From positions 310,001 to 374,000 of the forward strand of contig CDROCS010002469.1 of NCBI GenBank assembly GCA_977020255.1: a DNA stretch of 64,000 nucleotides, in the 5' to 3' direction. The notes under the pieces were generated by a model. The model searched no databases, had not been told where the DNA came from, and saw nothing but the letters and a program-made list of their open reading frames with translations. Position numbers and translations under genes: made by a program. Positions 1-64,000 of this stretch are shown here, one piece after another. This DNA is from Obrimoposthia wandeli (taxonomy: Eukaryota). The first letter of the stretch is position 1; each line of letters opens with the position of its first letter.

Positions 1-12
1 AAGGCCTCTATC

Positions 13-1422
13 GTGAAACTTAATACCCTTTTTACTGCTATAACGGTTGTGACTGTCACTTCTATTTTCGCCCAAGCTAACGCAGCGCCAACTTATACTG
101 ATTTCCCGGTTACTGTAAAAGATTACCAAGGTGATAAAACAACATCTGTTGCGTATTCTGGGCAGATAGCACGCCAAGTTTTACATAGCTCTTTAAAAAA
201 ATTAGCAGGCAAAGGCAACGGAGAAGCAAACCCTGAACTGCTTGCCCAAATGCAATCTTACTTTTCTGGTAAGGAAAAGGGCCGCGCAATCATCGCACCT
301 ATTAGCAAAGAAGGATTTAGTGTTGCTGAATCTTCAATTGATGATCTATCTAAAGGTAAAAATTTAGCAGGCAAGGCATATAAAGGCATCGTTAACGGCT
401 GGCCTGGCAATATGACAGCCGCTGAAGTACTTAGCTTTATGATAGAAAAAGCCTCATCTGCAAACGCAGGTTACGATTTAGTTAACGGTATGGATTACCC
501 ACAACTAATCTCTAAATTCGCGATGGGCGCTGTTTTTTACAATCAGGCTGTCGATAATTACTTAGATGAAAAGCTCGCAGCTGATGTTAAGCCTAACAAT
601 AAGCCTTACAAAAAAGGTGCACCTTACACAGGTAAAGAGCACGTTTGGGATGAAGCATTTGGCTACTTCGGCGCACCTGCAAACGCATTAAACTTAAACG
701 CTAAGACAAACTACGCTATCGCTAAAGGTAAAAAAGATGCTTTCAGCGCAGGAGATTTCAACAAAAATGGTAAAATAGATCTTGCCAGTGAAATGCTATA
801 TGCACATGCTTATTATGCAGCTAGCTCTGATAAAAGTGGAAAATCAAACTATTTACATACCATTACCAAAGCATTTATTGATGGACGTCAAATAATCACC
901 GACGCTAAAGGCGAGAGTCTTTCAGAGCAACAACGCAGTGCTTTGATGGCACAAGCAGCTTTAATCAAGAAAAACTGGGAATTGGTTATTGCTGAAGCAG
1001 CATTTAAATATGCTGGTTCAGTTTATAAATACGCTTTAAAAGTTCAAACAGCGGTTGATAACAACGAAAGTTCTGAGAAAGATTATAAATCCTACATCCA
1101 TGCTTGGTCAGAACTAAAAGGGTTTTCAATGTCTCTACAAACCGGTGGTAAAGATCTTGGCGGTTTAGCAGTCAATATGAACCGCTTAGTTGGCTACAGC
1201 CCTGTTTTACTGGGCAACACGCAAGTCACTGGCATTGATGACAAAGGTAACTTCAAACAGGCAAGCTCTGTAACAGTAGCTGAATATGCTTTGCAAATGC
1301 TAAAATTGCAAAAACTACTATCTGAGAATTATGACTTGCAAGTACGTAAACAAGATCAATTAGCAAAACTTGCTGAACTTGCAGAAAAACTGGGTTCAGG
1401 TAAAAACACAGAAAACGACTAA
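13..1422 (+). CDS. Secreted DUF4856-like protein (imelysin-like, putative metal/iron-binding)
   Basis: 469 aa ORF with GTG start, N-terminal signal peptide (MKLNTLFTAITVVTVTSIFAQANAA), EHVWDEAFGYFG motif recalled as typical of DUF4856 and a second HAWSE motif. Lies next to iron-uptake genes. Confidence 0.65.
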   Translation: MKLNTLFTAITVVTVTSIFAQANAAPTYTDFPVTVKDYQGDKTTSVAYSGQIARQVLHSSLKKLAGKGNGEANPELLAQMQSYFSGKEKGRAIIAPISKEGFSVAESSIDDLSKGKNLAGKAYKGIVNGWPGNMTAAEVLSFMIEKASSANAGYDLVNGMDYPQLISKFAMGAVFYNQAVDNYLDEKLAADVKPNNKPYKKGAPYTGKEHVWDEAFGYFGAPANALNLNAKTNYAIAKGKKDAFSAGDFNKNGKIDLASEMLYAHAYYAASSDKSGKSNYLHTITKAFIDGRQIITDAKGESLSEQQRSALMAQAALIKKNWELVIAEAAFKYAGSVYKYALKVQTAVDNNESSEKDYKSYIHAWSELKGFSMSLQTGGKDLGGLAVNMNRLVGYSPVLLGNTQVTGIDDKGNFKQASSVTVAEYALQMLKLQKLLSENYDLQVRKQDQLAKLAELAEKLGSGKNTEND

Positions 1423-1463
1423 TCAATTATTTGAAGTTTCTCAATCAACTTCTAATATGGCAC

Positions 1464-1495
1464 AAGGGGATTTAGCTTATAAGCTAAATCCCCTT
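1464..1495 (+). terminator. Intrinsic terminator-like perfect 32-bp palindrome
   Basis: AAGGGGATTTAGCTTA|TAAGCTAAATCCCCTT followed by TTATCTTT, 41 bp after the stop of the DUF4856 gene. Confidence 0.75.
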
Positions 1496-1564
1496 TTATC
1501 TTTAGTTAGTAAACCACGCCGCATTAAATATCAACAATGACAAATTAATACAAAGAGCACGGTT

Positions 1565-2572
1565 TTGACAGTAAACGCTTTTTTCAATGAGTACTGGCTT
1601 GATATAAGCCAAATGTTTAGCAATTCCCAGCAGCGGCTATTCATCGGCTATATCTTGGTTGCATTTGTTATTGCTTTCATCTATTTAGCAAAAAACAATA
1701 CTCAACATGCCACCTTTAGCCAGCTACTAGGAAAAGCTTGCGGTTTAAAACATTGCTTGGAAAGGTCCGCTTTAGCTGATTACAAAGTCATTCTCATCAA
1801 CAAAGCTATATTCATTTTCTGCCTACCGCTACTGATTACCAAACTTGCTATCGCTACTGCTATTTTCGAATTGATGCATGTGATTTTTCAACAGCGCTCA
1901 AGCTTTGAAAACATCTTACCTGATAGCTTTATTATTGCTGCATTCACACTCTTTGTTTTTCTTCTTGATGATTTCGCACGATTCTTATTTCACAAGCTTA
2001 TGCATGAAATCCCTTGGCTATGGCTATTTCATAAAACACATCACAGCGCTACTGTGCTAACACCACTCACCGTTTTACGTACCCACCCAATAGAAGGCTT
2101 AATATTTACGATAAGAAGCGCTTTGGTACAAGGTGTTAGCATTGCTATATTTATTTTCTTCTTTCCTGATCAAGTGGATTTGTATACTGTTTTAAAAGTT
2201 AATATTTTTATCTTTGTGTTTAACATACTTGGATCTAACTTACGCCATTCACACATATCGATTCATTATTGGCGCTGGCTAGAAATTTTTCTTATTTCAC
2301 CTGCGCAACACCAAATTCATCACTCAGTAAATGCACAACACTTTAATAAGAACTACGGAGCTGTAATTGCTTTGTGGGATAAAATATTTAACTCCCATTG
2401 CCATAGTGAGAAGCACCAAGCTTTAGAATTTGGGCTTCATTCTGCACAGGGAAAAGAAATGCAAACTTTATATCAGCTTTATGTTTCAGCGTTTGTTGAA
2501 ATATTTCTATCTTGCATAATGTGGCTAAAAACCAGGCGTAAAGCAGAGCCAGAAAACACAAATAATGATTAA
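1565..2572 (+). CDS. Fatty acid hydroxylase / sterol desaturase superfamily membrane di-iron enzyme
   Basis: TTG start, several hydrophobic segments and His boxes HKLMH, HKTHH, HSH, HQIHH. Confidence 0.85.
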   Translation: MTVNAFFNEYWLDISQMFSNSQQRLFIGYILVAFVIAFIYLAKNNTQHATFSQLLGKACGLKHCLERSALADYKVILINKAIFIFCLPLLITKLAIATAIFELMHVIFQQRSSFENILPDSFIIAAFTLFVFLLDDFARFLFHKLMHEIPWLWLFHKTHHSATVLTPLTVLRTHPIEGLIFTIRSALVQGVSIAIFIFFFPDQVDLYTVLKVNIFIFVFNILGSNLRHSHISIHYWRWLEIFLISPAQHQIHHSVNAQHFNKNYGAVIALWDKIFNSHCHSEKHQALEFGLHSAQGKEMQTLYQLYVSAFVEIFLSCIMWLKTRRKAEPENTNND

Positions 2573-2671
2573 AATCACGCCGAGTAACTAATTGCTAACC
2601 TAACAATTACTGATATAAATCAACTATACATTAGCTTAAAAGCGTGCAACTAAGTTAATCAGTTTAAAGAT

Positions 2672-2690
2672 ACAAATGACAACCATAATC
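2672..2690 (+). promoter_or_regulatory. Putative Fur box with adjacent -10 element
   Basis: ACAAATGACAACCATAATC matches 13/19 of the GATAATGATAATCATTATC consensus. TATAAT at 2694-2699, directly upstream of the Fe3+-binding protein gene. Confidence 0.6.
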
Positions 2691-2735
2691 ATTTATAATT
2701 AAATCACCATTTAGCTGTAATACATCGAGTCTATT

Positions 2736-3779
2736 ATGAACAAATATTTTCCTAAAACATTACTTCTCACCACCACTTGCATTAGCTTTTTAGTCGCTCA
2801 TTCCACCTTTGCCTCTAGCCCAGAAAGCACTGAAGTAAATGTTTATTCAGCTAGAAAAGAAGCATTAATTAAGCCGCTGTTAGACAAGTTTGAACAAAGT
2901 ACAGGTATCACCGTCAATCTAATCACAGGTAAAGCAGATGCCTTGCTACAGCGCCTAAAAATTGAGGGTAAAGCTAGCCCTGCTGATGTGTTTATCACGG
3001 TTGATGCTGGACGTTTACAAAGAGCCAAAGAAGCAGGTGTATTACAGGCAATTGAAAGCGACATTCTCAATAAAAACATTCCCAGCAACTTACGCGACAC
3101 TGACAATTTATGGTTTGGTTTGTCACAGCGCGCTCGAACAATTTTTTATGCTAAAGGAAAAGTTAAACCTGAACAACTTTCTACTTATGAAGATTTAGCA
3201 AACACTAAATGGCAAGGTAAGCTTTGCCTGCGAAGCTCTAATAATATCTACAACCAATCACTTGTCGCATCTATGATAGAAAACATAGGCGAAGAAGCAA
3301 CCCAAACTTGGGCAAAGAAACTAGTTGCCAATATTGCCAAGCCGCCAACTGGGGGTGACACCGATCAACTTAAAGCCGTCGCTGCAGGTGTTTGTGACAT
3401 TACTATCGCCAATACTTATTACTTTGGTCGAATCATGAATAGTGATAAAGATAGCGATAAAGCCATTGTTGAAAAAGTTGCCTTGTTTTGGCCTAACCAA
3501 AAAGACAGAGGCGTGCACATGAATGTGAGCGGCGCCGGCGTTACAAAATATTCCCGACACAAAGAAAACGCAATTAAACTCATTGAATTTATGTCATCTG
3601 CTGAATCTCAAGCATGGTATGCAGCAGTTAACAGTGAATTCCCTGCATTATCCAGCGCAAAGAAATCTCTACCCCTTTTAAGTTGGGGAACGTTTAAAGC
3701 AGATCCTATTGCTTTGAACAAGCTTGGGGAAAATAACCGTAAAGCAGTAGAATTAATGGACAGAGTCGGTTGGAAATAA
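2736..3779 (+). CDS. fbpA: Fe(3+) ABC transporter periplasmic binding protein (FbpA/FutA/IdiA type)
   Basis: Signal peptide, VYSARKE, DVFITVDAG, GGDTDQLKAVAAG and NTYYFG (Tyr ligands) motifs. Confidence 0.9.
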   Translation: MNKYFPKTLLLTTTCISFLVAHSTFASSPESTEVNVYSARKEALIKPLLDKFEQSTGITVNLITGKADALLQRLKIEGKASPADVFITVDAGRLQRAKEAGVLQAIESDILNKNIPSNLRDTDNLWFGLSQRARTIFYAKGKVKPEQLSTYEDLANTKWQGKLCLRSSNNIYNQSLVASMIENIGEEATQTWAKKLVANIAKPPTGGDTDQLKAVAAGVCDITIANTYYFGRIMNSDKDSDKAIVEKVALFWPNQKDRGVHMNVSGAGVTKYSRHKENAIKLIEFMSSAESQAWYAAVNSEFPALSSAKKSLPLLSWGTFKADPIALNKLGENNRKAVELMDRVGWK

Positions 3780-3846
3780 TTACATTTCAGCAATAAACAT
3801 GAGCGTTAATAGCGCTTTACAGCCTCTTAAGCAAAGTTAGTATTCA

Positions 3847-5487
3847 ATGATTGCAAAACTGAAACATTTTAAAGCGTTTAATTGGCTCAGCAGCTCAGCG
3901 CTTTTAATTGCTATAACACTATCACTACCGATACTGGTGGTTGCTAGCTCTTTGTTTACGTCGTTTGGCCCTACGTGGGCACATTTAGTTGATACCGTTT
4001 TAGCTGATTATGTTGTTAACTCAGTGTTACTACTGTTAGGCGTTAGTGTCGGCGTGTTAGTTATAGGAATACCTGCCGCTTGGTTCACCAGTGTTTGTGA
4101 CTTCAAAGGCAAAAGCATACTAACTTGGGCGCTACTATTACCGCTTGCGGTACCTGCATACATTGTTGCCTACACTTATACGGGGTTATTGGATTTTGCA
4201 GGGCCCGTGCAAAGCAGTATTAGAGAGATAAGTGGTTTAGGCTACGGGGAATATTGGTTCTTTGAAATTCGCTCTTTAGGTGGCGCAATTGCGATGCTCA
4301 CCCTAGTCCTTTATCCTTATGTTTATTTAATGGCCCGCGCATCATTTTTAGAACAATCAAGTAATTCTTTAGAAGTATGCCGTACTTTAGGCTACAACCG
4401 AGTTAAAGCTTTCTTTTATCTTTCACTGCCGATGGCACGCCCCGCTATTATAACGGGGCTAACGTTAGCCTTAATGGAAACGCTAGCTGATTATGGCACT
4501 GTGCAATTTTTTGGGATTAGTACGTTCACCACCGGTATTTTTCGTACATTTTATGGTTTAGGTGATGCAGATGCCGCCGCGCAACTCGCTTCGTTATTAC
4601 TTGGTTTTGTCACTTTTCTGATTATTTTAGAACGCTATTCTAGACGACAAAATCGCTATCATTCAAACAGCGAGCAGAGATCGAATACCTTGATCAAACT
4701 TTCAACGAAACACAGTTGCTTAGTATGGCTGTTTTGTTTGCTGCCGATTGCTTTTGGATTTATATTACCAGCCTCTGTCATGCTGTACTGGTCAATCACT
4801 CAAGCAGATTTTTCATTAAGTACATTTTTGTCACTCGCTTGGAACTCTTTCTACTTAGCTTTTAGTGCTGCATTAATCGCGGTATTTTTGTCATTAGTTT
4901 TAGTTTATGCTAAACGCCTAAAAAGTGGCTCAGCCGTTAGCTTGGCTGTTACTACTGCCGGCTTAGGTTATGCTTTACCTGGCACCATTATCGCTATCGG
5001 CATTATTATCCCGCTGGCTTGGTTTGATCATCAATTAATCAATATTTTTAGCGCTTTATTTAATATTGAATTAGGTCTACTTTTTTCAGGTACTTTGTTC
5101 GCCTTACTGTTTGCCTATAGTGTGAGATTTTTAGCGGTTTCTTTAGGCGCCGTACAGACAGGCTTAGATAAAATCAAACCTAACATTGATAATGCCGCTA
5201 GATCACTGGGACACAGTCACTATAAGGTATTAAAAAACATACACGTGCCATTAATGCGCAGCTCTTTACTTACCGCCTTATTAATTGTTTTTGTCGATGT
5301 ATTAAAAGAGCTTCCAGCCACTTTAATCTTGCGCCCTTTTAATTTTAATACTTTGGCTGTGCATGCTTTTGAGCTGGCCTCTGATGAAAGGCTAGTTGAC
5401 GCAGCCCCTGCATCTTTAATGATTGTTGCTGTCGGCTTAATACCCGTAATATTGCTTAGCAAATCTATTTCCAAAAGAAGAGCTTAA
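3847..5487 (+). CDS. fbpB: Fe(3+) ABC transporter permease (FbpB type)
   Basis: 546 aa with duplicated permease halves (LPLAVPAYIVAY; EAA-like loop IDNAARSLG; KELPATLILRPFNF). Confidence 0.9.
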   Translation: MIAKLKHFKAFNWLSSSALLIAITLSLPILVVASSLFTSFGPTWAHLVDTVLADYVVNSVLLLLGVSVGVLVIGIPAAWFTSVCDFKGKSILTWALLLPLAVPAYIVAYTYTGLLDFAGPVQSSIREISGLGYGEYWFFEIRSLGGAIAMLTLVLYPYVYLMARASFLEQSSNSLEVCRTLGYNRVKAFFYLSLPMARPAIITGLTLALMETLADYGTVQFFGISTFTTGIFRTFYGLGDADAAAQLASLLLGFVTFLIILERYSRRQNRYHSNSEQRSNTLIKLSTKHSCLVWLFCLLPIAFGFILPASVMLYWSITQADFSLSTFLSLAWNSFYLAFSAALIAVFLSLVLVYAKRLKSGSAVSLAVTTAGLGYALPGTIIAIGIIIPLAWFDHQLINIFSALFNIELGLLFSGTLFALLFAYSVRFLAVSLGAVQTGLDKIKPNIDNAARSLGHSHYKVLKNIHVPLMRSSLLTALLIVFVDVLKELPATLILRPFNFNTLAVHAFELASDERLVDAAPASLMIVAVGLIPVILLSKSISKRRA

Positions 5488-5494
5488 TTTCACT

Positions 5495-6565
5495 ATGAAT
5501 ATTGCACAACAACTAGATACCACCCTTTTAGCACTTAAAAACATTAATGTTGGCTATGACGATAAGCTCATTGTTAAGAATGTTGCTTTGCAGCTTAACT
5601 TAGGTGAAATCGGTTGCTTATTAGGCCCTAGTGGTTGCGGAAAATCTACATTACTCAGGGCTATAGCGGGCTTTGAACCGCTGAAAAAAGGTAGCATAGA
5701 ACTCTCCCATAGTGTGATCTCCCAAACAGGTACCACCCTTCCTCCTGAGAAACGCGACATCGGTATGGTGTTTCAAGATGTGGCACTATTTCCGCATCTA
5801 TCCGTCGAGAAAAACATCAGTTTCGGCATTCAATATTTAAGTAAATCAGAGCAGAAAAAAAGAGTTTCTCAATTATTAACACTGGTAGAGCTAAGCGGCA
5901 GCGAAAAAAGCTACCCACATCAACTATCAGGTGGGCAACAACAACGTATAGCACTGGCCAGAGCATTGGCCCCGAAACCTAAACTTATTTTATTAGATGA
6001 ACCTTTTTCAGGTTTAGATGCGAAACTCAAAGAAAGCTTAGTACCACAGATTCGCGCTATATTAAAACACGAGCAAGTCAGTGCGTTGATTGTAAGTCAT
6101 GATCAAGCTGAAGCTTTTGCTATCGCCGATAAAATTGCCATTATGAACCAAGGCGAAATTCATCAATGGGACAGCGCTTATAACAGTTACCACCAGCCCG
6201 CCACAAAATTTGCAGCCAGTTTTATAGGTAGAAGTAAATTTCTACCCGCAACCACCACTTGCGAGCACTGTATCCAAACCAGCTTAGGGAATTTAAGATC
6301 AAATGCTCCACACGGATATCAAGCAGACTCAGAAGTTGACGTATTAGTGCGTATCGATGACGTACAACACGCACCTGATTCAAGTCATTGCGGTAAAGTA
6401 ATTGCAAAAAACTTTCACGGTTCCTATTTTACTTACGAACTGCAACTTGAAGATTCAGTAACCGTGTTGTGCAGCACTCCAGCGCACGATATGCAAGAGT
6501 ATCAGCTAGGCGATCAGTTCCCCTTAAAACTGACTATAGAGCACTTGGTGCTGTTTAATAGATGA
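5495..6565 (+). CDS. fbpC: Fe(3+) ABC transporter ATP-binding subunit (FbpC type)
   Basis: Walker A GPSGCGKS, signature LSGGQQQR, Walker B LILLDEPF and a C-terminal TOBE-like region. Confidence 0.9.
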   Translation: MNIAQQLDTTLLALKNINVGYDDKLIVKNVALQLNLGEIGCLLGPSGCGKSTLLRAIAGFEPLKKGSIELSHSVISQTGTTLPPEKRDIGMVFQDVALFPHLSVEKNISFGIQYLSKSEQKKRVSQLLTLVELSGSEKSYPHQLSGGQQQRIALARALAPKPKLILLDEPFSGLDAKLKESLVPQIRAILKHEQVSALIVSHDQAEAFAIADKIAIMNQGEIHQWDSAYNSYHQPATKFAASFIGRSKFLPATTTCEHCIQTSLGNLRSNAPHGYQADSEVDVLVRIDDVQHAPDSSHCGKVIAKNFHGSYFTYELQLEDSVTVLCSTPAHDMQEYQLGDQFPLKLTIEHLVLFNR

Positions 6566-7275
6566 ACCTTATTTTAGTTAATCAACAAGATTTCATCACA
6601 GCCGATACTGTGGTTCTTTATGGGCGACGTTTTGAACATATATTACAAGTGCATCGCGCTGAAGTTACCCAAACCTTGAGAGTAGGACTAGTTAACGGTA
6701 ACAGCGGCAATGGCAAAATCACTAGCATAAATGATCAGTCAGTCACGCTTGTAGTATCTTTTTGTCAAACTCCTTTACCCCCATTGCCATTAACATTAAT
6801 TCTGGCACTGCCCAGACCCAAAATGCTCAAGCGCATATTACAAACCACTGCCGCCCTAGGAGTGAAGGATATTTATTTAATCAATAGCTACAAGGTTGAT
6901 AAAAGCTATTGGTCATCTCCAGTTCTAAACCCCTCCTCTATCACTGAGCATTTACAACTAGGCTTAGAGCAAGCAGTGGATACTATAATGCCGTGTGTCC
7001 ACCTTAAAAAGCGCTTTAAGCCATTTGTAGAAGATGAGTTATCCAGCATAGCAAATAATAGCTTAAAGCTGGTGGCGCACCCTTATAACGCTGATCCATG
7101 CCCTGTCAGCGTTGAGCAAAAAAGTACCTTAGTGATAGGTCCTGAAGGTGGGTTTATTGATTACGAGATTGAAAAATTAGCTGAACAAGGCTTTCAAGCT
7201 ATTAGCTTAGGCGAGCGTATTTTAAGAGTGGAAACAGCTATTCCCTTTTGCATTGCAAAGTTATTCAGCTGTTAA
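6562..7275 (+). CDS. rsmE: RsmE-family SPOUT methyltransferase (16S rRNA m3U1498 MTase-like)
   Basis: C-terminal VIGPEGGF and SLGERILRVETA knot motifs. ATGA overlap with the upstream stop. Confidence 0.8.
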   Translation: MNLILVNQQDFITADTVVLYGRRFEHILQVHRAEVTQTLRVGLVNGNSGNGKITSINDQSVTLVVSFCQTPLPPLPLTLILALPRPKMLKRILQTTAALGVKDIYLINSYKVDKSYWSSPVLNPSSITEHLQLGLEQAVDTIMPCVHLKKRFKPFVEDELSSIANNSLKLVAHPYNADPCPVSVEQKSTLVIGPEGGFIDYEIEKLAEQGFQAISLGERILRVETAIPFCIAKLFSC

Positions 7276-7331
7276 AGAAAACATCATCAAACGCAGCAGT
7301 TTTAGAGTTAAAACAAGCCATCCTGATTTGA

Positions 7332-7895
7332 TTACTTGTTATGCTCATTCCAAAGCGTTTGATAATGCAACCAGTCAAAACACTCTCCTGGATCAGTCTT
7401 CCTGCCGGGGGCTATTTGATCATGCCCTAATGCACTGGCTACATTTATGGCAGGGTAACTCATTTCTAATAGCGCGCTGATTTGAGCTAACACTTGATAC
7501 TGACAATCTTCGAATGGCATATCATCTGTTCCTTCAAGCTCAATACCAATTGAAAAGTCATTACAATTTTCTCGACCTTGGTAATTTGAAACCCCTGCAT
7601 GCCAAGCTCTATCATTGAAATTAACAAACTGCGTCACTTCACCAATACGACTAACCAGTAAATGAGCTGATACCTTTAAATTAGCTATTTGGCTAAAAAA
7701 AGCATCTTGCTCAATATCTAATTTATTTTGAAAAAACTGCTCTATATACCCCCCTCCAAACTTAGCGGGCGGCAAGCTAATATTATGTATGACTAACAAA
7801 TCTAATTCTACGGATTGCGCTCTCGTATTAAAATTTGGCGAAGGCGTTTGTATAGCGCCTAATAAAACCCCGTTAACAATAGAAAATTTCTGCAC
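7332..7895 (-). CDS. ampD: 1,6-anhydro-N-acetylmuramyl-L-alanine amidase
   Basis: SPNFNTR, LVIHNISLPP, VSAH, RAWHAG, SIGIELEG and GRKTDPG motifs. Start refined to GTG 7895 after AAGGGAG (ORF track starts at 7952). Divergent from nadC. Confidence 0.92.
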   Translation of the reverse strand: MQKFSIVNGVLLGAIQTPSPNFNTRAQSVELDLLVIHNISLPPAKFGGGYIEQFFQNKLDIEQDAFFSQIANLKVSAHLLVSRIGEVTQFVNFNDRAWHAGVSNYQGRENCNDFSIGIELEGTDDMPFEDCQYQVLAQISALLEMSYPAINVASALGHDQIAPGRKTDPGECFDWLHYQTLWNEHNK

Positions 7896-7967
7896 CAAAG
7901 CTCCCTTATCAGCTAATTTTGATTTATTATAAGCGCTATTAATTTTTATCACTAGTAAGGATCAAAA

Positions 7968-8807
7968 ATGCCTGTTGCAGCCCCTTTACCTGCCATCGTT
8001 AAAAAAAATGTACGCACTGCATTAGAAGAAGATATCGGCTCTGGTGATATCACTGCTAATCTAATTTCCAGTAAACAGCAAGCAACGGCACAAGTTATCA
8101 CCCGCCAAACAGCTATTATTTGCGGCACTGCTTGGGTGGATGAAACCTTTAGGCAGGTTGACCCTGACCTATCCATTGAATGGCAAGTAAAAGACGGTGA
8201 TGCAGTAAAACCCAATCAAGTACTGTTCACTTGTACCGGCTCTGCAAGCTCACTTCTAACCGCTGAACGCACCGCCTTAAACTTTATGCAAAGCTTATCA
8301 GGCACTGCAACTATCAGCCAACACTATGCAGATTTAGTCAGCACTACCCAGGTTAAGCTGCTAGATACGCGTAAAACCATTCCGGGCTTGCGCGCGGCAC
8401 AAAAATACGCAGTCACTTGTGGAAATTGTCACAATCACCGAATCGGCTTATTTGATGCCTTTTTAATCAAGGAAAACCATATCATGGCTTGTGGTGGTAT
8501 TGAGCAAGCGATTAAGGCGGCACGTAAAACAGCGCCAGGTAAAAAAGTAGAAGTGGAAGTGGAATCCTTTGCGCAACTACAGCAGGCAGTTGCCGCTAAG
8601 TCTGATATCGTGATGCTGGATAACTTTAGCTTTGTGCAAATGAAACAAGCTGTTGATTGGGTAGCAGGTAAAGTGAAGCTTGAAGCATCTGGCAATATCA
8701 ACGATGAAACATTACTGGAGACTGCTGAGACTGGTGTGGACTATATATCGATCGGCGCATTGACAAAACATTGTCAGGCTATTGATTTGTCAATGCGCTT
8801 TGTCTAG
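7968..8807 (+). CDS. nadC: Quinolinate phosphoribosyltransferase
   Basis: [45 protein letters not shown] and DLSM motifs. Confidence 0.95.
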
Positions 8808-8822
8808 ATAATGTGCTTATTA

Positions 8823-8850
8823 TTAGTGCCGACTTTTACATCGGCACTAA
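8823..8850. terminator. Bidirectional terminator hairpin between convergent nadC and pilA
   Basis: TTAGTGCCGA-8 nt loop-TCGGCACTAA, a perfect 10-bp stem. Confidence 0.7.
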
Positions 8851-8860
8851 CCATAACCAT

Positions 8861-9286
8861 TTATCTACAAGTAGAAGGGACTATCGCATTATCCATAGTA
8901 CTTGTGCAATTCCAGCCAATACTACCACCATTATCAGTAGGCATTAATGTAAGAGCTCCTGAAGCACCACCAACCGCTAGTAGTGTCCTAAAAATGACTT
9001 CTATCGCACCAGATGTAGCCTGAACTTCCACTGAAAATACTGAATCTCCCTGAATATCGGTAAGTACATCTAATCCAGCACTTGTGTTGCTATCCGGCCA
9101 AACACCTTCTGATGAGAAATATTCTGTCACTGCTGTTTTAGCACCTGAAGCAAGCGAGATCCCTTCTGATACTCTTGCTCTATTGGTATAATCCTGATAA
9201 GCCGGCAAAGCAATTGCTGCCAAAATACCAATGATCGCCACTACGATCATTAATTCAATTAAGGTAAATCCCTGTTGCTTCTTCAT
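8861..9286 (-). CDS. pilA: Type IVa major pilin
   Basis: Prepilin leader MKKQQG|[28 protein letters not shown]-terminal disulfide loop (WNC...TCR), SD GGAG upstream. Confidence 0.95.
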
Positions 9287-9512
9287 GGTTGCTCTCCAGC
9301 TATGTTCTAAATTTATAATTAGTTAAGTTAGTTTTATATATTAAAAAATGCAACCTTTACTACAAAATCATCTACAATAATTCATACTGCGCAGTTACAA
9401 CTGAATTCTAACATTGAATTGATGATTAAATTACATTTTTTCGTTATTATTCCAAACTTTAATGACTTTAAAGTCAATTGTCACCTGTTTTACTAAATTA
9501 GGAGCGAATGGA

Positions 9513-11225
9513 TTGCAAACAACTAAACCCTTGGTGGGGTTAGCAAGAAGATTAGTGAAAGATGGCTATTTTTCAGCGCAGGTTGCTCATATTGCTTTAG
9601 AGAAGGCGCTCTCTTTGCAAAAACCATTTATCTCACACATTATTGCTGAAGAACTGATCAGTAATTACAATGCGGCTTTCGCGGCCTCCGATGAATTTGG
9701 CTTACCACTATTTGATTTAGATGTTTATCAACCAGAATACATTCCCGAAGGCTTAATTGACGAAAAACTTATTTTAAAGCACCGCGCTTTACCCATCATG
9801 CAGCGTAATAAGAAAATTTACGTCGCACTCGCTGACCCAACTAATATTGATGCACTAGATGAATTTAAGTTTCACACCGGCTTAAACGTTGAAGCGATCA
9901 TCGTTGAAGAAGATAAGCTACAACAGACTATCGATACCTTTCTAGATAACCAGGATGCAGGCTTAAGCGAACTAGATGATGAAAGCCTGGAAAATTTAGA
10001 ACTTGAAGATACCGAGCAACAAGAGCAAAAAGAGGAAACTGGTGAAGAAGCCTCAGAGGAGGCACCAATAGTACGCTTTGTGAATAAAGTATTACTTGAT
10101 TGCATTCGCAAAGGCGCTTCGGATATACATTTTGAACCTTATGAAAAGAGCTATCGGGTGCGCTCACGTATTGACGGTATTTTACAAGAAGTAGCTAAAC
10201 CACCTTCATCATTGGCCACAAGGCTTTCAGCCCGCTTGAAAGTCATGTCTAAAATGGATATTTCTGAGCGACGTGTGCCCCAAGATGGCCGCATTAAAAT
10301 GCGCTTGTCTAAATCTAGGTCTATCGATTTTCGTGTTAACTCGCTGCCCACTTTATGGGGAGAAAAAATTGTACTACGTATTTTGGATTCAAGCAGTGCT
10401 AAAATAGGCGTTGATGCACTAGGCTTTGACAGCAGACAAAAAGAGCTTTACTTAAATGCGCTGCAAAAGCCGCAAGGGATGATTTTAGTCACAGGCCCTA
10501 CTGGTAGTGGTAAAACGGTTTCTTTGTATACAGGCTTAAATATACTCAATACTGAAGAGCGCAATATTTCAACCGCGGAAGACCCCGTTGAAATAAACTT
10601 AGAAGGCGTTAATCAAGTACATGTCAACCCTAAAGTGGGGTTAACCTTTGCCGAAGCATTGCGTTCCTTTTTACGCCAAGACCCTGATGTAGTGATGGTT
10701 GGAGAAATACGAGATTTAGAAACCGCCGAAATTTCTATAAAAGCGGCACAAACCGGACACATGGTGCTTTCTACTTTACACACCAACAGCGCCGCTGAAA
10801 CCTTAACACGTTTAAGGAATATGGGCGTTGAAGCATTTAATGTTGCGACCGCTGTGTCGCTTATTATCGCGCAGCGTTTAGCTAGACGCTTGTGTGAAGA
10901 ATGCAAGGTTAGTTGCGACATTCCACAAAAAGCCTTACTAGAAGCGGGGTTTGTGCCTGAGGAAATAGCGGATTTAAACCTTTTTGAATACAACCCTGTC
11001 GGTTGTACACAATGCACTAAAGGCTATAAAGGGCGCGTTGGCATCTATGAAGTGCTATCAATGTCTTCAGAAATTTCCGATTGCATTATGAACAATGGCA
11101 CTTCTTTAGATATATCAGATATAGCCATTAGGCAAGGCTTTCGCCCTTTAAAAAGATCAGGCTTGGATAAAGTTGCACTGGGAATTACCTCTTTAGAAGA
11201 ATTAAATAGAGTGATAACGGTTTAA
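9513..11225 (+). CDS. pilB: Type IV pilus assembly ATPase
   Basis: GASDIHFEP, GPTGSGKT, STAEDPVE and LRQDPD motifs plus Zn-finger CEEC...CTQC. Start refined to TTG 9513, 8 nt after AGGAG. Confidence 0.95.
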   Translation: MQTTKPLVGLARRLVKDGYFSAQVAHIALEKALSLQKPFISHIIAEELISNYNAAFAASDEFGLPLFDLDVYQPEYIPEGLIDEKLILKHRALPIMQRNKKIYVALADPTNIDALDEFKFHTGLNVEAIIVEEDKLQQTIDTFLDNQDAGLSELDDESLENLELEDTEQQEQKEETGEEASEEAPIVRFVNKVLLDCIRKGASDIHFEPYEKSYRVRSRIDGILQEVAKPPSSLATRLSARLKVMSKMDISERRVPQDGRIKMRLSKSRSIDFRVNSLPTLWGEKIVLRILDSSSAKIGVDALGFDSRQKELYLNALQKPQGMILVTGPTGSGKTVSLYTGLNILNTEERNISTAEDPVEINLEGVNQVHVNPKVGLTFAEALRSFLRQDPDVVMVGEIRDLETAEISIKAAQTGHMVLSTLHTNSAAETLTRLRNMGVEAFNVATAVSLIIAQRLARRLCEECKVSCDIPQKALLEAGFVPEEIADLNLFEYNPVGCTQCTKGYKGRVGIYEVLSMSSEISDCIMNNGTSLDISDIAIRQGFRPLKRSGLDKVALGITSLEELNRVITV

Positions 11226-11244
11226 TGATAACTATTTAAGGATA

Positions 11245-12471
11245 ATGATGACCACTAAATCTAAAAAAATGTTTTCTTTTACTTGGTCTGGATTAGATAA
11301 AAGCGGCAACCAAAGTAAAGGGAAAATTCAAGCAACCAATGCGGCAGAAGCTAAAGCATTACTGCGAAGACAAGGCGTTGCACCACGCAAAGTGACTAAA
11401 GAATCAAGTATCAGTTTATTTAGTGCGCGTGGTAAACCCATAAAACCAGTAGATATTGCCTTTTTTACTCGCCAAGTTGCAACCATGTTAAAAGCAGGTG
11501 TTCCTTTAATCCAAGGCTTGGAAATCGTTTCTGCTGGGGTCGAAAAAGATGCGCTTAAGAAACTCATCCTCAGTATCAGGGACTCCGTAAACGGCGGCCT
11601 TGATCTAGCCTCCTCTATGGCAAAACATCCTCTTTTCTTTGATGATTTGTATTGTTCATTAGTCGCCGCTGGAGAGCAGTCAGGTTCTTTGGAGACGATG
11701 CTAGAGCGTATTGCTACTTACAAAGAGAAACTCGAATCCCTTAAAGCTAAAATTAAAAAAGCCCTTACTTACCCTACAGCGGTATTAGCGGTAGGCTTCA
11801 TTGTTTCGATAATATTGCTACTAAAAGTGGTTCCTCAATTTGAATCCATATTTAGTAATTTTGGTGCTGATTTGCCCGCATTTACCTTGATGATACTTGC
11901 CATGTCTGATTTTGTACAAGAGTGGTGGTGGATAATGGGCTTATCTTTTATTCTATTCATTTATGGTTTTATTCAATTAAAACGACGGTCAGTTAAATTT
12001 GCCAACTATTTAGATATATTTATTTTAAAGTTACCCGTGTTGGGAGAAATCTTGCGCAAAGCGATTATCGCGCGTTTTGCACGCACGCTCTCTACAACTT
12101 TTGCCGCGGGGGTACCGTTAGTCGAAGCGTTAGAATCTGCTGCAGGTGCTTCTGGCAATGTAATATACAGAGACGCTATCATTCAAATCCGCAATGCCGT
12201 TTCAACAGGGCAATCGCTTCAAAACTCGATGCTAATGACGGGAGTATTCCCTAATATGGTAGTACAGATGGTCGCCATTGGTGAAGAAGCAGGTTCATTA
12301 GATAATATGCTCGATAGAGTCGCGAGTTATTATGAGGAAGAAGTTGATAATGCCGTGGATAACATGTCTGCTTTAATGGAGCCTTTTATCATGGTTGTAC
12401 TCGGTACCATCGTTGGTGGTTTAGTGGTGGCTATGTATCTGCCGATCTTTAAACTCGGCGCTGTAGTCTAA
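11245..12471 (+). CDS. pilC: Type IV pilus inner-membrane platform protein
   Basis: Two T2SSF domains (FTRQVATMLKAGVP; AGEQSG; IGEEAGSL) ending in MYLPIFKLGAVV. Confidence 0.95.
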   Translation: MMTTKSKKMFSFTWSGLDKSGNQSKGKIQATNAAEAKALLRRQGVAPRKVTKESSISLFSARGKPIKPVDIAFFTRQVATMLKAGVPLIQGLEIVSAGVEKDALKKLILSIRDSVNGGLDLASSMAKHPLFFDDLYCSLVAAGEQSGSLETMLERIATYKEKLESLKAKIKKALTYPTAVLAVGFIVSIILLLKVVPQFESIFSNFGADLPAFTLMILAMSDFVQEWWWIMGLSFILFIYGFIQLKRRSVKFANYLDIFILKLPVLGEILRKAIIARFARTLSTTFAAGVPLVEALESAAGASGNVIYRDAIIQIRNAVSTGQSLQNSMLMTGVFPNMVVQMVAIGEEAGSLDNMLDRVASYYEEEVDNAVDNMSALMEPFIMVVLGTIVGGLVVAMYLPIFKLGAVV

Positions 12472-12674
12472 AGTAATAAAGTGTTGACACACAACGTAAG
12501 GTTCAAAATGCTCACTGAATTACTCAAGAAACTTAGCAACATTTTGTTATAGAGCTAATAATCGGTTTAACCTAACAAAATTACTACCTGAGATAGTGGG
12601 AGTATTCGAAAAGCTAGGACAAGGCCAAGCAGTCATTTACTGTTGTTTAACCATATGGTTGATCAGGTAAATAT

Positions 12675-13955
12675 TTAAACCGCCTTGCCCTCAGAGTCAA
12701 TGGCTTCTGTTCTGTTTCGGCCATTGTTCTTAGCTGTGTAGAGAGCCAAGTCAGCTCTCGCTAATGCTAGAGAAGGATCTTCTTGTTCATTTATAGTTGT
12801 TATGCCTAAACTTACGGTTACTGAAAAACCATTTTTAAGTAACTCTTTTTCGATAGTTATCCGTAACTCTTCTCCAAGTTTAATCATAGCGTCAAGACTT
12901 GTATCGTAAGCGATGAAAATAAACTCCTCTCCGCCCCATCTACATATTGTATCTGTATCTCGAATTGACTCATCCATCAGACGAGCAGTCAGCTTTATCA
13001 CATCATCTCCAATAGCATGACCATAAACATCATTTATACGTTTAAAATGATCTATATCTATATAGGCAATACTAAGAGGTGTATTAAGTTTAAAGGAGTT
13101 TTTTATATGATCCTTTAAAGTCTCCATTCCACTTCGGCGGTTTTGTAGTCCGGTAAGAGAATCATGAGAAGCTAGCTTTTGTAATTGAAACTCATATTGT
13201 TTTTGATCAGTAATGTCGTTAACTAACCCAACCACTCTAAGTGGGTTACCTGCATCATCTCGCTTACATACTGTCCCTTTGTCTTTTACCCAAATGTAAT
13301 GGCCATTCCTGTTACGTAAACGATACTCAGCTTCAAATTTTTGTCTTTTTCCTTCTAAATGCTCTGCAATTTTACCTAACACCATGGAAGTATCATCAGG
13401 ATGCAAATTATTTTTCCATGTATCTAAATCGTTACCCATTTCGTCAGGTCCATAGCCTAAAAGTCTTTTTAATTGATCGCTAAAAAACACTGTCGATTTT
13501 TTAACATCCCAATCCCAAAACCCATCACTAGATTCCTGCAACGCAAATAGCATACCTTCCTGAGATTCATTTATACCTTTAAAAAGGTCGGTTCTCTTTC
13601 TTATATCCCTAGCGATAGACAAAAAATAATTCTTTTGATTGAAATAAAAATGGGTAGTGTAAACCTCCACCTCTATTTCATGTCCTTGTTTATGTAAATG
13701 TCGACCAAGAAACCTAAAGGAATGATCAGCAGAGATAGCTTTGGCTATATCACACCATTGCGGAAGACCATGTACATCTTTCTGTAAACTTAGCACACTG
13801 TGGTTTAAAATTTCCTCTAACTCCATGCCTAACATCGCAGAAGCTTGCTTGTTGCCCCAGATAATATTTGAACTTTCTGGGTCTATCAAATAGGCAGCAT
13901 CAGACATATTATCAAATAACATTTGCAGAGATGGCATGTCTTTAAGAGCTATCAT
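12675..13955 (-). CDS. PAS-PAS diguanylate cyclase
   Basis: Two PAS/PAC regions, HDSLTGLQNR, DIDHFKRINDVYGH, intact GGEEF with RxxD I-site (RDTD). Confidence 0.9.
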   Translation of the reverse strand: MIALKDMPSLQMLFDNMSDAAYLIDPESSNIIWGNKQASAMLGMELEEILNHSVLSLQKDVHGLPQWCDIAKAISADHSFRFLGRHLHKQGHEIEVEVYTTHFYFNQKNYFLSIARDIRKRTDLFKGINESQEGMLFALQESSDGFWDWDVKKSTVFFSDQLKRLLGYGPDEMGNDLDTWKNNLHPDDTSMVLGKIAEHLEGKRQKFEAEYRLRNRNGHYIWVKDKGTVCKRDDAGNPLRVVGLVNDITDQKQYEFQLQKLASHDSLTGLQNRRSGMETLKDHIKNSFKLNTPLSIAYIDIDHFKRINDVYGHAIGDDVIKLTARLMDESIRDTDTICRWGGEEFIFIAYDTSLDAMIKLGEELRITIEKELLKNGFSVTVSLGITTINEQEDPSLALARADLALYTAKNNGRNRTEAIDSEGKAV

Positions 13956-14164
13956 TTATACTTTACTTCCTTGACGTTAACATCAATTATAAAATACTTG
14001 TAATGGAGCCTAATCCTCCAAGACAAATGTATGTAGATTCGTAGATCAACTCTCACAGTGTTTGATCAACAAAAACTAGACAGGGTTCACTTAGCCATTA
14101 GAAATGATAATTTTCCACATATCCATTGACCAATGACCAATGACTATAAATTACTACATCTAAT

Positions 14165-14317
14165 CATTAGTTTCCGGTTTAATTTTTGTTGCTCTCTAAC
14201 TCATTGATTTTACGTTAACGGAAAATACACCTTAGCTAAAAAAGATCCATTTCTGCATGATAGAAAACCACAAATCAATGAGTTAGAGAGCTTACACTTT
14301 TTAACCGGACAGCAATG
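14165..14317. mobile_element. MITE, copy 1 (153 bp) with perfect 9-bp target-site duplication
   Basis: Imperfect terminal inverted repeats (CATTAGTTTCCGGTTTAA ... TTAACCGGACAGCAATG), an internal perfect 20-bp inverted repeat at 14191-14210 / 14272-14291, and ACATCTAAT on both flanks (14156-14164 and 14318-14326). No coding capacity. Confidence 0.85.
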
Positions 14318-14531
14318 ACATCTAATGACAATCACTTTCTACACTAAATATGTTCATTTTTCTCCCGTATTCTCTGTTATGTATTTGTTACTCTATACAA
14401 CTGAGCAGTGCGAAACTGATACGCAAGAAAGTGATGAGGCTATCGTAAATCTTAGTAACTAAAGCAGTGATAGTTAGCGCTTTAAACTCTCAAAATAAAA
14501 TGATTATATATTCAATGAGACCTAAGGGTAA

Positions 14532-16820
14532 CTATTGTGCCGATAATACTGCTTCAAACTTTTCTTTTGGTAATGGCTTATGAAAATAATAACCTTGCCC
14601 ATAATCACAACCAAACATCTTTAGTTTATCCAATTGATCCTTTGTTTCAATACCTTCTGCTATCACCAATATATCCAATTTTTTAGCCATCTCTATAATG
14701 GCTTCGCAAAGAGCTAAATCATTATTAGTTGCAGATATACCCTGAACAAAAGATTGGTCTATTTTAATATAATCAATATTAAATTCTTTTAAATACGAAA
14801 ATGACGAATAGCCGGTACCAAAGTCATCGATAGATATTTCTACATCTGCCATCCGTAAAAAATCAATAACACTGGAAACTTCCGCTAAGTTTTCCATCAA
14901 TAGGTTTTCCGTGATTTCAATACCTATAGCTTTCGCGCAAAGCTGATTTTGATGTAGCAAAGCAATCCATGATTTCAATACAGCACCGTCATTTAAGTAT
15001 AAAAGAGGCGAAGTATTTATTTTAATTTGCAAATTATTGTCAAACTTCAATCGCCATTTCTTTACTTGAATAAGCACTTCCTGAAATACCCAATTACTTA
15101 TATCAACAATCAAACCGCTCTCTTCTGCCAAAGCAATAAAATCTAGAGGAGAGATTACGCCCTTTTTAGGATGCCTCCATCTTATTAAAGCTTCAGCTTT
15201 TGTTATCTGTCCACTATTCATATTAATAATGGGTTGATAGCAAATGAAGAACTCTTCGTTTTTTATAGCACTGTGTAAATCACTGATCATTACCTTACGT
15301 TCTAAATATGCATCAAGCATGGTACTGTTGAAGAAGCACAATCTATTTCTGCCACTTTTCTTAGCTTCATATAACGCTTGATCGGAGTTTCTAAGTAAGC
15401 TTTGTGTATTAGTCGCAATTTTAGAATAGTTAGCAATGCCAATGCTTGCCGTCGAATAAATTATTTCTTGTTTAAATTGTATCGGTTGAGCAAGAGATTT
15501 GATTAGCTTACTGCCCATTTCATTAGTCTGGAATATGGACAGCGGCTTTGTCATTATAATAACAAATTCATCCCCACCTAAACGATAAAGATAATCACTC
15601 TCCTTGAGACAACATTTGATACGTTTGGAGGTTTCAATCAATACGAAATCTCCTGCTTCATGCCCTAAGCTATCATTAACACTTTTAAAATTATCCAAAT
15701 CAAGTATAGCAACTGAAAAAGGTTGTTTAATACAATTGGAGTTGCTAATAATTTCATCTATTTGTCTATGAAACATCTCCCTATTTGGTAAGCCTGTTAA
15801 GCTATCGTAACTTGCCTGCCTCCAAATTATATCTTCACTCTTTCTGCGCTCTATTGCTATTTTAGCCAAACTCGCGAATTGCTCTATTAATAAATACTCC
15901 TTTGCTGTCGGCTTACTTATTTCGCTACGATAAATCGCGAAAGTACCGAGCACCTTGTTTTTATTGTCTATTATAGGATCAGACCAACATGCCTTAAGAC
16001 CGGCATCGTTAGCTAAACCCGTCCAGGCAGACCAGTACGGGTGAGTGGATATATTCTCAACGATAGTACGTTGCTTTGTATAAGCTGCATTCCCACAGGA
16101 TCCAACTCCCTTACCTATCACCAAACCATCCACCGCATCATTATAAAACTTTGGTAAGCTTGGAGAGGCTCCAATGGTTAAGTGTTTTCCAGATTCATCA
16201 AGCAAAAGGATACTACAAAAAGAGCCAGGTATTTCTTTTTCAATACTTGTAGCAACTTTTGATAGGATGGTTGGTAGTTCAGTTGTGTTGAGTACTAATT
16301 CTAATATTTCATTGCGCAAACTGCTCGATCTGTTGCTCTCTACTAAAGATTTTTTTTGTTTTTCTACATGCTTTGAAAAAAATAGTGAGAACATGTTAAT
16401 TAGTGCTAACGATGAAAACACTCGTAATAAGCTATAATCAGAAAACTCAGTATACGTAAATGCTAGTGAACTTAAGGCAATAATCGTATTCAAAATACTA
16501 GCAGTGATTGGAGGCAATAGGTAATACGATGCAACCATTAACGGAAAAAGCCAATAAATTGCCTGAGAGCCCTTTGTAATAATTATGGCCAATACAATAG
16601 GCAACATAAAAAGTACTAGTGCCCTTCCATGAATAGTGGTTTCTCCAGTGCGATAAACACTTATCACTAAACTTGTTAACCCTAAAACTGCAATAGCAGT
16701 TATTGATAACTGGGTATAGTCTTGAGAGAAGTAGTCAAGAACGAGAAAGGGGAGAATAATTATAATGCACGTTACAATGACACAAAGTAAAAAATATTTT
16801 TTTAGTTGATGATCTCTCAT
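14532..16820 (-). CDS. Membrane-anchored GAF-GGDEF-EAL c-di-GMP enzyme
   Basis: N-terminal multi-TM region, GAF domain (GSCGNAAY, WSDPI), intact GGDEF, EAL (AEALIRW) and DDFGTGYSS. Confidence 0.9.
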   Translation of the reverse strand: MRDHQLKKYFLLCVIVTCIIIILPFLVLDYFSQDYTQLSITAIAVLGLTSLVISVYRTGETTIHGRALVLFMLPIVLAIIITKGSQAIYWLFPLMVASYYLLPPITASILNTIIALSSLAFTYTEFSDYSLLRVFSSLALINMFSLFFSKHVEKQKKSLVESNRSSSLRNEILELVLNTTELPTILSKVATSIEKEIPGSFCSILLLDESGKHLTIGASPSLPKFYNDAVDGLVIGKGVGSCGNAAYTKQRTIVENISTHPYWSAWTGLANDAGLKACWSDPIIDNKNKVLGTFAIYRSEISKPTAKEYLLIEQFASLAKIAIERRKSEDIIWRQASYDSLTGLPNREMFHRQIDEIISNSNCIKQPFSVAILDLDNFKSVNDSLGHEAGDFVLIETSKRIKCCLKESDYLYRLGGDEFVIIMTKPLSIFQTNEMGSKLIKSLAQPIQFKQEIIYSTASIGIANYSKIATNTQSLLRNSDQALYEAKKSGRNRLCFFNSTMLDAYLERKVMISDLHSAIKNEEFFICYQPIINMNSGQITKAEALIRWRHPKKGVISPLDFIALAEESGLIVDISNWVFQEVLIQVKKWRLKFDNNLQIKINTSPLLYLNDGAVLKSWIALLHQNQLCAKAIGIEITENLLMENLAEVSSVIDFLRMADVEISIDDFGTGYSSFSYLKEFNIDYIKIDQSFVQGISATNNDLALCEAIIEMAKKLDILVIAEGIETKDQLDKLKMFGCDYGQGYYFHKPLPKEKFEAVLSAQ

Positions 16821-16971
16821 GATTAACTCTGTTATTAACGTATTATTTGCAAATATTAAATGGTGTCAATCCTAAAAACATAGGGGCCAGTATTTATAAA
16901 CAAACGTCTTATTAAAAAAATTATTTTTAAAGAATAGCTTACAACTAGAGCCTTTTTCGACATAATCATTT

Positions 16972-18840
16972 TTAAACCAAATACTTATTCAAATACTCTT
17001 TTTGGTAAAGATCTAACTCTCTTAAATATTTACTCTTAAGGTTTTCATCATACATTTTCAATAGTTCAACAGAAGATACTGGCTTGGAATAATAAAAACC
17101 TTGCGCCAATTCAACCCCGATACTCACTAGCTTGTCACTAATATCTAATGACTCAACTCCTTCAGCGATAACAGTCCAATGCATGTCCTTTGCCATAGAG
17201 ACGACGCCTTTTACTATCGCTTCACTTTCTGCGCTGTAAAGAATATCTTGTATAAACGTCCTATCAATTTTTACTATGCTGATAGGAATAGTTTTCATAT
17301 ATGCTAAAGAGCTCATGCCAGTTCCAAAGTCATCGATAGAACAAACAATGCCAATTTTTTTTAACTCATTAAGACCACTAGATATCTCTTTTATCCTAAG
17401 CGATGTTTCGCTTTCAAGTAATTCCAATTCCAAGAAATCGGTTATCCAAGGTTTATTCAAGGCCAATTTTTTAAGCTTACCAACGAAATCACTACTTGCG
17501 ACATCAAGAGGGAAAACATTAACCGATACTTTTATAAAAATGCCTGATTTTTTCCATCCCTCTACTTGCTTAACCACTAAATCTATAAGACTTAGCGTAA
17601 ATATATTCGCTATATGGCTACTAGGAACTAAGTCAATAAATCTATCAGGACTTAATAGTCCCTCGCGAGGGTGTTGCCACCTTACCAAACATTCAGCACC
17701 CATCATGGTTTGGGTTAAAAGGTCAATTTTGGGTTGGTAAAGCGTAATAAATTCATTATTTTCTATCGCTCTTGTTAACTCTGAACTATATGACAACCTC
17801 TTTTTTGCTTCAAATTCTATATCCTCACTATAAACAGCTATTTTGTTAGGAGTACGCCTTGCGTAACGAGCGGCCGACACCGCTTTATTAAGCTGTCCTT
17901 CGTTGTCTCCATTTGAAATTCCTATCACTAAATTTGGTGTAAACTCTATTCCGCTAACATATATAACGGTATCAAGGTCATTCAAAATATTACGAGCTAA
18001 ATCATAAGCATTGATCGATAATAAATTATCACAAATTAAATAGAATCTACTATATTCATAATGCCCAACAACATACTTCTTGTTCTCTAATTCCTTTAAT
18101 TTATCTGAAAATTTAGCTAACACTTCATCCCTTGAATTAGCGCCAAAGGCTTCTTCAAAACGTGATAAGTCAACCATATCAATGACAATAACATCCTTGC
18201 CATCAAGTGATGCTTTTTGTTCTAGAAAGGTTAAATTTTTTAATCCTGTACGTTTTTCAGTATAGGCTAATAACATTCTATCTTTGTTAACTGAATTAAT
18301 AAATTTGGCTAGAATCACTGCTACATATACAGAAACCCATATACAAATCCAGAGCACAATTGATGAGGTTATAATAGATCTTTTAGCATGTTCTGAAAGT
18401 GAACGATCAAATAAGTTGATTTTTTTTATGTATTGGATATCGTATTTCTCATTCACATGATGAAGCCCGATATAAGTATTTCCTTTTACGTCGTAGAAAT
18501 ATCTTTCTGACTCAAAATCAAGATCAGTATGAGGATTTATTGTAACTTTCTCGATTTTAAGCAATTTTTTTAATTTTTTATTGCCAAATTCTCTTCCATT
18601 AGAAAAGTATAAATATTGATCATTACCGATATCTACATCTACATCTACATCTACATCTATAATTTTTTCAAAAAACACAATAAAATCATGCGCATGCTTT
18701 AGTTCTAGTATTTGGGCTGTTTTTTTTGTGGAATAATACCCCTCTATCACGAAAAATATTGATATGAAAATAGTGATAATAACAAAGCAAGCTAATATTT
18801 TGTTTCTGATTTTTAAATTAAAAGATCCAACACTACTCAT
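16972..18840 (-). CDS. Two-TM sensor protein with degenerate GGDEF and EAL domains (probable c-di-GMP phosphodiesterase)
   Basis: Two TM helices flank a periplasmic domain. GGDEF position reads EYSRF. EAL domain has AECLVRW, DDFGTGMSS, KIDR and AEGVE. Start ATG 18840 or 18849. Confidence 0.85.
   Translation of the reverse strand: MSSVGSFNLKIRNKILACFVIITIFISIFFVIEGYYSTKKTAQILELKHAHDFIVFFEKIIDVDVDVDVDIGNDQYLYFSNGREFGNKKLKKLLKIEKVTINPHTDLDFESERYFYDVKGNTYIGLHHVNEKYDIQYIKKINLFDRSLSEHAKRSIITSSIVLWICIWVSVYVAVILAKFINSVNKDRMLLAYTEKRTGLKNLTFLEQKASLDGKDVIVIDMVDLSRFEEAFGANSRDEVLAKFSDKLKELENKKYVVGHYEYSRFYLICDNLLSINAYDLARNILNDLDTVIYVSGIEFTPNLVIGISNGDNEGQLNKAVSAARYARRTPNKIAVYSEDIEFEAKKRLSYSSELTRAIENNEFITLYQPKIDLLTQTMMGAECLVRWQHPREGLLSPDRFIDLVPSSHIANIFTLSLIDLVVKQVEGWKKSGIFIKVSVNVFPLDVASSDFVGKLKKLALNKPWITDFLELELLESETSLRIKEISSGLNELKKIGIVCSIDDFGTGMSSLAYMKTIPISIVKIDRTFIQDILYSAESEAIVKGVVSMAKDMHWTVIAEGVESLDISDKLVSIGVELAQGFYYSKPVSSVELLKMYDENLKSKYLRELDLYQKEYLNKYLV
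18631..18660 (+). repeat. In-frame hexanucleotide tandem repeat (ATCTAC)4 + ATCTAT
   Basis: Read directly from the sequence. Encodes the IDVDVDVDVD run in the EAL protein on the minus strand. Confidence 0.9.
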
Positions 18841-19051
18841 TCTCTTCACTCTTACTAGAAACCCCCACTAAACTATACATAAAACACCAACATACAAAAC
18901 TAGATAAAATGTTTATTAGTCCAAAATAGAAACAAAATAAACTTAGCCAATATACAGGGACAATGTCAAAACCATAGCAGCTAAAAGCAATTAGCGAGCT
19001 GCCAAGTACAATTCTTGCAATTCGATCTGTGGTGCTCATATTAGCTTTCAT
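18833..19051 (-). CDS. DUF2892 (YgaP-like) small membrane protein
   Basis: MKANMSTTDRIARIVLG N-terminus, two TM segments and a C-terminal C..Y.L.G motif. SD AGGA. Overlaps the EAL gene start by 8 nt. Confidence 0.8.
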   Translation of the reverse strand: MKANMSTTDRIARIVLGSSLIAFSCYGFDIVPVYWLSLFCFYFGLINILSSFVCWCFMYSLVGVSSKSEENE

Positions 19052-19369
19052 GAAATTTCCTTCAAATGTCAAACGTCAAATGTATAGCTAAGACTCAGGG
19101 ATAAAACATGGTATCTCATTAGCTAAAACATTAGAGTGATTAAATACTATTAAACGCCACTCATCTGTCAATGAATCAATAATTTAATTTTAAATCATCT
19201 ATCAAAAAATTCATTACGCTAGATCAATTAATCGATCTTAAAACATCAAAAAACGAGGAATTACCGATGAAGAAAACTATCATTTACCTGCAATTATTCA
19301 TCGAATAAATAGCTGGAAAGAATACTAATTCAACGGAAATAACTTCGTTGCTAGCACCGCACAGCATAA

Positions 19370-19700
19370 AAATAACTTAAGCCCCCTTTTCAAATACTAA
19401 GGAAGCAGCGAACAAATCCCATACACCCCTTGCGTAAAGAATTGTTTCTGATTGAGGCAATGGATAGAAGCGAGCGGGCTGCACGGCGAAAACTATTAAT
19501 ATAGAGCAAGAATATTTTGCACTACCCGTAGGGTGACCCTCTAAGCCGTCAACTGCTTTGTCAATAAGTATGTAAAGGAATGGCCATCCATTCACCTTGC
19601 ACCTTGTGTTGGTTTAGCCGCTTAATTATCCACAGGGAACTACTGTGGGCTTATTCGCTACTTCCCTAATACATCACGATGGCTTGATTTCATGCATGCA
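19370..19700 (-). mobile_element. Possible remnant 3' non-coding end (oriIS side) of an IS91/ISCR-family element
   Basis: GC steps from ~30% (19081-19380, 89/300 counted) to ~45% (19381-19680, 134/300). Several short hairpins. The minus-strand end GAAAAGGGGGCTTAAGTT resembles ISCR oriIS ends as recalled from memory. No transposase present. Confidence 0.35.
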
Positions 19701-19703
19701 TGA

Positions 19704-19940
19704 TTAATTATTCAACCATGACTCAATAGCCTCTCTGTGTGGAATAGAGCCACTATGGACATTCTCTTCATTAATGATTACCGCTGGTGTACTCATTACG
19801 CCATACTGCATAATCACTTCTGGATCAGTTTCTTTCTTTATTTGGATATCAATATGTAGCTCATGCGCTATGCTCGAAATCATCTCGATAGTCTTAGTAC
19901 ATTTAGCGCAGCCCGTCCCTAGCACTTTTATTTCTTTCAT
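19704..19940 (-). CDS. Small thioredoxin-like redox protein (MTH895/ArsE-like)
   Basis: IKVLGTGCAKC CxxC motif, YGVMSTPAVIIN, VHSGSIP. Start refined to ATG 19940 after AGGA. Confidence 0.85.
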   Translation of the reverse strand: MKEIKVLGTGCAKCTKTIEMISSIAHELHIDIQIKKETDPEVIMQYGVMSTPAVIINEENVHSGSIPHREAIESWLNN

Positions 19941-19950
19941 AACATTTTCC

Positions 19951-20943
19951 TTAAATAAAGGGGGTAAGAAAATTAAAAATCCAACCAATTAGAGTAAATG
20001 CTGTTAGTAGCAGAACGAAAAGCACTGCCAATAACCGCCACTGCATCACTTGCTTTAATAAAATAAACTCTGGAAAACTTGCGGCAACAGTACTCATGCA
20101 AAAAGCGAGTGTCGTACCAATAGGAAGTCCTTGTTCGATTAAACTTTCCATCACAGGAATCACACCTGTGGCATTAGAATATAGAGGAATACCCAGTAAT
20201 ACTGCAGAAGGGACCGACCACCATTGACCATCACCTAAATGTTCTTGAATCCACCCGTCAGGCACAAAGCCATGTAAAGCTGAGCCTAATCCAACACCGA
20301 TGATAACCCACTTCCATACACGACCAAATATATCTAACGTTTCTTCTTTGGCAAAAATATGCCGTTCTTTTACAGACAAGTTACTTGCCTGTGCGCTGAT
20401 AGAAACCGAAGAGGCTTTTTGACCACGCTCTAAAGCTTTAGCAGCAAATGATTCTAACCAACGTTCCGCTTTGATGACATCAAGAAAAGCCCCCCCTAGA
20501 ATGCCAACTGACATTCCAACGATAATGTAAAGCAGCGTAAACTTCCATCCCAGTAAACTGAGCAACAATAATACAGCCACTTCATTTATTAATGGTGATG
20601 TAATGAGAAATGACATCGTTATACCCACAGGGATACCGGCGGATGTAAAACCCAAAAACACTGGAATGCTTGAACAGGAGCAAAACGGGGTGATTGCGCC
20701 GAAACTAGAGCCTAATAGATAACCGACACCTTTATGCTTACCCGCTAGATAATCACGCACACGCTCTACATTCATCGACGCTCTTAACAAGGCTATTGCG
20801 TAAATCATCACGAGCAGTAAAAAAAATATCTTAGTGACATCTTCAATAAAAAAATGCAGGGCATCACCTAACTTTGTTGCTTTCGATAGCCCGAACACAT
20901 CAACCACTAACCATGTGGCTAAATTGGTAAATACCTCAAACAT
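19951..20943 (-). CDS. ArsP/DUF318-family permease
   Basis: GAITPFCSCSSIP, GIPVGITMSFLITSPL and GIPLYSNA motifs. Start refined to ATG 20943 after GGAG. Confidence 0.85.
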   Translation of the reverse strand: MFEVFTNLATWLVVDVFGLSKATKLGDALHFFIEDVTKIFFLLLVMIYAIALLRASMNVERVRDYLAGKHKGVGYLLGSSFGAITPFCSCSSIPVFLGFTSAGIPVGITMSFLITSPLINEVAVLLLLSLLGWKFTLLYIIVGMSVGILGGAFLDVIKAERWLESFAAKALERGQKASSVSISAQASNLSVKERHIFAKEETLDIFGRVWKWVIIGVGLGSALHGFVPDGWIQEHLGDGQWWSVPSAVLLGIPLYSNATGVIPVMESLIEQGLPIGTTLAFCMSTVAASFPEFILLKQVMQWRLLAVLFVLLLTAFTLIGWIFNFLTPFI

Positions 20944-21651
20944 CAGATTCTCCAAACCAGCTTTATTTAGGGTTAATAAAAAACTAACCAAGTATAACTA
21001 ACCCTGATTGGACATATTACTTAACTCTCCTAATGCACTCATTATCCGCTTGATATGAGTATTGAATTTCACGGGCGCCTTTGTCTTCACTTTCTTGAAG
21101 AAAATAGCAGCGGTCTATTTTCAAGCAAAAAAGGTGCAGCAGAATATTCCTTAATTGCAACTTATCTTTGTTGGATAGCCATTTAAGCTGACATCTTTTA
21201 TGAACTTATAGGGGCGTATTTATTGCGACCATTTCATAAATTTTGACCCTAAATCTATAATAGACCTCTATCTTCAGACTAATCTGAGAATGCTGATCAA
21301 TGAAAACATAATTTAAAGACCTTCAATCCAAATACCAATCTCATTAAATAGTTTTTTAGGATTATTTCATCTACAGTAATTGATCGCTACATGATAGTAT
21401 GTCTTCATAATCAGAAGCCTATGAATTCATTACAATTATCATAAATAGTATTAATTAGCCATAATAAATAATGTTTAATAGCATCCAAAATACTGAAATA
21501 ATACTCTATAGTAAAAGTGTTTAGAGTCAGCAGAAAATAACAATATTTTCAAGTTTTCTGCTGGAAATATCCTGTAGAGTAAAAATGATGAAAAGTCTCA
21601 CACATCATTGCGTTTTCAGTTTTCTAGTCATTAATTAAAAGAAAGAATATC

Positions 21652-22509
21652 ATGATACAACTCTATTTGGATTACTTTGCTCAGCACCTAATTGCCGCTA
21701 CTTTAATCGTTGCCATTTTTTCATTATTAGTCGGTAGTTTTCTCAATGTTGTTATCCATAGAATACCTATTATGATGCAACAAGACTGGGATACTGAAAT
21801 TACGGGCGAGCCTACAAAGGAGCGCTATAACTTAGTAACCCCTAATTCACAGTGCCCTAGCTGCCAACATCAAATAAAATGGTATGAAAACATACCTGTT
21901 TTAAGCTACTTTATATTACTCAGAGGTAAATGCTCTCAATGCAAATCTCCTATTTCTTTAAGGTACCCTGCTATTGAATTGCTCTCTGCTCTTGTCAGCA
22001 TCCCTATTGTTTACACCTTTGGTTTTAATGCTATCACCGGTTATGCACTCATATTTTCTTGGGTGTTGATCGCGCTCACCTTTATCGATTTAGATCATTT
22101 CTTACTCCCCGATAACCTGACTTTGCCACTGCTTTGGTTAGGCCTAATTTTAAATATTAACAACACTTTCACCAGCATTGAGTCCGCTGTATATGGCGCC
22201 GTCGTAGGCTACTTATCTCTTTGGAGCATATATTGGATATTTAAACTTATCACTGGAAAAGAAGGCATGGGTTATGGTGATTTCAAATTGCTAGCCGCTT
22301 TGGGTGCTTGGATGGGCATTACCGCATTACCTATGATAATCCTGATTAGCTCTGTTAGTGGAGTGCTAATTGCGATTCTTTTATCCGTTTTCACTAATAA
22401 GCCTCTCGACAAGCCTATTCCTTTTGGGCCTTATTTAACTATCGCAGGTTTTATTAGCTTGCTTTGGGGACCACAGTTAACACAACTTTACCTAAATACC
22501 GTGCTATGA
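21652..22509 (+). CDS. pilD: Prepilin peptidase/N-methyltransferase
   Basis: GSFLNVVIHR, CxxC pairs (CPSC, CSQC), FIDLD and GMGYGDFKL aspartyl motifs, PFGPYL. Confidence 0.95.
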   Translation: MIQLYLDYFAQHLIAATLIVAIFSLLVGSFLNVVIHRIPIMMQQDWDTEITGEPTKERYNLVTPNSQCPSCQHQIKWYENIPVLSYFILLRGKCSQCKSPISLRYPAIELLSALVSIPIVYTFGFNAITGYALIFSWVLIALTFIDLDHFLLPDNLTLPLLWLGLILNINNTFTSIESAVYGAVVGYLSLWSIYWIFKLITGKEGMGYGDFKLLAALGAWMGITALPMIILISSVSGVLIAILLSVFTNKPLDKPIPFGPYLTIAGFISLLWGPQLTQLYLNTVL

Positions 22510-23144
22510 ATAATGACGATTACAACAGTAGAAACAGTAAAATAGTCGGAATTACAGGTGGCATCGGTTGCGGAAAAACCACCGTTACTGACTTTTTTAA
22601 AAAGAAAAACATTGCCATTATTGATGCTGATATTGTAGCGCGCGAAGTTGTCGGCCCCAATAGTACTGCCTTAGCTGCGATAGTAAAATACTTTAGTCGC
22701 GAAATACTACTTATTGACGGTACTTTAAATAGAGCTAAGCTCAGAGAAATAATCTTCCAGGATAAAGCTCACAAAAATTGGCTAGAGTCACTATTACACC
22801 CTATTATTCGAAGCACGGTACAACAACAACTTGAAAGTGCTCGTCACAGTCATGAATACGTCATCCTTAGCTCACCACTTCTTTTTGAAACAGATCAACA
22901 TCAGTTATGCCAGTTAACTATCACTATAGACTTAGCTTATGAATTACAAATTTCTCGTGCGATGCATCGAGATAACAACAGTCGCGCACAAATTGAGAGT
23001 ATAATAAAGTGCCAAATGCATCCTGACCAAAGATGCGAAAAAGCAGATATTATTATTGATAATAATGGCTCATTAAAAGCGTTACATGATCAAATAAACA
23101 GTATACATCAAACACTATTAATTAAATTTAGTCGCCAGCTATAA
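22506..23144 (+). CDS. coaE: Dephospho-CoA kinase
   Basis: VGITGGIGCGKTTV, IDADIVAREVV, LHPIIR. ATG 22506 overlaps the pilD stop. Confidence 0.95.
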   Translation: MNNDDYNSRNSKIVGITGGIGCGKTTVTDFFKKKNIAIIDADIVAREVVGPNSTALAAIVKYFSREILLIDGTLNRAKLREIIFQDKAHKNWLESLLHPIIRSTVQQQLESARHSHEYVILSSPLLFETDQHQLCQLTITIDLAYELQISRAMHRDNNSRAQIESIIKCQMHPDQRCEKADIIIDNNGSLKALHDQINSIHQTLLIKFSRQL

Positions 23145-23187
23145 CCCATCAAACTAGCTGCGCATAACATAATTTAAAGGAACACTT

Positions 23188-23409
23188 ATGAGCAACACCA
23201 AATTGCCTTGCCCAGAATGTAAAAAATTACTGACATGGAGCACAGATAACCCACACAGACCATTTTGCAGTGAAAGGTGTAAGTTATTAGATTTGGGCGC
23301 CTGGGCCACTGAGAGCTACCAAATTCCTGAAGAGATTGGCTCAGAAGAAGATGATTATAGTACCGGTATGGTTCCGTTAGAAAACTGGAAATCTCCAACT
23401 ATTCATTAA
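23188..23409 (+). CDS. yacG: DNA gyrase inhibitor YacG
   Basis: CPEC ... RPFCSERCKLLDLGAWA Zn-binding motif. Confidence 0.93.
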   Translation: MSNTKLPCPECKKLLTWSTDNPHRPFCSERCKLLDLGAWATESYQIPEEIGSEEDDYSTGMVPLENWKSPTIH

Positions 23410-23512
23410 ATAGAATTTATTCTTTTATTTACTAAATCGCTCGCCTATTTAAAACAAGCAATGAGCCCAGAATCAATTGAACTCATTGCCAAACATCTAT
23501 TACAACTTTAAA

Positions 23513-23914
23513 TCATTGAGCATAAATCAATCGCAATTTTTCAAGTACCGGTTGATTCGCCGCTGGAAACTCAAGTTGATCTAAATCTGCTAATGCAAAC
23601 CATGCTCCCTGCTGACCTTCTTTACCCCAAGGTTCTCCTTGATAATCATCTACTGTGAAAACATCTAATAATATTGCTTTGTCGGGGTATTGAAAGGGGA
23701 TGGAGATAAAAGCTTGTGCGCCAGCTAACTCTATCCCCAACTCTTCAAAGAGCTCACGCTGTAAAGCAGATAAATGACTTTCGCCAACTTCTACTTTCCC
23801 CCCTGGAAACTCCCACAAACCCCCTTGGTGTGCTTTTAGTGCGCGCTTCGTAAGAAACACCTGCCCGCTGCTATTAAAGATTACAGCAGCCACTACCTGT
23901 ATCGTTTTCATCAC
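23513..23914 (-). CDS. mutT: 8-oxo-dGTP diphosphatase (stand-alone Nudix)
   Basis: Nudix box GGKVEVGESHLSALQRELFEELG, HQGGLWEFPG, FPAAN. Confidence 0.9.
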   Translation of the reverse strand: MMKTIQVVAAVIFNSSGQVFLTKRALKAHQGGLWEFPGGKVEVGESHLSALQRELFEELGIELAGAQAFISIPFQYPDKAILLDVFTVDDYQGEPWGKEGQQGAWFALADLDQLEFPAANQPVLEKLRLIYAQ

Positions 23915-23916
23915 AC

Positions 23917-25146
23917 TTAACTACGATAATCAGCATTTATAGATACGTATTCATATGACAAATCTGTAGTCCACACTGCATCTGTCACACTTCCTCTATT
24001 TAGCACAATGCGAATTAATATTTCTTCCTTTGCCATTACAGTAGCTCCTGCCTCTTCAGTGTAACTTAATGCCCGCCCGCCATTTTCAACAATGCAAACA
24101 TCATTCAAATAAATTTGTAATTTTTCTATATCTAAATCTTCTACTCCTGAGCGCCCAACAGCCGCTAATATTCGCCCCCAGTTTGCATCGCTAGCAAACA
24201 GCGCCGTTTTAACGAGTGGCGAGTGCGCCACTGTATAAGCAATATCTAACGCTTCTTTATTACTCGCTGCATTTTCACACAACACTTTAACCAACTTAGT
24301 TGCACCCTCACCGTCTCTTACTATTTGCAAGGCGATCTCTAGCATCAGCGCGTTCAAGTGCTCTTTAAACAGCTCATATAATGGCTTGTCTTCAGCAGTT
24401 ACCTCTAACTCAGACTCTCCTGTGGCAAGTAGCATACAAGCATCATTTGTCGATGTATCCCCATCCACAGTAATACGATTAAAACTTCTATCTGCTGCTT
24501 GTGTTAATAACTGTTGTAACAACGAAGGAGCTATTTTTGCATCGCAAGCTACAAATCCTAACATGGTTGCCATATTGGGCTTGATCATGCCAGAACCTTT
24601 CGAAATACCGGTCATCGTTATTACTTTTCCTTGATACTCAAAAGTAGCACTATGCCCTTTTATACGTGTATCAGTAGTAAGAATACCTGAGGCAGCACTG
24701 TCCCAGTGATCAGCCTCTAACGATGCTATAGCAGTGTCTAAAACCGCAATAATTTTATCGCTTGGCAGTGACTCTCCTATCACACCCGTGGAGAAAGGAA
24801 GTACATCAATATTTTTAACAGATACTTTTTCAGCTAATGCTTGGCAACATTCATTTGCATCAGACATTCCCTGCACACCTGTACCTGCGTTGGCATTGCC
24901 AGTATTAACCAACAGATAACCCTTTTTATTTTGCTGAGAAAAAGCAACTAAATGCTCTTTTGCAACATGTACCGGTGCTGCACAGAATGCATTTTTAGTA
25001 AAAACGCCTGCAATACTGGTATTTTTTGAAAATTCAAACAATACAACGTCAGGTCGAGTTGTTTGCTTAATTCCTGCATTAGCCACTCCAATTCGAATTC
25101 CGTTAATCGGCTGTAATGCGACTGTTTTTCCAAAACCTACTGCCAT
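23917..25146 (-). CDS. argJ: Bifunctional glutamate N-acetyltransferase/ornithine acetyltransferase
   Basis: VNTGNANAGTG, STGVIG, ILTTDT, KGSGMIKPNMATML, DGDTSTND, DGEGATK. Start refined to ATG 25146. Confidence 0.95.
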   Translation of the reverse strand: MAVGFGKTVALQPINGIRIGVANAGIKQTTRPDVVLFEFSKNTSIAGVFTKNAFCAAPVHVAKEHLVAFSQQNKKGYLLVNTGNANAGTGVQGMSDANECCQALAEKVSVKNIDVLPFSTGVIGESLPSDKIIAVLDTAIASLEADHWDSAASGILTTDTRIKGHSATFEYQGKVITMTGISKGSGMIKPNMATMLGFVACDAKIAPSLLQQLLTQAADRSFNRITVDGDTSTNDACMLLATGESELEVTAEDKPLYELFKEHLNALMLEIALQIVRDGEGATKLVKVLCENAASNKEALDIAYTVAHSPLVKTALFASDANWGRILAAVGRSGVEDLDIEKLQIYLNDVCIVENGGRALSYTEEAGATVMAKEEILIRIVLNRGSVTDAVWTTDLSYEYVSINADYRS

Positions 25147-25198
25147 TGCCCTTTCCCCTTTCAATTTCCTGTTATTTAAATGTTCGAAGCCACAAATA

Positions 25199-25224
25199 AA
25201 TAAGAGCGATAAATCGCTCTTATT
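25199..25224 (-). terminator. Intrinsic terminator downstream of secA
   Basis: AATAAGAGCGA-TAAA-TCGCTCTTATT, 11-bp stem with a T-rich tail on the minus strand. Confidence 0.75.
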
Positions 25225-25256
25225 GTGTACCGTTTAATTTATCAGCGATTTAACAC

Positions 25257-28007
25257 TTAGTTAAGCTTGCCATGGCATTGCTTGTATTTTTTGCCCGACC
25301 CACAAGGACAAGCAGAGTTACGTCCTACTTTCTCTGCTTCTCTGACAAAAGGTGTTGAATCTATACTTTCACCCTCTTGAGGGTCATCACTTTCAATCCT
25401 AACACCACCTTCGGTTGTCGCTGATACTGATGCATGCTCAAAATTCATTTGTTGTTCTTGCAGCTTCTGACGACGCAATACTTCTTGCTCTGCCACCTCT
25501 TCAGGCATTTGTATTTGCACATGTGAGAGCACTTTAATTACATCTTTTTTGATATTACCTAACAAATGTTGAAATAACTCAAACGATTCACGCTTGTATT
25601 CCTGCTTAGGGTTTTTCTGTGCATAGCCTCTTAAATGAATACCTTGGCGTAAATTATCCATGGTTTGTAAATGCTCTTTCCACAGCGTGTCCAATACTTG
25701 CAGCATCACTTGCTTTTCAAAGGTACGCATACCTTCAGCGCCCACCATTTCCTCTTTGGCTGTGTAAGCATCACTAATTTCCTGTTGGATTTTAGTGATT
25801 AATGATTCTTCATGTAGCGTATCATCGCTTGCCAACCAAGCTTTTACCGTTAGGTTTAAACCATATTCCGCCTCGATTGATTTTTCAAGTCCTTCGACAT
25901 CCCACTGCTCTTCAATACTTTGCGGCGTGATATAATTAGCAATCGTATCGCCAACAACTTCTTCGCGAATCAAACCAATAGTTTGGGAAATATCGACTGA
26001 AGACATCACTTCATTGCGCTGCGTGTAAATAACGTTGCGTTGATCATTTGCAACGTCATCATATTCAAGTAGTGACTTACGAATATCAAAGTTACGCCCT
26101 TCCACTTTGCGCTGCGCTTTCTCAATGGCATTGCTGACCATTTTATGCTCAATCGCTTCCCCGTGCTCCATACCTAAGGAGCGCATAAACGAGCGCATTC
26201 TGTCAGAGGCGAAGATACGCATAAGATCATCTTCTAATGATAAGAAGAATCGTGAAGAACCTGGGTCGCCTTGACGACCTGCACGGCCTCGTAACTGGTT
26301 ATCGATGCGTCGCGACTCATGTCTCTCTGTACCAATTATATGCAATCCACCAGCGGCGAGAACCGCATTTTGGCGCTCTTTCCAAGCTGCTGTAATAGCT
26401 TCATGTTCAGATTTATCCGCAACATCAAGCTCTGCCTGCAAGCGCCCACCTAAAACAATATCGGTGCCACGTCCAGCCATGTTTGTTGCTATTGTGACAG
26501 TGCTAGGACGCCCTGCTTCAACGATAATATCCGCTTCTCTACCGTGGTGCTTCGCGTTTAATACGTTATGTTTTATGTCTTCTTTAATTAATAATTGCGA
26601 AATCAACTCTGAAGATTCAACAGAGGCAGTACCAACCAATACTGGCTGACCTTTTTGCTGAGTAACTCTAATCTCTTCTATAATTGCCTTATACTTTTCT
26701 TCCATCGTCATATAGATGAGATCGTTCGAATCTATACGCGATACCTCTCTATTCGTTGGAATAACCACCACGGTTAGGCCATAAATTTGTTGCAATTCGA
26801 ACGCTTCAGTATCCGCAGTACCTGTCATGCCAGATAAGTGATCGTAAAGTCTAAAGTAGTTCTGAAAGGTGGTAGAAGCTAGTGTTTGGCTTTCTAACTG
26901 AATATCAACACCTTCTTTAGCTTCTATTGCTTGATGCAGCCCCTCTGACCAGCGTCTTCCGGGCATAATTCTCCCAGTGTGCTCATCGACAATAACCACT
27001 TCATTATTTTGTATAATATAATCTTTATCGCGTTGAAATAGGTTATGTGCTCTTAAGCCTGCTAACACATGGTGTAATAAGTTTAAGTTTTGCGGGGCGT
27101 ATAAACTCTCGCCTTCTTTCAAGAAATCATCTTTAACTAATAACCCTTCCACAAGTTCATGACCTGCTTCTGTTAGATCAATAGTGCGATTTTTCTCATC
27201 CACCACAAAATGCTCTTCGACTACTTGATCAACATCTTTGACGTCGATTTCGCCTTCAAAACGCAATAGTGTAGGAACTAACTTATTAATACCTGCATAC
27301 AGTTTAGAGCTATCTTCCGCTGGACCCGATATAATTAATGGCGTTCTCGCCTCATCGATCAAGATGGAGTCAACTTCATCAATAACAGCGAAGTGAAAAT
27401 CACGCTGTACTTTTTCTTCTATGCTAAACGCCATATTATCGCGTAAATAATCGAAGCCAAATTCATTGTTGGTACCATAGGTAATATCTGCTTGATATGC
27501 AGCACGTTTCACCTGCGGATCTTGTTGAGAGAGAACAACACCTACCGTTAATCCTAACGCTTCATAAAGCGGTCGCATCCAATTAGCATCACGGCTGGCT
27601 AAATAATCATTCACAGTAACTAAGTGCACACCTTTTCCTTGCAGTGCATTCAAGTAAACCGGTAATGTAGCCACTAAAGTTTTACCTTCACCGGTACGCA
27701 TCTCTGCAACACTACCCTGATGAAGAGTCACTCCACCTATCATCTGCACATCAAAATGACGCATCCCCATTGCTCTAACCGAGGCTTCTCTTACTAGAGC
27801 AAATGCTTCAGGTAATAGGTTATCAACACTGGTTTTTCCAGCGCTAATTTGCGCTTTAAAATCTTGAGTTTTTTCTTTAATTTGTGCGTCACTGAGCGCT
27901 TGCATCTGCGCTTCAAAGCTATTTATCTTGGTAACTGTTTTCTGCATTTGTTTTAACACACGTGCATTTTTACTACCAAATACTTTCTTAAAAATAGAAG
28001 TCATCAT
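25257..28007 (-). CDS. secA: Preprotein translocase ATPase SecA
   Basis: [37 protein letters not shown] and C-terminal SEC-C motif [13 protein letters not shown]. Confidence 0.98.
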
Positions 28008-28568
28008 GTTGTAGATATCACCAATAAATTTTCATTTAATTTACTAATTCTTTGTAATCTGTCAGTTGTCAATTTCTCATTTGCATGTAGCTTAATAAAA
28101 GCCTACTGTTTATGGCAAATTCATCAATTCAAACAAGAAAATTTAGAATACGATTCGCTGGTTGCTACTGTTAGTAAATCTTAACTGTATTAAATTGTCG
28201 TTATTGTACATTGATGGGGATAGATAATAGAACCTCAAGGGTAAAATAAAAACAATCAAATCAACGACAGCTTTAGCTATTAAAAGAAGTTTTCCTTAAA
28301 AGTAAGTTTTTACTCTCTACACCCTTAATCAGCGCCCTTAAACATGAAACTATTTAACGCATTTCAAGATCCAACTACCAGCAATATTATGCATAACATG
28401 CTTGTTTTTCATTTTAAAAATTCATACAAAGTGAAAGTAACACTGGCTACAAATAGAGGTTACTTCTGGTTGATGCTTAGATAGAGGATATCGAAAAGTA
28501 AAACAGTATTTATAAAAAACAGCGGCTGTTCTGATAAATCTAGTTCCTTGAATTCGTGTACATAAGTA

Positions 28569-28719
28569 CATTGCTGCCCGGTTAAAAAATCTAAACTCTC
28601 TAACTCATTTATTTGTGACTTTTAGCATAGTTAATTGGATTATTTCAGCTACATCACACTTATGATTAACGTAAAATCAATAAGTTATAGAACAACAAAA
28701 ATTAAACCGGACACTAATG
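28569..28719. mobile_element. MITE, copy 2 (151 bp), inverted relative to copy 1
   Basis: Arms match the reverse complement of 14165-14317 at 44/49 and 50/54 nt, centre diverged. Flanks ACATAAGTA / GAATAAGTA (7/9, degenerate TSD). Confidence 0.8.
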
Positions 28720-28831
28720 GAATAAGTAACGGCTTTTATCGAACAACCTTGTTTTTACAAAATATTTAGATTTAGATAGATAATAGGGTAGCTTGTGGCA
28801 GCAACACTTGCAGAAATATACTTATTAAACA

Positions 28832-29716
28832 CTATGCCACGGCGAGATCTTGCTCTGAACAAGTCACTATCTCAAAAGCATCTGTATTAGACAATAACTT
28901 CTTAACTATTTGGTTATTCATAAAATGGCCAGTTTTAAACCCGACAAACTCTCCGATTAAACTATGCCCCAGTAAGTACACATCACCAACGGCATCTAAC
29001 ACTTTATGCTTTGAAAACTCATCCTCAAATCTAAGGCCATCACCATTAAGAATAGATGTTTCATCAACCACAATAGCATTTTCCATACTGCCACCACGCG
29101 CTAAATTATTGGCACGCAAGTATTCAATATCACTCATAAAACCAAAAGTGCGCGCTCGACTAATTTGCTTTATAAAATTTTCACTGGTCAGCTCAAGCTC
29201 ATATTTCATGTTCTTCCCAGTAAAAGCTGGGTGATCAAAATCTATTTCGACACTCAATTTACAACCATTATAAGGCTTAAAGGTTGCTATCTTTCCTTCA
29301 TGAGTAAAGCTCACTTCTTTAATAACTCTAAGGAATTTTTTTAGCGCAAATTGCTCTTTAACACCCGCTGCTTTAATCAAAAATATGAAGGGAGCTGCCG
29401 AACCATCCATAATTGGCACTTCTTCTGCATTGAGTTCTACCACTACGTTATCTATACTCATCGCTGCTAACGCCGACATCAAATGCTCTATTGTCGCCAC
29501 TTTAATATCGTTGTGCACAATATTAGTCGATAAAACTGTATCTTTTACTAGAAATGCATCTGCAGCGATTTCAACGGCTGGATTTAAATCGACACGGCGA
29601 AACACAATACCGCTATCAGCCGGAGCAGGTAGCAAATTAAGATAAACTTTTTCGCCAGTGTGTAAACCTAGTCCGCTCGCCTTAATACTGCTTTTTAATG
29701 TCTTTTGTTTAATCAT
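28832..29716 (-). CDS. lpxC: UDP-3-O-acyl-GlcNAc deacetylase
   Basis: [38 protein letters not shown]. Confidence 0.97.
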
Positions 29717-29766
29717 TTAAAGATTACATTTCCTGTCTTTATTAAAGCTTTACTAACAGTTAACCG

Positions 29767-30942
29767 TTATTCGCTTCGTCTTCTTAAAAAAGTTGGGATA
29801 TCGAACATATCTTCCGATGTTTTAACTTTATTTACTACTGGCTCAGCTTTACCGTCGAGTAACGCTTCTTGCTGCTGTCTTCGTAACACAGTGGGTAGTT
29901 CAATTTGATCCAAATCGGCATCATAGTGCTTTTTTGGTGCATTTTCGGTTTTACTCTTTTCCACAACGACTTCTAAGTTCTGTTGCTTTTTTTCAAACCC
30001 AGTCGCCACTACCGTCACTTTCAGATCATCGATAAGATCAGTATCTATGACCGTTCCTATGACAATAGTTGCATCGTTTGATGCGTATTTCTCAATTATA
30101 TTACCAACTTCACTAAACTCACCTAAAGTTAGATCTAAACCAGCGGTAATATTCACTAAAATACCACTCGCACCTTTTAAATCTACATTTTCAAGCAATG
30201 GGCTATTTATTGCACCTTCTGCTGCAATCGCCGCTCTATCATCACCGCGAGCTTGATCTGAACCCATCATTGCCATGCCCATTTCAGACATCACAGTGCG
30301 CACATCTGCAAAATCGACATTGATCATACCAGGGCGAGTAATTAGTTCTGCGATACCCCGCACGGCACCCAGTAACACATCATTTGCGGCAGCAAAAGCC
30401 TTGATTAAACTGGTACTTCTACCTAGCACTTTCATTAGCTTTTCATTGGGTATGATGATCAGCGAATCCACTTGATCTCGCAGTTCTTGCAGCCCTGCTT
30501 CGGCTAACAACATGCGTTTTTTTCCTTCAAACGGGAAAGGCGTTGTCACGACTGCAACCGTTAAGATACCTAAGCTTTTTGCTACTTCTGCAACAATAGG
30601 CGCTGCACCAGTACCTGTACCTCCTCCCATTCCAGCAGTGATAAAGATCATATCGGCACCGTCAATAGACGCCGCTATCGCATCGCGATCTTCGATTGCC
30701 GCTGCCCGACCTATATCCGGATCGGCACCTGCACCCAAACCTTTTGTGGTCTCACAACCTAGCTGTATGGTTTGATGTGCATTAATACTGCTTAAAGCTT
30801 GTGCATCTGTGTTTGCACAAATGAACTCGACAGACTCTAATTCAGCAACTAGCATGTGTGCGACGGCGTTACCTCCACCTCCACCCACACCAATCACTTT
30901 TATAATTGCTCCAGGCATATCATCGTCTTCTATACTAAACAT
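29767..30942 (-). CDS. ftsZ: Cell division GTPase FtsZ
   Basis: GVGGGGGNA, GGGTGTG signature, NVDFAD, C-terminal DIPTFLRR. ATG 30942 lies 5 nt after AGGAGG. Confidence 0.98.
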   Translation of the reverse strand: MFSIEDDDMPGAIIKVIGVGGGGGNAVAHMLVAELESVEFICANTDAQALSSINAHQTIQLGCETTKGLGAGADPDIGRAAAIEDRDAIAASIDGADMIFITAGMGGGTGTGAAPIVAEVAKSLGILTVAVVTTPFPFEGKKRMLLAEAGLQELRDQVDSLIIIPNEKLMKVLGRSTSLIKAFAAANDVLLGAVRGIAELITRPGMINVDFADVRTVMSEMGMAMMGSDQARGDDRAAIAAEGAINSPLLENVDLKGASGILVNITAGLDLTLGEFSEVGNIIEKYASNDATIVIGTVIDTDLIDDLKVTVVATGFEKKQQNLEVVVEKSKTENAPKKHYDADLDQIELPTVLRRQQQEALLDGKAEPVVNKVKTSEDMFDIPTFLRRRSE

Positions 30943-31041
30943 ATTCACCTCCTACCAAATGACTGCACTTTTACTGTAAACAATAATAACTCATCTACAG
31001 CTGCATTATTTTTTAAATTTTATCTAATCACAATTTGTTAC

Positions 31042-31905
31042 TTATTTAGTTTCTTGTGCTTGCATCGCCTCAAGCGCTTTTGCTCGCCATTTAACAGAGA
31101 CTCCATTGGTATAGCGAACATCAACACGCGCTATTTGATCCGCTTTCAAATGCAAATGACCTTGGTATAACTGCAAAAAACGTCTTAGTCTCGCTAGAAT
31201 TTTTTCTCGGCCCAGCTCTACTTCTATTTCATTATTTAAGAGTAACGTCCATGCTCCTCTATCTTGCAATGATAACCCTTGCATATAGCTATCACTTCCC
31301 TTAAAAAAACGGCTTAAAGTATGGTATTGATCCATCACTCTAGCAGTATCTGTTGATGGCCCATTCAATATTGGTAAAAAATCTAATTGATCGCGCTGTT
31401 GTGGCCAAAAGATGTCGCCTTGATGGTTCAACAATCCTTTTTTTCCCCATTTTGCGACTGGCACTTGCTCTTGAATATCTACTTTAAGCGCCGGTGGCCA
31501 AACACGCTTTATCGCTGCATTATTGATCCATGGCTCTTCTACTGTAAGCTGCTGTATTTCTTGGATATCCAAGGCTAACATTGAATCAATATTGCCAGAG
31601 GTACGCATTTGCGTGATTAGTTTTTCAATCAACATATCTTTGTCAATGTACTGCGTGTCTCCAGTAATACTCAACTTTTGTATCGGCTGATCAAGTATAC
31701 TCCACAAGGCAATAGCCGCGTTAAACATCAAACCGCAAAACAACGCAAATGCCGTTAATATCATTGCAGGACGCACGTACCAGTCATTCGCTAGGTTAGC
31801 AATCAAACCATGAGGCCCTTGCTCGTGATCAATAACCTTAATAGCCGCAGGCTTCTTCGTATCTTCTAAAACCGGTTCTATGTCTTGCTTACGCCATTGC
31901 AACAT
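31042..31905 (-). CDS. ftsQ: Cell division protein FtsQ
   Basis: Single TM, POTRA (PWINNAAIKRVWP), EQVPVAKW, VDVRYTNGVSVKW. Start refined to ATG 31905. Confidence 0.92.
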   Translation of the reverse strand: MLQWRKQDIEPVLEDTKKPAAIKVIDHEQGPHGLIANLANDWYVRPAMILTAFALFCGLMFNAAIALWSILDQPIQKLSITGDTQYIDKDMLIEKLITQMRTSGNIDSMLALDIQEIQQLTVEEPWINNAAIKRVWPPALKVDIQEQVPVAKWGKKGLLNHQGDIFWPQQRDQLDFLPILNGPSTDTARVMDQYHTLSRFFKGSDSYMQGLSLQDRGAWTLLLNNEIEVELGREKILARLRRFLQLYQGHLHLKADQIARVDVRYTNGVSVKWRAKALEAMQAQETK

Positions 31906-32002
31906 TGTTACCTTTTGTTCTCCTGACTTATATTCATTTACTACTGCCTTGAAAATACAACTTTTGACTTTACTTAAAGGTACTAGTGAACTTGGTTGTA
32001 TA

Positions 32003-33457
32003 TTAATCTTGCTTAGAGTAATCCAGTTCACTGAGTGTATGAGCCAAGGCTGTGATATCCCCTGCCCCCTGAGTAAGCAAAATGTCTCCTGCACGTAATA
32101 TATTCTTTAATAGACTGGGGACTACTTCAACACTATCAACAAATACGGGTTCAAGCTGCCCTCGCTGCCTTATGCTGCGACACAAACTGCGACTATCAGC
32201 GCTGGGTATAGGGTCCTCACCTGCTGCATAGACTTCTAAAAGCAGTAAAGAATCAACATCCGAAAGCACTTGCACATAATCTTCATATAAATCGCGCGTT
32301 CGTGTATACCTATGCGGTTGGTTAATCATCACTATACGTCTACCTGGCCAGCCATTTCTAACCGCTTCAATCGTCACTTGTATTTCTCGTGGATGGTGAC
32401 CATAGTCATCAACCAGCATCACTGAACCATCTTTAACTGGCAATTCACAAAGTACTTGGAAACGTCTACCTACCCCTGAAAACGCCTCTAATGCATTAGT
32501 AATTGCGCTATCATCTATTCCTTCATCCGTCGCCACCGCTATACTTGCTAGCGCGTTTAAAACATTGTGATTGCCCGGCATATTAACGGTGACCTGTAAA
32601 TCATCATGTTGTTCAGGGCGCACCACTGTAAAATGCGTTTTCATACCTTTTTGACTAATGTTAATTGCTCGATAATCAGCACCTTCCTCTAAACCGTAGG
32701 TAAGCACTGGGCGATTAATTCTATCGCGTATTTCGCGAACAACTGAATCATCAGTACAAAGTACTGCTAAGCCATAAAATGGTAGGTTATGTAAAAAATC
32801 TACAAAAGTTTGCTTAAGTACATTGAAGTCACCGCCATAAGTATCCATGTGGTCTGTATCAATATTTGTGACAATGGCTACCATGGGTTGTAAATGTAAG
32901 AAAGAAGCATCACTTTCATCCGCCTCCGCTATTAGATACCGGCTTGCGCCTAATCTTGCATTAGTACCAGCGCTATTTAAACGCCCTCCAATGACAAAAG
33001 TAGGATCTAACCCTCCTTGTGCAAACACAGATGCAAGCAAACTCGTGGTGGTCGTTTTACCATGTGTTCCTGCAACAGCAACACCATGGCGATAACGCAT
33101 CAACTCCGCTAACATTTCAGCACGGCGCACTATCGGTGTATGTGCAACGCGCGCTGCAATAATTTCAGGATTTGTTTCATCAACAGCGGTTGATGTAACA
33201 ACAACATCAACATTTACTACATTTGTTTGCTGATGACCAATATAAACTTTCACCCCTAATTTTTCTAAGCGCTGAGTCGTCGCCGATTTTTTAATATCAG
33301 ATCCAGATATCTTATAGCCTTGATTACACAACACTTCAGCTATACCACACATACCCACGCCGCCAATACCGACAAAATGAATACGTTTAATTCTACGCAT
33401 TTCCGGTACATCATAATTTGCTTCTGCCAGCGTAGGTGCTTTACTTATCTTGTTCAT
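32003..33457 (-). CDS. murC: UDP-N-acetylmuramate--L-alanine ligase
   Basis: [33 protein letters not shown]. Confidence 0.97.
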
Positions 33458-34551
33458 AACATTTCCTTAAGACAGATGTTGGCGACCGTTGTCGATGCTT
33501 TTGGCAAGGCCACCTGCTGAGCTTTAGCTGCCATCTGTGAAAGCAGTTGCCTATCTTTTAACTGATCCAGTAATTGACTTAATTTTTGGATACCTAAATC
33601 CGTTTGCTGCACCAAAATTGCCGCACCGGCTTGTTCTAAAAATTTTCCATTTGCCGTTTGATGATCATCTACAGCCGCTGGAAAAGGTACTAATATTGAC
33701 GCGACTCCAGCAATAGCTAACTCAGACACTGTTAATGCCCCTGCACGGCAAATAACTAAGTCTGCCCAGGCATAAGCACTATGCATGTCCTCTATGAAAG
33801 CATCTATTCGAGCCTCTACTTGCGTATCTTTATAATGTTGCACAGTTTCATCTATATTTCTGATACCTGCTTGGTGCCATACGTTAGGTCGATCCTGGAC
33901 ATCGATTGTCGCTAGTGTATCTGGCACTACTTTATTAATGGCCATCGCACCTAAACTGCCCCCCACTACTAATACATTTAATTTACCAGTTCGCTGTGCA
34001 TACCTTTCACCACTGGCTTTCATATTTAAAATAGCACCGCGGATTGGGTTACCGACTACTTCTATGTTATTTTCACTATCACTGCCAAAAGCCCCTGGAA
34101 ACGCCGCTAATTTGCGCTTCGCCATTTTCAGCGATAGTTTATTAGTCATGCCTGCTTTCGCATTTTGTTCGTGAATGATCAAAGGCACGCCACTTAGTTT
34201 GGCAGCAACAGCACCTGGCCCTGATGCAAACCCTCCCATGCCCAACACTACATCTGGTTGCACATAATCAAATACTTTTTTAGCCTGCCAAATCGCCTTT
34301 AAAATTAGCCACGGTGCTTTTAATAAGCTTAACTTTCCTTTTCCACGTATGCCTTTCACAGCAATACAGTGCAATTTAATCTCCGCAGCAGGCACAACTC
34401 TTGCCTCAATACCTGCAGCTGTGCCTAACCAGTGAACGGTTACATTGTGTTCACGTAATAAATCAGCAACCGCTAGAGCAGGAAATACATGCCCACCCGT
34501 ACCGCCCGCCATAATCAGCGCTTTTTTATGTAAAGGTTGCTCAGCGCTCAT
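33454..34551 (-). CDS. murG: Lipid II GlcNAc transferase
   Basis: [35 protein letters not shown]. Confidence 0.97.
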
Positions 34552-36062
34552 ATCGATTCTCTATTAATTTTTCGTTTTGCTTTAGCTTGATCAAATGTTT
34601 TACTCTGTTTTCTAGTGTTGTTTGGGCTAGCATTTTGCTGCACTTGTATACGCTCTTGTGCTGTTTCTTCCCGAAACTGTGATATATCTTGCGTTTCTTT
34701 ACTTTGTCTTTTGTTCTCTGCTTTTACTTTATTTCTTCGCGGCTTTTTTGCAGAGCTGTCGTTTTCAAAATCTTCATTTTTATGAGCATCTAATGAGCTT
34801 TCTTGTTCAATATTCACTTCAATTTGTGCTAGCAAATACTTGGCGCCAATAGATTCACTAACTAAAAAATCACCGCCTTCTCCCACTTTAAGCCGCTGCA
34901 GCTTCAGTTCGTAATCTATGCGCAAAATAACGGCAATCATTGCGGCACAAACAATCAAACTGCTACCACCATAGCTAAGTAACGGCAGTGTTAAACCTTT
35001 AGTTGGCACTGCGCCAACGTTAACCCCAATATTAATTAAAATTTGGGCTGATAGCACAAGCGCGAAACCATAAGTCACGAACGCCATGAAAAATTGTTGC
35101 TGCTTCTCTGCTTGCCTTCCAATACGAAAAACGCGAAAGACTAAAATGGTATAAAGTAGAACAATTGTGATCGCTCCCAACAATCCCAATTCTTCGGAAA
35201 GTACAGAATAAACGAAGTCAGTATGCGCTTCAGGTAAATAAAATAATTTCTGAACACTGTTACCTAACCCTGTTCCGAACCACTCTCCTCTACCAAAGGC
35301 AATCTGTGCTTGGGACAATTGATAACCACTGCCAAAAGGATCAGCCCATGGATCTTGAAACGACTTAAGTCTCGCTACACGATAAGGCTGAATCACCGCC
35401 AATGATCCAACGGTGACTAATGCACCGGTTAATATCACCAAAAACTGACTAAAGCGCATACCGCTTAAAAATATCATTCCCATAACAGACGCCATTAACA
35501 CCACCGCGGCGCCATAATCAGGTTCCATTATTAATAAAAACACAAAAAAACCTAATGGTAATATTGGCCTAACGACACCTTTCCAACTATTTCTAACATC
35601 GGTTAATCGCCTAACTAAATAGCCACCTAAATACATGATCATGCAAAATTTAGCCACTTCTGAAGCCTGTAAATTGAGCATACCCGCTCTAATCCAGCGT
35701 TGAGATCCGTTCACCTCTTTACCTATACCTGGCACTAACACCAGCACTAACAACAACATTCCCAACGCTAGTAACCAAGGGCCTGCGCTATACCAACGCT
35801 TTATAGGTACTTTCCAAACAATTGATCCACCTACAATTGCCACCACAATGAACATTCCATGGCGCATTGAAAAGAAAAAAGCGTTGTTAAAGTTTTTTGC
35901 GGCCACATCTAATGACGCCGAGGTAATCATCACAAAACCCGTCAACATAATGAACAAAGCGCTGATCAGTAACAATGCATCAAAGGGAAGCTTACCTTGA
36001 GGAATAGTAAACCAACGCTCAATAACACTTTGATCTGTTAACCACTTAGGCTCATTCAACAT
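34548..36062 (-). CDS. ftsW: SEDS peptidoglycan polymerase FtsW with long C-terminal extension
   Basis: NGSQRWI, QASE, EPDYG, GYQLSQ, LPEAHTDF, GLTLPLLSYGGSS. The family core ends at LRIDYE and is followed by 118 hydrophilic residues. Confidence 0.96.
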   Translation of the reverse strand: MLNEPKWLTDQSVIERWFTIPQGKLPFDALLLISALFIMLTGFVMITSASLDVAAKNFNNAFFFSMRHGMFIVVAIVGGSIVWKVPIKRWYSAGPWLLALGMLLLVLVLVPGIGKEVNGSQRWIRAGMLNLQASEVAKFCMIMYLGGYLVRRLTDVRNSWKGVVRPILPLGFFVFLLIMEPDYGAAVVLMASVMGMIFLSGMRFSQFLVILTGALVTVGSLAVIQPYRVARLKSFQDPWADPFGSGYQLSQAQIAFGRGEWFGTGLGNSVQKLFYLPEAHTDFVYSVLSEELGLLGAITIVLLYTILVFRVFRIGRQAEKQQQFFMAFVTYGFALVLSAQILINIGVNVGAVPTKGLTLPLLSYGGSSLIVCAAMIAVILRIDYELKLQRLKVGEGGDFLVSESIGAKYLLAQIEVNIEQESSLDAHKNEDFENDSSAKKPRRNKVKAENKRQSKETQDISQFREETAQERIQVQQNASPNNTRKQSKTFDQAKAKRKINRESI

Positions 36063-36067
36063 AGTAT

Positions 36068-37432
36068 TTAAAGCTCACTAGCAGCAGCAGTGAAAACTTC
36101 GCCACGTTGTTCATAATTATCAAACATATCAAAACTGGCACAGGCAGGTGATAAAAGCACCACTTCTCCAGCATTTGCAATTGCAGCGCTTTGTTGTACT
36201 GCTTCTTGCATGCTCGCTACAAAAAAAGTTGGAGTTTGAGGTGCAATCTTCGCTATCTTTTTAGCATCAGTACCTATTAACACAAGTGCTTTCACGTATT
36301 TTGATATTGGTTGCGCTAAATCATTAAAACTAGCACCTTTTCCATCGCCGCCCGCAATTAATACTATTTTTTTATCTTGTGTTAAAGTAGCCCCAAGGCC
36401 TTCTAATGCCGCCACCGTCGCTCCTACATTAGTACCTTTTGAATCATTAAAGTAAGCTACTTCGTTTTTATGTACCACTAATTGGCAACGATGCTCTAAA
36501 CCTTTAAAATCAGCGATAGCTTTTAGCATTGCCTGCATGTCAAGTCCTGCAGAGTATCCTATCGCTAACGCAGCTAGCGCATTCTCAGTGTTGTGTCGGC
36601 CAGGAATGGTTATTGCATCTGTAGCCATCAGCGGCTTTTTCGCTAACGCCAAATATTCTTTTTCTCCACCTTCTAGCTGAATGGTCATTAAGCCAAAAAT
36701 TTTAAAATCAGACACTCCCAAACGATACCCTACAACACCGACATCTTTAGGCGTTAACGGATGAGTTAGGGCATCACCTAAATTTTCGACAACGTTTTTA
36801 CAGCCGCGAAAAATACGGTGCTTTGCCTGATAGTACTTTTGAAAATCATTATCATATCTATCTAAATGATCAGGGGTAATATTGAGAATAGTCGCTACAT
36901 TCGCTCGTAAATCATGTGTGGTCTCTAGCTGAAAACTTGACAGTTCCAATACATATAAATCTTTTTCAGGCTGGTCCAAAAAATCGAGTACTGGTGTACC
37001 GATATTTCCACCTACGCCCACACTCATGCCACTGGCCAACGCCATTTCACCGACTAAAGTCGTTACTGTGGTTTTGGCGTTAGAACCTGTAATCGCAATA
37101 ATAGGAGCGCTTACTTCTCTACAAAAGAGATCTATATCACCAATTAATACAGCGCCATGGCGTTGGGCAAATATAATATTAGTATCTTTTATGTCAATGC
37201 CTGGACTAACAATTATCTCACTCGCTCTTGCAAGTAGTTCTCTATTTAAGGGCCCTAAAACGACTTTAACATCAGGATACTCACTTCTAAATCGCGCCAA
37301 GTTGGAAGGATTATTCCTAGTATCCATCATTACAAAATGCTCACCATTTCTTGTGAGCAATTTGGCACACGACATTCCGGTAACTCCCATGCCGATTATG
37401 ATTTTCAATTGATCACTAGCGATTAAATTCAT
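36068..37432 (-). CDS. murD: UDP-MurNAc-L-Ala--D-Glu ligase
   Basis: ITGSNAKTTVT, LELSSFQLE, DHLDRY, NDSKGTN, LSPACASFD. Confidence 0.97.
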   Translation of the reverse strand: MNLIASDQLKIIIGMGVTGMSCAKLLTRNGEHFVMMDTRNNPSNLARFRSEYPDVKVVLGPLNRELLARASEIIVSPGIDIKDTNIIFAQRHGAVLIGDIDLFCREVSAPIIAITGSNAKTTVTTLVGEMALASGMSVGVGGNIGTPVLDFLDQPEKDLYVLELSSFQLETTHDLRANVATILNITPDHLDRYDNDFQKYYQAKHRIFRGCKNVVENLGDALTHPLTPKDVGVVGYRLGVSDFKIFGLMTIQLEGGEKEYLALAKKPLMATDAITIPGRHNTENALAALAIGYSAGLDMQAMLKAIADFKGLEHRCQLVVHKNEVAYFNDSKGTNVGATVAALEGLGATLTQDKKIVLIAGGDGKGASFNDLAQPISKYVKALVLIGTDAKKIAKIAPQTPTFFVASMQEAVQQSAAIANAGEVVLLSPACASFDMFDNYEQRGEVFTAAASEL

Positions 37433-37439
37433 AACTAAC

Positions 37440-38522
37440 TCAACGAATTTTCAAGGTAGCAAGACCGATCAATACCAGTACCACGGTAATAATCCAAAAA
37501 CGCACAATAATACGGGGCTCAGGCCAGCCTTTAAGTTCAAAGTGATGATGAATGGGTGCCATTCTAAAGATACGTTTACCTGTTAATTTATAAGAGCCAA
37601 CTTGCAGCACAACAGATAAAGTTTCCATTACAAATACCCCCCCCATAATGACTAGCACTAACTCTTGGCGTACGATAACAGCAACAACTCCTAATGCAGC
37701 ACCTAGCGATAACGCACCAACATCTCCCATAAATACTTGTGCAGGATAAGTGTTAAACCAAAGAAAGCCTAAACCTGCGCCAACAATGGATCCACAAAAA
37801 ATAATCATTTCGCCAGAGCCATTTATATAGGGAATATTCAAATAACTCGCAAACTCAACATGACCACTTAAATACGCAAACACACCCAAGCCCGCAGCAA
37901 CCATAACGGTTGGCATAATAGCTAGGCCGTCTAACCCATCTGTTAAATTGACTGCATTGGAAGTACCTACAATCACAAAGTAGGTAAATACAATAAAGAA
38001 CAAACCCATGTTAATCGCGATATCTTTAAAAAACGGCACTATTAATTGCGTCTCTACTGGTGATTGAGCTGTTGAGTACAAAACAATAGCAGCACCAAAG
38101 CCCCCGATAGACTGCCAAAAGTACTTCCAACGCGCAGGCAAGCCTACTGAGTTTTTTTCAACAACTTTACGCCAATCATCTACCCAACCTACGCCACCAA
38201 AAATAAAAGTGACGCCTAGCACTATCCATACATAACGAGAGCTTAAATCAGCCCATAATAAAGTACTTATGCCAATTGACAGTAAAATAACTGCACCACC
38301 CATGGTGGGTGTACCCGCCTTAGACAAATGGGATTGAGGACCATCGTTACGAATAGACTGCCCTATTTGCTTTTCCTTTAAGAAACGAATCATCTTAGGC
38401 CCTAAATAGAGCGAGAGTACTAAAGCGGTAATAACTCCCATGATTCCTCGTAAGGTGAGATACTGTAGAACAGCAACGCCATTTAAGTATTGAGAGAAAA
38501 ATTCAGACATTAATAATAGCAT
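37440..38522 (-). CDS. mraY: Phospho-MurNAc-pentapeptide transferase
   Basis: [36 protein letters not shown]. Confidence 0.97.
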
Positions 38523-39895
38523 TAGCGAGAAACCTCTTGTGTTAATTCAGTGACCACTTGCTTCATCCCGGCACTCAAGGAGCCCTTTACTAATACTTTG
38601 GTATTTCTATTCATCATTGTTTTAAGTTTTTCAATCATTTGATCTTTATTCATAAAATCACAACTATCAGTTGCTGTTATTTTCGCAAATTCACGCGCTG
38701 CGAATGCACCTTTGGGACCACAACTGAAAACATAATCAATGTTTTTTGCTGCGGCATACGTTCCTATACCTGTATGCATTTGTAGTTCATCAACACCAAG
38801 TTCAGCCATATCACCCAGTGCTAAAATTTTTTGCCCGGGTAATTGTGCTAATAAATCTAAACCAGCTTTTACTGAATCCGGATTCCCATTGTAACTATCA
38901 TCAATTACAGTGGCATTATTCAAACCTACTAAGGCTTTTAAACGACCACCTATGGCTGTAGCATTTTGTAAACCTGTTACAACGTCTTGTATGCTAAAGC
39001 CTATTGCAAATGCGCTAGCAGCAGCGGCTAAAGCGTTTTGTACATTATGTAATGCTAGTAACTGCAATTTCACCAGACTACTTTGTGATTTAAAATGCAG
39101 CCTGAACTGATAACTACCGCCAGATAATTGTTTAAGATCACTGGCGTACACATCTGCTTTGGTATTTTGTAAACTAAAGGTTAAGCAATTTTTATCAACG
39201 ATTAATTTTTGCCACTGCCCAACATTAGCATCATCTAAATTCAAAATAGCAGTGCCTTGCTCAGATAATCCTTGAAAGATTTCTCCTTTCGCTTTCACCA
39301 CTCCTTGTAGACTGCCAAAGCCCTCTAAATGCGCCCCCATGGCGTTGGTAATAATAGCGACATCCGGTTGTGCCAGTGCAGTGCAATAAGCAATTTCGCC
39401 TTCTGCATTTGCTCCCATTTCTACGACACAGTATTGCTGTTTGCCATTTAAACGCAGCAGTGTTTGCGGTACACCAATTTCATTATTTAAGTTACCAAGG
39501 GTCGCTAGAGCGGCCCCTTTAACTGTTAATATTGATGCAATAATTTCTTTAGTGGTTGTTTTTCCATTACTTCCGGTAACACCAATTAATGGCCCTTGAT
39601 AAAAGTTTCGATTTATTCGCCCGATATCACCCAGCGCTATATGACAATTTGGTACGATTAATTGAGGAACATCTAACGCTAACACTCTTTCGACTATTAA
39701 TGCGGCTGCACCATTATTAACTGCTTGTTGGCAAAAATCATGACCGTCAAAGTTTTCACCTTGTAATGCAAGAAAGACATCACCCGCTGCTACTTTGCGC
39801 GTGTCTGTTGATATTTGATCAAATTGACAATCACCGTTCTGCAACTTACCGCCTATTGTCAAAGCTATTTCTGATAGCTGCATAACATAACTCAT
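38522..39895 (-). CDS. murF: UDP-MurNAc-tripeptide--D-Ala-D-Ala ligase
   Basis: [37 protein letters not shown]. Confidence 0.96.
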
Positions 39896-41466
39896 ATCCC
39901 CTCCCTTTGATCCACCAAACGATTAACCGAAAACTTATGTTGTATTGCTTCTGCTACTACTTGTGCATCTAAGAAAGGATATTTAACTTGCATAATTTCT
40001 TGATAATCTTCATGCCCTTTTCCTGCAATCAACACTACATCTTGTGAAGAGGCCGTTAAGATGGCATCAAATATCGCTTGTTTTCGATCACTATTAACTT
40101 GAAACTTTCCATCTGCTGAAAAACCTGAACATACCATTTGAATGATAGTATCCGGGTTTTCCGTGCGCGGGTTATCACTCGTAACTATTGAATAATCCGC
40201 AAACTTCTCAGCTATTTCTGCCATTTCAGCTCTTTTTCCCGTATCTCTATCGCCACCACAACCAAATACAACTTTTAACTTTCCATGGCAATGAACACGA
40301 CACGCTTGTAAAGCTTTTTCTAGTGCATCTGGAGTATGAGCATAGTCCACCACACACAATGGCAGATGAAAACCAGACTCTGATAACAACGTAGCACTAA
40401 CCTTTTGCATACGCCCTGGTACTGGTGTCAACTGGTTTAAACTGCTTTGTATTTGTTGATCACTAAAGCCTAATCTGAGCAGCACACTACTACACAATAA
40501 TAAATTCGCTATATTAAATTTACCTATAATTTGACTATCGATTTTAAGAAGTCTTCCCGGTAGGTTTAAATCAAACTTTAGGCCTTTCTCTAGATTTACA
40601 TCTACTACCGATACAGTTGCGTTTATTTCTGCATTTACACTGTAAGTAACAATGCTTTGCTCCATACTACTCGGCAAGCTTGCTAGTAGTTCGCGATTAT
40701 AGGCATCGTTAGTATTCAAAATACGGTGATCAGCTTTAAATTGGCTAAATAGTCGACCTTTTGCTGCTGCGTAGGCCTGCATACTGCCATGATAATCTAG
40801 ATGGTCTCGACTCAAATTGGTAAAGGCAACTGCATTAAAATCAGTACCTGAGACGCGCCCTTGCTCTAATGCATGAGAGCTAACTTCCATAACAACGGCT
40901 TCAGCTCCCTGATGATAAAACTCGGCAAATAACTGCTGTAATGCACAGGCATCAGGGGTTGTTCTACTTGCAACTTGTAAATTATTTGGGTGCCCGTTAC
41001 CTAAAGTACCAATAATAAAAGTTTTTAATGCTAAAGAATTTAGTGATTGTGCTAAATAATGAGCACAAGAGGTTTTTCCATTCGTTCCTGTTATTCCGAT
41101 AATCGTTAGCTGTTGAGCTACATTGTTAAATACTTTCGCAGCGATAGCTCCAATCTGCTCATTTAACTTATCAATAGCAATGACAGGGATTGGGTAATTT
41201 ACTAAATCCACCTCACTGACTGTGCTCGCTGTTTTTTCTATTAAGGCAGCAATAGCTCCATTACTTGCCGCTGCTTTTATATATTGGGTTCCTTTAAAAA
41301 ACTCACCGTCTCTGGCGACAAACAAATCACCTTTAACGATATTACGGCTGTCCTCTTTTATGCCAGTCACTTCAATATCTAACAATTTTTCAGCATTGTT
41401 TAAATGTATATATTGCGCTACTATTTTTGCTAAAAGCGGTATTGGTAACTCTTGCTTATTATTCAC
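39892..41466 (-). CDS. murE: UDP-MurNAc-dipeptide--meso-DAP ligase
   Basis: GTNGKTS, MEVSSH, NLSRDHLDYH, DYAHTPD and the DAP-specific DNPR motif. Confidence 0.96.
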   Translation of the reverse strand: MNNKQELPIPLLAKIVAQYIHLNNAEKLLDIEVTGIKEDSRNIVKGDLFVARDGEFFKGTQYIKAAASNGAIAALIEKTASTVSEVDLVNYPIPVIAIDKLNEQIGAIAAKVFNNVAQQLTIIGITGTNGKTSCAHYLAQSLNSLALKTFIIGTLGNGHPNNLQVASRTTPDACALQQLFAEFYHQGAEAVVMEVSSHALEQGRVSGTDFNAVAFTNLSRDHLDYHGSMQAYAAAKGRLFSQFKADHRILNTNDAYNRELLASLPSSMEQSIVTYSVNAEINATVSVVDVNLEKGLKFDLNLPGRLLKIDSQIIGKFNIANLLLCSSVLLRLGFSDQQIQSSLNQLTPVPGRMQKVSATLLSESGFHLPLCVVDYAHTPDALEKALQACRVHCHGKLKVVFGCGGDRDTGKRAEMAEIAEKFADYSIVTSDNPRTENPDTIIQMVCSGFSADGKFQVNSDRKQAIFDAILTASSQDVVLIAGKGHEDYQEIMQVKYPFLDAQVVAEAIQHKFSVNRLVDQREGI

Positions 41467-43186
41467 TTTTCACCGCCGATTGCTGTTTTTCTGACTCTTT
41501 TTTTGGCCATTGATCAGGAGAGATATTCAACATGCGCAATGCTCCCGTAGTGACTCTAGAAAAAATAGGGGCAGCGACTCCGCCGCCAGAATACTGTTGT
41601 CCTTTCGGGTTATTTACCATAACAACGACAGCTATTCTGGGATTACTTGCCGGCGTGATACCTGCAAATACTGAAATATACTTATCTAAATCATAGCCAC
41701 CGCGACTTGCTTTGCGTGCAGTACCTGTTTTTCCAGCAACACGATACCCAAAAACAGCAGCCTTACGTCCAGTACCACCTTTATCAATTTGCGTAGTGGT
41801 TTCCATCATAGTGACAACATCGTTGGCTACGTCTTTTGGAATAATACGTGTACCTCTGGGAGCTTCATCAATTTTTAACAAACTAACAGGGACTTTCACC
41901 CCATTGTTTGCTAATACTGCATAAGCTTGCACAAGCTGAATAGGGGTAACAGATAATCCATAACCGTAGGACATTACAGCTCTTTCAATCACTTGTCGCT
42001 CAGAGTAATAAGGTAATTCGCCACTTCGCTCCCCTGGAAAACCTGTGCTTGATAACCCCCCTATACCCACATTGGAAAACAAGTTATGCATAGTATCAGG
42101 CTCTAGCGATAACGCTAACTTTGTTACCCCCACGTTACTTGATTTAGTAATAATTCGAGTTAGTGTTAGGTCCCCGTAATCTCTAAAATCTTTAATCTTT
42201 TTACCTTTAATAAATATATAACCAGGCTTAGTAGCCACTATAGAATCTCTGTTATATTTACCGCTCATTATCGCTGCTGCAATAGTGAACGGCTTTACAG
42301 TAGAGCCCGGTTCAAATACATCCGTTAATGCTCTATTACGTAACTGCTCTCCTGTCAAAACGCTGCGATCATTAGGATTGTATGAAGGCTGGTTTACCAT
42401 CGCTAGCACTTCACCCGTTTTAACATCCAAAATAACTACAGATGCTGAATCAGCTTTGTGGGATTTCACCGCCGATTTAAGCTCTTTATACGCTAAGTAT
42501 TGCAGTCTAAGATCTATGCTAAGGGCGATATCGCTACCTGTTTCTGGTTCTTCAATGAGCTTAATGTTTTTTATCACTCGCCCTAGTCTATCTTGCATGA
42601 CAAGCTTCTTTCCTTCGCTGCCAAGTAAAGAACTTTCGTAAGCAAGCTCGATACCCTCTTGCCCAGCGCCATCAATACCTGTAAACCCTACTAAATGCGT
42701 TGCAACTTCCCCCGCTGGATAATAGCGCTTGTACTCGCGGTCAATGTTGATACCTTTTATACCTAATGCAACTACCTTTGCTGCTAAATCAGGTGATATT
42801 TGCCGCTTGATATATAAAAACTCTCGTTTGACGTTTTTTTTCAATCTGCGAGTTAACAATTGCGGCTTTTTATCCAGTAATTTAGCCAGTTGTTTAAGCT
42901 TTGCATCATTCACATTTATAACTTGTGGATTAGCCCAAACAGCTGCTACTGGAGCACTCACTGCTAAAGTCTCTCCGTTTCTATCAGTGATAACACCTCT
43001 ATGAGCAGGCATTTTCATCGTGCGGATCGAACGCTTATCACCTTGTGTTTGCAGAAAATCTCTATCATAAGTGTAAAGGGAAACCAACTTTGTCACTATC
43101 GCAACAGCTATTAAAGAAAGAAGCCCACAAACTAACCATAATCGCCAAGCTCGAGAATGCTGAAGGCCTATCACTTTATCGCTCAT
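41459..43186 (-). CDS. ftsI: Septal transpeptidase PBP3
   Basis: RGVITDRNG, SxxK (STVK), SxN (SSN), KTGT. Confidence 0.96.
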   Translation of the reverse strand: MSDKVIGLQHSRAWRLWLVCGLLSLIAVAIVTKLVSLYTYDRDFLQTQGDKRSIRTMKMPAHRGVITDRNGETLAVSAPVAAVWANPQVINVNDAKLKQLAKLLDKKPQLLTRRLKKNVKREFLYIKRQISPDLAAKVVALGIKGINIDREYKRYYPAGEVATHLVGFTGIDGAGQEGIELAYESSLLGSEGKKLVMQDRLGRVIKNIKLIEEPETGSDIALSIDLRLQYLAYKELKSAVKSHKADSASVVILDVKTGEVLAMVNQPSYNPNDRSVLTGEQLRNRALTDVFEPGSTVKPFTIAAAIMSGKYNRDSIVATKPGYIFIKGKKIKDFRDYGDLTLTRIITKSSNVGVTKLALSLEPDTMHNLFSNVGIGGLSSTGFPGERSGELPYYSERQVIERAVMSYGYGLSVTPIQLVQAYAVLANNGVKVPVSLLKIDEAPRGTRIIPKDVANDVVTMMETTTQIDKGGTGRKAAVFGYRVAGKTGTARKASRGGYDLDKYISVFAGITPASNPRIAVVVMVNNPKGQQYSGGGVAAPIFSRVTTGALRMLNISPDQWPKKESEKQQSAVKSE

Positions 43187-43526
43187 AGCTCACCATTTCT
43201 ACATTCTTCGATTTTGGCACATGCATGGCTAATCTTCGTTTTGCTATTTTTTCTACACGACTGTTAGCGCCCAATGCACTTTGCTCTAACAGTAGTTGGC
43301 CCCATTCCACTTGCAATTCATCGCGATGCGCGACAATTTGCTGCTGTGTGTTAAACAACTGTCTGAACTGATAAGCCTGATAAACAATTGAGATGCCACT
43401 GATGACTATACAGAGAATTAATATTGCAACGATTATCATTGGACGACCAATTTCATTCGATGTCAGCAACACCTCATCAGTATTTTCAGACAGAGCGTCT
43501 TGGAGAACCAGCTCTGTTTTACTCAT
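43176..43526 (-). CDS. ftsL: Cell division protein FtsL
   Basis: Short cytoplasmic N-terminus, one TM, coiled coil with EWGQLLLEQS; located between rsmH and ftsI. Confidence 0.92.
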   Translation of the reverse strand: MSKTELVLQDALSENTDEVLLTSNEIGRPMIIVAILILCIVISGISIVYQAYQFRQLFNTQQQIVAHRDELQVEWGQLLLEQSALGANSRVEKIAKRRLAMHVPKSKNVEMVSYER

Positions 43527-44464
43527 GCTATTTTTTCTGTCACTCTCATAACCGCACTGCGAGATCGAGGATTTTCATCTATTTCTGTCTTACTTGCTTT
43601 CACTTTTTTACTGATATCTTTTAATCGACAACGCAGCATATCATTTGTGTAAGGAATACCTTGTGGCAAGTGATCATCACCTTTTACATGCCTTCTTATA
43701 AAGCGCTTCACTATTCTATCTTCTAGGGAGTGGAAGCTAATAATGACCAGACGCCCACCGATCTCTAATGACTCAAGCGCTCCATCCAAACACTTTTCTA
43801 AATCACTCAATTCTTGGTTCACTTGGATTCTAATTGCTTGGAAGGCGCGCGTAGCCGGATGTTTGCCTTTTTCCCACGAAGGGTTCGCATCTTTTACAAT
43901 TTGTGCCAAATGCGCGGTTGTTTCAATTGCGTTTTTTTCACGCTCGGCCACAATTGCTTTAGCCATTCGGCGCCCAAACTTATCTTCCCCATAGGTATAA
44001 ATAACATCAGCAATTTCTTTTTCACTCGCCCTTGCTATCCACTGCGCTGCACTTTCTCCTGAGGTTGTATCCATACGCATATCTAATGGGCCATCATTTT
44101 GAAAGCTGAAACCTCTGCTTGCATCATCCAGTTGAGGAGAACTCACTCCTAAATCTAAAAGTATCCCTTTGATTTTTCCATGCTGACCTGTTTGATTAGA
44201 AAACTCTTCTATTTGAGCGAAGGAGCCATGACAAATAGAAAATCTAGCATCGTGTGAAAAATGCTCTTGTGCGAAACTAATTGCTTCTAAATCTTTGTCG
44301 ATGGCCATTAATTTACCATCGTCACCCAGTGCATTTAATATCTTATTACTGTGTCCGCCACGGCCAAATGTTCCATCCACGTAGAATGCAGAGTCATCAG
44401 TTACCAAAGCATCAACCGCTTCTTGCAACAATACTGTTATATGCTCAAAATGCTCATTATTCAC
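43523..44464 (-). CDS. rsmH: 16S rRNA m4C1402 methyltransferase
   Basis: HITVLL, DGTFGRGGHS, DLGVSSPQLD, LDMRMD, FHSLEDR, NPRSRSA. Confidence 0.97.
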   Translation of the reverse strand: MNNEHFEHITVLLQEAVDALVTDDSAFYVDGTFGRGGHSNKILNALGDDGKLMAIDKDLEAISFAQEHFSHDARFSICHGSFAQIEEFSNQTGQHGKIKGILLDLGVSSPQLDDASRGFSFQNDGPLDMRMDTTSGESAAQWIARASEKEIADVIYTYGEDKFGRRMAKAIVAEREKNAIETTAHLAQIVKDANPSWEKGKHPATRAFQAIRIQVNQELSDLEKCLDGALESLEIGGRLVIISFHSLEDRIVKRFIRRHVKGDDHLPQGIPYTNDMLRCRLKDISKKVKASKTEIDENPRSRSAVMRVTEKIA

Positions 44465-44532
44465 TTAATACCACCTTCACTGAGGCCTTGCTCAGTATTT
44501 AATTAATACTTCTTAAATTTAAATCTTGATTC

Positions 44533-44991
44533 TTATAAAGAAAGAGATTGTAAATCTACCGGCAGCTCAGATTCACTGTCTGATAATTGTAAATACTCTT
44601 CTCGTGTCTGATTCCAAAGTTCGTCATTCCAAATCTCAAATTTTTTCCCTTGCCCTAATAAAATAACCTTCTTATCAAGTTGTGCATATTGCCTTAATGG
44701 AGCACTTATCAATAACCGCCCGTTAGCGTCCATTTCAACATCTGTGGCATGACCTAATAACAAACGCTGAATTCTGCGTGCATCTTTATCGAAACTGGGC
44801 AATGCTTCTATTTTCTGCTGAATCTCTTCCCATTCGTGTAAAGGGTATAGTAAAAGACAACGTGATTCAGTATCAATCGTTACTACCATCTGCCCCTCAC
44901 AATGCACACTCAACTTCTCTCTATACCGAGACGGAATGGCCATTCGACCCTTAGCATCCAAATTAATTGGATTAATGCCACGAAACATCAT
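44533..44991 (-). CDS. mraZ: Transcriptional regulator MraZ
   Basis: FRG...LDAKGRMAIP and MDANGRLLI repeats. Start refined to ATG 44991/44988. Confidence 0.96.
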   Translation of the reverse strand: MMFRGINPINLDAKGRMAIPSRYREKLSVHCEGQMVVTIDTESRCLLLYPLHEWEEIQQKIEALPSFDKDARRIQRLLLGHATDVEMDANGRLLISAPLRQYAQLDKKVILLGQGKKFEIWNDELWNQTREEYLQLSDSESELPVDLQSLSL

Positions 44992-45029
44992 GTCAATGTG
45001 ATTTACTGCTACAAAAAACCATACAAAGC

Positions 45030-45055
45030 CCCACTTTTTCCCACTTCTACCCACT
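45030..45055 (-). promoter_or_regulatory. MraZ binding site: three GTGGG direct repeats at 10-nt period
   Basis: Minus strand reads AGTGGGTAGA AGTGGGAAAA AGTGGG, matching the known TGGGN repeat operator of MraZ. Confidence 0.85.
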
Positions 45056-45062
45056 ATATTAC

Positions 45063-45091
45063 ACTATAGAAAAATCATGCGTTTTTTGCAA
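45063..45091 (-). promoter_or_regulatory. Sigma70 promoter of the dcw operon (Pmra)
   Basis: TTGCAA - 17 nt - TATAGT on the minus strand, immediately upstream of the MraZ boxes. Confidence 0.7.
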
Positions 45092-45768
45092 GCATTTGCA
45101 TCATTTCAATGGCACAGCCAATTTAACCTTACTATAGCTAAAATCGCTGGATATTTAATACATCAGCACTGTTAAACCCACAGCAGAAGCAAGCATGCTC
45201 ACTTTGCAGTTAAGAAAACATAAATTGATACAAGAGTAATTCCGAAAATTTCACAATCAGAAGAAGATCGAACAAAGAAGGTAATCAAGGATATTTTGGC
45301 GTATCCATATTTTAACAAATCGAGAAAAATTTATAATACTTTATTCTCTATTTTTGAATAAATCATTCACACTTTCGGGCTAGAGAATATGCTCGTATGG
45401 TTTACGACCTCCCGCTTTTAAACCATAAAAAACTTTATAATTTAAATTAACCGACTACAGCCTCTAAAATTGGCGAAGCCAGTTGTGACCAACAGTATGT
45501 GCAAAAAAAAGATCGAGTAGCATTAATAGCTTCAACCCAGCAAGACAGATAAGGAATTATATTAACGCTAACTGAAACACAGACAAAGAAGATACTTGAA
45601 GTAATGAGGCTAAAGTTTCAATGTAGAAGTTATAGTAACGGAAGCATTAAACATAAGCGCACTTTACCACTTCGCCTATTTTTTCGGCATTACATTATTG
45701 ATTAATAATCACACTCAAGTATCAATAAACTATTTCATTCAATTGGTTATGACCTACTACAGCAAAGG

Positions 45769-46767
45769 CTAATCAGGAATCTCAGAACAATCACCTAGAC
45801 CCCATATAGACACATTATTTTTGCCGCTTTTCTTAACCTCATACATTGCTCGATCGGCAGTCTGACATACTTGTGAAAAGCTAGCATCACTTACATTAAA
45901 CACACAAACACCTATGCTTAACCCAATCTCGATACTCTGGCCTTCAAACAGTAGCGGTGTTTGAAAAGGCTCTAGCAGACGATCACTGAGCGACTGTAAC
46001 TCATGACGATCACTTTGTTCATGCAAAATAACAAACTCATCTCCACCAAAACGACAGATAAGCGAATCAACAGGCGTTAATGATTTCAAAGTTTCAGCAA
46101 TATAGCATAAAATCGTATCACCAAACTTATGCCCATAATGATCGTTCACATATTTAAAATTATCTAAATCCAAAAAAAGCAGTGCAGCTTCTTTAATTTT
46201 TTGAGACCTAGCCATCTTGGAGAATTTTTCCAACAAAGCGGCTCTATTTAACAACCCTGTCAATGGATCGGTATTAATCAAACCAGCCAACCGCTCTTGG
46301 TATAATTTTTCATTGGTGATATCTGTATGCGCCCCCATCATACGCAAAGGTTCTCCATGGGCATCAAACTCTATCACTTTACCTCTATCAGCAATCCAAC
46401 TAATACTGCCATCTTTTCGCATCATTCTATGCACTACTTGAAAAGCATCACTCTTACCTTGTAAATGCTCTTCTAATGATTCTACTACATACTCTTGATC
46501 ATCTGGGTGTAAATTCTTCTTCCAACCGCTAAGCGAAGCCTCTTGTTCGTGAGGCTGATACCCAAGTAATGCACCCCAAGGAGCATTAAATACTTTAAGT
46601 TTCTGCTGTGGAACACTGAGTTCCCATATTTTCATATCCGAACCGTCTAGAGCCGCGGTTAACCGTTCTTCAGCGAGACGAAGTGATTTTTTCAAGTTTT
46701 TATTTTCTTCTTGAAGCATCTCAATTAGCTGCTGCAATGCTTGAAATTCTTGTCTATCAAGACTCAT
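45769..46767 (-). CDS. Coiled-coil + PAS diguanylate cyclase
   Basis: N-terminal coiled coil, PAS_3/PAC (WKKNLHPDD, GAHTDIT), DPLTGLLNR, intact GGDEF, no RxxD I-site. Confidence 0.9.
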   Translation of the reverse strand: MSLDRQEFQALQQLIEMLQEENKNLKKSLRLAEERLTAALDGSDMKIWELSVPQQKLKVFNAPWGALLGYQPHEQEASLSGWKKNLHPDDQEYVVESLEEHLQGKSDAFQVVHRMMRKDGSISWIADRGKVIEFDAHGEPLRMMGAHTDITNEKLYQERLAGLINTDPLTGLLNRAALLEKFSKMARSQKIKEAALLFLDLDNFKYVNDHYGHKFGDTILCYIAETLKSLTPVDSLICRFGGDEFVILHEQSDRHELQSLSDRLLEPFQTPLLFEGQSIEIGLSIGVCVFNVSDASFSQVCQTADRAMYEVKKSGKNNVSIWGLGDCSEIPD

Positions 46768-46777
46768 GAGGCATATT

Positions 46778-48121
46778 CTACTCTCTAATATTTACTGAAT
46801 TTTCATCATTATGAGTTATTCGGTATTCAGCGGAGCGGGCATGTGCAGTCAAACCTTCACCACGAGCGAGCACTGAAGCAATCGGCCCTACTTGAGAAGC
46901 ACTTTCAGGGGTAAAACAAATCACAGAAGAGCGTTTCTGAAAGTCGTAAACACCTAAAGGAGATGAAAACCTTGCGGTCCCAGAAGTAGGCAATACATGA
47001 TTAGGACCTGCACAATAATCACCCAAAGCCTCAGCTGTATACCTGCCCATAAAAATGGCACCAGCATGTCGTATTGAGCTTAGCAACGCTTGAGGATCTT
47101 CAACAGAAAGCTCTAGATGCTCAGGAGCTACCTTATTGGACACCTCAATTGCTTGTGCTAAATCGGAAACCAAAATGAAAGCTGCGCGATTATTGATAGA
47201 CTGCTGGATAATATCGCATCTTTCCATTGAAGCTAACAAACGCTGCATTGAACGCTCTACTTTATCCATATACTGCGCATCAGAGCACACTAAAATAGCT
47301 TGCGCTTGTTCATCGTGCTCCGCCTGAGAAAACAAATCCATTGCCAACCAATCTGGGTCAGTTGCGCCATCTCCTATCACTAAAATCTCTGACGGCCCTG
47401 CGATCATATCAATGCCAACCAAACCAAAAACTGCTTTTTTTGCAGTAGCGACAAAGATATTACCGGGCCCGGTGATTTTATCAACTTTCGGAATCGTTTC
47501 AGTGCCATAAGCAAGAGCGCCTATTGCTTGAGCTCCCCCAATAGTGAACACTTTATCAACGCCTGCAATGGCTGCGGCTGCCAGAACTAAATCATTAACC
47601 TCACCGTTAGGTGTTGGCACCACCATAATAATTTCTTCCACACCCGCAACTTTTGCAGGTATCGCATTCATTAATACCGAAGAGGGGTAAGATGCCTTCC
47701 CCCCAGGCACATAAATACCCACTTTATCTAGCGCAGTTACTTTTTGCCCTAGCACAGTGCCATCGCTATCAGTGTACTGCCAAGAACTGTCCGCTTGTCG
47801 CTCATGAAAGCGCCTAACGCGCTGGGCAGCTTTATTTAGCGCATCGCGCTCAACATCAGAGATTCTATTCAATGCACTTTGTAACTGAGCTTGATCAAGC
47901 TGTAATTGCGTCATATCTTGTGCGTTAGTGTGATCAAATGTATTACTATATTCTATTACCGCGGCATCACCACGCTTGCGAACATCTGTCAAAATTTCAT
48001 TGACAACAGCATTCACTTGATCATTTGAAACAGATTCCCAAGCCAACAACGCTTGCAGCTGCTCATCAAAGTTTTCATCGTTTGCATTAAGCTTTTTTAT
48101 ATCTAGGGCTTGATCACTCAT
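46778..48121 (-). CDS. hisD: Histidinol dehydrogenase
   Basis: [43 protein letters not shown]. Confidence 0.97.
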
Positions 48122-48783
48122 AGAGCACCATTTTGTGCTTCTAAACGACGCTTAATAAGAGCTTCACTTAGCATATCGATAATAGGTTGAATTTGGCGGT
48201 ATTTTAGCTTCATTGGCGTCTGACCTACCACTAATCTTGAACTCACGTTTGCGATAAAATCCATAGGCTCAAGCCCATTGGCAATAAGCGTATTTCCTGT
48301 ATCAACAATATCCACTATGCGATCAGCTAAACCCATGATAGGCGCCAATTCCATAGCGCCATATAGTTTAATAACATCAATTTGCTGACCTTGACTAGCA
48401 AAATAGTTTTTTGCAACATTTACAAATTTAGTTGCCACACGCATTCGGCCCTGCACATCAGGTGCGCCCCTCATACCCGCAACCATTAATTTGCATTTAG
48501 CTATTTCTAAATCAAGAGGCTCGTACAAGCCTTTTCCGCCATGCTCCATCAATACATCTTTGCCGGCAATACCCATATCTGCCCCACCATATTCCACATA
48601 AGTAGGAACATCAGTCGCGCGAATAATGACCAACTTGATATTGGCATGATTGGTATCAAAAATAAGCTTACGTGACTTGAAAATATCTTCACTTGGAATA
48701 ATATTTGCTGCTTCCAACAAGGGTAAGGTTTCTTTCAATATGCGCCCTTTTGATAGCGCTATTGTCAACTGCTCTTTTTTCAT
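48118..48783 (-). CDS. hisG: ATP phosphoribosyltransferase, short form (HisZ-dependent)
   Basis: [49 protein letters not shown]. About 221 aa with no C-terminal regulatory domain. Start refined to ATG 48783. Confidence 0.95.
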
Positions 48784-48890
48784 GATATTCCTAATAATGC
48801 CAGTTAATTGGCTGCATAAAGCGTTTACCAAAAACGATTAACTAAATATGAAACCTAAATAACTTCTGAAAACTATTTTACGAACAAAGA

Positions 48891-50174
<1,284 letters not shown>

Positions 50175-50417
50175 TTAGTCTTGAAGTTTTTGCCACTGAG
50201 CGGGTGTATATGCTTTAATCGTCAAAGCGTGAATTGTACCATCAGCGATTTGCTGATTAACACATTCGTAAATTCGCTGTTGGCGCTTAACTGGCAATAA
50301 CCCATTAAACACTTCGCTGATGACTGTTACTTCGAAATTACATCCCTCACCTGCAGTAATCACTGTTGCTTCGGGGATTTTAGATTCTATAATATGTTGC
50401 ACATCTTGAGCTTGCAT
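50175..50417 (-). CDS. ibaG: BolA-family protein IbaG/YrbA
   Basis: 80 aa with VKRQQRIY and IHALTIKAYTP, upstream of murA. Confidence 0.9.
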   Translation of the reverse strand: MQAQDVQHIIESKIPEATVITAGEGCNFEVTVISEVFNGLLPVKRQQRIYECVNQQIADGTIHALTIKAYTPAQWQKLQD

Positions 50418-50956
50418 GTAAAAACTCCACGTAAATTTATATTTGATGACAGCGTCTCATTAGTAGTGATTATTACAGGGGAAAATTAAATATTAACCGC
50501 CACTAATCAATCTACTTCTCTATACATTAATGGTTTTTTAATCACTTGTAATATAGAGCCGAGCACAGCTTAAAAAAGTAAGCTGATAATAACGAAAATC
50601 GCTAAAAAAGGCGATCAAACCAAAGAAATTAATCCATTTATATCGCTTTGCATATCATTTGGCGCTCAGCATTTATACTATTAGAAAGGAAACTACATAA
50701 TGGTTGCTAACTTCATACAAAACACTAAGTCAACATTTTACAAAAATTGGGCTAATTGTTTTTTGAGCCATCAAACACTCACCACTAGCGGCTTAGCGAT
50801 CGAATTCTAGCTTATGTTTAATGAGTAATGACAGAAGGCATCTTTTTTTGGAGGGAGATAGGAATTAAAAGTTAATTTGAAAAATAACAAATACGGAGGA
50901 AGGTATAACTTACTGACATTATCTTAATTTAACAAGCGCAGGCTGTTTTTGCTACC

Positions 50957-51013
50957 TTAGCTTCTATATTTTAGCTTCTATATTTTAGCTTCTATATTTT
51001 GCTTCTAAATATT
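50957..51013 (+). repeat. 14-bp tandem repeat (TTAGCTTCTATATT)3 plus one degenerate unit
   Basis: Read directly from the sequence, intergenic between mlaB and ibaG. Confidence 0.9.
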
Positions 51014-51070
51014 TAATCTAAACTGTTAGAACGAGCCATGAAAGATACATTACAAGAACCAGGAAAAGCA

Positions 51071-51364
51071 TTAAAACAAAGCAGCAACACCAACCGAATT
51101 AGCAATATCAAGCATTTCATTAGGAGCATTTATGAAACTAACTTTAACATTATCATCCGCCATTCTTTTAATGCTCAAGCACAGAGCTAAAGAAGCGCTA
51201 TCAATACGTTTAACAGCGGTTAAATCCACACAAAAATCTTCACTAAACGATATTGATAATAGCTTAATTTGATCCTGCACACCTTGTACATTTAGAAACG
51301 TTAGATCCCCTTTTAGTATCAATTTATGATCGTGGAACTCAATCTGAGCATCTATAACTTTCAA
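51071..51364 (-). CDS. mlaB: STAS-domain subunit of the Mla system
   Basis: 97 aa, VDLTAVKRIDSASLAL STAS motif, last gene of the mla operon. Confidence 0.88.
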   Translation of the reverse strand: MKVIDAQIEFHDHKLILKGDLTFLNVQGVQDQIKLLSISFSEDFCVDLTAVKRIDSASLALCLSIKRMADDNVKVSFINAPNEMLDIANSVGVAALF

Positions 51365-51510
51365 TACAACCTACCTTAAGCAAAATAATTATTCAGCTAT
51401 AAGCTTTTATATGGCGAACAAAGCTGCATAGCGTGGATAACAGTAAACAACAATCATCTATTTAGTAAAAGAGCCTTAAAAAATGCCTACATTTAAGGCT
51501 TCGTATTACA

Positions 51511-52131
51511 TTACTGCTTATTTTTAGACATCGAATCAGACCACTTTTGAATAGTGAGATCCATTTTGCCACGGTTTTTCTGAGCAATACTGCCAAACTG
51601 ATTTTTAAAGGTCACTCTAAGATTAAAACCGTCTAAAACGATATTCACTAACTTCCACTTATCTTCTTTATACACTAAATAATTAATCAAATTATAAGTA
51701 TTACCCGTTGTAGAAGTTACTTTAACTACCACTTTTTGCTTATTGGGCTTAGGACTTATTTTACGAGACTTCAACAACTCATATCCTTTGATATCAAAAC
51801 TGACTAACGCCTTTCCATAAGTTTTAAGCAGCGTTCTTTTAAACACTACTTGAAAATCTAACTTCTGCTGCTCTGTCGCTTTGCGATAATATTTACCCAT
51901 CACAATTTTTGCAATATAAGGATAATCAACACTATCCTGCGTAATCTCATCTAAATCTTTATAAAAAGGCTCTAAGTCAGCGTTCAACTTTCCTTTATAA
52001 GGAGCCACTTTAATCAGCATTTTGTCTATTGATTGCACTACTTCTTGCGAGGCATTTTGCCAATCAACAGCAGCATTTAAGTTAAAACTCATCAGCAGTA
52101 ATAAACTACTTACTATTAATTTGATACTCAT
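51511..52131 (-). CDS. mlaC: Periplasmic phospholipid-binding protein
   Basis: Signal peptide, VMGKYYR, LLKTYGKAL, WKLVNIVLDG. Start probably ATG 52131 (ORF track starts at 52161). Confidence 0.9.
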   Translation of the reverse strand: MSIKLIVSSLLLLMSFNLNAAVDWQNASQEVVQSIDKMLIKVAPYKGKLNADLEPFYKDLDEITQDSVDYPYIAKIVMGKYYRKATEQQKLDFQVVFKRTLLKTYGKALVSFDIKGYELLKSRKISPKPNKQKVVVKVTSTTGNTYNLINYLVYKEDKWKLVNIVLDGFNLRVTFKNQFGSIAQKNRGKMDLTIQKWSDSMSKNKQ

Positions 52132-52243
52132 CACTAAACCTATCCATATTACTTTTACCACATCAATTTATCATGCTATCAAATGCGATATACTTTAATT
52201 TTAATTGCTTAATTACTCATCTGTTAACAAAAGAACAGAATCA

Positions 52244-52699
52244 TTATTCACTTACTTTATCGAACAAAAACTTCCCAATTAACTCCTCAAGTACCAAAGC
52301 TGATTGGCTGTCTTCTATAATACTACCATTTTCCAGCATTTCATCTTCAGCGCCAACCGACAGACCAATGTATTTCCCGCCCAACAAGCCTGATGTTAAA
52401 ATTTGTACCGAACTATCAATACTCAAATAATTAACTTGTGAATATATTTCCATTTCAACTTTAGCAACTAGCATCTCTGGCTCTAGTTGAATATCTGTGA
52501 CGGTACCTACTTGCACACCGGCAACCGTCACTTCAGCTTTTTTGGTCAGCCCACCAATATTTTCAAAGTGAGCGTAGATTTTATAAGTACCTTGGCTCGC
52601 TCCTGAAAGCCCACTTACTGACATTGCCAAAACTAAGCCTGCCAACAAGCCACAAACTAAAAACAAACCCACTAAAATTTCTATAGTGCGTGTGTGCAT
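52244..52699 (-). CDS. mlaD: MCE-domain protein of the Mla system
   Basis: FENIGGL, VTVAGVQVG, ILTSGLLGGKYIGL, QSALVLEELIGKF. Start refined to ATG 52699. Confidence 0.94.
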   Translation of the reverse strand: MHTRTIEILVGLFLVCGLLAGLVLAMSVSGLSGASQGTYKIYAHFENIGGLTKKAEVTVAGVQVGTVTDIQLEPEMLVAKVEMEIYSQVNYLSIDSSVQILTSGLLGGKYIGLSVGAEDEMLENGSIIEDSQSALVLEELIGKFLFDKVSE

Positions 52700-52700
52700 A

Positions 52701-53501
52701 TTAAATATCTCCAAACATTAAAGCGGTTAACACAAAATCTAAAGCTAATATCATCAATGATGAATACACTACTGTGCGTGTTGTTGACTGAGAAATCCCC
52801 TCTGAAGAAGGCACTGACTCCAACCCTTGATAAACAGCTATCCAAGTAACAGCCAAGCCAAACACTATGGCTTTTATGACGCCATTTAGTACATCATCGT
52901 AAAAGTCGACTGCTGATTGCATTACAGACCAAAAAGAACCCGAATAAACACCTAGCCACTCCACACTAACTAAAGCTCCACCATAAATACCTACTGCCGC
53001 AAATATCATTGACAATATAGGCATTGAAATAAAACCTGCCCAAAGTCTTGGCGCAACAATGCGGCGCAGCGGGTCAACGCCGATCATTTCTAATGATGCT
53101 AATTGCTCTGTTGCTTTCATCAATCCTATTTCTGCAGTTAATGCCGAACCCGCACGACCTGCAAATAATAAAGCAGTTACGACAGGAGCCAGCTCACGTA
53201 CGAGTGATAAAGCAACCATTTGCCCTACTGATTGCTCAGATCCAAAATCGACCAAAATTGTATAACCTTGTAAACCAAGCACCATACCAATGAATAATCC
53301 GGATACAGTAATTATAAGTAATGACTTTACGCCAATACTGTATAGCTGTTTAACTATGAGTGGAAAACTAACCGAAAGTTGCGGCCAAACAACCAAAGCT
53401 CTATACAAAACGATTGTAGCGCGGCCAAACCCTGCCAATGTATCGAAAAAGCCTCGACCTATACTTGCTAGAAAATCCAGCATAAAACTCAACATCCTCA
53501 T
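52701..53501 (-). CDS. mlaE: Mla ABC permease
   Basis: [36 protein letters not shown]. Confidence 0.95.
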
Positions 53502-54307
53502 TCTTTACTATTGCTTAATTGCAGCATTATATCATCAGCTGGATAGTGGAATGGTACCGGCCCATCAGGGTAGCCATTAATAAACTGCTGTACATGAGCA
53601 GAGCTGGATTCTCTGATTTGCTGCGCACTACCTTCAGCTACAATCACTCCATCAGCCATAATGCAAATATAGTCGGCAATACTTAACGTTTCTTGGATAT
53701 CGTGAGAAATAATAACACTAGTATGACCAAGAGACCGATTAAGCTTTTTAATCAATTCGACTAATACACCCATACCAATTGGATCTTGCCCTGCAAAGGG
53801 CTCATCGTACATTACAATTTCAGGATCAAGAGCAATAGCTCTGGCTAATGCTACACGCCGTGCCATACCACCAGACAACTCGTTTGGCATTAGCTTATAC
53901 GCGCCTCGTAGACCTACTGCTTGCAACTTCATCAACACGACATCGCGAATCAGCTCTGCACTGAGATTAGTATTTACTTGCAATGGAAAAGCCACATTTT
54001 CAAAAACACTCATATCCGAAAAAAGTGCACCACTTTGAAATAACATGCCCATTTTCTTGCGTAGCAAAAAAAGTTTATTACGACTCAGTTGTTGCAAGTC
54101 ATTACCTTCAACTCGAACTACCCCACCTTCAGGCTTCAATTGTCCGCCTATCATTTTTAGCAGCGTAGTTTTACCTGATCCTGAAGGCCCTAGAATCGCA
54201 GTTATTTTTCCTTTTGGTATTTGTAAGTTTATATCTCTAAAAATAGCGCGCTGACCACGACTAAATTTAAGGTGCTCAATTTGAATTATATTTTCTGTGT
54301 CAAGCAC
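53498..54307 (-). CDS. mlaF: Mla ABC ATPase
   Basis: [39 protein letters not shown]. Confidence 0.95.
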
Positions 54308-54713
54308 ATTTTACCTCTCTATTATAGCTGTACACCATAACATTTGATATTTTTGGTGTCTGTACGAGTATGTATATAAGTGTCTCGATAAATACCAAGA
54401 TGCTAAAAATTATACTTGAGAATTATGCAATCTATATTTTAACAATTAACCCTACTATCACTTACTTATTAAACGCTTAACATTCGACACCCTAATATTG
54501 ACACCCAGCGTTACTAAACTAGAATAGAGTCTATAAAATACCGTTTAAAAAAAGCGCAATTATAGCACCGGGTTTTTCTAATCTCTACGGGGGAATCATT
54601 AACTATCTGATTAAGTACTCGAGCAAACTAAGTGTAAAGGTCGTTTTAACTTGCACCTCTTATCAGTTCTGGTCTAATAGTCATTTTTTAGATCCAAGAT
54701 TTTAAGGTTAACT

Positions 54714-55655
54714 ATGTTATTTCCTATTATCAGCCTTCTTCTCGGTCTCATTGTTTTAGTTTGGAGCGCAGACAAGTTTGTCTTCGGCGCTGCATCCACT
54801 GCCAAGAATTTTGGCATGTCCCCTATGTTAATTGGATTAACCATAGTCTCGTTTGGTACCTCTGCACCTGAAATACTTGTATCCATCGTCGCGACCATTG
54901 AAAATTCAGGCACTTTGGCCATCGGCAATGCAATTGGTTCCAATATTGCAAACATCGCTTTGGTGCTAGGTGCAACCGCAATTGTCGCACCTCTTCCTGT
55001 TAAGAATGCAGTTCGTTCTAAAGAAATACCATTAATGCTAGTGGTTACTTTAATCGCTGGCGCGTTGCTGTTTAATTTACGCTTAGACATTTTAGACAGC
55101 GCCATTCTTTTTACTGCTTTAATAATATCTCTCGTCCTCTTTGCTAAATTTCAACGAGACCTAGAGCAGCAGGAAAATGAACAAACTCCTGAATTAAGCA
55201 CAGCTTTGAGCCTGTTTTGGCTAATAGCAGGATTAGTTATGCTGGTAGTCAGTTCAAAAGCCCTTGTGTGGGGCGCCACCGAAATCGCATTATCACTTGG
55301 TGTTTCAAAATTAGTCATAGGGCTAACAATTGTCGCCATAGGCACCAGTTTACCTGAGTTAGCAGCCTCGATTACTAGCGCACTCAAAGGACATCATGAT
55401 ATCGCCATAGGCAATGTTATCGGCTCAAATATCTTTAACCTAGGCGCGGTAATGGCGATTCCTGGGTTAGCTGGTACATTAACATTATCAAACGATGTTT
55501 TTCAGCGTGACTATTTATTAATGGCCGCTTTAAGCTTACTATTACTGATTTTTTGTTTTATGCGCAAACCTGCTGTCATCAAACGGCTTGAAGGTGTTGT
55601 TTTTCTAACTATATATGCTGGTTATATGCTAATTTTATACGTAACATCGGCTTAA
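54714..55655 (+). CDS. yrbG: Ca2+/Na+ antiporter family protein
   Basis: Two alpha repeats (GTSAPE...GSNIAN; GTSLPE...GSNIFN). Confidence 0.92.
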   Translation: MLFPIISLLLGLIVLVWSADKFVFGAASTAKNFGMSPMLIGLTIVSFGTSAPEILVSIVATIENSGTLAIGNAIGSNIANIALVLGATAIVAPLPVKNAVRSKEIPLMLVVTLIAGALLFNLRLDILDSAILFTALIISLVLFAKFQRDLEQQENEQTPELSTALSLFWLIAGLVMLVVSSKALVWGATEIALSLGVSKLVIGLTIVAIGTSLPELAASITSALKGHHDIAIGNVIGSNIFNLGAVMAIPGLAGTLTLSNDVFQRDYLLMAALSLLLLIFCFMRKPAVIKRLEGVVFLTIYAGYMLILYVTSA

Positions 55656-55704
55656 CTTTTTCTCTTTTAAAACGTTTAAATACCACCTGAAATTGGATTT
55701 TTTA

Positions 55705-56679
55705 ATGAATGAAAGCAACTTGTTTTTAAGCTCAGCCCGTCGAACGATAACACTAGAAGCGCAAGCAGTAAGTAATTTGTTAGAGCTGCTAGACGAAAAT
55801 TTCGACCTAAGCTGCCAAGCAATGCTCTCTTGTAAAGGTCGCGTAATTGTATCGGGAATGGGTAAATCGGGTCATATCGGTAAAAAAATAGCCGCGACAC
55901 TTGCAAGTACAGGCACTCCAGCATTTTTTGTACACCCAGCAGAAGCGAGCCATGGAGATATGGGAATGATCACTGAAAATGACGTGGTATTAGCCCTGTC
56001 CAATTCAGGCGAAGCATTCGAGCTAAAATCAATATTGCCACTCATAAAACGCATGGGAATTCCTTTAATTAGCATCACATCCTATGAAGAATCAACTTTA
56101 GCCACTATGGCTGATTTTAACTTAAACACCGGTGTTCAAACCGAAGCTTGCCCCTTAAATTTAGCCCCCACCTCAAGCACTACGGCACAATTGGCCATGG
56201 GCGATGCATTGGCATTAGCTATCTTAGAAGCGAAAGGGTTTAATGCTGAAGATTTCGCTTTTTCTCATCCTGGTGGCAGTCTAGGTCGAAAACTACTCTT
56301 AAAGGTTGCAGATATTATGCATTGTGGGGAATCAATTCCAAAAGTTGACTCTAATACCTTATTGACAAAAGCGCTTTTAGAAGTCACTGAAAAACGCTTA
56401 GGCATGACCACTATTGTTGACAAAACCGGTGTGCTACAAGGTGTTTTTACCGATGGGGATTTACGACGCGCTTTAGATAGCGATATTGATCTCAAAAAAA
56501 CCACTATTGATAACTTAATGAGCACCAAAGTCACCACTGTTGATGCTAACATTCTAGCTGCACAAGCATTATTAATAATGCAAAACAAAGGCATAGGACA
56601 ACTTGTGATAACAGATAGTCATAATAAACCAATCGGTGCGCTAAATATGCAAGATATGTTAAATGCAGGAGTCTTATAA
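55705..56679 (+). CDS. kdsD: Arabinose-5-phosphate isomerase
   Basis: GMGKSGHIG, HPAEASHGD, APTSST, HPGGSLG and a CBS pair. ATG 55705 preferred over TTG 55693. Confidence 0.95.
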   Translation: MNESNLFLSSARRTITLEAQAVSNLLELLDENFDLSCQAMLSCKGRVIVSGMGKSGHIGKKIAATLASTGTPAFFVHPAEASHGDMGMITENDVVLALSNSGEAFELKSILPLIKRMGIPLISITSYEESTLATMADFNLNTGVQTEACPLNLAPTSSTTAQLAMGDALALAILEAKGFNAEDFAFSHPGGSLGRKLLLKVADIMHCGESIPKVDSNTLLTKALLEVTEKRLGMTTIVDKTGVLQGVFTDGDLRRALDSDIDLKKTTIDNLMSTKVTTVDANILAAQALLIMQNKGIGQLVITDSHNKPIGALNMQDMLNAGVL

Positions 56680-57216
56680 ATGCAGCGTATCACCGAAATT
56701 GATATTCTCGCTAAAGCACGAAAAGTAAAATTAGCAGTCTTTGATGTAGACGGCATCATGACAGATGGCAGTTTATATTTATTGGCTGATGGCAGTGAAA
56801 TCAAAAGTTTTAATACCCTTGATGGCTTAGGCTTAAAGCTTTTGCAAAAAAACAACATAGCCACCGCAATTATTACTGGCAGATCTTCACCGCAAGTTGC
56901 TCAAAGAGCTAAAGCATTGGGTGTAAACTATTTATTACAATCTAGAGACGATAAATTACAAGCGCTTAATGAACTTTGCAAACAACATCATTTTGAATTA
57001 TCGCAATGCGCATATATAGGAGATGACTTACCCGATTTAGCCGCGATCAGAGCGGTCTCTTTTGGCGTAACAGTACCTAACGCTCACCCGCTACTATTGC
57101 AACACTGTGATTGGTGTACCACAAGAACAGGGGGTAAAGGGGCAGCACGAGAGTTTTGTGAAGCTATATTGGATTCCCAGCAGTTGTTAGACAATTGCTA
57201 TAGTGAGTATCTGTAA
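56680..57216 (+). CDS. kdsC: KDO-8-phosphate phosphatase
   Basis: HAD motif FDVDGIMTDG, IITGRSS, IGDDLPD, GGKGAARE. Confidence 0.95.
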   Translation: MQRITEIDILAKARKVKLAVFDVDGIMTDGSLYLLADGSEIKSFNTLDGLGLKLLQKNNIATAIITGRSSPQVAQRAKALGVNYLLQSRDDKLQALNELCKQHHFELSQCAYIGDDLPDLAAIRAVSFGVTVPNAHPLLLQHCDWCTTRTGGKGAAREFCEAILDSQQLLDNCYSEYL

Positions 57217-57792
57217 GTGATCATAGCTCGCCATAAGCTACGCTTAATTGTCGCTATAATATTAGTTGTTTGTGCCGTCATCGGTTGGATCAATTTTGAC
57301 AACCAAGACCAGATCAGCATCCCTAAAGCTGCCAACAATGAACAAGAAGTTGACTTTTACATTAAAAATGCACGCTTTAAAGCTTTTGATGCCAGTGGTC
57401 AACTGGTACAAACCGCTACATCAAATCACATCGAACATTATAAGCAGCGCCAAAGCAGCCAATTAAGCGCTCCATATTTTGTAAATTACAAAGATTTAAA
57501 TGTTTCACAAACCATTAAAAGTCAAACTGCAACGGCGCTAGATATTAGTGGTAAAATTACTTTTGAAGGGAAAGTATTAGCGACAGGCTTCAAAAATTCG
57601 CTGCAAGATACTTACCTTAAAACTGAATTACTGCATTATAATCGCAACAATAACAGTATAAGCACAGATGAATTCGTTGAATTTACTGACTTATTCGGTA
57701 ATATTACTACTTCAACCGGTCTTTTTGCAGACTTGGACTCACAAACAATTAACTTTAAAACTAATGTTAAAGGGACATTTAATGAGAAATAA
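57217..57792 (+). CDS. lptC: LPS export protein LptC
   Basis: N-terminal TM plus jellyroll-like domain, located between kdsC and lptA. Sequence is divergent. Confidence 0.85.
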   Translation: MIIARHKLRLIVAIILVVCAVIGWINFDNQDQISIPKAANNEQEVDFYIKNARFKAFDASGQLVQTATSNHIEHYKQRQSSQLSAPYFVNYKDLNVSQTIKSQTATALDISGKITFEGKVLATGFKNSLQDTYLKTELLHYNRNNNSISTDEFVEFTDLFGNITTSTGLFADLDSQTINFKTNVKGTFNEK

Positions 57793-58360
57793 AATGGCAC
57801 CTCGTTTACTTCTGAAAATTCCATCATCTTTTTACAACAACCAGTCATATCAGTTAATTATTCATCTCAAAAAAGTACGATTTTTTTTAGTATTAGTTTT
57901 AGCTCTCAGCTGCTCGCAAGTCGCATTTGCATTACCTGATGACAGAAACAAACCTATTGACGTCGTTGCGAACAGTGCCACATTAGACGACAAAACAGGG
58001 GTCACGACTCTCACAGGTGCTGTTAAAATAATTCAAGGCACTATGGCAATCACTGCCGATAAACTTGTTATTAGCCGTAATAAAAATGGAGATATTAGTG
58101 AAATGCTTGCCACTGGAAAGCCTGCGCACTTCACCCAACAACAACAAAAAGACCAACCTTACTCAAAAGCTTGGGGCACTAAAATGATTTACTCCGTTGA
58201 CGAGCAAAAGATAACAATTACCGGCAATGCACGCGTTGAACAATTAAGTGATAAATTCACTGGAGAAGTAATCGTTTATCAAATGGATAAAGCTATTGTT
58301 AATGCTAGAGGCGGCAAACAAAGAGTCAAAATGATCATTCAACCAAAAGGCAAAAAATAG
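57782..58360 (+). CDS. lptA: LPS export periplasmic protein LptA
   Basis: AFA|[33 protein letters not shown]. Start at ATG 57782 or 57794. Confidence 0.92.
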
Positions 58361-58362
58361 TA

Positions 58363-59085
58363 ATGTTGTTAACTGCCAGTCATTTAGCTAAATCTTACAA
58401 ACGCCGACCTGTGGTTCGCGATGTGAGCATTAAAATTGCCAGTGGTGAAGTTATTGGTTTACTTGGCCCTAACGGTGCAGGTAAGACAACCTGCTTTTAT
58501 ATGATAGTTGGTTTAATAAAATCAGATACTGGTAAAATAACACTGGACGATTTAGATCTTACCGCTTTGCCTATGCATGAAAGAGCCCGCAAAGGAATAG
58601 GCTATTTACCACAAGAGCCTTCTATTTTTCGCAAACTAAGTGTTGAAAATAATTTGCTAGGCATTTTAGAAATGCGCAAAGATCTTAACAGAGCACAGCA
58701 AAAACAAAAAATGGAATCTTTATTAGAAGAATTTCATATTACTCATATTAGATACAATACGGGTATGAGCCTTTCTGGTGGAGAGCGCCGAAGAGTAGAA
58801 ATAGCAAGAGCACTAGCCACTGAGCCCAAATTCATTTTATTGGATGAACCTTTTGCGGGTGTGGACCCTATTTCAGTTAATGACATCAAACAAACAATTC
58901 TACATCTACAAAGCAAAGGTATTGGCATTTTGATCACTGATCATAATGTAAGAGAAACTCTCGACATCTGTGAAAAGGCCTATATTGTACATGATGGTTT
59001 TATTTTGGCCTCAGGCGCGCCGCACGAAATAATGGAAAATGAGCAAGTAAAAAATGCTTATTTAGGGGATAAATTCTCCCTTTAA
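58363..59085 (+). CDS. lptB: LPS export ABC ATPase
   Basis: [52 protein letters not shown]. Confidence 0.97.
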
Positions 59086-59136
59086 GCCGCACTTTTCATT
59101 GCATCCGAAGTATTTTAGAGTATCGTTATAGCATAT

Positions 59137-60657
59137 ATGAAACAGTCTTTAGAGTTAAAAATCGGACAACATTTGTCCATGACCCCACAGTTGCAGCAGG
59201 CGATAAGATTGCTGCAATTATCTTCACTTGATCTACAACAAGAAGTTCAGGAAGCTTTAGATAGCAATCCAATGCTAGAGCCTGGAGAAGAAATAAAAGC
59301 AGACACTGTACAATCCCTCGACGATAAAGAACGTGCGCAACTCCAACAACCTGCTAATGATCAAAAAACAGATATACAAAATAATAGTAGTGAAGCTAAC
59401 ATTACCTCAACTGACGACACTGCCAATGAGTGGAATAATGATATTCCTGTAGACCTTGCCACCGATAGCAATTGGGAAGATACTTTTCAGCACGGCCCTA
59501 GTACTAGTAATCAAGTAATAGATCAAACTAGCATTGAGCCTTACGACACTAAAGAAGAAAGCTTACAAGACCATCTTAGTTGGCAATTAAACCTTACAAC
59601 AATGAACGAAGTGGATCAAACTATCGCCGCTAATATAATTGACGGTATTGATCCTGACGGATACTTAAGAACTGATTTACAAGATATTTACACACAATTT
59701 CAACAAAGTGATAACTCTATATTACATGAAATTGAACTTGATGAATTTGAAGTCGTCTTGACACGTATACAACAATTTGACCCCCCTGGTATCGCCGCTA
59801 GAAATTTGAGCGAATGCTTATTAATTCAACTTAACCAATTACCCGCTGATACCGATTATCTAGAAACGGCCAAGAAAATAGTGATTAGCCACATCCAGCT
59901 ACTTGGTAGTCATGATTATCGTACTTTAATGCGTAAAATGCAGCTTTCAGAAAGCCATTTACAAAAAGCTATAACACTAATTTTGACGCTAAATCCACAA
60001 CCTGGAGCCAGCATTACGCCCAATACAGCGCAATACATCACACCCGATGTATTTGTTGAAAAAATAGAGGGGTTTTGGCAAGTGCGTCTCAATGGTGATA
60101 ATGCTGTCAATCTCACTATTAACAACACTTATGCAAATATGATCAAACGGGCAAATAACAGTGAAGATAACAACTATTTAAAAAATCATTTACAAGAAGC
60201 ACGCTGGCTAATAAAAAGTATTCAAAGCAGATATGACACTTTGTTAAAAGTATCAAATCAAATTCTCGAGCGCCAAATTGATTTTTTCGAGCATGGCGAA
60301 ATGGCCATGAAACCTATGGTTTTACAAGACATAGCAGAAGCCGTTGATATGCATGAATCAACTATTTCAAGAGCGACTACTCAAAAATACATGCACACAC
60401 CCAATGGAATTTTTGAATTAAAATACTTTTTTTCTAGTCATGTTAGTACTAGTGACGGCGGCGCTGCATCTTCAACCGCCATAAGAGCTATCATTAAAAA
60501 GATTCTAGAAACAGAGAACCAGGCGAAACCATTAAGTGATAATAAAATCGCTAAACTGCTAGAAGCAGAAGGTATAAATGTAGCTAGGCGAACCATTGCA
60601 AAATATCGTGAATCGATGGGTATCCCCCCTTCGAATGAACGTAAACGCTTGCTATAA
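59137..60657 (+). CDS. rpoN: RNA polymerase sigma-54 factor
   Basis: MTPQLQQAIRLLQLS, HTH MHESTISRAT and RpoN box ARRTIAKYRE. Confidence 0.98.
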   Translation: MKQSLELKIGQHLSMTPQLQQAIRLLQLSSLDLQQEVQEALDSNPMLEPGEEIKADTVQSLDDKERAQLQQPANDQKTDIQNNSSEANITSTDDTANEWNNDIPVDLATDSNWEDTFQHGPSTSNQVIDQTSIEPYDTKEESLQDHLSWQLNLTTMNEVDQTIAANIIDGIDPDGYLRTDLQDIYTQFQQSDNSILHEIELDEFEVVLTRIQQFDPPGIAARNLSECLLIQLNQLPADTDYLETAKKIVISHIQLLGSHDYRTLMRKMQLSESHLQKAITLILTLNPQPGASITPNTAQYITPDVFVEKIEGFWQVRLNGDNAVNLTINNTYANMIKRANNSEDNNYLKNHLQEARWLIKSIQSRYDTLLKVSNQILERQIDFFEHGEMAMKPMVLQDIAEAVDMHESTISRATTQKYMHTPNGIFELKYFFSSHVSTSDGGAASSTAIRAIIKKILETENQAKPLSDNKIAKLLEAEGINVARRTIAKYRESMGIPPSNERKRLL

Positions 60658-60694
60658 ACAGGCACTACCTATAATCGCAAAACAGGAGATTTTT

Positions 60695-60985
60695 ATGCAA
60701 ATCAACATTACCGGACATCACGTAGATCTCACAAAAGCACTAACTGAATACGTTCATTTAAAAATAGAAAAGCTAGAGCGCCACTTTGACAATATAACGA
60801 ATGTACAAGTTACATTAAGCGTTGAAAAAAATAGACAAAAAGCCGAAGCAAACTTACACTTGTCAGGTAAAGAAATATTTGCCTCCGATGAGCAAGAACA
60901 GATGTACGCAGCCATTGATGGGTTGTCGGATAAGTTGGACCGACAAATTATTCGTTACAAAGAAAAACTCAAAAGCCACAAATAG
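60695..60985 (+). CDS. hpf: Ribosome hibernation promoting factor
   Basis: MQINITGHHVDLT, MYAAIDGLSDKLDRQ. SD AGGAG upstream of ATG 60695. Confidence 0.95.
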   Translation: MQINITGHHVDLTKALTEYVHLKIEKLERHFDNITNVQVTLSVEKNRQKAEANLHLSGKEIFASDEQEQMYAAIDGLSDKLDRQIIRYKEKLKSHK

Positions 60986-61005
60986 ATAACTAAACGTAAA
61001 ATACT

Positions 61006-61464
61006 ATGCCAATAATCGACCTACTCTCTACCCAATTTGTTATCCATAACTTACAGGTAGGGAGTAAAAAAAGAACCTTAGATCACATCAGCGCAATGAT
61101 TAGTGATAATAATGAAAATATTAGCCATGATGAAATATTTAGTGGTCTTATCGAAAGAGAACGCTTAGGCAGTACCGGTATCGGAGAAGGTATCGCTATT
61201 CCTCACTGTCGCCTAGATCATCTAGACAAAGCCATTGGAGTTTTCTTAAAGCTTGATAAAGCGGTTGATTTTGATGCTATCGATAGAAAACCTGTTGATT
61301 TGGTGTTTGCTTTAGTTGTTCCCTCCAATTGCTGCGACGAGCACTTGCATACTTTAGGAAAATTAGCCGAAATATTCAGTGATGCTGAAAATCGCGATGT
61401 ATTACGTCTATGTGAGGATGCCTCATCCCTCTACAGCCAATTAATCTCACTGGCCAAAAATTGA
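61006..61464 (+). CDS. ptsN: PTS(Ntr) EIIA
   Basis: SKKR, RERLGSTGIGEGIAIPHCR (phospho-His), DKKP-like DRKPVDL. Confidence 0.95.
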   Translation: MPIIDLLSTQFVIHNLQVGSKKRTLDHISAMISDNNENISHDEIFSGLIERERLGSTGIGEGIAIPHCRLDHLDKAIGVFLKLDKAVDFDAIDRKPVDLVFALVVPSNCCDEHLHTLGKLAEIFSDAENRDVLRLCEDASSLYSQLISLAKN

Positions 61465-61695
61465 TATCACAGCTAAAAAACGTCTTTGGCGAAATATAGT
61501 AGTTTGACTGGCGTAAAGTAAACATAGTGAACAAATTTTAAAGTAGAATAACTGAACATATTCATTTTGATAAAAAATCTCTATTCATCTATCTTCAATC
61601 ATAATTAACACCCATTCTTTAAACTAATTTAGTACAATGAAAACCTAAGCTAATGATTTTATCAGCGGTTTAGGAGGCTTTCAAAAGGTGCAACT

Positions 61696-62595
61696 ATGAA
61701 ACTTATCATTATTAGCGGTAGATCAGGTTCGGGGAAAAGTACTGCTATTCAAGTCTTAGAAGATATTGGCTTTTATTGTATAGACAATTTACCTGCAGCA
61801 CTACTACCTGAAACGATTAACTACTTGCAAAGCCTCCAGCAAGATAATGGCGATTCTCTGACGAAAGATAACAACAATATAAAAGATAAAATAGCATTGT
61901 GCATTGATGCGCGTAACCCCGTTGAACACCTAGAAAAGCTACCTCATATAATCGAAAAATTTAAAGATAGCCAAAAAGATTTTGAAATCGATTTTATTTA
62001 TTTAGATGCCAGTGATGAAATTTTAATTCAAAGATACAGTGCTACTCGCAGGCGTCATCCAATGGCGAATCAGGTTCAAGGGCTTAAATCGTCAATTGAA
62101 TATGAAAAATCCGTACTGACAACAATTTCAGACCTAGCCTCAATACGCATCGACACAACTCATCTTTCTTTATATGAACTACGCGATGTTATTAAATACC
62201 GAGTTGCTGAGCGTACCGAACAAAACTTATCGCTACAATTTATCTCTTTCGGTTTCAAGCATGGAGTACCTTTAGATTCAGACATGGTTTACGATTTAAG
62301 AATTCTACCCAACCCCTATTGGGTACCGGAGTTAAGATCTTATAACGGAAAACAACAACCCGTCATTAATTTTCTATCTCAACAAGTCTTAGTCACTGAT
62401 ATGATTAATGATATTAAAAGTTACGTAGAAAAATGGCTACCTCATTTCAAAACCAATAATCGTAGTTATGTAACAATTGCGCTTGGCTGTACTGGTGGGC
62501 AACATAGATCAGTTTATATAGCTGAGCAATTAACTAGCCATTTCTTGCCGCTTATGGATAATGTATCTGTTTATCATCGTGAAATTGTCCAATAG
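61696..62595 (+). CDS. rapZ: RNase adapter protein RapZ
   Basis: ISGRSGSGKST, DNLP, ATRRRHP, SFGFKHG, NPYW, GCTGGQHRSV. Confidence 0.96.
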   Translation: MKLIIISGRSGSGKSTAIQVLEDIGFYCIDNLPAALLPETINYLQSLQQDNGDSLTKDNNNIKDKIALCIDARNPVEHLEKLPHIIEKFKDSQKDFEIDFIYLDASDEILIQRYSATRRRHPMANQVQGLKSSIEYEKSVLTTISDLASIRIDTTHLSLYELRDVIKYRVAERTEQNLSLQFISFGFKHGVPLDSDMVYDLRILPNPYWVPELRSYNGKQQPVINFLSQQVLVTDMINDIKSYVEKWLPHFKTNNRSYVTIALGCTGGQHRSVYIAEQLTSHFLPLMDNVSVYHREIVQ

Positions 62596-62841
62596 CAACC
62601 GACCTTTTATTCACAATAAAGTATTGAAAGTTGGTTTAAAAATAATAGATAGCAGCAATATTTCAAACCTGTGAGCCTTTAGTTGTTATATATTGGTTTT
62701 TCACTGCGTTATTGACTGCTTCTATCTTACGCTTTCGTTAAATGGCGCGAAAGCACTGTGGAGTAGTTTAAAGCTGGCATTCACGATCAAGTATCATTAA
62801 CGTTTTATAGCAACCCACTCGGCAATTTAAGGAAACAATAC

Positions 62842-63111
62842 ATGCCAAGTACTAATATTGAGATTATCAACAAACTAGGATTACACGCTAGAGCTGCGTC
62901 TAAACTCGTTGCTGTTACAGGTAAATATTCGTGTGATGTTAGAATCACTAAAGGCGATAAAATCGTCGACGGTAAAAGTATTATGTCAGTGATGATGCTT
63001 GCAGCTAGCAAGGGAACACAGCTGCAAATCGCCACTCAAGGTGAAGACCAAGATCAAGCCTTAGAAGCCATTGTCTATTTAATAAGCAATAGGTTTGATG
63101 AAGAGGAATAA
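62842..63111 (+). CDS. ptsO: HPr-family phosphocarrier NPr
   Basis: INKLGLHARAASK, DGKSIMSVMMLAA. Confidence 0.93.
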   Translation: MPSTNIEIINKLGLHARAASKLVAVTGKYSCDVRITKGDKIVDGKSIMSVMMLAASKGTQLQIATQGEDQDQALEAIVYLISNRFDEEE

Positions 63112-63232
63112 ACTAACCTTTTCAGCCTAATACATTTATTTTTTCTCAAATCGGTGCTACTACTAAGCTATAATTATTATTAAGTTCATCTAAATTAGCT
63201 ATTTTTCATTCTCCCACTGAGATTTTTACTCT

Positions 63233-64000
63233 ATGAGTCAGCAAGCAAATGCATCTGAATTAGATAAATTGTCTCAGGCTTTAGATAGTGGAGCTTTTCA
63301 ACAAATACGCTTCACATTAAATAACACACTTCAAAGTGTTGAAGTCGCGCAGCTATTAGAAAAGTCTCCTCCTAAAGAGCGAAAAGTGCTTTGGAAACTC
63401 ATCCATAGAGATAACGAAGGCGCTGTATTACAGCATTTATCTGATGATATTCAAGCTGATATATTATCACGTATGGATAATAGCCGTGTTCTCGCCTTAG
63501 CGGACACTCTAGATACCGACGATTTGGCCGATTTACTGCAACAACTGCCAGACACAGTCATGCGTGAACTCCTCAAGGTTATGGATAAGCAAAACCGCGA
63601 GCGAGTCGAACAAGTACTATCTTTCCCTGAAGACACCGCTGGGGGCTTGATGAATACCGATACGGTAACCATTAGACCCGATATCACTGTAGAAACAGTT
63701 TTACGTTATATAAGACGCCACGATGAAATTCCAGAGATGACAGATAGCTTGTTTGTCATAAGTCGGCGCAAAGAGCTTTACATCGGAATTCTGCCCCTAA
63801 CAAAGTTACTAGTGACGGATCCCGATATAACTGTACGTGAAATAATGGTCACTGAGATAGAACCCATTTCCGCCAACATGCCGGATCATGAAGTAGCACT
63901 ATTATTTGAGCAACACGATTTAGTCTCCGCTCCAGTGGTGGATGATGACGGTAAATTATTAGGGCGAATTACCATCGATGATGTTATCGACGTCATCCGT
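63233..64000 (+). CDS. mgtE: Magnesium transporter MgtE (5' part, runs off the window; missing from the ORF track)
   Basis: Translated by hand from ATG 63233: LDTDDLADLL, FPEDTAGGLMNTD, CBS domains, DLVSAPVVD, GRITIDDVIDV. Confidence 0.93.
   Translation, partial: MSQQANASELDKLSQALDSGAFQQIRFTLNNTLQSVEVAQLLEKSPPKERKVLWKLIHRDNEGAVLQHLSDDIQADILSRMDNSRVLALADTLDTDDLADLLQQLPDTVMRELLKVMDKQNRERVEQVLSFPEDTAGGLMNTDTVTIRPDITVETVLRYIRRHDEIPEMTDSLFVISRRKELYIGILPLTKLLVTDPDITVREIMVTEIEPISANMPDHEVALLFEQHDLVSAPVVDDDGKLLGRITIDDVIDVIR

Follow-up and report, generated by a model that had tools for sequence, protein, structure and literature searches.

The clade to which the bacterium described here belongs carries an intact ftsA at a locus far from its dcw cluster, where ftsQ is followed directly by ftsZ. 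Our main reading, to which we give a probability of about 0.85, is that ftsA and ddlB were deleted from the dcw cluster in a clade with a prior ftsA-ftsZ duplication, and that FtsA was retained at a second locus, here called the satellite locus. We define a duplicated ftsA-ftsZ module as a second pair that is unlinked to ftsQ and present besides the dcw ftsZ. The clade falls under this definition, with the satellite pair and the dcw ftsZ in place, minus the dcw ftsA. Because a dcw copy and a satellite copy occur together in most of the family, the simplest account is a duplication after which the dcw ftsA was lost. The idea of an FtsA-less gammaproteobacterium fails, and divisome rules find no exception here.

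The window, that is, the whole 64-kb stretch of DNA that was analyzed, spans positions 310001-374000 of a 453-kb bacterial contig (C2469). Its source assembly (G000) comprises 1.35 Gb in 6912 contigs, and about 24 full-length ftsZ loci from different bacteria are spread across it. The assembly is thus that of a host together with its microbes. Among these loci, two ftsZ genes have many in-frame TGA codons, as in a recoded genetic code, and one contig carries two tandem ftsZ genes (recoded and tandem side loci, C425:98841-101153, C1539:9608-11940, and C3593:89287-91729). The closest kin of the window form an Osedax-symbiont clade within the Neptunomonas/Marinobacterium family. In a protein search, the FtsQ of the window was 86 to 89% identical to that of Oceanospirillaceae metagenome-assembled genomes (MAGs) and 61 to 63% identical to matches whose sources name them Osedax symbiont Rs1 and Rs2. 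We set the clade by an FtsQ identity of at least 54%, which gave genomes G005 and G180 to G190. Its single-contig genomes include G180 (5.06 Mb, source name Osedax symbiont Rs1) and G186; G190 is a multicontig MAG. No RNA runs containing the window stretch were found.

The gene order in the window is mraZ-rsmH-ftsL-ftsI-murE-murF-mraY-murD-ftsW-murG-murC-ftsQ-ftsZ-lpxC, with all of these genes on the minus strand. The ten genes from murG to mraZ (33454..45054) were identified with Pfam, except for ftsL, a 116-amino-acid open reading frame (ORF) at 43176-43526 that was assigned by position alone. FtsW has 504 amino acids (34548-36062), and its Pfam match extends to about residue 386 and is followed by a tail of about 118 residues; the FtsW proteins of relatives have 512 to 525 amino acids. 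murC (32003..33457, with its stop at 32003) encodes the three Mur ligase domains in Pfam. By the gene coordinates, only 97 bp (31906..32002) separate murC from ftsQ, and the dcw ddl is missing from this ddlB position, where the interval in canonically ordered relatives measures about 950 bp and encodes a 321-amino-acid Ddl. The clade has one longer ddl gene outside the cluster; in G180 it lies at 2.559 Mb, and C3444 in our assembly has a match to it. ftsQ itself (31042..31905, with a TAA stop at 31044-31042) encodes 287 amino acids with POTRA_1 and FtsQ_DivIB_C domains in Pfam. The mechanically called ORF begins at 32094, comprises 350 amino acids, and runs into murC. The real start is likely the ATG at 31905, which a GGAG motif precedes, and the resulting 287 amino acids fit the 285 to 289 amino acids of homologues that are 54 to 89% identical.

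Between ftsQ and ftsZ, at the usual position of ftsA, lies a 99-bp spacer (30943..31041) that is AT-rich and noncoding, without any ORF. A ribosome-binding site, TAGGAGGT, precedes the ftsZ ATG at 30942-30940 on the minus strand. When the spacer was aligned with those of five relatives, conservation was limited to the ribosome-binding site and the start codon, and the length was variable. We observed one weak sigma-70-like match within it (31033-31005); a scan for promoters and terminators over 30700-32200 gave counts that were not above those of shuffled sequences. The dcw ftsZ (29767..30942) encodes 391 amino acids and matched Pfam Tubulin and FtsZ_C at 165 and 110 bits and TIGR00065 at 426.9 bits (cutoff, 295). 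Its product is full length, with the GTPase and C-terminal domains, the GGGTGTG signature, and the tail ...DIPTFLRRRSE, and to judge from its residues this C terminus is the canonical partner-binding peptide. lpxC (28832..29716; Pfam LpxC, 344 bits) lies directly 3' of ftsZ, as in other gammaproteobacteria, and secA lies beyond it. The intergenic stretch between secA and lpxC (28008-28831, about 820 bp) holds no listed ORF of at least 60 amino acids; in enterobacteria, secM occupies this interval.

A tblastn search with FtsA protein found no ftsA anywhere in the 64-kb window (best E value, 8.2). The local picture given by the original prediction thus stands in each of its parts: coordinates, Pfam, and an ORF check agree on ftsQ followed by ftsZ across a 99-bp AT-rich spacer without ftsA; the ribosome-binding site is present; there is no FtsA remnant; and the other dcw genes except ddl are intact and in the canonical order, with ftsL again judged by position. 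The same holds for the dcw order of sister genomes, since five relatives have murC-ftsQ-ftsZ-lpxC.

This junction is real and lineage-wide. Only the odd gene order itself speaks for an assembly in which ftsA was collapsed or deleted between ftsQ and ftsZ. However, the identical arrangement, without ddl and ftsA, recurs in five or more relatives with independent assemblies (G005, whose FtsQ is 86% identical to that of the window, G180, G186, G185, and G190) as well as in ENA and Logan contigs. The spacer is also bridged by Logan short-read contigs from a public run, one of which corresponds to 30897-31071 (X3), while another (X1) covers 30566-30976 and 30947-31368 without a break. The Logan run may be from the assembled sample, in which case it represents a different assembly and not independent biology. 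With relatives sharing the order and contigs crossing the spacer, the misassembly that had earlier been raised for this junction does not hold up, and we give an assembly artifact practically no credence.

An intact ftsA exists elsewhere, at the satellite locus, both in the clade and in the same assembly. Two contigs of G000, C5358 (27.9 kb) and C6408 (73 kb), carry intact ftsA and ftsZ genes and no ftsQ. Their gene order is rmuC, a 1.26-kb gap, ftsA (435 amino acids), ftsZ (410 amino acids), a class IV aminotransferase gene, and a LysR regulator gene. The satellite FtsA matched TIGR01174 at 515 bits (cutoff, 176) and Pfam FtsA in two stretches plus SHS2_FTSA. It has the SHS2 (1C) insert and a C-terminal amphipathic helix, and it ends in ...FKTWLTGNF like other FtsA proteins. 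It is 94% identical in amino acids between G000 and G180. The satellite ftsZ scored 428 to 430 bits against TIGR00065. Both contigs are syntenic with G005:C196 at 85 to 89% nucleotide identity, a distance comparable to that between the window and the dcw contig of G005 (85 to 88% identity), and their GC content (38 to 40%) is close to that of the window (39%). There are 20 FtsA-like matches in G000, each adjoining an ftsZ; thus, the assembly has no lone ftsA. Among these 20, only those on C5358 and C6408 are outside a full dcw cluster and of the right lineage. Of the two options in the original prediction, relocation of ftsA therefore stands in effect, through the satellite copy, and division without FtsA does not, given the one intact ftsA of the clade and its locus on these two contigs. 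As a history, however, relocation is not fully accurate, since most of the family has both copies.

The gap 5' of the satellite ftsA (about 1.26 kb, 30% GC; L101:5538-6801 on C5358) has no ORF of at least 100 amino acids and is kept across the clade (also L102, L108, L123, L125, and L127). We found no remnant of ftsQ or ddl within it in six genomes. The gap may represent an extensive regulatory region.

C5358 and C6408 are 91.6% identical to each other. We found no second dcw contig of the window's type in G000, where C2469 is the only one. Over 29500-32500, the Logan contigs include a second variant of ftsZ and ftsQ that is 90 to 95% alike and has about half the depth. This suggests that two related strains coexist in the sample. 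With two satellite contigs, one dcw contig, and the Logan variant, one of the satellite contigs would be that of a co-resident sister strain.

We then surveyed 190 species genomes of the Neptunomonas/Marinobacterium family for copies of both genes. At least two ftsA genes were present in 119 of the 190 genomes and at least two ftsZ genes in 146. Complete two-copy genomes have the dcw ftsQ-ftsA-ftsZ plus an unlinked satellite ftsA-ftsZ. In three named relatives, Marinobacterium litorale, Neptuniibacter pectenicola, and Nitrincola alkalilacustris, one ftsA is in the dcw cluster and a second in an unlinked satellite pair. The full dcw order was found in the two-copy relatives and in the outgroups Marinobacter, Hahella, Halopseudomonas, and Teredinibacter. 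By comparison, G005 and G180 to G189 each have one TIGR01174 match (about 515 bits), which never adjoins ftsQ and is always followed by the second ftsZ. The two genes are 1.7 to 1.8 Mb apart in both single-contig clade genomes, with ftsQ at 1.906 Mb and ftsA at 3.685 Mb on the same contig in G180 and at 2.432 Mb and 0.753 Mb, respectively, in G186. One intact ftsA is thus present in 11 of the 12 clade genomes. The exception is the MAG G190, in which we found neither an ftsA match nor a satellite ftsZ match, and its lack of ftsA is most simply explained by genome incompleteness. The dcw ftsZ of G190 (G190:C102) is split into ORFs of 143 and 248 amino acids by an apparent 1-nucleotide deletion; the split (L099:7340-7400; L100; L128) appears in an ENA contig, a Logan contig, and a GTDB MAG, possibly all from one sample. 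A separate lineage, G070, also has ftsQ-ftsZ in its dcw cluster, and its satellite pair is 108 kb away.

Of the other division factors, ZipA_C was found in all five clade genomes tested (sites include G000:C3917:165297-165674, G180:C1:3879012, and G186:C1:2804951), in open frames of about 890 to 1034 amino acids. The usual ZipA is about one third of that length. The counterpart in G000 is a 963-amino-acid frame on C3917; this contig and C3444, with its 382-amino-acid ddl product, are tied to the organism by open-frame length only. We found no match to SepF (PF04472) over the cutoff in G180, G186, G005, or G185, and with ZipA and FtsA both present, the analogy once drawn to SepF-type division does not apply. 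A search for FtsN gave partial SPOR-type matches below the cutoff.

These data bear on whether the C2469 bacterium could truly divide without FtsA, with the satellite contigs contributed by relatives and ZipA as its sole tether. Such a reading is favored by the absence of ftsA from the whole 453-kb C2469, by the fragmentation of the symbiont genome, in which C2469 and C5358/C6408 are separate contigs, and by the unusually long ZipA frames. However, C2469 is only 453 kb, so the absence of ftsA on it is uninformative about the organism, and the satellite contigs stand at the distance expected from G005 within the same assembly. Likewise, G190 lacks an ftsA match but is only a multicontig MAG, and the remaining 11 clade genomes, two of them single-contig, each have one intact ftsA. 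This gene is strongly conserved, as its 94% identity between G000 and G180 and a dN/dS of about 0.02 indicate. We consider true FtsA-less division to be very improbable.

It could also be that one ancestral ftsA, alone or together with ftsZ, left the dcw cluster by simple translocation, apart from the family duplication. FtsA paralogues are homogenized within genomes, so that the sequence of the surviving copy would fit either origin, but the two ftsZ genes of the clade fall in the dcw and satellite groups of the two-copy genomes. The neighbors of the satellite pair do differ, with rmuC and the aminotransferase gene in the clade and EptA and GNAT genes in Marinobacterium; nevertheless, both ftsA copies are present in sister genera, and G070 independently reached the same outcome. 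Since duplication and loss also require fewer events, we regard translocation as unlikely and keep to duplication with later loss from the dcw cluster as our reading.

In the FtsZ tree, the family's dcw copies group in a single clade (SH-aLRT, 99), within which the lineages whose dcw cluster lacks ftsA are long-branched, with a stem length of 0.77 in the window's clade and a branch of 1.37 leading to G070. The satellite FtsZ proteins have short branches and an outgroup-type C terminus (...LDIPAFLRRQAD), and the dcw FtsZ tails read DIPTF/YLRR; both retain the canonical C-terminal peptide DIP[T/A]FLRR. Within a genome, the FtsZ paralogues are 70 to 86% identical where both ftsA genes are present and 62 to 65% identical where the dcw ftsA is missing. 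In the FtsA tree, the copies group by genome, with 77 to 99% identity between the two, which points to concerted evolution, and by this likeness the two FtsA copies look redundant. Between this assembly and G005, purifying selection is strong on all of these genes: dN/dS was 0.026 for the dcw ftsZ and 0.10 for ftsQ, and the two satellite genes, ftsA and ftsZ, had values of about 0.02. Thus, where the dcw ftsA has been lost, the dcw FtsZ has diverged faster yet is under purifying selection. The assembly also contains a third, orphan ftsZ (C3985:10811-12025; L107:6812-8026) on a 45.8-kb contig of 40% GC. Its 404-amino-acid product is about 60% identical to both other copies and has a very long branch. 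It is flanked by an AraC/DJ-1 regulator gene and a racemase-like gene, has no ftsA or dcw genes close by, and is without a counterpart in G005.

We propose the following sequence of events. The ftsA-ftsZ module would have been duplicated in an ancestor, giving the unlinked satellite pair, and the dcw-linked ftsA, and also ddlB, would later have been deleted in the window's clade. Because the FtsA copies are near-identical and so presumably redundant, one of them could be lost, which would have made the dcw ftsA dispensable. From the conservation of their C-terminal peptides, we infer that the satellite FtsA, together with ZipA, may tether both FtsZ proteins. The dcw ftsZ would then draw on promoters within or 5' of ftsQ and in the 99-bp spacer, its transcription no longer tied to ftsA. 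With the redundant ftsA gone from the dcw cluster, the dcw FtsZ may also have become free to diverge in function. A more tentative extension, which we put forward only as a possibility, is that most of the Neptunomonas/Marinobacterium/Amphritea family divides with two FtsZ and two FtsA proteins, the satellite pair being the conserved core machine and the dcw FtsZ a specialized paralogue. In the Osedax-symbiont clade, the uncoupled, fast-evolving dcw FtsZ might then have a distinct role while sharing the one FtsA and ZipA as tethers. If this were true, that role could lie in altered division or morphology inside host cells.

Across the family, the FtsA copies evolve in concert and the FtsZ copies diverge, and at least two lineages discarded the dcw ftsA yet retained both ftsZ genes. 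In Escherichia coli, the FtsA:FtsZ ratio and cotranscription of the two genes are considered critical. Against this expectation of coupling, evolution has repeatedly parted one ftsZ from ftsA here. Two-copy genera that are in culture, namely, Neptunomonas, Marinobacterium, Amphritea, and Nitrincola, make the roles of the paralogues directly testable. There is also a warning for annotation: a gene gone from a conserved cluster is not necessarily gone from the genome, especially where contigs come from a host plus its microbiome.

Compared with the canonical dcw cluster of E. coli and Pseudomonas (murC-ddlB-ftsQ-ftsA-ftsZ-lpxC), the window has the same other genes in the same order, including lpxC-secA, but lacks ddlB and ftsA, leaving spacers of 97 and 99 bp, and its ftsZ stands apart from ftsA. 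FtsA-less divisomes, with SepF-based tethering, are known from Actinobacteria and Cyanobacteria. The window shares with these only the local picture of ftsQ and then ftsZ; its lineage has FtsA and ZipA, no SepF was found in the four clade genomes searched, and it lies outside that category. FtsZ paralogues are known from other bacteria, and magnetotactic bacteria have the paralogue FtsZm. Hyphomicrobiales have the truncated paralogues FtsZ1 and FtsZ3 (PMC13732431), and a few phyla, such as Bipolaricaulota, have an extra ftsZ outside the dcw cluster (PMC9871819). Common to these and to our case is a second FtsZ outside the dcw cluster, with subfunctionalization suspected. Unlike in those systems, both FtsZ proteins here are of full length and retain the C-terminal peptide, a full-length ftsA forms part of the duplicated unit, which occurs in most of a gammaproteobacterial family, the faster-evolving copy is the dcw ftsZ and not the extra one, and the clade's only ftsA accompanies the non-dcw ftsZ. 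In the literature, as full text with incomplete coverage, we found no account of a duplicated full-length ftsA-ftsZ module in this family or of its differential loss. Archaea have a dual FtsZ1/FtsZ2 system that arose by ancient duplication and is tethered by SepF (10.1101/2020.06.04.133736). There, as here, two conserved FtsZ proteins occur in one cell, both under selection; in contrast, the duplication described here, known from sequence alone, is bacterial, is at the level of a family, and comes with FtsA.
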